A stretch of 63,809 nucleotides of DNA, counting the filler, from Collodictyon triciliatum (lineage: Eukaryota): the NCBI GenBank assembly GCA_043381765.1. It is 8 parts of 8 records of this genome, joined end to end, with 100 filler letters (N's around TTAATTAATTAA, not from the genome) between each part and the next. Parts side by side here need not be neighbours in the genome. Positions count along the whole stretch, not along the records: positions 40,799 to 49,235 come from JBHJMP010003431.1; 7 more parts are not named here. The stretch is one strand, 5' to 3'. Under the pieces are notes generated by a model. It was not told the DNA's origin. It made no database searches and worked only from the letters and a program-made list of their open reading frames with translations. Both the position numbers and the translations under genes were made by a program. Shown one piece after another: positions 1-63,809 of this stretch; position 1 is the stretch's first letter; every line of letters begins with the position of its first letter.

Positions 1-152
1 TTTTTATAAATCTTAATTAATTAATTTTTTTAAAAAAAAAAAAAAAATTTTAAAAAAAAAAATAAAAAAAAACCCTTTCAAGAAAAAGTTTTTTTTTTTT
101 TTTTTTGGAACTTTTTTAAATCTATTTCCCTTTAGCCTTTGTTCTGCCTTAC

Positions 153-3113
153 CATGGTCACGTTCATTATTGTGTTTCCAAGAACCGATGCAAAAAGAGA
201 TACGCCTATCTGAACGAAAAACTGGAGTGGGGCAATCGACAGTATGTTTACAGCCTTGGCTGGGTACACTGCAACCAAAAATATATATAATAAGATTAAC
301 GTGAAAGATGAGTACAGCAGTGAGTGTTAAAAGTAGACAGCATATGACATCTTCGATCTTTGGACTGAAAAACTATAATTGTTATATCATCCTTGAGAGC
401 TGAGTATTTCAACTGTGCATATTTTTTTTTATCTTGTCTGCCATGCGAAGTTCTAGCTTTATCTTACTATCTGTTCAACATGTGAAGTGATGTGTACTTA
501 CAAACAATGAAAGCAAAGAATTGAGCACTTCCGGCAATAGCGAATCCAATGAACCACTAAGTGAATATAAAATGAGTAAATATCGCCGATTCTTTATGAG
601 CAGAAGAGGAAAGAAGAAAGAAGAAATGGTTATCATCGAGTAAATGCACGGGCTAGAAAATAGGTCGTTGACCATAGTCTCCCTTTAAAGGAGTCAGATT
701 TCAAACAACACAAAGAAGTGATATTGATAAGTGATAGTGAGCAGTACAGAGTTAAAATTCCATTTTTGTTTGGGTATCAATAGAAGAGCCCAAAAGGAAG
801 ACAGTGCTTGAAGCAAAAGATCTGGCGGTGTCATGTCAAGAAGTGCATTTTACGGTGATATGAAGGATATTCATGAATCTTTGTTTAACGGTTTTATGGA
901 GTTCTTTAGGAAGACATGAGTTCTTTCGACTTGTTGGTCTGTGTTATAAAATATATGTGCTTACAAAATACAATCTCACCTGCAATAAGTAAAAGAGGAC
1001 CGAATTCTTCACTTAGACCTTTCTACAGAAATGCATTAATAATTAGATATTGCAGAGTACGTTTTTCATCTTAACATCAAACTTTGTGCCTCTTTGAACC
1101 ATAAACAACCCATTCATTCAAACTTTTCTATTCAGATGCTACTGGATTACAAACCTTCATCATATTGACTCCGGTACTCGCCTCCATGACAACCAATGAA
1201 ACCCGCGAGAATAACAGTATGAAAATAAGGTCCTTGATAGCTATGATTTCGCATAATGGAATCGTAAAAAAATAAAATAAAAAAATATCGTGTGCTTTCA
1301 TTCTTTTGGATATAGCAGTCGGAATCAATATAATATATGTATACTAACCCCCCTATATTTTGCGAAAGGAACAGTTCAAAAGATCTCCATAGGTTCAAAT
1401 AATAATTGAATATATGCGTACCAGGCAACTGGAGCATCTCAGAAATATGGCTAAGAATTTTCTGTGTTTGGATTCGCTCTGGCCCCAAGGCGGTCTCTTG
1501 TTCAAAACAAAACAGAAGTGCGAGTATAACTACGTATCCACCCACACTTAAAAGAAAGTCACCGATTGAAATCAGAGGATTATCAAACGGACACCGATAA
1601 AAGAAAGAGCGGCAGGTGGGCACCGATGTAGTTGCCATGCTAGCGAGAAAGAAAGCTGTCCCCACGAATGACCCAACTGTCTTAATGGTATATCATTACA
1701 TTACAAGATAGGGGAAAGAGATATCAAGACTAAGAGAACAGGCGAATACCTCCAAAAATTATTGGAAAAAAAATAGAGACCAGTTATTTTTTTAAAATGA
1801 AAACAAACTCGTATCCATATTTTATTGGAGGTGTAATGAACTATGCAATAGTATTCTTTGATGAATTACCTTTATAACAATAGCTCGACAAAAATTTTCT
1901 CTATGTACAATAGTTAGCGCCCATGCTGAATTATCGAATTGCGTTTGTGAGTTTTATTCTTAAATTATTCATCATACTATTTTAATTTCAACTTTTATGT
2001 GTATCATAATTTATTACTGTCACCGTTATTATTTTCATCGTCATAATTACAACAACAAAACATAATAATAATGATAAGAAGATCCATTATGTTGGACAAA
2101 CCATTAATTGAGATATCGCTGGTCAGTGCTGATATACCCAGGAAAAACTGAATACATAATACCATCCATATGTTGCGATTTGATAAGAAACTGTCGATGT
2201 TGAATCCCAGCAATAGAAACAAAACCCCTGAAAATAAAAGCGGAACAACAATCCAGGTCTTTCTTTTCCCAATATCTGCATGTATAACATAAATAAACGA
2301 TAATCCTCATACACGTTCATTATTGGTACTGTTAAACAAAAATGATGTTGGTGGACAAGAAGCACTCTGTTATTGTCATAATGGTTTTTGCAAAAAGGAA
2401 TAAACTCGACATGATATGAAATAGAACTCTGTAGCAGGGGCGATTGCTGCTTTCATCCAAATAAGCGCACTCGCGTGTGACGCATACAGAACATGCGAGG
2501 AGGTAAATCCATTCTCACGAAGAACGAGTGGGATAGACACGCTGGTGAGGCCGACAACAAAGCCTTGGAAGATTCCTGTAGGCGATGCAATTATTGTCAT
2601 GTAATCTTTCTGAATCATGCAAAGTGCTCAATCAATATCCAGATGTTTGGCAGCACACTGTGTAGTTGTAGTTATTGTTTACCAAGCTCTGCACCAAGTT
2701 TTGTACATACATGTGGGATTTACAAAGAAAGAACAAAAAAAAACCCCCATCTCAGATACAAAGACAGACTCGCAAACACACTTTCAGAGAAAAAAAATAT
2801 ATATTAAGATTATAATAAAATAGAAAAGGAAAATAAGAAGAAGACTCTATGATAATGGAACCAACGGTATGATATGAACTAAAAAGAAGAATCGGCAACG
2901 TAACAAACCCGCGTTGAAGAGAACAAGCAAAGGGAATAGAATCGTTCTCAGCCCGATTCGATCGTCGCTGTCTAAAAGGCTGAGTGCAAAGTCCGGTCCG
3001 ATCAGTCCAGCATTCGGCATGTTGTGACTTTGTGTGTGGCTTTGAGTGTGGCTTTGAGTGTGGCTTTGGGTGTGACTTTGATTGTGGCTTCGGTGGTGCA
3101 GCGTGGGTTGCAT
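153..3113 (-). CDS. SLC33A1: Acetyl-CoA transporter AT-1/SLC33A1 (AmpG-like MFS) homolog, multi-exon; 3' end lies outside the window
   Basis: Spliced GT-AG exons give MQPTLHH..(QSHT)n..ILFPLLVLFNAG|IFQGFVVGLTSVSIPLVLRENG..MKAAIAPATEFYFISY|IGKRKTWIVVP..TSDISINA|WALTIVHREN..|TVGSFVG..LQLPA|IKDLIFILL..GVNMMK|KGLSEE. These match the AT-1 motifs LQGIPLGL, WAPIVD, GRRKSW, QDIAVDGWAL and LKLVEKG. Confidence 0.85.
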
Positions 3114-4181
3114 CGGCAGCGATCGTCGGGCCTGCAAAACCGGTCCCAAATCACTGCAGTTCTGTCCTGTGTGGCGCTTTCTGTGTCTGGGTTTTATGGG
3201 GCGGTGAGTCTTTTTTTGTTTTCTTTTGTTTTGTTTTCTTTTGTTTTGTTTTCTTTTGTTTTGTTTTCTTTTGTTTTCTTTTGTTTTATTTTGTTTTCTT
3301 TTGTTTTCTTTTGTTTTCTTTTGTTTTCTTTTGTTTTCTTTTGTTTTGTCGTCATTGTTTGGATGTTGAGCGTGGTTTTAGCGGGATGACTTTTTCTTTG
3401 TTCTTACCTATTTTCAGAATAAGATGGATTGCAGCATAAAGAGTAAAAGAAAAAAAAGAAAGAAAAGAAATAAGTAAAGGGGAAGGGCTGCGGTAATACG
3501 GCTTTGAAATAGTAGCAGAGGAGAGGAGCCACAGCCGCACCAGAGCAGGTCATTCTATTTTCTTTTGCGATTATTTTATTTTTCGTGTTGCGATTCCTTC
3601 TTCTTAGACCGAGATATAAAAGAAAGCCCAACCCCACATCATTTGGAATCATCGTTTGCTGTCTGAGATTCCTTTGCTTCGAAGACTGAGCGATGCGTTT
3701 GTTCTTGAATTGGACGTAGAAAGAATAGAGAAGAGAGAAGGAAGAAGGAAGAAAGAAAAAGGCTGATATAACGATGATGAGATAACAAGACAAATCAAAA
3801 CGGTGTGATTAAGCGAAGGGTTATGCGGAAAATACGCAGTGCGATACATACAGTCATGCATCATTTTTAACGGCGTGCGGGCCGCAAGTCGAATGCCATT
3901 CAGGCGTTGGGTCTGATGTGGACATTCTATTTGTCATGCAAGTGTACTCCATCCAGATGAAGAAGCATGTCTCGTTTTGGGTTTTGATGCTTCGGTATGC
4001 ATATATATCGGCGCGCGATTGGACACATATTTCTCTCTACGGCATCCCAACTATAGATACCACGATACCACTAATTCCAATACATCAGTCAATTTTGGGC
4101 CTTATTTATGCGTGTGTTTCGCCTTGGGAGCATGATTGGAATCTTACTAAGCGCACACATTGCCCCACGCTTTGTTACGAG

Positions 4182-6211
4182 CTAACCTCTGAAAACATCC
4201 GAAAAGTTACAGAGAGAAGGCATTGAGATGTGTATCAACCTGGGAGGAGGCTCTTTGACAAACGGTATATATGAAATGTAAAATATTATCCCCAAGTAGC
4301 ACATCTCACGCCATGGAAAGTCTTTTCGCGTCTCCCGACGACCTCTTTCCAGGTAGTTGAATCCAAGATATCGAGTTTCGTAGAGGATGCATACAAAGTC
4401 TATCGGGAGGTTGATTAGAAATTGAAATGCGATGCTTTGGAAAACAAGTGCGAGGCTTAAGGTTGGTTGCAGAAGTAAGTAATTGTCGAGAGGGTTTACA
4501 ATATACAGAGTGATAGGAACAATAACAATCGCCTGAATTTCTGAGACCATGAGCCTCATACAGAGCCGCATTCGCGTTTGTCGATAGTACTCGCTTTCTC
4601 GTATATCCAGGCTCGAGTTTGTAAACTTGCTTAAATCCTGTCCTTTTTCCGCTTTGTCTTCGCTATCCTCCTTATTAGCGGGTCTCCTTCCGATAGTCCT
4701 CCTGCACCCCACTAGCAATACAGCAATTCGTTTTTGCAACTTATCACTGAGCTCTTGTCTGTACCTATAGGACAATCGAAGAATGACCTCCATGATTCCG
4801 GACGAGATGCTCAGAAGAACATTTCCGGATAACGTAGATGATGATGACATCATACGACTGATGGTCACAAAGATTGATGCCGATATCGTATTTTGGAGAA
4901 AGCGGCGCCCCATCCATTCGATTGACAACCCCATATTGACCCAGTTCTGAATACTGTCCACCATTGCAACACCAGGGGTAAAAATGAGGATTCGAAAGGC
5001 TAGTTTGACGCCGATGGTGGCGTTTTGGTAGTATGGAAACATGATGAAAAGAAAAGCTATGTAGGTGAAGAAAAATGCGACTGCGCCTTTGGACATTGCT
5101 GAAGTTGTCCCATCTTTTGTCAGCTCAAATTCTCGAGCTTGATGAGGATTGAGTATTGTATTGGGAGGTACCTTTGAGTGGGTGAGATGGCGGACAAGAC
5201 AGTAGTAATGCAGCACAAATGACGCGTAATACGCTGGACGAAGAAGGTCTACTTGAAAAAGAAATCTGATACTATGACATATGATGTGGAAAATCATGAA
5301 GGGGATTGAATATCGCATAAATAGAGCTTGGAGTTGCCAAAGCCCAAACACTGCACAAAGAATGATGTACGTGGTGATGTACATTAAAGGAATGTGAAAG
5401 ACATCCTGGATGTAGTAATACAGGTAAACTGTCCGATCGAATATAGGTACCACCCACACAATAGCGAACTCGAGAAGGATGAAAATGATACCAAATGGAA
5501 TAATAAAGACCGATTTTTTGTACACATGTCTCATGGACATTAGTGCCAATCGAAAAGACTCTCCCCACCCTGGGAGTGCTTGTCCAGCGATATTTGTCTC
5601 TTGTCTGATAAAACGAGGCTTCTGGGCTGCCACTTTATTTAAATCCATGGGCGGGAGCTCTGCCATTTTGAACTCACTTTGTTGTCTGGAATTAGATTCG
5701 TTAGCGCCATCAACAGCATTACAATCATTGATTCCCCCGTGTTGCTGATTCCAACTATACTGAATACTTTCCTGATTATTTTGATGGAACGATGTCGATG
5801 TCTTGTGTTCATTAAAGCATGCGTCAGCATGTGCGTCCGTTGATTGGCATCTTAAAAGAGGTACACGCCAACAATAATTGTGAGTTCAACGAGGATATAT
5901 TAAATATGTGACATGAAAAACCAAGGAATGAAGGTTTTGGATCAAAAATTTTGTGGAATAGTGTAAATTATATATTTGATATCATCACATGGCCCGCCCA
6001 GTTTCTTTTTCTTCTTTCTTTTTTTTTTTTTTTTGACAGGAATGATTGCGGTGTAAGATGAAGACATAAGGTAAAAGACGTCAGCCAGGAATGACTCTTG
6101 CATCATAAGAAAAAATCAATGGAAAGAGTTTGTATGTGCGCATCACCTGGGAAAAGTATTCATGTCGCTAATATCGGCAAAAAGATGGTTTGGCAGGTGA
6201 TTGTTTTCCAT
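4182..6211 (-). CDS. Uncharacterised multipass membrane protein (~9-10 hydrophobic segments)
   Basis: The 494-aa ORF 4182-5666 stays open upstream to an AG acceptor near 5850. A phase-compatible first exon 6211-6147 (MENNHLP..FPR|GTGATG) is plausible but unproven. Confidence 0.7.
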
Positions 6212-6508
6212 GAACCGGTACTCTGTAATACAGATAATAAAACACCACTCTGGCGGGCCCTGCAGTTACCGTCACTGAATAATATGTTAATTTGTTGGAA
6301 TTCAACATAACACTTCTCTGTTTTGTTTTGTATATTTCATTTTCATTTTTTGTTTTTTATGTTTTTATGTTTTTTATGTTTTTTATGTTTTTTATGTTTT
6401 TTTTATGTTTTTTTTATGTTTTTTTATGTTTTTTTATGTTTTTTTTATGTTTTTTTATGTTTTTTTTATGTTTTTTTATGTTTTTTTATGTTTTTTTATG
6501 TTTTTTTT

Positions 6509-6608
6509 NNNNNNNNNNNNNNNNNNNNNNNNNNNNNNNNNNNNNNNNNNNNTTAATTAATTAANNNNNNNNNNNNNNNNNNNNNNNNNNNNNNNNNNNN
6601 NNNNNNNN
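6509..6608. other. Artificial contig linker N44-TTAATTAATTAA-N44
   Basis: Six-frame stop linker flanked by 44 N on each side. Confidence 0.98.
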
Positions 6609-6860
6609 TTTTTTTTTGTTTTTTTCTGTTTTTTTTTGTTTTTTTGTTTTTTTTTTTTTTTTTTGTTTTTTTGTTTTTTTGTTTTTTTTGTTTTTTTGTT
6701 TTTTTGTTTTTTTGTTTTTTTGTTTTTGTCTTTTTTGTTTTTTGTTTTTGTTTTTGTTTTGTTTTGTCTACTGTTTCTTATTTATTCTTTATTCATTCAT
6801 CCATTATGCATTATGCATTATACAGTAATCATGATTCATTTGTATTTCGATTTTCTTCAG

Positions 6861-7855
<995 letters not shown>

Positions 7856-8374
7856 ATAGTGATTATCTTCGTGCACAAACTCTACGAATATCCTTGATAT
7901 AATAAAACCCAGCAGTAGATAGGACGCCCTTGCAAGCGCAAACCCACGACCCAGAAACACCGTCAAAGTTACATACCTGTTTTACGGTATCTTGTCCAGA
8001 GACACTTTTGGGCATCCCTTCACTCTATCCACCGCTCAAGATCAAAGAAAAAATAAATAAAATTAAACAAAAAACCAAATAATAATAATTAAAAAAGACG
8101 ATAAAATGAATCGTGACGAGGATGAAAAAGAACTCAACAAGAAGACAAGAAGAGGGGTAAAAAGCTGAGCAAGTCATGGCTTGTATCCGTCGCCGCTTTC
8201 TGGATTCCCCTGAATCGAATAAAAAATAAAATAAAATAAGAGTCGTCGTTTTCTTGGCTCAAGCTTGTGCGGCCAAAGACGGAGCCTCATTATTCGCAAA
8301 ACCACGTGTTTTGATGGGCAGGTGGCCCCGAGTATTGTCTAATTCCCTTCTGGCATCATTTGTATAGCTGCGGG

Positions 8375-8572
8375 ATGTCTTCTCGGATACTCTCTTCTCG
8401 GCTACTATGCGCCTTGTTTCTGATCGGAGCAGGTAAATCCCAGTTTTCCATTTTCCCGACTAATGCTTACAGGAAACAAAATGATTTGAAGACAAGTAGT
8501 CGAGATCAAGTCTGGCCATTTTTTTCTCTTCACTTTTCCACGCATCTATGTGTCTATACATCTATGTATATA

Positions 8573-8655
<83 letters not shown>

Positions 8656-8688
8656 CTATCTATATATCTATCTATCTATCTATCTATA

Positions 8689-8767
<79 letters not shown>

Positions 8768-11700
8768 ACCGATACCTTTATCTGAAAGCATCCGAATAGC
8801 ATGAAAATTAGGGTTTAAAAATCGCAAATATTTAGTGCCGCATGGTTGTTATTTCTTAATACTAAAAAGATAATGAGTTGTATTTTTCCCTGCAGTATAT
8901 GGACGTGATAGTTTTTATGACCAAATCTACACATTCTACTCTGGATTTCCTTGCGTCAGATTGTTGGATGATTCCCTGGGCATTGTTGGGTGCACAAGTA
9001 ACATTCAATATCTATATATTACATGCTTTATAACATTCTCAGTAGAGATTATTTCATCTCTTTATATTTATTGTACCACCCCTATCGTCATTTATGATAA
9101 CATATTTCGTCCGGATTTTTCAAATATTAATACACAATCCACTATGAAGCCGGAAAAGGTGGAGTAGTTGGTGGGCTACATCCTATAGAAGAACAGGGTG
9201 GATTGACCAGTTTCCTTCGTAATCCGCCAAGCGATGACACAATTGTTCTCCTTGAATCTACACTTTTTTCAGAGTTTGTAGCCAAACTGTCCTGTTTTAT
9301 ATTCCTTTTAAAACCGATGTGAGATAAATTTAACAAAGAGCAAGATTGTGCGAAAAAATCAAACGCCAGGCCAACATATCGAAATATATAGCTCAGCGAT
9401 CAATTCTCTCATCGCCACTGGGTCTGTGAAAGGCATCCTTACAACAAAGGGACCCGCACCAGCAAATGGATATTCTGTGGCTGCAAAGAATCCGCTGCAG
9501 AAGTGGAGTTTGCACCCCAGCGTAAACTATGATTGGAATCCTCAGGTAATATATAATTAATATATCGCGCAACTTTGTTATAGTGATAATTCAAAACTTA
9601 GAAACACATACATACATACATACATACATACATACATACATACATACATACATACNNNNNNNNNNACATACATACATACATACATACATACATACATACA
9701 TACATACATACATACGTACGTACGTACGTACGTACAAAAAGTATTAAGTTGCGGAAACAATGAAGGGAAATGGAGCAATGTACCAAACATTTTCTGTTCC
9801 AATTTACGGCTTAAACGAGAACGAGACACTTATTTTCAAACAGGTTTACCAGAATCATCGATGATGTATCTGTTTATAACAATTCTGAGTGGATATACCC
9901 CAATAAAAATTCGTAGTGCCTATATGGTTAATATCAAAGAATATATATTTACAGCGTATAAAAATAAAATAATACACCTAGAAAGCATTGGAAAATACAA
10001 ATGGATCGAAGTATCCCAGATGGGGTGCTGAATTGACCACATTCATGTTTGCAACCCATGATTCTGAGACATGTCTAAGACGAGGTTTTTCTATTACATT
10101 TTAGCTATTTACCAATTTAAAGTGTTCCTCCAGGACTCCGAGTGTGACTGTTTATTTTATTTTATTTTAATTTTAAGTCTCGAACAAAGTCATAAACCGA
10201 GCAACATAGCGCAAAAAGGACTGGAATGGAAACGTCTCGCTTTTAATACAAATGTGTATTGAAGTGACTGATGGCCACTTTAATCCAAGTTAGTTGTACT
10301 GACGATACAATTTAATCGATAGATCAGTGTCTCCCAATTGGAGGTCGTAATGTATGGAGTTCATTTGGCTCAAATATTGAGACTTCGAAAGATATAATAT
10401 TAGTATCGGTAATATAATTATTCTTACATCCTATAAATTCTATAATGGTGATTCTCTATCCACTCTGTATGGATAAATCGTGACCACTTTTATTTTCCCT
10501 TTTCTTCTCTTTTCTTCTCTTTTTATCTCTTTTTATCTCTTTTTATCTCTTTTTATCTCTTTTTATCTCTTTTTATCTCTTTTTATCTCTTTTTATCTCT
10601 TTTTATCTCTTTTTATCTCTTTTCTCTGATGTCTGTTTTTGTTTTCTGTTTTTTCTAAAAAAATTTTTTTTCACTCTTTTACTTCTTCACTCTCATTTTC
10701 TTTTCATTTTTAAAAGGCCACGATGGATAGCAACAGCTTCTTTCATGATGACACACTTGGTGCCAGTGCATACTTGTCTGGCGTGGTCTCCCTTTTGGGC
10801 GCGGTCGAGGCACTCACCAATGTTTGTTGGTTATCACTTTCATATGAATTTACACCATTGTTTTTAGGTCCTTAATTTCCCCTCTTTTTCTTTTTTCTTT
10901 TTCTTTTTCTTTTTCTTTTTCTTTTTCTTTTTCTTTTTCTTTTTCTTTTTCTTTTTCTTTATCTTTATCTTCCCTAGGAGAATACGTTCTTGTGATTTGT
11001 ATTTAACAGACAAAAGCAACATGCCCTTTCATTCTTAACTTCACAATTGAATTATAACGTTCAAGATCACAAACATTGACGCCGCACCAAGACAGCTTGT
11101 TGTTTCATTATTCCAGGTATATTCTGATTTACCTCTTCGTATGTTTCGCTGGCTATGCTTACTTATCCCATCCATCAATTTAAGGGAGAAATATGGGATT
11201 ATATCGGGTCGATGAGTTTTGTGAAAGAGGCTACGAAACCTGGAAGTAAAGAACCTGCCGCCAAGTTGGGATTTTCACGCATAAAACATATGGTTGATGT
11301 ATCTCAAGTCGGTTAGTTGCATCGCTTTTTTTTTTTTCCGAGAAAAAGCTCCTCAAAATATATTACTTATAGATGACATTTTAAGAGGACATCTTGAAAT
11401 ATTAAACAGGTGAAATTCTTTTACATTTAAAATAGGTAATCCAAGAAATAATGGAGAGTTTTTCATTCATTTTGACCGACTGTCTCAGTCGCATAACTCG
11501 AAAACTAGAGAACTAATCGAGAAGTTTACATTCAACTCTGCCCCTACGCCATCTGTAAGATGAGATTAGTTTATCATATTGTGATTAGAAGTCTTAAATC
11601 AGCATACTCGAAAAGAAATCTCTTATATATTGACTTGGATATGATTTAGTAATAGGTATTGGTATTTTTTTCTCTTTTCCTTTTCCTATCACTTTTCCAT

Positions 11701-13721
11701 TGTGCTCTTTTATCTACCTTTTCTTTTTGTTGTAGGTGGCGAAGATTACAAATAGTTCATCTCAATTGAAGAGCTTCCCTCCGTCTCCTCTTCACACATT
11801 TTTGCGCGCAAATAATGACATCGGTGGCATTGTTGTTGCAGATCATTTCGATGTCTTTACAAACAAGTAATCTAAATAAAAAGTTATCATATATTACACC
11901 CATATTCTTTCATTAAAATTCTAATTAAGAAATGTTGTATTGAATCCTATTTTGTATTTGTAATGAATACTAAAAAATAAAAATAAAAAATAAAATGGGC
12001 CGACTAAATTAATATTTTAAAGATATTACATGAGCTCTTGGGATGATAGCTCGACTGTTGATCCGAGGTCTAATCTTTGCCCTCTGGCAAATTCCGTTGC
12101 AAAGAGCCTTTATGCTCTTACATTTAACATCGACGTAAATTCAGTGCCACAAAGTGTGTCAGCAAATTGCACTATTGTAGGTTCCAAATACTATTGTTAG
12201 AAATAGTAATATTACTATAAGTAGCACCAAAAGTTAAAGTTAAAAAATAAAAAAAAAATCTCGGACGACTCGTGCTTTCATGGCTGACTTTGTAACTAGC
12301 TAAAATCAAAATTGAATTCCATATTTAGTGACGTAAAATGGATGAATAATTTCTAATAAATGCCAGGTAGAACAGCTGTATGAGTGTTTAACAGCGAATC
12401 TACAATGCCAATTGATTCAAGATTACGTTGGATTTGCTCCATGTATGTCACCCAACCACGCACTGCCACACAGCCAGAAAATTTTGTCTTAACAAATACT
12501 CCTTGAAAGGAATGTTGACTACTGATTTACTTTTTTTTTTATTTTTATCATTTTTCAATAATAATAAAAATCACTCCATCTTTTTCACATATTTTCTTTC
12601 CTGTAATTTTAATTTTTGGTAACTGAAGTTATCTGAACATAGGGAACCCAAAGCCCGTAAGCTATGTGAGTGTTTACTATCCAGATGCCTACAGCTTTCA
12701 GGTAATTATTAAAATAACCTCATCAATTACTTTGTCGATGGCCTAGCCTTCAGCTAATTATTTTATTTCCTTTGAAGTAATTCATATTTTTTTTTTTTAG
12801 AAAAAAATGTCATATGCTAAACGCCTCTATTAATTTTCTAAATTTGGCTATATCAATGAAAATTTACTTGATATGCTCTTATTTTGCAAAAGCTAACGCC
12901 ATATATCAAAATATGTGTGTTAAGACGCTATTTGTCCACGAATTTCTATCGTATCATACCGCATATCAAATGAAAACTGAATGCAACAAAGATGTCGATT
13001 GCAATGTGAGTAATTATCCCAATATTTACGACATTTCTTCGGTACTTTAGGTGGTGATACATTTGTGCCTAGTATATCTTATCAGAGAAAAAAAATGAGT
13101 TTCATAAAAATTATATGGCATGAACCATTTGATTATCAATAGGACATCACTGGTAGCACATGCATTAGGGGGGTATGTATTCTCTCCAACACCTTTTACC
13201 AGAGTGCACTACCCACTGGATTAGATATTGACGGCACTTGGTATCGAGTCTCTAATAGCTCGCTTCCAACATGGACGGAAAGCAAGTAAATTCAAACAAT
13301 ATTTTGCAAGTATGATTCAAAGGGGGCTGAGTGGTTAACATATTCAATTAAAATATTAGTTGGGATGGTACTATCGGCATTCGACTATTTCTTCAAGATG
13401 ACCCTGTAAATCAAATTCTTTTCCTTGTGAGTGGGATACTTTTGACCGGAGTCGGTGCAGTTATTGGTTAGTTCCATATTTTCCTTTCCTATTCTACTCA
13501 ATCCTTCTTTTTTTCTTTTTTTATCAATGAAATATTAATAACAACATAATGAACCTTTGGCAATTACGTTTAAAATTCGCTATTATATCCTATATCCAAA
13601 GTTTCCATCTCTTTATACTTTTTTTTTTATCGTATGGGTTATGTCTTGGTATACTAAAAAAAATGATCACTTAGGATTTGCGTCTCAAAAAGTGTTGAAG
13701 GACCATTTTAAGGAGTTATAG
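8375..13721 (+). CDS. NCSTN: Nicastrin (gamma-secretase subunit), complete multi-exon gene
   Basis: Signal peptide MSSRILSSRLLCALFLIG, then PCVRLL..IVGC, YDWNPQ|GNG, ETCLRR|DQCLPIGGRNVW, ATMDSNSFF, the diagnostic GEIWDYIGS (11185-11211), FTNKYY, WTESNW, a C-terminal TM and a short tail ending KDHFKEL*. Confidence 0.95.
8563..8767. repeat. (TATATG)n + (TATC)n microsatellite in nicastrin intron 1
   Basis: Directly visible. Confidence 0.95.
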
Positions 13722-14464
13722 GCTCGACCACAGAATAAAGCAACTCAGAAATAGGTCATAATTGTATTTTAATCCACCTGGGTGCCTAGATTCCTGTTCT
13801 ATTATCACCCAATCAACTAAAGCCTGTTAATTGAAAACCTGATATGATGTCGTTCAACTTCTTTCTTTTTTTAAGTTGCTGCATATGATAAGTGCCCACG
13901 CTTTGTCACAACTGGTTTTGAAAATTAAAAAAAAAATGCAAATATATAAACAGGACAAAAACAAGCCAAAAACGAACACAATTACATACGAACAAAGTAG
14001 TAATCTGTTAGTCTAGCAAATAAACGAGGAAAAAGATAGATGAGCAAAACCATATTTGTGTATCCCAAATATTGAGATAAAATGAACGTGTCTACTCACG
14101 AATACATTTATATGCATTTCATCGTGAGAATTCAATAGTTTGATGGGAAAGAAAATATGTAGCTATGGACATCGTTGACCGACTGTCGTTGAACTATGCC
14201 GCCAAATCAATGATTTGGCAACAAACCATAAGAGAATTTTCATGCAGCGATTTTGAATTATAAATGATGTATGAAGGAGAAAAATTATGGGAAACAAACT
14301 ATAGCGGAATCAAAAAGAATCACGGTAACAGGAGATAGAAATGTTTCAAAAGATGATTAATAGGATTGGATTTTTTTTTACGTGCAATATTGATTTCAAT
14401 AATCATAAAATGGTGAGAATTCTGCACATGTTATAGGCGAAAAATTAATTGCCTGCGACTGTCA

Positions 14465-15069
<605 letters not shown>

Positions 15070-15169
15070 NNNNNNNNNNNNNNNNNNNNNNNNNNNNNNN
15101 NNNNNNNNNNNNNTTAATTAATTAANNNNNNNNNNNNNNNNNNNNNNNNNNNNNNNNNNNNNNNNNNNN
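15070..15169. other. Artificial contig linker
   Basis: N44-TTAATTAATTAA-N44. Confidence 0.98.
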
Positions 15170-15203
15170 TTAAATATTTTTTTGTTTTTTAAAAAAAAAA
15201 AAA

Positions 15204-15250
<47 letters not shown>

Positions 15251-15251
<1 letters not shown>

Positions 15252-30032: not shown

Positions 30033-30895
30033 TCAGGTTATGGCAGCAGAAAGTAATTGAGGTTCGATGGTGTCTTCGCAAGCTAATACCCCAATTGCTT
30101 GCATCCAACTCGAAGGAGCCAGTGTGGAGACTATATGTACCCCAACCTTTCTCCCGCAGGAAGCTCTGCCCAAAAAAAACTCTTCGCCCAAAGCTGGGGT
30201 GCCGGGTGTGGCTGCCTTCTGTCCAGGCGTCACGGGGAAATTTTCATCTGTTTAAGTCCATTTTCTTTGAATGGAACAAACGCATTCGTCCAATCCGAAT
30301 TCGGACCAAGCCACATGAGAGAACCCNNNNNNNNNNNNNNNNNNNNNNNNNNNNNNNNNNNNNNNNNNNNNNNNNNNNNNNNNNNNNNNNNNNNNNNNNN
30401 NNNNNNNNNNNNNNNNNNNNNNNNNNNNNNNNNNNNNNNNNNNNNNNNNNNNNNNNNNNNNNNNNNNNNNNNNNNNNNNNNNNNNNNNNNNNNNNNNNNN
30501 NNNNNNNNNNNNNNNNNNNNNNNNNNNNNNNNNNNNNNNNNNNNNNNNNNNNNNNNNNNNNNNNNNNNNNNNNNNNNNNNNNNNNNNNNNNNNNNNNNNN
30601 NNNNNNNNNNNNNNNNNNNNNNNNNNNNNNNNNNNNNNNNNNNNNNNNNNNNNNNNNNNNNNNNNNNNNNNNNNNNNNNNNNNNNNNNNNNNNNNNNNNN
30701 NNNNNNNNNNNNNNNNNNNNNNNNNNNNNNNNNNNNNNNNNNNNNNNNNNNNNNNNNNNNNNNNNNNNNNNNNNNNNNNNGAGAGAGAGAGAGAGAGAGA
30801 GGGAAGGATAGGTACTTTTTCGAGACCTTTGTTATGGAGTCTCCGAAGAGAAACATGAGAGGACGTTGCTCTTGCGGGGTTCTGATCTCGGCCAT
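30033..30895 (-). pseudogene. SGNH/GDSL esterase (IAH1-like) remnant spanning an assembly gap
   Basis: Exon 1 RPLMFLFGDSITK|GT, then SFLREKGWG-x11-DASNWGIS, aligns with IAH1 LLLFGDSIT..GGWG-x11-DVLNRGFS. An apparent frameshift and TGA follow, and no downstream catalytic blocks were found. Confidence 0.5.
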
Positions 30896-31439
30896 CTGCG
30901 AACTATCAAGCAAGCACGGCCTCTCGTCTGCTGACGGTTGCTGCGACTGTCTTTACAAAGCATTGGCATGTTAAGCAGAACCCTCTAGCCGCAAACAACC
31001 ACAGAGTTTACGGGCGAATGGTGCAAATCAACACGCAGGTAAAGTTTGTCGGCACGATCGAACGATAAGCAGGTCTTGTGAGAAGATAATGATAATAAAA
31101 ATAATAATAACGAAATTAAAAAGAAAGAGGAGAAAATGACGAATCACCTGAAGAGAAAAACAAGATAGAGCGAGTTCAGGACAAGGACGACTCGGAATTG
31201 CGTGCGTAGGCTGGTCAGCACCGGGTAGCATTTGCGAAGCATCTGAAGGTCGTTTTAGAGGTCTTCAACAACGGAGACAAACATGAAGGAAGATGTAGGA
31301 AGTAATTTGTGGTTTCCCAGTAGCGCCACACCCGCCCTCTGACACAACTCGCCTGAAGGCCCCCACCAGGAATGATAAACCATAGAGTTTTCGTGCGAGT
31401 TACACCCACAATCTCCCAGAGCCATCGGCCCTTGTTCTG

Positions 31440-32163
31440 TGTTGCTGCCCGCTTGTTTCAGGCGGACTTTAAGAATGGAGAGCAGCTTGAATAAAATCAC
31501 GGACGGAATAACACCACAGATGCTGACTTCAGCCAGACGCGAGAGAATCGAACGCATCGCTCTATCAGGGCTCTTCTGCCGCACTGACCAAAGGGAACCC
31601 AGGAGCAGAATCTGCACGGACCCGGATGCTACATCCGCCTTCGAGGTTGGCACAAGCTGCCCAGAACTACCATAACCGCAATCAACCAAAGAAAGAACTC
31701 ACCCAAGTCATAAATAAACACAAGGGTGACGAGGAAAACGTCATTATCCAACTCTGCGTTCAACCTAAGGATACACGGTAGCTTTTCCACACCAAAAAAA
31801 TAAATAAATAAAAAAACGGAAGAGTTTGCCAAGACGGAGGAGATTTTTTTTTCCTTTATTCGATGCCAAGACGGAGGAGATTAAAATACTTGGCCGCTTT
31901 TTTTGCCTGAACCAAGAGAGGCCACCCCTTCGCTCCGCTGTTATCAGCGATATCCCCCCTCAGGCTTCACCAAGGGCGACATCGAAGAGGCCTGAAAAGC
32001 AACATTCTCGCCTATCTTAGTTCACTACGAAGCCGAGGACAGGTCTGGACTAATGATACGCTGGTCAAGTTTCCGGCATCAGAACTACCTAAAGTACCAA
32101 ATAAGAATACAAACCTACAAGGATTCCGCCTTCCCTTCATACCTCGCCCCAAACGTAAAGAGA
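31440..32163 (+). mobile_element. Decayed LINE ORF1 fragment related to the element at 49336-51580
   Basis: Frameshift-corrected 31920-32080 reads SAVISDIP/SGFTKGDIEEA*KATFSPILVHYE/PRGQVWTNDTLVKF, versus VAHLSNIPLGVSWTNIFKAFSEYFTPIKVNWTKPGGICTNDALVTF at 51320-51460. The 5' limit is approximate. Confidence 0.6.
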
Positions 32164-32263
32164 NNNNNNNNNNNNNNNNNNNNNNNNNNNNNNNNNNNNN
32201 NNNNNNNTTAATTAATTAANNNNNNNNNNNNNNNNNNNNNNNNNNNNNNNNNNNNNNNNNNNN
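32164..32263. other. Artificial contig linker
   Basis: N44-TTAATTAATTAA-N44. Confidence 0.98.
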
Positions 32264-32420
32264 TACATACATACATACATACATACATACATACATACAT
32301 ACATACATACATACATACATACATACATACATACATACATACATACATACATACATACATACATACATACATACATACATACAAGTCCAGTTTAAAGTCC
32401 AGGGCCCTCGAAGCGGAGCC

Positions 32421-35400
32421 ATGACGGACGACGGAGCAAGTGTGGGGCTTCTTGATTCCCCGCCTCGCGTGACATATGCTGCGCCGGTGGTGAAAGGAAA
32501 GTATATTTCCATGAACGTGATTTCTGTCGATCCGCCTCGCAGCCCAAAAAAGACGTCGCTGGGAAAACTTTGGGCACGCATCAACGAAGACTCTGCGACA
32601 TCGCACGCAAACATCGAGTTTCAGCACCCCGCCCAACTTCTGCAGCAGTTTATTCACACGGAGATACCGTCTGTGGCTTTCTCGTCGAAATGGAATCTGT
32701 GGTACGTAGTTTAGAACAAGATCAATAGAAAGCAGTAAAAAAAAACGAAAAGAAAAGGCTGAAAGAAAGTAGGAATTAACATGACTTTATGAAGTTTTCC
32801 TTCTTTCTTTCGAAATAACTCGCAAGAGATAATGGTTTTGTCCATGTCAACTGCCTTGTAGACCGTCTCTTCGTTTAGACGGCTATTCTATTTTTCATGT
32901 ATTTAATTACACTCAATGTCGAACGTATGTGTGTTCTAGCTTCAAAGACAGTGATATGGAGGCAAGTTTTCTTGCAGAGCATGCAATCAAGTTTCGAAAA
33001 CTCTTCCTGACCTTCATGAGAATTCTTGGCCTGTTGAGCTTCTGCCTCTTTGCTTACAATTTGTATATGAGGTGACTGAAAATTATTCTAAATTGTTTCC
33101 GTCATGGAGGTATTTGCATATAACAGGCTCTTTATTATAAACAAAACAAAATAAAAAAGGACAATATACTCAAAAAAAAAAACTTCCCAATATATGGGAT
33201 GAAACTGCAGATATTATGTTTCCATGGGATTATCATTCGTCACCCTATGCTTTTATCCATTATCTGCACTGGTACTAAAGACAGAGAAAAGAACTACAAA
33301 GTACTTTAATCAACGAAATCATGCACATCATTATTCATGAAATAAAGGACACCATTATCATGCAAGCTTCATTTTATTTTTTGCACTAGCTCCGCCGTAT
33401 TTTTCTTATGTATCCTTCCTTTAGTTAACATTTTTACTTGCCTCCTATAATCATTCATAGGATGTATCGAAAATATGCAAACTTTACATTCTATGTTTCT
33501 ATTCTCGCCGTTCTTCTGTCCAGGGTATCGAATCATGACAAAAGTCCCTCCTACCTGATGGTTTTTGCCTTGGTGGTTTGTATCAATTTCAATTTCCCTT
33601 TCTTTTTTTTTTTTGGATTCATTAAAGTATAATAATAATACATGGAATAATTAGAGCAACTAACCACTTTACACGATAACTATATTTTTTTAAAATATAA
33701 ACACGATTTTCTCCATTTTATTTCCTCTCTTCATGTATTTAATACATGTATAAATTCTACTTCATGCATACTGCAGATATTTATGTTGGTTTTGAAGGGC
33801 CTTTTCATGGACAACATCATCATTTCGTTGGCTACGTGCTCAGCCATGCTAATTGTGTCAAGCACATACACGAGTAATGTTGAAATGCTACAATTAGCTG
33901 CACCCATCGCCTGTGTATCAACTAGCCTTGTTTTTCTGTCTTACACCATCGAGAAAGCAGACCGAAGGTATTGGGGTCCGATATTTCGACATTCTGACAA
34001 AGCATTTGAATTTCAGACTCACTCCAAAACATGCAATCTGACTAACTCGCTCTCTATGTTTTTTCTTCTTCTTCCTCTTCCTCTCTGTGGACAGGATATT
34101 TACTGTGGACCGAAGAGTCAAAGACCACTCGAAGCAATTCCTTCGCGATCGAGATCGAACCCTTCAAATATTGAAAAGTGTGTACCCCACGTAAGGCCCA
34201 TCCTCTTGAGAGATTACATCGGTGTATTTTAGTCTGTAATCCAGGCATAAACAAAAAGTCATTTATGAGACATTATAATAACAAGTGCATGCACTAGTCC
34301 GGTGGTCAACTGGCTACTTCAAAACCACACCATCGAGTTTCCTACATATCACTCATCAAACGCTGTTGTCTTGTCTGTGGACGTTTGTCAGTTTACGGAA
34401 ATCACGCGATATATGTCCTCCGAAGAAACCGTGAATTTCATCGGGCGTATTTTTTCGTAGGCTCCATTATCATCCGTTCCCAATATATGAATTTTTTTTT
34501 TCTTGTCTCAAGTGTTCGCTTGCCTGCAATTTACACTAAAAATATAATAAAATAAAAATTGAACGAATGTCCCCACCGACCAAATAGTACCTTCGATGGG
34601 ATCTGTCAGAGGTACATCCAACAAACCTAATATTTCACAATTCCAAATGCAAACAAACGTACCCCCTCTTTTTTTTCTTTTTTCTTTTTTTCATTTTTTC
34701 ACTCTTTTTGGAACTCGAGGCTTCATAAATAGATTAGTCATGCGAAACGCGACCATGAAAATAATTTTTAGCAACTTTTTAGCTTTATTACTCATTGCAT
34801 AGTCTCATCCTTTTTTTTTTTTTTCGATAGGCACTCAATAGAGAAGGTCAAATCGGTTGGTACGAAACAATTTTTTCTTCTTGAATTAATGGATACAATA
34901 TATCATGGCATCTTACACTAATGCCTTGATATTAACTAAAATACACTTTCTTGCTTATGTGTCTCCATATTGATCAGGAACGTGCTATATTGTGAGTTAC
35001 TCAAGTTCCCTACTAATTGAAAATTGTTTTTCTTTCTTTTTATTGTGCTAGAAACATGTCATTTAACCCATCGTTCGGAATAAGAATCAAGTATGTTAAC
35101 TGTGTCAATATCCTTTATATAGGCTGTTGGATCGCTTTTTGATTCCCTCTCCGATGATGCCATGAAAATGTGCCGCATAGCTCAGGATATCGTAAGCCAA
35201 TCCAAGGAATTAACAGGAGAGTTTTCTTTGCCCGTTGTAAGTTTTGCTTCCTTTTTTCTCTCCAATTTATCGCCCTTTTTGATTCAAATTGGCTATTAAA
35301 ATAATTCATTTATTCAATAACCGCTAGTGAAGGAAATGGTACAAATATATATTTCATCGGCTAATACTTTACTCTAGCCTCTGATGTGTCGTGTAGGAAT

Positions 35401-38400
35401 CCACAAGGGTATTTGTCACGGCCTTGTTGCTGACTGCCAACGAAACGCATTTGATATTTATGGGGAAGGTTGATTTTTCTTCCTTGTTTTTGTTTTTGTG
35501 TATGTTTTTGTTTTTGTTTTTGTTTTTGTTTTTGTTTTTGTTTTTGTTTTTGTTTTTGTTTTTGTTTTTGTTTTTGTGTATGTTTTTGTTTTTGTGTATG
35601 TTTTTGTTTTTGTGTATGTTTTTGTTTTTGTGTATGTTTTTGTGTATGTTTTTGTGTATGTTTTTGTGTATGTTTTTGTGTATGTTTTTTTTGTTTTTGT
35701 GTATGTTTTTGTTTTTGTTTTTGTTTTTGTTTTTGTTTTTGTTTTTGTTTTTGTTTTTGTTTTTGTTTTTGTTTTTGTTTTTGTTTTTGTTTTTGTTTTT
35801 GTTTTTCCTTTTTCTCTGGTATCCCCAATTTTGCCGCAAATAATTGAAATGTATTAATGTTTTATGCAGCCGTGAGTCATGCTTGGAAGCTTATGCGGAT
35901 GGCCAATCCAGACGAGATTCTAGTTTCAAGCGCTATTTTCATCGATTGCAAAGTGAGTAATCAGAAAGTAGCTTTTTGCTCTGGATGAGTGGGAAATATT
36001 CTTTATTCACCAAAGAAATATTTCACTTAACAATTGTACGAATATTACGTATAAGGATGAAATCGATTTCGAGCAAAGAGAAGAACCTGGCAATACCTAT
36101 GGATCGATATTTTCTTTGCTGGCTCACGAATGCGAAACAAAGCGCCATGACATGTCCTCTTTCTATTCATCAACATTTAGTCAGACAAAACTGTTGGATG
36201 AACAAGCTGAAGTATGTATTATTATCAGAAAATTGGAAGAAGAAAAAAGGAGTCGAGATAATCATATATAAGTATGTGTAATCATAGTATTTCATTTGAA
36301 TGGGGACAAACTGCAATCATAAAGAATTATTTATCACTTTCAAACTATAGCCGTCAGAACCGACATTTTTCTTTGGTGTTTGGCTGAAGGAGTTGTTTAC
36401 ATTCGGCACTTTCAAGTACGAGTGGATGTATCTCGGTATTGGATTCGAGGATGCAGAAGATGAGGCCTGTTTTTGGGAATTTTTCAGAAGTCGAGAGCGG
36501 CACGAGATGACCGGGTGAGTAGATTATGATGCAGTGAATTATATACCTTAACCATATTGAAATGGGCCGGCTAAAGCTTATTGGTATGCAATCTCCCTTC
36601 TTTCTTTTTCTTCTTACTATTACTGGTGTGTATGCAGGCGGCACTTCGCTATCACGATTGTTTCTTGTGTGATATGGGGCATCTTTGAAGTACACAGTTT
36701 CGACTCTTGCTCTATGTTTGAATACACTGCTGGTCTTGTTTTCTCTGCTCGATATGCAGTGATAATCCCCCTTCTTTTGCTGCTGTTTATGACACACCTG
36801 ATTTCAAACTCACAAATGGACGAGCGCTTTGGCGTGTTCTTAAGCCCACACTACTATTCAGTAATGGGCATGCTAATCTACGTGGTATATCTTGTGTTCA
36901 AGACCATCGTTCTTATTTCATCGAGCCTCGAATGCTTTGATATGACTATCATCGGCTACTCTGTCAATGAGCTTCTGTTTGGTATTGTTTTGGTGGCATC
37001 AAACCCCTCCACTTCATTGAAGCAGTGCAAGCTATTAACGCTGCCCTTGGTAGTTACATTAGTCTTGAGCACACTCGGGTTCGGCAACTTGTTGGGGTAA
37101 ATTCTTTCAAGATTTTATTATAAGATGAGCATTAACATGGGAGACTGTGGTAAACCAACACATCGATCGATAGTATATACTCATTATGTTCCCTTAGATT
37201 GTACACAGTAATCGCACGGGTTCTTTTTACGATTCCGTTTGTTTTGTTATGCTATTTTGGTGTGATGAAAAGCTGTTACAGTAAAGAAAAGCTCGTCCGG
37301 AATGAATATTCTTCTCTTAAAGAGCAAAGCCAGGTATAATGCCCATGATTATTGTTTCTTTATGATGTCATCACACAGAGTCTATTACTTTTTATCTGAT
37401 TTTACGAAATATAAAATCTTGTTATTTTTCATAATAATCAATTTCCTATCCTTTATGAGATCATTTGTTCTCATTTTGATGCTGATTTTCTATTCAAGAT
37501 GCTGGAAAAAGTTGAAGCGACACATGCACATGCGAAAAGCATCCTGCTCGCTACAATCCCGGAAAACATGTTGCAAAAGCTGCATGTAGACTCTATGATT
37601 TCATCAAATGAAATGGCACACACCGCCGTCATAGTGGTTGATATATGCGGATTTCATCGAATCGCAAGCAGTCTCAGCACTGAGCAACTAGCCTCCTTCT
37701 TATCATGTAAACGAGCAAAATCACGTTTCTGTTTGAATTTTTTTTTTTTTTAACAATCGATTCTTTTATTTGAACTGTAACTATGCCAATCTAACTTATT
37801 CTTGATGGCGTGCCTCTCTTTATTCTCGGATTTCTCCATTTCAGATTATTTTCAATTGCTGGACCAGTTATGCAAGGATTTTGATGTCGAGCCTGTTAAA
37901 GCAGCAAATGATACATATTTTGTAAATATTCGTACAATTTCGTGATTGAGACTATGGAATGGACGGCCAATATATTAGTTCTTTGTTAAAGGCCTCTAAT
38001 TTTATTTTATTTTAAAATACTCTCCTGAAACAATCCCTGAAATCGGCACAGGCTGTATCGTGTTTAAACAACAAGAATGGACAAAACCTTGAGCGTGTCT
38101 GCCACCTTGCTTTTCGAGTATGTTTGGACTTTCATCCATATTAATCTTATTTAATGCATGGAATTGCAACGTGGAAGATTTCATTTGATTAATAAACGTA
38201 AAATATCGAATTGTATCTAAAAAGGTACGAAGATATTCCCACCGAAACCATGCCTTTCTTTTCTTTCTTTTCGCATTTAGATACACGAAACCCTCGAACA
38301 TTACATCTTCCGCGGTATGGATTCCCAAGTTTCAGTCCGCATTGGTATCGCTTTTGGAACTGTTGTTGGCGGTGTCATTGGTAAGAGTTTGTTACGTTGA

Positions 38401-39135
38401 ATGTTGGGGATATATATATATATATGAACACTCTCTTAGAAATATACAATCAGATTTTCAGCAGTAATTAATTCACAAACCCTCGTATCAAATTTAGGGC
38501 AAACAAAATTTTCTTTCGATATATGGGGTTCTACAGGTAAAGTTTTTTTTTAGTCCACTGGATCCTTTTTTTTAAAAAAAAAAAAAAAAAGGAGATGGCA
38601 TTAATTATAAAATACAACCAAAAAATTCAATGAAATGTATAGTACGGGCGGCATGGAATATGCAGAGAACTGCCGATGCAAGCAGCATTCAGGTAAAATG
38701 ATAAATTACGCATACCTCTGCATTTTTTCAATCTGCTTTTTTATCCTTCTATAACAACAACTTCAGCCTCCCTTGACTATTTCTTCTTGGATGAAAAGAA
38801 ATGAAAAGAAAGGAACCCCATCTTCCAAGTTTTCCTTCTTTGTGCTCAGCACCAAAATTCTACACAAGACAAAAGCATCAAAGTGGGAAATAGCAGAGAA
38901 AAGAAAATAATACCGAAAACATAAATATAAACCATCGGAACAGGTGACGCCTGAGGCTTGGGATGCTCTCGTAGGAAGCAAAATGTTTGCAGTTGACGAA
39001 GTTCCGGGATTCACCACCTTGGGTGTTCCGTACACAAAACTCTATCTGAAACGGGTCAGTGATTCATGGAGGCTGTTTATCAGCAATGTTGAGTGGATTC
39101 CACAGGAGCTTTCTCCAATCCAGAGCGAAGGCTAA
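32421..39135 (+). CDS. Class III membrane adenylyl/guanylyl cyclase, TM-cluster/cyclase/TM-cluster/cyclase architecture, many exons
   Basis: Domain 1: VLSVDVCQFT..IEKVKSVG|TCYI..RVGIHKG..AFDIYGEA|VSHAWKLM. Domain 2: VIVVDICGF..VEPVKAANDTYF..VRIGIAFGTVVGGVIG|QTKFSFDIWGSTV|RAAWNMQ. Confidence 0.9.
35484..35806. repeat. (TGTTTT)n with TGTGTA variants, intronic
   Basis: Directly visible. Confidence 0.95.
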
Positions 39136-40318
39136 TTTTTCGGCGATGAAGCTTGTATCAGATTCTGTTTATCTTTCGGCGATTCCGATTCTACCATTCT
39201 GGAGCACAAGTTGTTAACTATTGCAATAATCCTGGGTGGGCCTCGCAAAAGTTGCATATTCATTATTATTCAGCACTGCAAAAGAAAAAAGTTTCTATTA
39301 GATGAATCCTTATTCCAAAGTCTATGCAATCGATACCGCCTTAATGCGATGTACGATTTTGCGTCCGCTCTTACGACACTTTCCATGCCCATTATGTTTT
39401 CCGCTTTCTTATTTCTTTTTTCTTTTTTCTCTTCTCTTTTTCTTTTTCTTTTTCTTTTTCTTTTTCTTTTTCTTTTTCTTTTTCTTTTTCTTTTTCTTTT
39501 TCTTTTTCTTTTTCGTTTTTCTTTTTTCTTTTTTCTTTTTTCTTTTTTCTCTTTTCTTTTTTCTTTTTTCTTTTTTCTCTTCTCTTTTTCTTTTTCTTTT
39601 TCTTTTTCTTTTTCTTTTTCGTTTTCTTTTTCGTTTTCTTTTTTCTCTTCTCTTTTTCGTTTTCTTTTTTCTCTTCTCTTTTTCTTTTTCTTTTTCTTCT
39701 TCGTTTTCTTTTTTCTCTTCTCTTTTTCTTTTTCGTTTTCTTTTTCGTTTTCTTTTTTCTCTTCTCTTTTTCTTTTTCGTTTTCTTTTTTCTCTTCTCTT
39801 TTTCGTTTTCGTTTTCTTTTTTCTTTTCCGCTTTCTTTTTTCTTTTTCTATTTTCTTTTTTCCTTTTTTTCCTTTTTTTCCTTTTTTTTTTCTTTTTCGT
39901 TTTCTTTTCTTTTCCTTTCTTTTTTTTGCTGTGTTTGTCATAATGTCAATATAAAATTTTCGAAAAGCATAAATCTTGCAACCTCTTCTGCCCTAATCAT
40001 AGCTCTATCTGCTATAATATCTGAAATATAGCGGAATATGATCAAAAAAAGTTTCTTGTGATCATCACTGATCATCAGCAAGATGAAATCTTGGCAAACC
40101 AGGCAGGACGACAGCCAGAAGGACTTTGTTGTGGAAGAGCGAAGGCTTGAAAGTCCACAGAATGGAGCTGCGTATTAGGCGCATGAGCACGGGACAACAA
40201 GCTTCTTTTCATTCCTGTTGAGATCCTGGGGTTGCAGCGCACGAAACGATCGCAAATTGGAAAAAAGAAAATAAAAAAAAAACCTCACAGTTCGTAGTCA
40301 GCACCCAGTGGTTTGTCG

Positions 40319-40431
40319 ATGGCAGAGCCGAATCCCCAGGAAATCATCCAGAAGTTCCAGTCGCTCCGCAGCGAGGTTCAAACGCTGAGCCAGAAAATCG
40401 CCGAGCTGGACTCTGAGCGGACTGAGCACAG
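40319..40431 (+). CDS. PFDN2: Prefoldin subunit 2, first exon only (3'-truncated)
   Basis: MAEPNPQEIIQKFQSLRSEVQTLSQKIAELDSERTEH|GTACGC matches the PFDN2 N-terminal helix (F..LR.E...LA.K.AELE....EH). Confidence 0.85.
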
Positions 40432-40698
40432 GTACGCAACAAATCAAGTGAAAAAAACCTGAATAATCCCTTTTTTTCCTTTTCTCTTTTTTCTCTTTTT
40501 TCTCTTTTTTCTCTTTTTTCTCTTTTTTCTCTTTTTTATCTTTTTTATCTTTTTTATCTTTTTTATCTTTTTTATCTTTTTTCTCTTTTTTCTCTTTTTT
40601 ATCTTTTTTATCTTTTTTATCTTTTTTATCTTTTTTATCTTTTTTATCTTTTTTATCTTTTTTATCTTTTTTATCTTTTTTATCTTTTTTATCTTTTT

Positions 40699-40798
40699 NN
40701 NNNNNNNNNNNNNNNNNNNNNNNNNNNNNNNNNNNNNNNNNNTTAATTAATTAANNNNNNNNNNNNNNNNNNNNNNNNNNNNNNNNNNNNNNNNNNNN
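40699..40798. other. Artificial contig linker
   Basis: N44-TTAATTAATTAA-N44. Confidence 0.98.
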
Positions 40799-40830
<32 letters not shown>

Positions 40831-40853
40831 TATGTTTAGAACGTGGTTTGATA

Positions 40854-40886
<33 letters not shown>

Positions 40887-41081
40887 CATACACAAAAAAA
40901 CTCAACAAAATAAAAATGCAACACAAGAAAGAGAATACTGGTATCAATGCTATCATATTCAAGGATAGACGAGGGACAGAATAAAACACGTCATTTTTTA
41001 GACCAATCTGCATTGCTTAAATCTCTCTGGCTTCTCTATTGTTTTGTGCCTCTTTTTGTTGCACACAAGCAGGGTGCTTAC

Positions 41082-43392
41082 TTGCTGTTATTTGCTGCTT
41101 GCTTTTTTCATAGTCTTCGCTCAAGGCTTGCAGTTGTTTCCTTCCATCCTCAATCTTGGCCTCGTTGTCAATGTCCTTCTGCTTGAATGCCTTGTAACAG
41201 TATACTCAGATTTGGTTTGATACCTCCCGTCCGCGCGGTTATGCACAACTCCGCATTACCGCGCAAACAACTGAATAATATAATGTAATAAAATGGAGAG
41301 AAAGAAAGAGGGAATGTTATTGGAGCAGAGGGAAAAAAAGTGGCAAATTCAAAACTGAGTGCGGCGGAGTTACTTTGATATCTTTGTTTGCGTTTTCTAA
41401 ATCCTCTTTGATTTTTGAAAGCTCCTTTGCTTTCTCCGTCAATAATACAGATTGTTTTGTATAGGCTTCGCTTATGTGTTTACTCTGTTTTGGAGGAATG
41501 TGAAACGTTTGCATGCATTGTTGTCCGTCAAGGAATGAATAAATCATTTAAACATGTGGTATTGCGAAGCGGCCTCTCTGTTTGCATGGCACATGCGGCA
41601 TCTCTCTCTTTTTTTTTTCTTTCTATTTTAAACTTGAGAAAATAACAAAGAGAAATAGTTGTATGTGATTAACCTCCTCAGCGAACTCGACAAGCTTGTA
41701 TTCATACTCTTTGACTTGCTCTCGAAGTTTTGATACCTCAGAAGACTTCTCCTGTTTCCATACGCAAAGTGCAATTATTAAAAAAAAAAAAAAAAGGACG
41801 ATGTTTTCTACCTTTGTGAACTTTGTCAGTCAACAATAAGGCAGGACTATCGAACAATAAAGAGAAAAAAAGTATCTACAGAAGCCGGCCAAAAAGAAGA
41901 AACCTTGTAGGAACGCTTTTGGGAGTCGTAGTCAGATTTTAATACAGTCATGGCCTGCAATCCATACATTTGTTAGAAATTCAAACCAAAAAGCTAAAGC
42001 ATGAACCGCATGGAGTACACAAATGGCACCTCTTTCGTTGTCTCCAACTGGTTCTGCAAATCTTCTGTCAAGTCAATCTGAGCTTCCAGCTGCCTCTTCA
42101 ACTCTCTGTGGGATTCCTCCTTAACAAACAAAAGAAAACGAAATCAAAAAGAAGCCAAAAAGAAGCCAAAAAGAAGCCAAAAAGAAGCCAAAAAGAAACC
42201 AAAAAGAAACCAAAAAGAAACCAAATAGAAACCAAAAGGAAACCAAAAAGAAACCAAAAAGAAACCAAAAGGAAACCAAAAAGAAACCAAAAAGAAACCA
42301 TAACAAAAAGAAAACAAAAAGAAAACGATAACAAAAAAACCAAAAGAAACCAAAAGAAACCAAAAGAAACCAAAAGAAACCAAACGAAATCAAAAAGAAA
42401 CCAAAAAGAAACCAAAAGAAACCAAAAATAAACCAAAAAGAAACCAAAAAGAAACCAAAAAGAAACCAAAAAGAAACCAAAAAGAAACCAAAAAGAAACC
42501 AAAAAGAAACCAAAAGAAAAGAAACCAAAAAGAAACCAAAAAGAAAACAAAAGAAAACGATAACAAAAAGAAAACAAAAAGAAAACAAAAAGAAAACAAA
42601 AAGAAAACAAAAAGAAAACGAAACCAAAAAGAAACCAAAAAGAAACCAAAAAGAAAACAAAAGAAAACGATAACAAAAAGAAAACAAAAAGAAACGAAAG
42701 AGCTACACGCACGAAGCAAACATACTACAATATCGCAGATATAAACTCTGTCTTACATAACACGTTCAAGTTGCAAAAAGAAAAGAAAAGAAAAAAGAAA
42801 AAAGAAAAAAGAAAAAAGAAAAAAGAAAAAAGAAAAAAGGAAAGAAAAAAAGGAAAGAAAAATAAAAGCAGGAGTGTGAAAATTAAAATTAATCACTGTT
42901 TCCTTGGAGTTACGCTTCATCTGGATAATACTATCAGATTGGTCTTCCAAGAGCTTGTCTTTTACTTGTAACTCCTATATAATGCGAATATATCAAGATA
43001 CATTTATCTCATGTGCGCTGAATTATTAGCTTAAATATGTTAATAAGGACAAAGGCATTAAATATATAATTACTAGGCGTAATTCTCCAATAATTCGAAC
43101 GAGTTCTTGATTTTCAGAGTTGGATTCCATCAACTTTTTTGTCACTTCATCCCTCTCTCGGCAGATTTCGGCTTTCTAAGGTTTAATATTAAGGAAATTC
43201 TCATCTTGTCAATTAATAAATTAATTTTAATAATTTTACAATATTATTTTAAGAAAGAAAATGAGTATCTCACGTAGCGAATGAGGTCGTCAATTTGCTG
43301 TTGGCTATTCGAAGATTTTTCTTCTAGCTGCCTCGTTTTCTCAGCAAGACGAGTCTGCATTAAGGTGAGTGCATTTAAGACTGAGCATGCTA

Positions 43393-43489
<97 letters not shown>

Positions 43490-46400
43490 GATTCTGATGA
43501 AAATAATAAACCTTTGATATTTCAAGCTCAGCCTCCAAGAATTTTACTTCATGGTCTTTAGAGACGTGAGCATTATTTTCTTCTTGTAATTCTGCCACTT
43601 GCTTCTGTGCCATGAATAGATGAAAGTTATATGATCTGAATATCCACCAATCTATCTGTGCATTTAGAAGTTCGTGGAGGGTGGTGTGCACGAGCTGGAA
43701 GAATAGTTACTTTGAATATTTCCTTCTGTTTATCGAAATCCTCCAAGAGTTTCTTGTTCTGCTTCTTGAGCTATATAAAAAAACAAATCTATATTATTGG
43801 GTTGTTTTGAGACTATCGATTAATTAAAGGTCATCGTTACATTCTTATTTGATAGTGTAGATTGGAAATGAAATAGCTTGGTGTTACGTCAGAAACAGCT
43901 ATGGCGAGTTCGTCAGCTAAAGACCTTGCCCTGGACTCCTTCGTTCGTGAAGATTCCAACTCCTTGATTTGCGTAATGCGTTTTTTTTTTTTTGACCATA
44001 AACAACGCCATTCATTATTTGTCAGTTTAGATATTATGATAAGTAATTGTACAACTTTAAATTAATGGAAGATGCAACCAAAATAGTCCTAATGAACAGC
44101 TCATTAATTCATTCTTCAGTTGTTGTTTTTTAAAATATATATCACTATTACTATTAAAAAATAAAATGTACTTTATGAATATTGGCAAGTTCAGCATTGA
44201 GCTTATCGTTGGCTTCTTTAGTGGAATAAATTCGCATGATATCATCTATGAAATTGATTGTAGGCCTCGTATTTTAAAAAAAAGTAATATCATTACTACA
44301 TGCAGTTCATCAGGGTAATTAACAGCAATTGTACTTCTGTGCTCTAACCTTTCGACTTTCTCTTAAATTCATTTTCCAACTCTCGAAATGCATCTTCAAG
44401 TTGAATGTACCGTTCTAACATATGTCTGTAGTGGCATATATACATGTAACATGAAGCTTTAACATTTCCGTGTCAAATAACATCAATCTGTCAAAGAATA
44501 GTATTTTAGATATGAATGAAGGTATGTAAAAAGTACCTTTCAGCCAGGCCTTTCTCTCTTTGTACCACAGTTTCATGTTGCCTGAGCAAAGCAGATATTT
44601 CTTCTGCATGTTTCCTGATTCCACCAAAAAAAATTGACACAGTATTTTCTTACTCATTTATTTATTTTGCTTCTTATTTGGCTCATATGACTCAAGGCAT
44701 AGCCCGATTTATGCTCAGAAATGCATGATAAAGTGAGAATATCATACGCTGATAAGAGGGTTATCTCTCTTCTCCTTTCCTCCTCTCGATGTGCCATAGT
44801 AGCATGGATGTCCCGTAGCTGGGTTTGAAGCTGATCGTTGGCGTTTTTGAGCAAAATATTATGCTGCTCGGTCTATACAAATAAAGATTAGATTCTCGCG
44901 ACTTCGCCAAGGTAAACGCTAATGGAATAGGGGGTTATGTCTACTTTTAGGAGTCAAATTTAAAAGTGTCCTGACCGATTGAATTTTTTCTTGTAGCTGG
45001 GATGATTTTTTTATTTCTAGAAGATAATCATGCTGGGTGGAAGATAGCTTTTCTTGTAATGACTATAGGTGATATTGCGTGAAATAGAGAAATTAGTCAT
45101 GCCTCAATATAAACTTTTCTTGCTAAATAATGGGAAAATGGCCTTTCACCATTTCGACTAATATTAAAGATACAAGGAGCTGTATCATGATTATCTACAA
45201 CTGTGTTTTAATTGAAATGTACGTTGCAAATCGTTTTACCATCACTATTATCACTTATTTTTATTTTATTTTTTTTTAAAAAAAAAGGGGATGGGTTAAT
45301 GAAAAATCATACTGTTAGATCAGTTGTTGCTTGCTTGGCCCGTGAAACCATATCGTGCGTCGATAGAGCTGTAGCTTCTTGCAAAGATCGAATAGTTTCT
45401 TGAAGGTCAATGACCTCTTGTTGCCTGAAAGACAACGTGGATGTAAGGTCTACCACACCCGCCAAGTAGAGGATATGAATTAAAAAAAAAGTGACCATAA
45501 CTTAGCCAGACCTTTTAGCAAACTCAGCTTCCATTCGAGCTGCATCGATGGCAACTTCGTGTTGCAGATTCTCGTATTGTGAGCGCCAGGCATCTGCATG
45601 ATTCTCCAACTACGAGTTTGTGGGAAGCTTTATCAATCAAAGTGGAAATGCGTGGTAAAAGTTTGGAGAAATTAAACTTGCTTAACGTATTGGGAATGAA
45701 GCAAACACCGAGCATTCATTTGACATTACAAACCTAAAAATATCGACAAAATGTTTGGTGGCTATATACTCAGATGTAGATAATATAATCACCTGTTGCA
45801 TTTCTGCGTTAAGTTCATCCAAGATTGGTGTTATTGTGTCAACCATGATTCCCTTGGTATCCAAAAGTGGGGTCGCCTGCATAGCTTTTTCGACAACCAG
45901 ATTTCGCCTCCTGGACACAAATATAGTACGTTGTAAGGCTTACACATCAGCAAATCTTTCCTTTTACCAAGAATCCAGCAGTATAATGACCAGAGGTTCA
46001 AAAACAAAAACAAAATACTATTATTCGAATTAATATCCTATAAAAGCAGAGTCGGTATAAACTCACACTAGAGCTTGGTTACTTTGGGCTATGCTCAACT
46101 CGGTGAGCGAGGACGCGTCGCTACGACATCAAAGTGATAAGGTGTACATATTTATAAGGAAAAAATAACATGTCGAATAAAGACAAAAGCTTATAATAAT
46201 AAGCCAGAGTATACCTCCCCTCCATAAAAGTGAGCTTATCACTTGAAGTTGTTATATAAAATGATTATTTGTCATCGTGAAGTCTGAATGAGACAACCTA
46301 CCGAAATTTTTTCATCGGTTTTTCAGGTGATCTGTTTTGAGATGGCTTCTGTGGGTAGTCCGAATATTGTTTCTGCTTAGGCGATCTGTGTCCAATCTGG

Positions 46401-46769
46401 GCCATGTTTCAATTAGGTGAATTATTTTTATAATGCAATCAGATTGTATTTCAGGGAGTATATAATCACAAGAATTTTAACCGGCAATATCGGATGGAAA
46501 AGAATGAAGATATGTTGACTTTTCAACAAATTATGTATGATTTGGAATCTAAGTGTGTACTTGTAGTTTCAAACCGTTCACTGCAATGCTTTTTGGTGAT
46601 ATAGCCAAATCATGGGAAGTATCATGAATATGCGCTCCCTCAAAGTCAAAGTTTTCAGTTTGTGTTAATTTAGAGTACGACATTGGCCTTATCTTTGCGG
46701 TAACTGCAACTAAATATTTACATTCATATGAAATAAATCAGTTTTGATCTGATAAAGGAACTTTGACAT

Positions 46770-46823
<54 letters not shown>

Positions 46824-48998
46824 TTACTTTCAAAAAAAATTAACTAATTTATTGTACGGTAAATGAAAAAAAATTACCATTGCAGAACTTCAAATTTGAC
46901 CAAGGATATAAAAAAAGATACGTTTTTAGAGTAATGCCTGATGAAAGTGATAGGGATTAAATAACTTATGCCACCCAAAAACACTGTTGATTAGGGTTTA
47001 GCTACCTTTTTAACTTTAGAACCATCCAGCTTCAGAGGGGCTCTGGCTTGCGTTTGTTCAAAATGATTTCTGTATAAAATTGGCTTTATTGGTTCCACTC
47101 TAAGTATAATTTCTCATTTCCAATTACAAGAAATAGAAAATAAATAGTGCTGATAAGCAAGAAATCATTCTTTACTCACGGATTAGACAGACACTGAAGG
47201 AAGAAGGTAAATACATAAGATAAATATCTTCAATATGAATTATAGTTACATCATCTTCGATATTCTATGCTCCAAACTGTCTATGCGAGCTTCGCGCATA
47301 TGATTTGAAGCTGCGCTGTGTCGTCGTAAATCCTCCGAATCTTCATAGAAAGATGGCTCAGGCACACGCACCTGATTCGGACTAGGTTTGGAATTCAGTG
47401 CGGGTGAGAGTGAATGTGAAGGATGATTAATAGATGGGGTATATTGCTGGGACGGTCCTTGAGTAACCTTTGTGAAATTTGCATTAATATCAGCTGTTTA
47501 TCTTAAAATAGCAAATAAATCAGATATGTGATTAAAACGCTGTTCAATACTATTCGAGTTGGTGTTTCATGGTATATTATTTAAGCCAACAAAAAATATA
47601 TCATGACTATAAACACAAATCAGTTAAGTTGCAGATTCAAGAATGATATATAAAAGACTTACATGGGTCTTTGGGTGTGGATATGCCTCGGATTTAGTTG
47701 ATGTAGAGATTTGAGGAGAGTGATGAGCTTGGTAAAAATGAGATGGAATGTGGACTTGAGATTTCGGTAAAATTGTCTCTGATGTTGGTGGTTCGCTGCA
47801 AATTGTAGAGTTTGCAAGTAGGCCAGGTCAATATATATTTCCGTGTCTGGAAAATGGAAGGAAATCTCAAATGTCTCATGCTTTGCCAGAATATTGGCGA
47901 GAGCTTGTTTACCTTTTGTCCGATAATTCCAATTGGGAGGCAATGGTATCTTGAACAGGCTCGGGTGAGATTGTGAAGGTTTTATATTTTTGTATGAATT
48001 CAAGTACATTGATTGATGGACTAGGTAAAACAAAAACAAAAACAAAAACAAAAACAAAAACAAAAACAAAAACAAAAACAAAAACAAAAACAAAAACAAA
48101 AACAAAAACAAAAACAAAAACAAAAACAAAAATAAAAGCAAAAAACGAAGCAAAACAAAACAAAAGAAAATTCAAATTGTCTTTCTACTTTCTATTTTTA
48201 ATCCACGAATGTATGAAAATTTCCAAAGAAAGGATATTGAGATATTTGACAAATTCTTGAATGGCCGAGTTGACAGTAGCTGACTCTTGATTAAAGAAAA
48301 AGGAGAAAATATAATGTCAGGCTTTAAAGTATTCTCAAATTTTTGCATAACTTTCAAAAATACAAAAATTGAAAATAATAACGCTTTTAAAAGAGAAATA
48401 AATCAGTAATGGTAATGAACAATTATATGATGATAATAGCACATAGTAAACTTCTGGTAGACAAACCCGATTTCAAAGCTCCATGGCGGTCTCGGCAGTC
48501 TAGATATATCAAGGATGGAAGTGTCGCATAAACGACTGACCTGTACTGGCGAGCTTTGCATATAGGATTTGAATGAGCAGTACTTTTTGTCTCATTCCCT
48601 TCACGTTCGAATATAATCTCTTCAAGGAACTATTTCGTGAAATATCGCGTAAGCTTGATCAAAATATTTAACACCGTTTTGTAAAGAATGCATTTCGTTG
48701 TCAGAGTATAAAGTATTCTAATACTTCAACAGTCTAAAAATTTTCTTTGAGAGTATGAAGAGCAAACTTGCACTTTTTAGGAAATAATCTATCGTTAAGA
48801 AAATAAAACCTTGAAGAGTGTCACATGGATGATTTCATCAATATTAGTGATAGTGTTTCCCTTGAGATCGATGCTTCTCAGGGGGTGGTTTGGAACCAGG
48901 CCGAGTGGGCGGAACCCAGACAAGCTTGATATTAGGTTATATGACAAGTTTATCTTGCGAAGTGAAACCAGGCGATCCAGACCAGTTATATTTTTAAT
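41082..48998 (-). CDS. LRRCC1: LRR and coiled-coil centriolar protein LRRCC1/CLERC (VFL1-like); 5'-truncated, 3' end uncertain
   Basis: GLDRLVSLRKINLSYNLISSLSGFRPLG..LRSIDLKGN..|..NPMCKARQYRSVVYATLPSLIYLDC (LRR + LRRcap), RIDSLEHRISK, and a long coiled coil including LQVKDKLLEDQSDSIIQMK. Confidence 0.85.
42125..42700. repeat. (AAAAAGAAACC)n-type degenerate minisatellite in an LRRCC1 intron
   Basis: Directly visible. Confidence 0.9.
47965..48237 (-). other. Candidate U12-type AT-AC intron in LRRCC1 (273 nt)
   Basis: 5' site A|ATATCCTTTC, branch-like ACCTTCAC followed by AATCTCAC|CC; removal gives in-frame EFVKYL-T-EPVQDT. Confidence 0.75.
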
Positions 48999-49235
48999 CT
49001 GAGTTTTGAATTTTAGATGGTTTTGAGGTCCGTGAGCAGTGAAATATAAAAATAGAGCATAATTACATGAAACTGTCTCCATTATTTGCTCTATGTACAT
49101 AAGTTACTCTATGCGGCCATGAGCTTAATATAAGGGGGGAAACTTGTAATCGAATAAAGGAAAAAGTACAGAGAAAGAAAAAAAAAAAAAAAAAAGGGGA
49201 AGGGAGAGAGAAAAAAAAAAAAGAAAAAAAAAAAA

Positions 49236-49335
49236 NNNNNNNNNNNNNNNNNNNNNNNNNNNNNNNNNNNNNNNNNNNNTTAATTAATTAANNNNNNNNN
49301 NNNNNNNNNNNNNNNNNNNNNNNNNNNNNNNNNNN
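49236..49335. other. Artificial contig linker
   Basis: N44-TTAATTAATTAA-N44. Confidence 0.98.
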
Positions 49336-51580
49336 TTCTGCTCCACGTGAAGCCGCTTTTTGTATGTCTTCTACACGTTGCTCCTAGAGAGTGAGGATTG
49401 AGCGTCTTCCAAGGGTCTTGCAGCTTGTGCCTGATTGTCCAGCCGACAAAAGGTTTGTCATTGCGTGTCGAGGACCCAGACCACTCGGTGCTGGCATCCA
49501 TAAGAGCGTTGAAGTCTCCACAGATGATGATACGTTTCGCAATCTCCATATCCTTAGAGATAAGCTCATACTCGTGTATTCTAGTATTTGAGCCTGCTGT
49601 TTGGAGTGACATGTATGTCGTCATTATACGAGTGTCAGCTCCATCGATTTGTATATCGAGACTTACGCAACGGCCAGGAATAATCTCTCTGAAGCGAGGA
49701 TTGAGTTTGGCTATCCATTTCTTGCATAAAAACGCTACACCTGCATGTCTATGTTGATTATCGTCACAGGACTACATTTGTGGACCTTTCCATATTTCAT
49801 TATTGGTTAGATTGTCAGGGCTGAGCCATGTTTCTTGGAGGCAAATGATATCTGCGTGAGAGAAAAGAGCAGTGTCTAGGGCCTCTTTTCTTTTTTGGGG
49901 TCGTTAATCCCCTAACGTCCCACGACAGAACGTTAAAACGCATTAATAATCTATTAGCTTTTGGAGGCCGTAGCCCCAAGTGATTGGCCCTCTCTGCTGG
50001 AGCTGGGTTGCTCAGAGTGGGATGGTATACTCGATTTGTCCTTCATTTGGCCGGTGTTATGATTGCTCGCGGTTCGGCCAGGATTTGCCGTATGGTCTTG
50101 GGCTTTTGACTGCACCCTCTTTTGTAGCTGGCGTGTTGGGAGATGCACTCTGTCGGTCACTAGTAACCATCAGTTCCAATTTTCTCCCTCATCCACGCGG
50201 TAGGCAGGGCCAACCATGTTTCCACTTTCATTTTGATATGCTTTCTGGCTCGCTATATTCGGTGGTGTACTTGACTGATTCATTCTCTTTTCATCTGGCG
50301 AGGCTTTATCTTCGACGGTTTCGGTCTTTTTTGGTGCGCCAGTGTTTGCAGGATGAGTAACCGGTGTTTTATATTCGTCTACGTTTCTTTTTCTTGCATT
50401 GGAAGCCGTTTCTCGCTGGGGAGTCGCAAGAGTTTCGACAGCAGGTCTGCTCCCATAAACAGTGCTTGAGGAGTAGTTTGTCGATCCCGAAGCTTTGATG
50501 TGCTCACTTTCTTCTTCAGTAGACCATTCTATGATGACGACAGGTTGGATGGACTGTTATTCTTGCAATCCCGAGTTTGGGACGTCGCTTATGGATTGCG
50601 CAGTACCTGCTGAAGAAAGAGTCTCTTGAGTGGTTCCAGGAGCCATGCCCTCTAAGGAGGCAGGCGGGTGTGGTTTGCTGGGTGCCATTATGCTGTTTCC
50701 CGATTCTGTTACCGAGTTGGCTTGGGCTTCCCTTTCTTCGGCGTTCTATTCATGGTTTAAAGGAGAGCTTGGTGAGATATCATCGGCTTGAGGAGGTTGG
50801 TAATCTTGTAGACTAGTGATGTTTCCTCCACTTCCTTGGAGCCATTCCACTATTTATACTACTGCTTTTTCCGTGTTCATTGGCGAACTTGATGCACTTT
50901 CAGACAAACCGCCTGGTGGTTCGTTCATCATTTCGATATCCATTTCTTGATTTTGGGGCCGTCCCTGAACCTTTGTCTTGATTGAGACTTCGAGCACTTC
51001 ATCCACGGATGTCTTGTCACGATTTCTCCCTCTGGCATTAGAGGACGACGCGTGTTGCCTTTGGCCTTGTTTGTGGGCTCTGGGCTTGTTTTGCACAGAC
51101 GATTCCTGCACGGTTGGCCAGTCTTTAGCGCTGAAGTCGNNNNNNNNNNTTTTTTTTTTTTTTGTGGTTTGTGGTTTGACCTTGTGTGTCATACCCTTCT
51201 TTGTTGGGGAGAGTTGATGGGATGTCAGGCTCTTTGAGGGCGCATATCTTCACGCGACAGCGTCTACCATGAATAACGACAAAGGTTGGTTTTTTTCCCC
51301 ATTTTTTCCTGTTCTTTGTCAAATGTAACGAGTGCATCATTCGTGCATATTCCTCCAGGCTTTGTCCAGTTGACTTTGATTGGGGTGAAGTATTCACTGA
51401 AGGCTTTAAAAATATTAGTCCAGCTGACCCCCAGCGGTATGTTAGACAGGTGCGCAACCTTTGTGACAGTTTTTGGCTTGGAAAGGAAATGTAATCGTTG
51501 CTGAGAAGAAACGGGTCCGATTCTTATTGGTTGGTCGCCAGAGTCCATTCGAAATTCCGCACGTTTTTCCCCCGTTAAAG
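49336..51580 (-). mobile_element. Decayed non-LTR retrotransposon (L1/Tx1-like): ORF1 plus the APE endonuclease of ORF2; RT cut off by the contig end
   Basis: ORF2 starts at 49943 (MRFNVLSWDVRGL), then after a frameshift IICLQETW..WKGPQM*S..AGVAFL..PGRCVSL..IIICGDFNA..LQDPWK..TWSR, with an in-frame TAG at 49772-49774. The disrupted upstream ORF1 has an RRM-like segment. No introns. Confidence 0.9.
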
Positions 51581-51723
51581 TATGATGTTTATTATTTTAT
51601 AAACGGATTACAATAAATAATTACCACCATCAGACTCACTTTAACTTGCTGTTATTAGTTTTCACAATAAATTCATGTTGATAATATGATAATCGCAACA
51701 CAACATATATTATATAATTTCTT

Positions 51724-52338
51724 TTAACTGCCATCCTCTGGTATTGACTTATTATTATTGGGCACACCGTACACATTCGATTTACTGTTCACACATTGAA
51801 ATCCAAAAGGATGGTATATAAACACTTCTGGGACATTTACGAATAAAATATATTCCGTATGGCATAAACCGGACACAGAAGCCCATCCAATCTGAGTCTT
51901 GACAAACGGCATATAAATTTCGACATCATGTCTTTGTAAGGCATTTGTATAATCAGCCACTTTCATATAAACAGATGCATATGCATTCGGTAAATTTTCC
52001 GATGTGTAAACATTCTGCCACAACAACAAATGGGATTGTCGAGTTTGTCGGACAAAACCTCCATCATTTAGAATTTCTTTAAAGCAAGAAGAGAGAAAAA
52101 AAACCCTCATGAAGGGGATCATATTTTACAAATATGGCCAAAGGTGCAAATAATGGCTCAATAGTAATTCATGCTATTTCTATCTTTTACTAGATATTTG
52201 TGAAGTTTGATAAATAGGCTGATAAACGAGATTTTATTATATGTTAAAGTCATCAGTGGTTTCATTTTGTTTTCATGGAGCGTCTTTCTGGAAAACATGC
52301 GGAGGCCTACCTGAAGAAACCCCAAAGAGCCTCTCCAT
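51724..52338 (-). pseudogene. Two further exons (52338-52321 and 52076-51724) of the upstream WD40 gene, lying beyond an in-frame TAA
   Basis: RALA*Q G|GTAAGT..TAG|ATGGAGAGGCTCTTTGGG|GT..AAG|AAATTCTA joins as RALA*QDGEALWEILNDGG.., then stays open for ~115 aa. Confidence 0.55.
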
Positions 52339-52401
52339 CTAAAATAATTATTCTTAAAGTACGTATATGCTAATATTTGTTTATTAATCTTACTTACCTT
52401 G

Positions 52402-55400
52402 TTAAGCTAATGCTCTCTGTTTCCACTCAGTTGCTTTTTCAGTGTCCTTCTTAACATTCCATCCATTTTCATAGCATTCAGCCATTATTTGAGCCTGGAA
52501 CTTTGTGAACTTACCCTGTTTACAATGGGCAACAAAATCTGTATCAAAGGAAGCAGCACCAATTGAAAGCAACAGGGATTTGTTGAATGGACTCAATCCT
52601 GTGACACTTCTAATTTGAATGTTCCCACCTTCCAAATATCTTGGGGTGATAATCTGGACTGTCTCTGCATCCTGGATTCTGTTAGTGTCCGTCATGTTCA
52701 TCGCTTCTGTTGTTTCGTTGCAAATTGCGATGATTCTGTCAGGAGCTTCTTCTTCGATGAGGAATTTTGCTTCGGCGTAAGTAGCTACCCGTTTTTGTAA
52801 ATGATGCAGTTTGTTTTCTAAAGCTATGTCCCAAATATATACGGTTCTATCTTTACTTCCAGAAACCAGCCAATATTCGCCATTCGGTCCTTGAATACTG
52901 CAAACACTATTCACATACTCTACATGACCTTCTAATTTTTTAATTTGGTTTCCTGTGGCTACATCCCAAATACATATTGTTTTATCACCACTTCCAGAAG
53001 CCAACCAATTTTCACCATTCGGTCCTTGAATGCTGCAGACTATTTTGACATAGTCTGTGTGTCCTTCTAATGTTTTGATTAAGTTTCCTGTGGCCACATC
53101 CCAAATACGTATGGTTATGTCATCACTTCCAGTAGCCAACCAATTTTCACCATTTGGTCCTTGGATACTGCAAACACTGGTGACCCAATTTGTATGGCCC
53201 TTAAGTAATTTGATTTGATTTCCTGTGGTTAAATCCCAAATACGTACAGTATTATCGCCACTCGTAGACGCTAACCAGTTTTCACCATTCGGTCCTTGAA
53301 TACAGCAAACGCTTAGTACAAAATATGTGTGTCCTTCTAATATTTTAGTCAGGTTTCCAGAAGCAATATCCCAAATGCATATCATGTTATCATCGCTTCC
53401 TGAAGCCAACCAGTTTTCACCATTCGGTCCTTGAATACTGCATATACTTCTGACATTACTTGTGTGCCCTTCTAGTCTTTTGACTTGGTTTCCAGAGGCA
53501 ATATCCCAAATACGTAGTGATTTGTCATCACCCCCAGAAGCTATCCAATTTTCGCCGTTCGGTCCTTGAATGCTGCAAATACATCTGACATTACTTGTGT
53601 GCCCTTCTAGTCTTTTGACTTGGTTTCCAGAGGCAATATCCCAAATACGCAGTGATTTGTCATCACCCCCAGAAGCTATCCAATTTTCGCCGTTCGGTCC
53701 CTGAACACTGCAAACACTTCTGATAGATTCCGTATGACCATCTAATTTACCATAAGGAATTCCGAATTTTACATAGTTCATATTTGCATTATCAAAAACA
53801 CAATCACCAAGCATCGAATTCGTGAAATCAACGCCATCCAAGTTGGCGCCAATGAAGTCCGCACCATCAAGGATTGAATTACTGAGATTTGCATTTGGAA
53901 TTTTAATGTTTGATAGATCCATTCCAGCAAACGAAACATTCATGAAATTCAAAAGTGTGATTGCATCGGATGCAACCTTTGATTTGCTTTCGTCATTCTT
54001 TGACATGCAGACAATCCTAAATAATGATGCAACGATTTGCTCACGATTCCATTCTTCATCCACCTTTGAATGGAGCAAAGTTTCCTGGATGAATTTCCTG
54101 ATTCTTGATAAATCGGCAGGCTCTTTGTTGATTCCGATTTCTTTTGAATGGACGGACACGTATTCACATGAATTCAATGTTCTGGGATGAATCCACCCGA
54201 TTTTATCAGCGAATCTGTCTTTCATCTCAGTCCAGAATTCAACAGCTTCTTTGTGCTGCTTCAGTTCCTTGTAAATCTTGTTGATTTCTTCACAGCTGTT
54301 CCATATTCCAGGATAATCCATAGAATAAAGTTTACTGAATAAATGAATCAGTGTTTTGTAAAGTTGAATGACGGCTTCGTGCTCTTTCTTGTCTTTCATT
54401 AATAAAATAATTTTTTCTACATGATGTGTATCCTTCAGCGACGTGATAGTTTTTGTTTCTTTTCTGATAATTGCTGCCCTCTGGAAGCAATCAGCGCACT
54501 GAGCTGAGCTAATAAAAATTTTAAAATTAAAACTGATTTTTATCATATTTCTGGATAGGTTAAATTTTCGAATATTCTTAAGGAATAAAAAATTACCTTT
54601 GGAACTCAAAATTTATCATCCCAACATTTTCAAGGGAAGTCGCATAATCGACGTGCATTTCTCCTAATGTCCTCTTTCGAATTTCAAGGGTCTTCGTGTA
54701 GGCTTCCAAAGAACCCTTTAATCTGGACAGAATGTGGGGAGTGTGTATAATATTTCTAAATTCACAGGGTCAAACTGAAAAATAAATAGGACTAGTTCGT
54801 TTGAAAAGTGTTACTCTTTCAAGTCATGGCTGATATCTCCAATCGCATCATAGCAGGACACAACATTCGGATGATTTTCTCCAAGGGTGGATGTGAAAAT
54901 ATCCAATGATTGATTCAGTAAATGTAAGGCCTCCGTTTTTCTGTACAATGAGCAATTACTGAATATATTTGAGTAGAAAAAAATATGTAGATTTTGTTTT
55001 TGAAAAAAAAGAAAAAATAACTTTCCGCAGGCCAGCTGAACGTTTGCAATAAACTGAATTGTTGAGGCAACAGATGCGTGATTGGCCCCCAGCGATTTTT
55101 CAAGAATTGATTTCGCTTTTTTGTACTTTTCGACGGATTCTTCAAACCTTAGTTGTTCAGTTAAATACATAATTGTATAAAATAGTAAAATTTTGGATAC
55201 AATGAACAATGAACAATGAACAATGAACAATGAACAATGAACAATGAACAATGAACAATGAACAATGAACAATGAACAATGAACAATGAACAATGAACAA
55301 TGAACGATGAACAATGAACAATGAACAATGAACAATGAACAATGAACAATGAACAATGAACAACCAAGAACTAAAAACAACGAACAATCCAATATTTGAA

Positions 55401-57671
55401 TACAAAATTAATAATTGAGTTATTTTTCAAAAAAAAAATTACTTTCCCTCAGCCAGAGATACATGACCATAGTTCTGATACGACATTGCTACGAAAGGGT
55501 GTTCATCACCAGCTTTCTTTTGGCGGATTTCCATAGCTTTTTTGTATTCAGCCTTGGCCTGCTCAATCCTTGATGCATGTTTTTCAGTATTAATAAAAAA
55601 AAAATATCAAAAATTTGTATAAGAGAAAGGATATGAACGTAAAAGCACGGTAGAAACACCAAAAGATGACCAAAAATTACTTTGACTGCTTCACGTAGAT
55701 GTCTCCGAAGCGGTCGTAAGATTGAGCTACTTGCAAGTCGTTCTCACCCAGCTGTTCAATTCGCAATTGCAACGATTTCTTATATTCTTCAAATGCTTTA
55801 TCAATTCTGTATTGAAATCAAATAAGAATTGATGTTCTGGCTGATTTACCATCGATTACATTCATATAATAGACACTGGTCTTACTTATTCTGTGTCTGA
55901 TATATTATTCCCATCTCTTCATAAATGGTGGAAATATGCTGATAATTATCCCTATTTTTCTCCAGTAAATCCAGGCATTTCTTATAGTGGATCATGGATT
56001 CGGTAAAGCTGTTCAGGTATAGATTTAGAGAATTTTTCCGCAGTAAAACATAATGGTTATTTCATAGCCCCTAATTAAGATTTATTTTATTATATTTACT
56101 TTTGGATATTCTTGTAGACACGACCAAGATTCAAATAGTCAGCAGCTTTCGAATCTACGCATAGATAAATACAAATATTTTAATATAATTTATTTGTTGA
56201 CAATAGGTACATTTGAAACAGTAAGGAATATACCCTCTATTTGATGCTTTACAAGACGCGTATTAAGGATTGATAACAAAAACGAGTTTTCGAATGATTC
56301 CAGGAAAAATCCAACAAGTAATTCTCCCACATTATCCAAGGACTGAAAAAAAAAAAGCCGTATTGACTTATTACTAATAACTTCAACATGCAATCGTTTT
56401 TTTTCTTAAGGAAGTAAATAATTAATGCTCAACTTTTTTAAATTTTTTCATACTTTTGCCAGAGTTCCGTATGCATCTTTATAGTTTGCTGCTCCACTTG
56501 CGTTTATTACCCTCCAGCATGTAAAGAATTCGTAGCGATAGCGACCACCAAGCATGACACTGATTACCTAAGAATATTCGTTAGGATAATGCCAATTGAT
56601 AAACTTATGATGGCTTTCATAATATAAAGAAATTACATGTGTTTGCTTCATGTATTCAACAAGCAAGTCAAGCGAATTGCCATTCAGAAGTTGGTAGCAT
56701 ATCTCGGCAACAAGCTCCTCATCGGCATCAGCAGCCTCAGCGTATTGGCCAAACAGCCATTTTCCGTATTTTTCGTGCGTTTTTTCGATTTCTTGCTTTT
56801 CGGAGAAGTAGAATTTTTTGGTGGTCTCCAAAAGTAGCTGGTGAAAGTACATATATCTATCGATTTGGATTCAGATTGGGATATTGATAAACAATTTTTT
56901 AAAATGGTAATATATAGCCGCCGTGATTGAAAAAGAAATTAATTTTAAAAACCTTCCATTTCGAACAAAAAGTGATTCCATCAGAGTGAAAAAGAAGGAC
57001 TTCCTGTTCGATGATATACGGACAAGTGAGTTTTATGGGAATAATGGATTATGCAAGAAATATTTTTTAGGTGAAATAAAGCTCCACCATTCGGTTAGCT
57101 CGAATCTTGTACCAATCGTATCTTTCATGTACTTGTCCAAATCTCCTTCACTCAAACCGATGCGAGAAACAAAGAGCGCCTTCATTGAAGCGGCAACGTA
57201 CTCTACATCTGAAAATCGCGATGTGGGGATATTACATGATAATCAAAAAAAATCACAAGGTCAAGTATCACTGCCGACTTACCTTCGTTGTCAAACTTCA
57301 ATTGCCAGCGATGGATAATAAGAGTATAAAGCTCGATGACACCATGTGTCGAAAGTAGAATTCCCAATTCTTCATCAAGTTTCTCGTAAACACCGAAAAC
57401 CCTGACTTCATCCAGAATGATCCGAAGATAGAGTGGATGTCCTAAATATAAAATACATAAGTTTATTATTTAATACTGCATGAAAGAATTTTAATCGAAA
57501 CATATATAATGATGCCCCACCAGTATCTTTCAAGTCAGCCAGAATCATCCCAACTTGCTTTTCATTCAAGGATTTGTCATAGCGAAGGAGGAATGATTCG
57601 ACGCTATCCATCACTTCACCTTCAGACAACTTGGTGACAGGAATCGGCTGCAAACCGCCTTTCTCGGCAGA
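52402..57671 (-). CDS. NPHP3/TEP1-like STAND (NACHT-associated helical region) + TPR + pentapeptide repeat + 7xWD40 + Sel1-like protein; 5'-truncated
   Basis: LLRYDKSLNEKQV..TGHPLYLRIILDEVRVFGVYEKL..SRIGLSE..YFHQLL (the P-loop itself is off-contig), kinesin-light-chain-type TPRs (LGENHPNVVSCYDAIG), ASDAITLLN..ANLSNSILDGADF, and seven 45-aa GH..WD repeats. Confidence 0.9.
52828..53748 (-). repeat. Seven tandem 135-bp coding WD40 repeats of high identity
   Basis: The motif QGPNGENW recurs every 135 bp (e.g. GGTCC at 53561 and 53696). Confidence 0.97.
55200..55360. repeat. (AATGAAC)n heptamer, intronic
   Basis: Directly visible. Confidence 0.95.
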
Positions 57672-57800
57672 CTAAACACATCAATTTTAAGAAGAAGAAG
57701 AAGGAGAAGAAGAAGAAGAAGAAGAAGGAGAAGAAGAAGAAGAAGAAGAAGAAGAAGAAGAAGAAGAAGAAGAAGAAGAAGAAGAAGAAGAAGAAGAAGA

Positions 57801-57900
57801 NNNNNNNNNNNNNNNNNNNNNNNNNNNNNNNNNNNNNNNNNNNNTTAATTAATTAANNNNNNNNNNNNNNNNNNNNNNNNNNNNNNNNNNNNNNNNNNNN
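57801..57900. other. Artificial contig linker
   Basis: N44-TTAATTAATTAA-N44. Confidence 0.98.
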
Positions 57901-58046
57901 TGTTTTCGTCTCTTTTTTCGGTTTTGTTTTGTTTTACTTTTGTTTCTTTCAAATGTTTCTATCATGGCAATAGAATTTAAATATGTTATTATATTCAAAA
58001 AAAATGCCATTGACCATGGCTGATGTGACACTTGCAATAATTGTAG

Positions 58047-58169
58047 ATACTCCATGAACTCGAGGATAGGATGAGAAAGATGCAACAATTAGTCGATCAA
58101 AACAAGTATTCCTTCTCTTTTCTCTTTTCTTTTTTCTCTTTTCTCTTTTCTCTTTTCTCTTTTCGTTTG

Positions 58170-58200
<31 letters not shown>

Positions 58201-60211
58201 CTTCAAGTTTTTATTTTATTAGAGAAAACGGATTCAGTGACCTTGATGGCGTGTCTGTTGTGCGGATGAAAGACTACCAATCCAGATTTTTGCCACTTGG
58301 AAAACTTCTTTCAAAGGTTTCGCATCTCGGACAGTTAACTCATTTATCAAAATGTGTACAAACAGAGGCCTTTCTATTGATCTTTCGTCAAGAGACACGA
58401 GAAAAAATATATCTATTTAATAAATTCCCATCTGATATTTGAGTTGTAACTGCTCATCATCCTTATATGAACCTCCATTCACCTAGGAAGATAATAAAAC
58501 TGCTGAGCCAACTCAAAATACATACGAGCTTCCACCGATTATTTTAGAGTACAGAGAAGAGACTTTACCTACAATCATCCCAGCGAAGGAAGAGATAACT
58601 GTACTGCCTGGCGTCAGTTTTGTGGAGGAACAGGCGCAATCTGGTTTACAGCCTTTATCGGATGAAAATCCCCAAGAGTCTGCAATGCGAAGGCGCATTA
58701 CAACAAAGATTCGGGTTAGGCGCTTTAAAATAACTATAAGCGCGCTTTTTATTTTGTCTGTGAATAATATAAATGCAATATATCCGTAAAATAAATAATT
58801 AGGATAAAATAAAAATATGTTTTCCATTTTGTTGCAAAGACGTTGGTTTTACCCACTTTGAAAAATCATTTGTGATTGATTAACTTCTCTCATCAATTCT
58901 TTCACAAAGTTGTAATTAAAAAGTGATTTTTTGTGGTGTGAACTTCATATTAAAATATCTTTCTCCAGGAAACTTCTATCACATTTGAAAGAGGTTTATT
59001 TTCTCTTAAAAAAAATGTACCAACGTACTCAATGAATCCATTATCGAAAAAAAGAGGCTCTTTTTTTTTATCGAATTAACGCTATTATTTGTTTTATTTC
59101 TTCGATATGAGAAGAGTCATTGTTTGCAGGGCGCACTGAGATAGGAAGAGAAATGGACAGGTTGGTCAATAAAACGCTTGCTATTATCTTATTACTACTT
59201 ATTATGTGATTTGTCGGTGAATAATTTATTTCATAGCGAAAAATATCACACGTCGCTGGAGAAATCAGAGAGATTCAACCAAGCGATGAAATCATTCGAT
59301 ACACGTACGGAAAAAAATCATCGCATGATGAAATGTCTCATTTTATTGCAAAAGGAAAAAGAAAATTAATAAATTGTCTTTTTCCTTTTTTTTTGCTATG
59401 TACCCCACAGAGGAATCATAATTCATGATAAGAATTATATAAACCTGCGAAATCAACACCCCTTTAATTGAAAACTTTAAAACAAATAGAGAAAAATGAG
59501 CACATCGATGCTTTGATAGAGTCTGCACAGCTCCTCAAAACCCAAGCTAAGGAAATGGGAGAAGTCTTGAGAACAGATTCTGCGGTCTGATTTATATGTT
59601 GACAATCATAATTGAAATTCGTAACAGTACTTGAAACTTTTTTCCTTGATATTTCTTTTCTATCAAATATTTGATATTTGAGAACAACAATATAGGTCAT
59701 AAAACAAACAGAGGAGATTGTCTCAACAACATCTGTTTCGATGACGAAGACGAACAAAGATTTAAAGGTTTGCATCGCCCAAACCTTCGTTTATACTTGC
59801 CTCTCATACATTCTACATCTTACTCTGCGAAAGTCAATCAAATGAATCCAATGTCGCTTGACATGTCCTGCTACTAGACCTGTCTCTGCTGATATTTTCA
59901 TCTGCGATTCAAGAACATATATTTTTTTTATTTTTATAAAACACATTAATTTAAATTTTACATTAGAAATATCGAAATGAACTTTCCTTTTTTTTTTCTT
60001 TTTCTTTTTTTCTTTTTTTCTTTTTTTCTTTTTTTCTTTTTTTCTTTTTTCTTTTTTCTTTTTTCTTTTTTCTTTTTTCTTTTTTTTTCTCTTTTAGGAG
60101 CAGATTAGTTCGTCGTGGAGTACGAAATGCATGTCGTGGGGGATAATAGTTCTGGCCACTTTGTTTTTTTTCATCACATACTTTGTCATCAGACTTTTTC
60201 GGCACGGATAA
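58047..60211 (+). CDS. USE1: Vesicle transport SNARE USE1 homolog (5'-truncated)
   Basis: EHIDALIESAQLLKTQAKEMGEVLRTDSA|VIKQTEEIVSTTSVSMTKTNKDLK|..SWGIIVLATLFFFITYFVIRLF*: Qc-SNARE motif plus tail anchor, resembling Use1 EMLGLARSLKTN..IKKDNQTL. Confidence 0.8.
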
Positions 60212-60611
60212 ACTTCGAAATGGAAATAAAATAAAACTTTGTGGCGATGCACATAGACCGAAGAAAGACGCAGCTGATAATTCACCCAGGAATGTCAAAA
60301 ACGGCTTTCAATTGTTATTATTATCATTTTTCTATCTCGATCTGTGTCCATATGGGAATTAATTGTGCCCATCTCGAAGAAAATGACAAAATCAACAATA
60401 GAATCGCCGTTCTCTTCCACCAATAGCTGTTTTAAAGGATAAGAAAATCGAGAAATTTCTTTTATTTTTCCTCCTTTTTCTTCATTATAATATTTCAATT
60501 CTAATAATTCTTTGCTAAGAGAACTTAAAAAAAAATGTTTTAGCGCCCTTATCTGTGTTTATATTCTCGTTTTTATAAGGTTGTCCACGTGCTTCGGGCA
60601 TCTCGATATGT

Positions 60612-63519
60612 TTACGGGCATTTCTTCTCCACAATTCCTTTTCCATGTTCCTTTTTAAAAAAAAAACAATAATAATTCAGCAAGCCAATTTTCCAAGTAA
60701 TGGTGATATATCAGAATGATTCGAGTACAAGCATAATTTATTGCGATGGAAAAAGCAAAAACAAATACATCAATTCGATATCTAACAAATCTCTGATTGA
60801 TTCCGATAACAGCCGGAAAAATAACGACAATAACAATAATTGACCACGAATTTAGTTAATAATTTATCAACCGCATATTCCAATTGCGAAATCCACATCT
60901 GATGGAAGGAACCCAGCGACCCAAGAATAGAACCACCCAGCCAGGAACCAAAGCGACGCTCTGGATTCGTGGCCACGTTTACTTTGATGCGATTCATCTA
61001 CAAATGCGACGTATGGAAGAATCAAATAATTTAATCTAAGATACTACATGAATGAGAACAGCCTTGTCAAGAGAAAAAAGGAAGTGATAGGGAAATTAAT
61101 TTGGACTCTTGCTTAGTATTCTCATTTGATTGCGACCAATTATCGATTAAATGCTTGCGAATGACAATACTCTAATTAGAAATGTATGTACCTGACTCGA
61201 TGTCAATGACTCTGAAAGTTCTTTATTCAATCGGGCTTGGAACCCATTAAACAGGGTCGAGCCGCCTGGCAGGCATAATTGAATCCGGTTAGTATTGTTT
61301 GAATGCAATGTGGCACATGCATCATAATGAAAAGACAAAGAAACAGGGCATTTTTTGGGCGTGCAGAAAAAAAGTGATGTAGCATTTACCGAAGCCAAAA
61401 CAATAATCATGATTGATTTTAATTTCAAACATATAGTACGTTTACAAGATGCAGTGGAATAATTAGTCCATCAGAACGAACAATACTGACCTGTCAATAC
61501 AATATTGGAAGTCAACTCGCGGCGGATGTCTGCATCGCACAGACCGATGCTTTTGGCCGCCATTTCTTGTATGGAAAGGCGCGGTCCCTCCCAACCTTGC
61601 ATTGTACTCTACATGAAACCGTGTTATGGGTGTTGTGAAATACCCAAGCTGAAATTTACATATTGTTGTGTTATTTTTTCCATTTTCTTTCTTTCATTCC
61701 TATATTATTGAAAGAATGATAAAGAATGCAAGAAAGATAAAGATAGGATTAGCGATGATGATTTTTAGAGTGAGATTTACTGGGTAATATGCAGGGTTGA
61801 ACATAATTTCTGGAATTGAGAATCGCTCTGTTCCAATATCAACGAATCCGCCTTGAGAAAGAAATAAAATTAAATAAAGAAATTAAATAGGCCGAAGGCA
61901 GAAAAATTAAGTATGTTCTCTTTCCTTCAAAATCTCTGGGGAACATTACTCATTGTATGCAAATATCTTGAACGTTACACTTATTGCCGAACAATATTAG
62001 AAGAAATATCCTGTGACAAAAGATACAGAAGATGGGAATAGTACAAACCGTCTGGAAGTTCATATGACAGATTTGGAATATTTGCGTGTTCTCTGGGATA
62101 TTTAGGAATTTTTTTAGTTATTTTAAATAACCTTATTTTAGTCGAAAAATTACTCACTTTAGATCCGTTTAAAAAAAAGGTAATTTTAACAAACTTCAGT
62201 TGTATGAATTTTTTGATGAGAGAAAAAGTTTGGACATAATATAAAGATAAGAAGAAGAGAAGACACCTTTCGCTGAAAATAGTCTCAGATACACGAAGAT
62301 AGCTTTCCTTGATATCTCTGACGATATCCTGAATTAAATGTAAGTGAAATGAGACACAAAAAAGAGAGGTGCAAGAAGTAGACTTACCTCTTTTTAAAAT
62401 TTAATAGCTAAAAAACCAAAAAAAATAAGTGTAAACTAAGACTTTTTTTAATGATAAGATGAGCGAATGTAATTCAATTTATATTTAAAACACCAGTTTC
62501 CGAAATAGCTCATAGCTTTTGTGCGTATTCTGAACATTTGTGGCTATTGCCTGCGAAAAAAAAAAATATATGGTAACTAAAGTATTTGATGATTCATGTC
62601 CTCATCGGTTTGAATTGCAAACGATGTGTAGTAAATAAGACCTAGGTCAACAGAAACTTCACGAATAAACTCCATTACAGAAAAACCAAACCTTCCCAGC
62701 TTTTTTCGTGAACATGTATGATGGTCTGATTTGATAGCCTTTTGACTCTAATTTGTAGAGGAGGACTAATTGGTGTGTAAAATGGCATCAGTAATTATGG
62801 ATTTGAGATCCTTCCCCTTTCTCTTTAAAGATTGGCGATTCTAGAGGACATGATGAATGTAAAGGACCATGAATATCCTGATTTAAACATTTCATTGGCA
62901 TGTATTGAGAGGCATCCGAGGAAACAATCCTTGATGTTAGTGACCATGTAAAACTCATCATTAAAGTAACACTGACCTTTGTTAATGTCGTCTCCACCAA
63001 AATTTGTTTTCAGGGATGCTGAAAGTAGTCAAAAATTAGATTGATTTTTAAGAAGCTGTGTATGGATTATATTTCACGCATGCCACAAACATACATCGGA
63101 CGAGGGGATAGCCATCATGCACAGGAACAACACTCGTGTTTGAACCCCCGCATTCGATTACAAGCGCGGTTGACTTACCATTTCCAAAAGTAATGCGTTG
63201 TTAAGAAAAGAAATAATGTGGTGGATGATAACCATGAAAAACAAACTATACTTCAGCCATGGTTAAATATATATCTAGGATAATCGCAATTTTTTCTCGA
63301 TTCGATAATATTGTTTTGTCATAGACAGTTTCCTTGTGTAGAGTATAAACTTCATAAAATATCAACAAAAAGGGATATGCCGACAAAACGGCACTTTTGC
63401 ACAGGAAAAATGCCGGGACTTTGAATTTCTCAAACATGTACTCCGTGAGAGTCTCCCGGGCTTTTTTGTTGCTGAAATTTGATTCGGAGATCAGGACTGG
63501 GTGCAGTGTAGAATCCAAT
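60612..63519 (-). CDS. ARP4: Nuclear actin-related protein 4 (ACTL6/BAF53), 5'-truncated
   Basis: [108 protein letters not shown]. Confidence 0.96.
63190..63378 (-). other. U12-type AT-AC intron in ARP4 (189 nt)
   Basis: 5' site GC|ATATCCCTTTT, branch site CTTTTCTTAAC ending 10 nt before the 3' end ..ATTAC|TTTT; splicing restores conserved AVLSA-FGNGKST. Confidence 0.93.
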
Positions 63520-63809
63520 CTAAGTACAAAGCATTTAACGAGTTGTATACAAATTATGCGTTGATGAGGATATGATACTTTGTAAGTCAGACTGCTCTTA
63601 AGTTAACGCATTTGCGAATTATTCAGTCATTGTATTTATCAAGGAAAATGAAGATGTTCGAGTATTGAATATAAGCACTTGTCCATTCTTTTTTCTTCTT
63701 TTTTCTTCTTTTTTCTTCTTTTTTCTTCTTTTTCTTCTTTTTTCTTCTTTTTTCTTCTTTTTTCTTCTTTTTTCTTCTTTTTTCTTCTTTTTTCTTCTTT
63801 TTATTTCTT

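Follow-up and report, generated by a model that had tools for sequence, protein, structure and literature searches.

The gene of concern lies on the minus strand of a 63,809-nucleotide stretch of Collodictyon triciliatum DNA, which was analysed as a whole and is called the window below, and, judged by its sequence, it is an LRRCC1/VFL1-type gene. It has the features of that family, SDS22-like leucine-rich repeats (LRRs) with a cap in the N-terminal part and then a long coiled coil, and its exon A is recognised by Pfam LRR_4 (E = 5.7e-09). A transcript-derived relative of 918 amino acids, P0031, gives 12 tblastn matches in colinear order between 49001 and 41892 of the window, beginning in the LRR region and continuing along the coiled coil; for its N-terminal 79 residues tblastn found no match in the window. 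The specific relatives of P0031 bear LRRCC1-like names (those from Babylonia, Crocodylus, Biomphalaria and Argonauta), and the motifs NPxC, YLDFL-type and TPxI are common to the window gene and LRRCC1-like proteins. It is on this architecture and these three motifs that the name LRRCC1, given in an initial annotation of this DNA, can be kept. The LRR exon was also compared by a word-based homology search that allowed longer proteins, and none of 47 candidates scored. The window also holds a 736-aa WD40 reading frame, the matches of which are generic WD40/NACHT proteins of cyanobacteria and fungi, along with one EukProt transcript match at 40% identity.

The exons and splice sites around the intron are given in Table 1, in which a slash marks a splice junction. 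Exon C continues the frame of exon B, and what it encodes can be aligned with the YLDFL-type motif in nine orthologs; when a profile of the motif alone was run against 17 peptides from the interval between exons B and E, the exon C peptide came second, with a non-significant E of 0.5. Exon D has a GC content of 0.455 (measured on 47964-47910) and a codon score of +0.35 bits per codon, and neither it nor exon E has significant homology. With the junction 48238^47964, exons B to F form an open frame of 204 residues. For comparison of splice sites, 14 donors and 10 acceptors of the gene were chosen by eye from candidates, and are provisional; the donors match CAG/GTAAGT at four to eight of nine positions, i.e., they are weak as a rule.

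Table 1. Features of the LRRCC1/VFL1-type gene around the proposed AT-AC intron
Feature	Position	Strand	Remark
Exon A (leucine-rich repeats)	48810..48998	-	Pfam LRR_4; tblastn P0031 residues 80-145, 56% identity
Exon A donor AAG/GTTTTA, provisional		-	End placed by gap-free colinearity with P0031
Exon B (LRR cap, NPIC motif)	48467..48629	-	tblastn P0031 residues 145-196, 48% identity; profile of nine orthologs matches at 47-50 bits
Exon B donor CGG/GTTTGT, phase 1 end		-	
Exon C, 48 nt	48238..48285	-	Conserved helix-like motif IQEFVKYL after LRR cap
Outer AT-AC intron, 273 nt, phase 1, proposed U12-type	47965..48237	-	
U12-type 5' splice site ATATCCTTT	48229..48237	-	9/9 against published /RTATCCTTT
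Nested GT-AG pair, 186 nt, TTC/GTGGAT ... CCTAG/T	48021..48206	-	Judged to be a chance or cryptic pair
Second nested in-frame donor AAA/GTAGAA	48183..48188	-	Same acceptor 48021; +35 codons; 4/9 against CAG/GTAAGT
(TTTTTG)n microsatellite, period 6, 19.7 copies	48027..48144	-	Within both introns; Tandem Repeats Finder
Branch-site-like motif AACCTTCAC	47973..47981	-	Putative branch A at 47974
3' terminal AC of outer intron	47965..47966	-	Sole in-frame AC with nearby branch-like motif, at most one mismatch
Exon D, 52 nt	47913..47964	-	Donor AAG/GTAAAC, phase 2 end
Exon E, Ser/Pro/Thr-rich linker	47663..47795	-	Acceptor TTGCAG/C, donor CAT/GTAAGT; boundaries provisional

The motifs ascribed to the outer intron in the initial annotation are all in place on the minus strand, ATATCCTTT at 48237-48229, CCTTCAC at 47979-47973 and the final AC at 47966-47965, and its removal keeps the frame as had been claimed, 273 being a multiple of three. 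The 5' site agrees in all nine positions with the consensus /RTATCCTTT (PMC2846911), and it begins exactly where the homology-supported 48-nt exon C ends, at which point there is no GT; the intron has AT-AC terminal dinucleotides instead. It is in phase 1, in keeping with the reported tendency of U12-type introns to avoid phase 0 (PMC7367187). Are there other donors from which the frame could be kept? Those of GT-AG or GC-AG type in the interval are at 48274, 48265, 48250, 48206 and 48188, and they either cut the conserved motif or are those of the nested pairs considered below; the four GT donors among them (all but 48265, which is a GC donor) match CAG/GTAAGT at three or four of nine positions.

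On its own the 9-mer is no more than chance would provide. It occurs three times in the window, where 1.26 occurrences are expected, eight of 100 shuffles reach three, and a neighbouring gene has one copy, at 55634, within a GT-AG intron of the ordinary kind; that it is so common by itself counts against the outer intron being of U12 type. Of the other nine RTATCCTT sites in the window, none combines a position at the end of a coding exon that can be recognised with a consensus branch site. What raises the outer intron above chance is the position of its 5' site at the exon end together with a branch-like motif 9 nt before an in-frame AC. That motif, AACCTTCAC, agrees with TTCCTTRAY (UCCUUAACU) in six of nine positions and with the core CCTTRAC in six of seven, with an A in the branch position, the mismatches being a C in place of R and A-A in place of T-T. 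Both its imperfection and the 9 nt from the putative branch A to the last intron base, less than the optimum of 11-13 nt for U12-type introns (PMC3584512), count against the U12-type reading. In the 3 kb that follow the 5' site there is no exact CCTTRAY, and natural minor introns that deviate from the consensus by at least one base have been reported (PMC8848931). A branch-like motif of this quality, with at most one mismatch, accompanies 89 of the 5883 AC sites that the window contains (1.5%). From the 5' site as far as the donor of exon D there are nine AC ends, four of them in frame, and just one of those four qualifies. No U run is next to that AC, the T-rich repeat stopping 62 nt upstream, and the pyrimidine fraction over -20..-3 is 0.61, compared with 0.44-0.83 for the ten provisional U2-type acceptors of the gene. 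U12-type introns have no distinct polypyrimidine tract before their 3' site. Taken together, 5' site, exon end and branch-like motif make the U12-type reading of the outer intron the best-supported model, as the initial annotation had it, and 48237-47965 is probably a real U12-type intron.

The nested pair is another matter. As had been pointed out, removal from GTGGAT (48206) to CCTAG (48021) takes out the (TTTTTG)n tract and is in frame. The inner intron so defined is 186 nt, again a multiple of three, and the 31 + 56 = 87 nt of the outer intron that are then left read, in frame with the exons on either side, as 29 codons with no stop. Missing from the earlier list was the second donor, AAA/GTAGAA. 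How surprising is such an arrangement? When the interior of the intron was shuffled 2000 times with its dinucleotides kept, 52% of the shuffles had a nested, in-frame, stop-free GT-AG pair, and so had 2516 (52.7%) of 4774 real stretches of 273 nt taken from the window: the pair is not above chance, and the caveat to that effect in the initial annotation was the better reading. The inner donor, there described as weak, matches the consensus at three of nine positions and is the weakest of the 15 compared, below all 14 provisional donors of the gene, though as those donors are weak in general this is not decisive. Counting from the inner acceptor, adenines are at -2 and -6 and the next is at -113, with none between -7 and -112, whereas nine of the ten provisional acceptors have at least 10 adenines in -50..-8. 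Its tract over -20..-3 is 83% pyrimidine, equal to that of the best acceptor of the gene, and the TTTAT at -113, with no AG before the acceptor, could act as a distant branch point.

The 87 nt that the inner removal would retain look intron-like in GC content and codon use. The two pieces have GC contents of 0.26 and 0.29, which is above the 0.20 of the inner intron but below the 0.40-0.455 of the six exon pieces examined. Their codon-use score is -1.98 bits, a value as low as which is found in 1.5% of 815 coding windows; with the LRRCC1 exons out of the training the insert scores -0.17 per codon and 10 LRRCC1 exon pieces -0.02 to +0.45 (three of the 14 coding pieces contained stop codons and were dropped from training). 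A score as high as its own is reached by 18% of 780 stop-free non-coding windows, so that the insert stands between the coding and non-coding classes.

A profile of ortholog proteins points slightly the other way, to read-through. Against the nine-ortholog profile the read-through forms score 50.3 and 50.1 bits and the short form 47.0, a difference of 3.3 bits that is weakened by the long forms including all of exon C and so having more alignment choices. The read-through peptide YLNIL is similar to the YLDFL motif and comes 48 residues after NPxC, a distance that is 47 in nine of 13 orthologs, while for the FVKYL motif of the window it is 45. Upstream of the motif, by eye, the register with FVKYL as the motif aligns better: the I and Q of the window fall on the L and E/Q of orthologs, and FVKYL resembles FVEFL of P0223. 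A PPT motif follows the conserved motif by 17 residues in P0031, the closest relative (by eye), and by 19 in the short form, a match that speaks against the inner pair but is weak. In the 13 motif-bearing orthologs, all of them distant (the best has 56% identity, and that in the most conserved exon), the residues after the motif are polar and of low complexity, and by eye none of the 13 has a hydrophobic segment like the insert. The linker of the window gene is 71 residues, compared with 14-35 in 12 orthologs. Proteins this distant do not settle the splicing form.

Do both spliceosomes act at this one position? A twintron, as defined in PMC3564746, is an intron position with both a U12-type and a U2-type set of splice sites, the two introns being alternatively spliced by different spliceosomes and both sets conserved in related species, and that there is a candidate here was the main claim of the initial annotation. 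It would yield a U12 product lacking the 87 nt and a U2 product longer by 29 or 35 residues, the latter via GT 48206 or 48188 and AG 48021, with the U-rich microsatellite being an unusually long pyrimidine tract served by a distant branch point. Both site sets are there, both products are in frame, the geometry is that of prospero (PMC3291851), and to this may be added the pyrimidine-rich inner tract, the AG-free path from TTTAT to the acceptor, the extra bits of the long forms and the general weakness of donors in the gene. However, it is by dinucleotides and frame only that the two sets share the position, and the U2 sites are weak. About every second comparable sequence is expected to have an in-frame stop-free pair by chance, no donor compared is weaker than the inner one, adenine is missing where a branch point would be sought, the retained pieces resemble intron, the orthologs have nothing like the hydrophobic insert, and the linker is already long before any residues are added to it. 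On these grounds the evidence does not lift a twintron above chance, the double-intron idea is unsupported, and we consider such a twintron unlikely. The more specific notion of a twintron outside insects and vertebrates, in which (TTTTTG)n is the pyrimidine tract and the branch point is >110 nt away, is quite improbable; if it were true, repeat length could shift the balance between two spliceosomes and two isoforms.

Alternatively, the real intron could be the inner GT-AG alone (48206 or 48188 to 48021), as in an organism without a minor spliceosome, with ATATCCTTT coding for Asn-Ile-Leu-Ser and U12-like by chance. The 9-mer is expected about 1.3 times per window anyway, YLNIL fits the conserved motif and its spacing (48 versus 47), the profile gives its extra bits to this form too, and the branch motif, besides its mismatches, sits near the 3' end. 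Yet the inner donor, the missing branch adenine and the intron-like GC content and codon use of what would be exon all tell against it, for the residues before the motif the other register gives the better alignment, and the branch-like motif before an in-frame AC would go unexplained, so that this possibility too is given little weight. A further one is that the junction is of U2 type but elsewhere, TTT/GTCAAA (48250) or ACT/GTCAAC (48274) being joined to the acceptor CACCCGAG/ (47960), or that the exon model is wrong and exons D and E are not real. Either pairing keeps the frame without a stop codon, a C/T-rich stretch precedes the acceptor at 47960, exons D and E are without significant homology, and the linker is far longer than in orthologs. 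On the other hand, both donors match the consensus at just three of nine positions, their use would lose part or all of the conserved motif (46.1 and 44.7 bits, versus 47.0), and exons D and E have good splice sites with a frame that is consistent from exon B to exon F; we doubt that either version is correct.

The reading that we favour, with modest confidence, is that 48237-47965 is a single U12-type AT-AC intron of this LRRCC1/VFL1-type gene and is removed whole. From the motifs, frames, exon support and chance rates, all of which were observed directly, we infer the spliceosome that acts and that removal is in one piece. The steps of U12 splicing being those of established knowledge, U11 and later U6atac would pair with ATATCCTTT, the imperfect branch site AACCTTCAC would be paired by U12, and the first suitable AC a few bases downstream of it would be the 3' site, with the junction of exons C and D then joining the split codon A/CC in phase 1. 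The (TTTTTG)n microsatellite would be passive intron content, and the nested GT-AG pair a product of chance, or at most a rarely used cryptic pair, with its 29-codon insert not a designed isoform. A search of the whole window with Rfam gave no match at the gathering score, and thus no snRNA gene was found there. If the outer intron is of U12 type, it is a further minor intron, here in a gene of centrioles and cilia, which is not surprising, and the organism retains the minor spliceosome; in the literature searched no paper links LRRCC1 with minor introns or minor splicing. This would be of use for annotation, as gene finders that allow GT-AG only would mis-model its junction. A proven twintron would be more interesting, as few are documented and they bear on the conversion of U12-type to U2-type introns.

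How does the locus compare with systems that are better known? The twintron of Drosophila prospero (PMC3291851, PMC3564746) consists of a U12-type AT-AC intron with a U2-type intron nested in it, and its longer product has 29 additional amino acids. The initial annotation was correct about the likeness to it (PMC3291851): the nested geometry, the frame-keeping removals and even the number of extra residues are the same, the equality at 29 being taken as coincidence. But for prospero both mRNAs are documented, their use varies with the stage of development, and among insects the site sets are conserved, while in LRRCC1 the inner sites are at chance level and known from DNA sequence alone. Vertebrate twintrons, found in 18 human genes (Table 1 of PMC3564746, where LRRCC1 is not among them), likewise have U12- and U2-type site sets at one intron position; they differ in being defined by annotated alternative transcripts and conservation. 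Conversion of U12-type to U2-type introns by activation of a nearby cryptic U2-type site has also been discussed (PMC3584512, PMC3291851), and the weak GT 31 nt downstream of the U12 5' site and the AG behind a U-rich tract are reminiscent of such sites, though here there is no sign of activation and about half of comparable sequences have the arrangement by chance.

The closest resemblance is to U12-type AT-AC introns at large, as characterised in PMC2846911, PMC3584512 and PMC7367187. The differences are the C for R and A-A for T-T in the branch-like motif, the 9 nt rather than 11-13 to the 3' end, and that use of the minor spliceosome is here a prediction. Shared with them are the AT-AC termini, identity with /RTATCCTTT, a branch-like motif near the 3' end, a phase other than 0, and the occurrence of a single such intron among the GT-AG introns of the same gene.

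The initial annotation had named the gene containing the outer intron LRRCC1, and homology upholds the name. A full HMMER search with its leucine-rich-repeat exon as query gave 361 proteins at E <= 0.001, and 19 of the 150 listed were picked for tblastn, mainly proteins matched in one or two segments close to the N terminus. One of the 19, P0031, a relative of 918 aa from a EukProt Trinity transcript, aligns colinearly with the window in 12 pieces between 49001 and 41892, leucine-rich repeats through coiled-coil region. Its specific relatives, from Babylonia, Crocodylus, Biomphalaria and Argonauta, carry the name LRRCC1-like, and exon A is matched by Pfam LRR_4. An excerpt of bioRxiv 10.1101/2021.07.21.453218 gives LRRCC1 as the animal ortholog of the Chlamydomonas centriole protein Vfl1p. 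Residues 1-79 of P0031, its N-terminal leucine-rich repeats, have no tblastn counterpart anywhere in the window; the gene's 5′ exons may be hidden by masking or may lie past the genes next to it.

Provisional exon model, outer intron with its internal features, and neighbouring features
Feature	Position	Strand	Remarks
Exon A	48998-48810	-	leucine-rich repeats
Exon B	48629-48467	-	phase 1 at end
Exon C	48285-48238	-	48 nt
Outer intron	48237-47965	-	273 nt; AT-AC, phase 1
Inner pair	48206-48021	-	186 nt; GTGGAT to CCTAG
Second in-frame donor for inner acceptor	48188	-	AAA|GTAGAA
Hexamer microsatellite	48027-48144		19.7 copies (Tandem Repeats Finder); inside inner pair
CCTTCAC	47979-47973	-	within outer intron
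Exon D	47964-47913	-	52 nt
Exon E	47795-47663	-	Ser/Pro/Thr-rich linker
Exon F	from 47467	-	start provisional
Endonuclease/exonuclease/phosphatase fragment	49334-49771	-	non-LTR retrotransposon kind; Pfam E = 4.5e-05, below curated cut-off
WD40 frame	52405-54612	-	uninterrupted, 736 aa; seven repeats, Pfam WD40 E = 2.5e-63
TPR_12-type exons	54811-55817	-	short GT-AG introns between; 55442-55606, Pfam E = 1.4e-06

As for the neighbourhood, the endonuclease fragment has N runs on its flanks (N content of the window, 1090) and lies just upstream of exon A. The WD40 gene, unusual in being intron-less beside intron-rich neighbours, is closest to cyanobacterial and fungal NACHT/NB-ARC-WD40 proteins and to the EukProt transcript P0269 (query coverage 91%, identity 40%), and may be one gene with the tetratricopeptide exons upstream of it. 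Long microsatellites and low-complexity tracts are many, on both strands, in the introns of the LRRCC1-type gene (39345-40750, 42098-42750, 43394-43543 and 46770-46830).

Is the outer intron of U12 type? The motifs ascribed to it, the ATATCCTTT donor, CCTTCAC and the terminal AC, are all in place. ATATCCTTT directly abuts the end of exon C, where there is no GT, and is identical to the published U12-type 5′ consensus, /RTATCCTTT, as given in an excerpt of PMC2846911. Aligned by MAFFT with 9 orthologs (P0031, named LRRCC1-like proteins and similar full-length matches), the exon C peptide IQEFVKYL coincides with the conserved YLDFL-type motif that follows the leucine-rich-repeat cap, and with AT-AC as the C-D junction exons B to F are open for 204 residues. 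Full retention of the intron brings a stop codon after 17 codons. Among U12-type introns phase 0 is disfavoured (PMC7367187). From the 5′ site to the donor of exon D there are nine AC ends, four of them in frame, and among these four 47965 alone has a close branch-like 7-mer (at most one mismatch): CCTTCAC, whose A is 9 nt from the last intron base. Of 5883 AC sites in the window, 89 (1.5%) are preceded at 8-15 nt by such a motif, and 3 by an exact one. The candidate branch agrees with TTCCTTRAY at just 6 of 9 positions and its distance is under the optimum of 11-13 nt (PMC3584512); no exact CCTTRAY occurs in the 3 kb downstream of the 5′ site. Natural minor introns with non-consensus branch sites do exist (PMC8848931). 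Due to the homology-supported exon end, the frame and the branch-like motif, a U12-type outer intron is the best model, falling short of proof.

The 9-mer alone is not rare, with 3 in the window against 1.26 expected, and a natural control shows that by itself it is no marker of a U12 site: a perfect ATATCCTTT at 55626-55634 (minus strand) sits within one of the short GT-AG introns of the tetratricopeptide gene, where the upstream exon stops at AAG|GTAATT, followed by a stop codon. A second ATATCCTT on the coding strand of the LRRCC1-type gene, at 46902-46909 (minus), has no recognisable exon end there and no CCTTRAY downstream, and is taken as a chance match in an intron. RTATCCTT is present 10 times in the window where 4.9 are expected, a count reached in 1 of 100 shuffles.

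What of the GT-AG pair nested within? Its layout is as had been described: with the repeat enclosed and the pair alone excised, 31 + 56 = 87 nt are kept, and these continue the flanking reading frame for 29 codons without a stop. The 3′ part of the outer intron has one usable AG and two GTs precede the first stop codon, the donor at 48188 being absent from the earlier description. The inner pair is not above chance. When the interior of the outer intron was dinucleotide-shuffled 2000 times, 52% of the products had a nested, in-frame, stop-free GT-AG; among 4774 real stretches of 273 nt from the window, 2516 (52.7%) had one, with 164 of 333 on the gene's own strand; at least 60 nt would be retained in 39.5% of stretches. 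The donor, TTC|GTGGAT, agrees with CAG|GTAAGT at 3 of 9 positions, where the gene's 14 provisional donors, including GTTTTA, GTTTGT and GTCTGG, score 4-8, a hint that U2-type 5′ splice sites are loosely defined in this organism; since those other donors are weak too, this is a mild argument only. As the repeat precedes the inner acceptor, adenines there are at -2, -6 and next only at -113, so that a very distant branch point would be needed; at 9 of the gene's 10 provisional acceptors at least 10 adenines lie in -50 to -8, and at the tenth there is a single one, at -25. GC is 0.26 and 0.29 in the retained pieces (six exon pieces 0.40-0.455, inner intron 0.20). A codon-use log-odds score, for which 1126 codons and 3538 intron bases served as training set, 3 of 14 coding pieces being excluded for stop codons, gives the 87-nt insert -1.98 bits; 1.5% of 815 coding windows (mean +13.5, sd 6.7) score that low and 18% of 780 stop-free non-coding ones (mean -30.5, sd 21.5) that high.

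The reading towards which we lean is an ordinary U12-type AT-AC intron removed whole. As U12 splicing is generally understood, the minor spliceosome would remove all 273 nt, with U11 and U6atac at ATATCCTTT and U12 at AACCTTCAC, the nearby AC being picked as 3′ site and the microsatellite passive content. Since the intron has an internal GT, and an AG behind a U-rich tract, low-level cryptic U2 splicing is conceivable; sites of this kind have been considered as a starting point for U12-to-U2 conversion (PMC3584512; PMC3291851, in excerpt). Of the proposed U12/U2 twintron, the outer half stands as best model; the inner half is at chance level, and a true twintron is improbable. Use of the inner pair by U2 splicing only is an equally doubtful prospect, and for a different junction, or a mistaken exon model, the likelihood is similarly slight.

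Orthologs say little on short versus long form, and not all one way; the available relatives are all distant (at most 56% identity, best exon). None of 13 motif-bearing orthologs has a hydrophobic segment like the insert, all going on polar and low-complexity. A TPxI motif, which P0031 is without, comes 14-35 residues after the YLDFL-type motif in 12 of them; in the window, the short form has a linker of 71 residues to TPSIN and the long form one of 100. With the 9-ortholog profile, read-through forms score 50.3 and 50.1 bits, the AT-AC form 47.0, and two other GT-AG alternatives 46.1 and 44.7. The higher read-through score arises as YLNIL resembles the conserved motif too. The long forms include exon C in full, which gives them more ways to align. 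YLNIL is 48 residues after NPxC and FVKYL 45, with 47 in 9 of 13 orthologs; by eye the FVKYL register is better, both for upstream residues and for the closest sequences (FVEFL in the database match P0223, YAEYL in P0031). Even so, the difference of 3.3 bits speaks against the U12-only reading and leaves its rivals in play.

In PMC3564746 a twintron is defined by alternative splicing of both introns through different spliceosomes. LRRCC1 is not included among the 18 human twintron genes of its Table 1, and the literature searched gave no paper joining LRRCC1 with 'minor intron' or 'minor spliceosome'; in the only match with 'U12' the term was an institute code. Orthologs may have an annotated U12 intron outside the searched literature. 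The likeness to the prospero twintron is borne out by what the excerpt of PMC3291851 gives: the geometry is equal, with a U2-type intron lying inside a U12-type one and 29 more residues in the longer product, and that the figure is 29 in both is taken as coincidence.

What the first reader, a model, noticed from the sequence alone, without database searches (positions are those of the whole stretch)
63190..63378. AT-AC minor-spliceosome (U12) intron in ARP4, implying this protist retains a minor spliceosome
Seen: the conserved Arp4 segment [14 protein letters not shown] is restored by removing a 189-nt intron that starts ATATCCCTTTT, has TTTTCTTAAC 10 nt from its end, and ends AC. I found no GT-AG solution at this junction. 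Known: RTATCCTT with a TCCTTAAC branch site close to the 3' site defines U12-type introns, and many protist lineages have lost them. The donor has a variant +7 C. Inference: a functional U11/U12/U4atac/U6atac system exists, and standard gene predictors will mis-model this gene. From unverified memory, vertebrate ACTL6 genes also carry a minor intron, so the position could be ancient.
Basis: partly seen in the sequence, partly recalled or inferred. Interest (0 to 1): 0.8.

Follow-up and report, generated by a model that had tools for sequence, protein, structure and literature searches.

The report
U12-type AT-AC intron in ARP4
One intron of this organism's ARP4 (chromatin-remodelling actin-related protein) gene carries the rare AT-AC "minor spliceosome" signals, at the same codon where animal ARP4 genes seem to keep such an intron, so it is a real but familiar kind of feature.

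Summary
On the minus strand, 63378..63190 is a 189-nt intron. It starts ATATCCCTTTTT, has TTTTCTTAAC ending 10 nt before its 3' end, and ends AC. Removing it joins AVLS-A-FGNGKST with no residue gained or lost against Pfam Actin and human ACTL6A.

I scored 1297 in-frame junctions with an ARP4 profile. This 189-nt deletion scores best, and the best GT-AG solution ranks 432nd. Both motifs falling at a junction fixed by homology has a chance of about 2e-7. The other 10 introns of the gene are ordinary GT-AG.

Nine unrelated database ARP4/ACTL6 predictions read "A-Y-P" straight past the same codon. That is what GC|RTATCC encodes. The published human and mouse ACTL6A minor-intron donors (AGC|GTATCC, GGC|GTATCC) fit the same split Ala codon. 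The position is probably ancient.

- **Not tested:** actual splicing, and whether minor snRNAs or proteins exist. The window holds no snRNA.
- **Not resolved:** the organism. It lies outside the opisthokont and green-lineage (plant and green-alga) ARP4 clades.

Verdict: a genuine U12-type intron, a new member of a known kind, of moderate interest.

The parts
63190..63378 (-). 189-nt AT-AC, U12-type intron (phase 2, splits an Ala codon GC|T)
   Evidence: Sequence read. It is the best-scoring junction of 1297. It is collinear with Pfam Actin and human ACTL6A.
63367..63378 (-). 5' splice site ATATCCCTTTTT (one mismatch, +7 C, to RTATCCTTT)
   Evidence: mismatch count 1. The other 10 introns of the gene have 3-7 mismatches.
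63200..63209 (-). Branch-site motif TTTTCTTAAC. The presumed branch A at 63201 is 11 nt from the 3' end.
   Evidence: 1 mismatch to TCCTTAAC, distance 11. That A63201 is the branch point is inferred, not shown.
63190..63191 (-). 3' terminal AC
63379..63554 (-). Upstream ARP4 exon (...[58 protein letters not shown] + GC). Its 5' limit is uncertain.
   Evidence: tblastn with P0001 aligns from 63554. Pfam Actin E=3e-10. ACTL6A E=1e-11. The profile supports it only from VLRLD onward.
63095..63189 (-). Downstream ARP4 exon (T + [31 protein letters not shown] + T)
   Evidence: Pfam Actin E=4.7e-9. Arp4 and ACTL6A chains are the best PDB matches.
60612..63554 (-). Partial ARP4/ACTL6-type gene: 12 exons, 11 introns, 325 codons plus TAA. 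About 100 N-terminal codons are not found in the window.
   Evidence: The model gives 978 nt with no internal stop. It is 45% identical over 335 aa to P0151 (E=7e-99, reaching its last residue) and 62% over 207 aa to P0001. The exons were read.

Best explanation
The segment is a genuine U12-type (minor-class) AT-AC intron in a partial, apparently intact ARP4/ACTL6-type gene. It sits in phase 2 inside the Ala codon of the conserved AVL(S/T)-A-F(G/A)NG motif.

Inferred mechanism, from established knowledge of minor splicing:
- U11 pairs with the ATATCC donor.
- U12 pairs with the TTCTTAAC branch site and bulges the A 11 nt from the 3' end.
- U4atac/U6atac.U5 then replace U11 and catalyse removal, joining GC to T.

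The intron most likely descends from an ancestral U12 intron at this codon. The same intron is also kept, as GT-AG U12-type, in vertebrate ACTL6A.

Shown here: the signals, their exact placement at the homology-defined junction, and the ordinary GT-AG nature of the gene's other 10 introns. Inferred: that it is spliced there, by a minor spliceosome that the organism therefore still has.
For: - Termini and motifs were read directly.
- The junction is exactly collinear with Pfam Actin (92-135 | 137-166) and ACTL6A (114-157 | 160-188), with one residue supplied by the split codon.
- It is the best of 1297 junctions, and the best GT-AG is 18.6 bits worse at rank 432.
- The joint chance of both motifs at the fixed junction is about 2e-7.
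- The gene model is intact over 12 exons and aligns to the C-terminus of homologues at E=7e-99.
- The closest relative, P0001, a spliced transcript-derived protein, reads AVLSAFANGK across the site.
- 9 of 216 database homologues with the anchor motif continue ...AVL[ST][AS]-Y-P..., the translation of GC|RTATCC. Six of those 9 have F or L next, as RTATCCTTT predicts.
- Supplement file 1 of PMC6717393 gives the ACTL6A minor-intron donor as AGC|GTATCCTTG (human) and GGC|GTATCCTTA (mouse), with branch site TTTTCCTTAATG. This means a GC-ending exon with a wobble-like difference at -3, as expected for Thr158-Ala159 split in phase 2.
Against: - No transcript evidence for any junction was available.
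- No U11, U12, U4atac or U6atac gene lies in the window at the gathering threshold or at E<=1. A 64-kb window would rarely hold one, so this says little.
- The donor has C at +7 and the branch motif has T for C at one position, so neither is a perfect consensus.
- No other homology-supported U12 intron is in the window, and U12-like motif pairs are at chance level.
- The codon-level position of the human ACTL6A minor intron was inferred from a 12-mer and from read-through proteins, not mapped on the gene.
- PMC11347168 (passages) reports species with minor-like introns but no detectable minor snRNAs. Such signals alone therefore do not prove the machinery.
Confidence: 0.85

Rival explanations
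1. The AT-AC intron is removed by the major (U2-type) spliceosome, or by some lineage-specific variant. The organism has lost the minor snRNAs.
For: U2-type AT-AC introns exist (established knowledge). PMC11347168 (passages) reports minor or minor-like introns in alveolates and in Reticulomyxa without detectable minor snRNAs. The window has no snRNA gene. The donor is not a perfect consensus (+7 C).
Against: The donor ATATCC and a TTCTTAAC motif 11 nt from the 3' end are the U12 signature. They are not the ATAAGT-like signature of U2-type AT-AC introns. The gene's 10 other introns use quite different, loose GTNNGT-like donors. The same codon shows RTATCC-type read-through in 9 other database homologues.
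Confidence: 0.06
2. The gene is spliced at a nearby GT-AG or GC-AG pair instead (63351/63173, 63390/63173 or 63381/63173). The resulting protein lacks or replaces part of the AVLSAFGNGK segment.
For: These in-frame, stop-free pairs exist. A standard gene finder would choose one of them.
Against: They rank 432nd, 986th and 649th of 1297 and score 18.6 to 35 bits lower. They delete residues that match ACTL6A/Arp4 on both sides of the junction. It would be an unexplained coincidence for 'intronic' DNA to encode VLSA and FGNGK in frame.
Confidence: 0.03
3. The locus is a pseudogene or an assembly artefact, so the intron need not be spliced at all.
For: The 5' part of the gene could not be modelled. 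The window ends in a microsatellite about 120 nt upstream of the last recognisable coding piece. A W..ILEH-like piece lies in another frame, which may mean an indel error. The window has 1090 N.
Against: 325 codons over 12 exons are open. They end at the family's usual ...KKCP stop and align along their whole length to homologues. All 11 introns have recognised termini.
Confidence: 0.04

Closest known systems
U12-type (minor-class) AT-AC introns, as defined in animals, plants, some fungi and some protists
   Same: AT-AC termini. A donor matching [A/G]TATCCTT in 8 of 9 positions. A branch motif matching TCCTTAAC in 7 of 8 positions, 11 nt from the 3' end. A single such intron among many U2-type introns in a housekeeping gene.
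   Different: C instead of T at +7 and T instead of C in the branch motif. Splicing and the snRNAs were not observed.
The minor intron of vertebrate ACTL6A/Actl6a (BAF53a), listed in the supplements of PMC6717393 and PMC11347168
   Same: An orthologous gene. The donor exon ends in GC (AGC| in human, GGC| in mouse), as the split Ala codon does here (GGC|). The branch motif TTTTCCTTAATG compares with TTTTCTTAAC here. Vertebrate-type database proteins read TA-Y-P past the same codon.
   Different: The vertebrate intron is GT-AG type (GTATCC) and 1749 nt (human) or 2517 nt (mouse) long. This one is AT-AC and 189 nt. The identity of the codon is inferred, not mapped.
U2-type AT-AC introns
   Same: The terminal dinucleotides.
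   Different: Those have major-class donor and branch signals. This one has the extended U12 donor and a 3'-proximal U12 branch motif.
The expanded, altered U12 system of Physarum polycephalum (bioRxiv 10.1101/2020.10.12.336362, parts 1-2 of 4 read)
   Same: A repeat-littered, intron-rich protist genome with AT-AC introns that annotation pipelines discard.
   Different: The window shows no excess of RTATCYTT donors (20 against 15.0 +/- 3.6) or of donor plus TTTGA pairs (12 against 11.6 +/- 3.3). This intron uses the classical CTTAAC branch motif. Only 1 of the gene's 11 introns is U12-like.

Membership tests
U12-type (minor spliceosome) intron | Extended 5' splice site [A/G]TATCCTT starting at +1 | tested here: met
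   ATATCCCTT matches 8 of 9 positions, with the mismatch at +7. Only 58 of 124430 window positions match this well.
U12-type (minor spliceosome) intron | Branch-site motif TCCTT[A/G]A[C/T] close to the 3' splice site (about 10-15 nt) | tested here: met
   TTCTTAAC matches 7 of 8 positions, with the branch A 11 nt from the 3' end.
U12-type (minor spliceosome) intron | Termini AT-AC or GT-AG | tested here: met
   AT...AC. This is the only placement with known termini among the four top-scoring ones.
U12-type (minor spliceosome) intron | Excision at these sites in RNA | not testable with these tools
   No transcript data were available. The junction is inferred from protein collinearity.
U12-type (minor spliceosome) intron | U11, U12, U4atac and U6atac snRNAs and minor-specific proteins present in the genome | not testable with these tools
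   Only this window was available. Rfam found no snRNA at the gathering threshold (0 hits) or at E<=1, where 10 hits were all miRNA models on microsatellites.
U12-type (minor spliceosome) intron | Position shared with U12 introns of orthologues | tested here: met
   9 of 216 homologues read A/S-Y-P past the same codon. The ACTL6A donor 12-mers are consistent with this. The evidence is indirect, because no orthologous genomic DNA was examined.
ARP4 / ACTL6 (BAF53) actin-related protein | Actin fold with best similarity to Arp4/ACTL6 rather than to actin or other ARPs | tested here: met
   The exons hit Pfam Actin. ACTL6A and Arp4 chains are the top PDB matches, 16 bits above actin for the upstream exon. 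The model aligns to ARP4-named proteins at 41-47% identity and groups inside the ARP4 tree.
ARP4 / ACTL6 (BAF53) actin-related protein | Complete coding sequence | tested here: not met
   About 100 N-terminal residues are absent from the window, and nothing upstream of 63554 could be modelled.

The most novel reading that the evidence does not exclude
The organism belongs to a lineage in which surveys found no minor spliceosome. Candidates are an alveolate relative, which is where the ARP4 tree weakly places it, or a rhizarian. This conserved AT-AC intron in an essential gene would then be the first solid evidence that the lineage still runs U12 splicing, possibly with snRNAs too diverged for current models. 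The +7 C donor would hint at co-evolved U11/U6atac.
Probability: 0.15. Interest if true: 0.7.

Novelty: new member of a known kind. Interest (0 to 1): 0.4.

Why it matters
A U12 intron in an essential chromatin-remodelling gene means the organism almost certainly keeps the whole minor spliceosome, a system lost many times in eukaryote evolution. A single well-supported intron is therefore a cheap marker of retention in a poorly sampled lineage.

The same codon shows a U12-type donor in vertebrate-type and in several non-vertebrate ARP4 predictions. That makes this one of the candidate U12 introns dating back to early eukaryotes.

Practically, it shows that standard GT-AG-only gene finders truncate or garble ARP4 at this junction. 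Nine such faulty models are already in public protein collections.

Tried and rejected
- searching the word-indexed protein collection with the 46-aa exon (longer proteins) found nothing. One of three searches was lost.
- Names for the representative hits could not be had that way.
- a search with P0001 gave names but only distant relatives (at most 44-45% identity). P0001 itself is an unnamed EukProt Trinity transcript.
- a search with the 736-aa WD40 ORF, meant to find same-genome paralogues with an organism name, gave only generic WD40 proteins and one unnamed EukProt transcript (P0271).
- a literature search for the TSA prefix of P0151 found nothing.
- the protein atlas gave only generic actin clusters.
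- the ARP4 tree is the quick version, because the careful search did not finish. It leaves the lineage unresolved.
- **Physarum idea:** I considered that the window is Physarum or has a Physarum-like expanded U12 system. I rejected this for lack of any motif excess and because no protein of this genome appears in the collections.
- **Second U12 intron upstream:** I considered that GTATCATATCCTC at about 63581-63569 marks a second U12 intron just upstream. No junction there is supported.
- **Donor inside intron 7:** I considered GTATCTTTT at 62026 as an alternative donor. I rejected it because it would add 7 residues absent from all homologues.
- **Literature:** searches for ARP4 or ACTL6A together with U12 or minor intron found no paper discussing this intron's conservation outside vertebrates. 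The supplements of bioRxiv preprints could not be seen.

Full report
**What is there.** The finding lies in a gene on the minus strand. Read 5' to 3' on that strand, 63378..63190 is 189 nt. It begins ATATCCCTTTTT and ends TTTTCTTAACAACGCATTAC. The upstream exon ends ...GCC GTT TTG TCG GC. The downstream exon starts T TTT GGA AAT GGT AAG. Removing the segment therefore gives A-V-L-S-A-F-G-N-G-K, with the Ala codon split after its second base (phase 2). TTTTCTTAAC occupies 63209-63200, so 10 nt follow it. The second A of TTAAC (63201) is 11 nt from the last intron base.

**Is the junction right?** The two flanking exons were tested separately, because joined sequence could not be handed to the search tools.

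- Against Pfam Actin, the upstream exon covers profile positions 92-135 and the downstream exon 137-166. Exactly one position is left for the split codon.
- Against solved structures, the best matches are ACTL6A and Arp4 chains. In human ACTL6A (7vdv_N) the upstream exon aligns to 114-157 and the downstream exon to 160-188. The exon's last residue then corresponds to 158 and the split Ala to 159.

I then made an unbiased test. Every donor from 63331 to 63410 was combined with every acceptor from 63151 to 63260, regardless of dinucleotides. This gave 1297 in-frame, stop-free products, which were scored with a profile built from 26 ARP4 homologues.

- The top score (115.9 bits) is shared by the four indistinguishable placements of this same 189-nt deletion.
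- Only one of the four has termini of a known intron class, AT-AC.
- The best GT-AG junction ranks 432nd (97.3 bits). The other GT-AG ranks 986th, and the two GC-AG junctions rank 649th and 1041st. All of them destroy the conserved FGNGK or VLSA residues.

**More than chance?** Loose U12-like donor and branch pairs are as common in the window as in shuffled sequence: 15 against 13.6 +/- 3.7. A motif hit alone would mean nothing. At a position fixed by homology the picture is different.

- A donor within one mismatch of RTATCCTTT occurs at 58 of 124430 window positions.
- An AC/AG end with a branch motif within one mismatch of TCCTTAAC, 9-15 nt upstream, occurs at 15 of 124430.
- Together that is 5.6e-8, or 2.2e-7 allowing four placements.

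**The gene.** Using the closest homologues as guides, I modelled 12 exons from 63554 to 60612. They give 978 nt: 325 codons and a TAA, with no internal stop and the family's usual ...VEKKCP end. The model is 45% identical over 335 aa to P0151 (E=7e-99, reaching that protein's last residue). It is 62% identical over 207 aa to P0001.

Of the 11 introns, 10 are GT-AG, 76-225 nt long, with loose GTNNGT-like donors. They differ from the U12 donor consensus at 3-7 of 9 positions. One of them carries a TACTAAC box. The AT-AC intron is the single odd one, as is typical for genes with a minor intron.

About 100 N-terminal codons are missing. The window ends in an (AAGAAGAAAAA)n microsatellite, and nothing upstream of 63554 could be modelled with confidence.

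**The same codon in other organisms.** When an ORF-based predictor reads from this exon into an intron that starts [A/G]TATCC, the translation is GC[A/G]-TAT-CCN, which is Ala-Tyr-Pro. I scanned the 268 proteins returned. Of these, 216 carry the anchor motif ending in ...AVL.

- 179 continue normally by a simple pattern. That class is approximate, and at least two doubtful rows fall in it.
- 9 continue [S/T]-[A/S]-Y-P: P0024, P0032, P0051, P0060, P0067, P0070, P0105, P0131 and P0143. In 6 of the 9 the next residue is F or L, as RTATCCTTT predicts.
- 11 stop within three residues of the junction.
- 17 are 'other'. Most of these are actins or variant ARP4s that simply run on. One (P0071) reads A-Y-V, as a GTATGT donor would give.

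The nine include vertebrate-type sequences (PAFFLCKTAVLTA-YP), probable invertebrate ones (P0060, P0105) and clearly non-animal ones (P0051, P0067). The evidence is therefore indirect, but Y-P at two fixed positions in 9 sequences is far beyond chance.

**Published vertebrate data.**

- Supplement file 1 of PMC6717393 lists the ACTL6A/Actl6a minor intron with donor 12-mers AGC|GTATCCTTG (human) and GGC|GTATCCTTA (mouse), and branch site TTTTCCTTAATG.
- The supplement of PMC11347168 classes human chr3:179574468-179576216 and mouse chr3:32715514-32718030 as 'minor'.
- Passages of PMC13192996 name Actl6a among minor-intron genes.

An exon ending in GC, with an A/G difference at -3 between two nearly identical proteins, is what a phase-2 split of Ala159 after Thr158 (ACA/ACG) would give. 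The window has GGC| at the same place. I could not map the human coordinates onto codons, so identity of position is very likely but not proven.

**How it most likely works.** From established knowledge of minor splicing, U11 recognises the ATATCC donor. U12 pairs with TTCTTAAC and bulges the branch A 11 nt from the 3' end. The U4atac/U6atac.U5 tri-snRNP then completes the reaction. None of this was observed here. ARP4 is a core subunit of chromatin remodellers, and the reading frame is otherwise intact. The intron must therefore be removed precisely, which is the basis for inferring a working minor spliceosome.

The window has no snRNA gene. There were 0 hits at Rfam gathering thresholds. At E<=1 there were 10 hits, all miRNA models lying on microsatellites. 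This neither supports nor weakens the inference.

**Which organism?** This is unresolved.

- No protein encoded by the window appears in the large collections. The nearest ARP4 (P0001) and the only full-length relative of the window's WD40 gene (P0271) are unnamed EukProt Trinity transcripts.
- In a quick maximum-likelihood tree of 34 ARP4 sequences (the careful search did not finish), the window pairs with P0001 (SH-aLRT 100).
- The pair lies outside the opisthokont clade (99) and the green-lineage clade, a plant plus green-alga sequences (99).
- It sits with weak support (80) beside P0151 plus ciliates. Long branches make that placement unreliable.

'Protist' is therefore reasonable. The window shows no Physarum-like excess of U12 signals: RTATCYTT occurs 20 times against 15.0 +/- 3.6 expected, and donor plus TTTGA pairs 12 times against 11.6 +/- 3.3.

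**What the surveys say.**

- Passages of PMC10639083 report minor introns in Amoebozoa, several non-Dikarya fungi (Glomeromycotina, Zoopagomycota) and Phytophthora. They report no evidence in Alveolata, Discoba or Ochrophyta.
- Passages of PMC11347168 report minor-like introns in Reticulomyxa and in alveolates, but no minor snRNAs in rhizarians.

If this organism falls in one of those 'empty' groups, the intron would matter much more. I put that at about 15%.

**Verdict.** This is a real U12-type AT-AC intron in ARP4, probably a survivor of an ancient intron shared with animal ACTL6A. The kind of feature is well known, so it counts as a new member of a known kind. What was added here:

- a rigorous junction test;
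- the evidence for deep conservation of the position;
- the observation that public protein sets already contain mis-modelled ARP4s at this junction.

The interest is moderate (0.4).

Noticed in passing
window 63555-63809, minus strand: The 5' continuation of ARP4 cannot be modelled. A piece resembling the conserved W-D...ILEH helix (MDKCLYSILEHLHF, about 63686-63645) lies in a different frame from an overlapping EW... reading, and all three frames close before 63600. No GT donor precedes the stops. A GTATCATATCCTC string at about 63581-63569 looks U12-like but fits no supported junction. There may be a 1-nt assembly error or another non-canonical intron. The window ends in an (AAGAAGAAAAA)n repeat.
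   Followed up: partly
window 47404-48237, minus strand: A candidate second AT-AC intron. A perfect ATATCCTTT at 48237 pairs with TCCTTCAC 13 nt before an AC at 47404. The 834 nt between them include a (GTTTTT)n microsatellite. It lies downstream of an LRR-encoding exon (48798-49103). No homology pins the junction, so it may be chance.
   Followed up: partly
proteins P0024, P0032, P0051, P0060, P0067, P0070, P0105, P0131, P0143 (public collections): Public ARP4/ACTL6 gene predictions read into the intron at this same codon (...A-Y-P...). P0070 also reads through the preceding intron.
   Followed up: partly
window 63019-63094, minus strand (ARP4 intron 2): This 76-nt GT-AG intron (GTATGTTTG...) has TTTGA with its A 11 nt from the 3' end. 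That is the placement described for the non-canonical Physarum U12 branch motif, but its donor is not U12-like (3 mismatches).
   Followed up: no
window 24835-26221 and 27463-28815, minus strand: Two tandem paralogous genes. Each has a long open frame followed by an HMG-box (Pfam E=2.5e-7 and 2.3e-6).
   Followed up: no
window 52405-55407, minus strand: A 736-aa open frame with pentapeptide-like repeats and seven WD40 repeats that carry an unusual QGPNGENW insert. TPR-encoding sequence lies upstream (54814-55407). The only hit covering 91% of it is an unnamed EukProt transcript (P0271, 40% identity). Cyanobacterial proteins and proteins of fungal endosymbionts (Glomeribacter, Mycoavidus) cover about 65%.
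   Followed up: partly
window 8539-8678, 9610-9742, 32260-32332: Sub-threshold Rfam hits to mir-297, mir-466, mir-3149 and similar models fall on TATG/TACA-type microsatellites. They are repeat artefacts, not miRNA genes.
   Followed up: yes
whole window: GC is 35.4% and there are 1090 N in several gaps. Purine- or pyrimidine-rich hexanucleotide-type microsatellites are very abundant between sparse genes. Other recognisable coding pieces are PP2C (14468-14827, minus), the nicastrin small lobe (9312-9557, plus) and LRR (48798-49103, minus).
   Followed up: no
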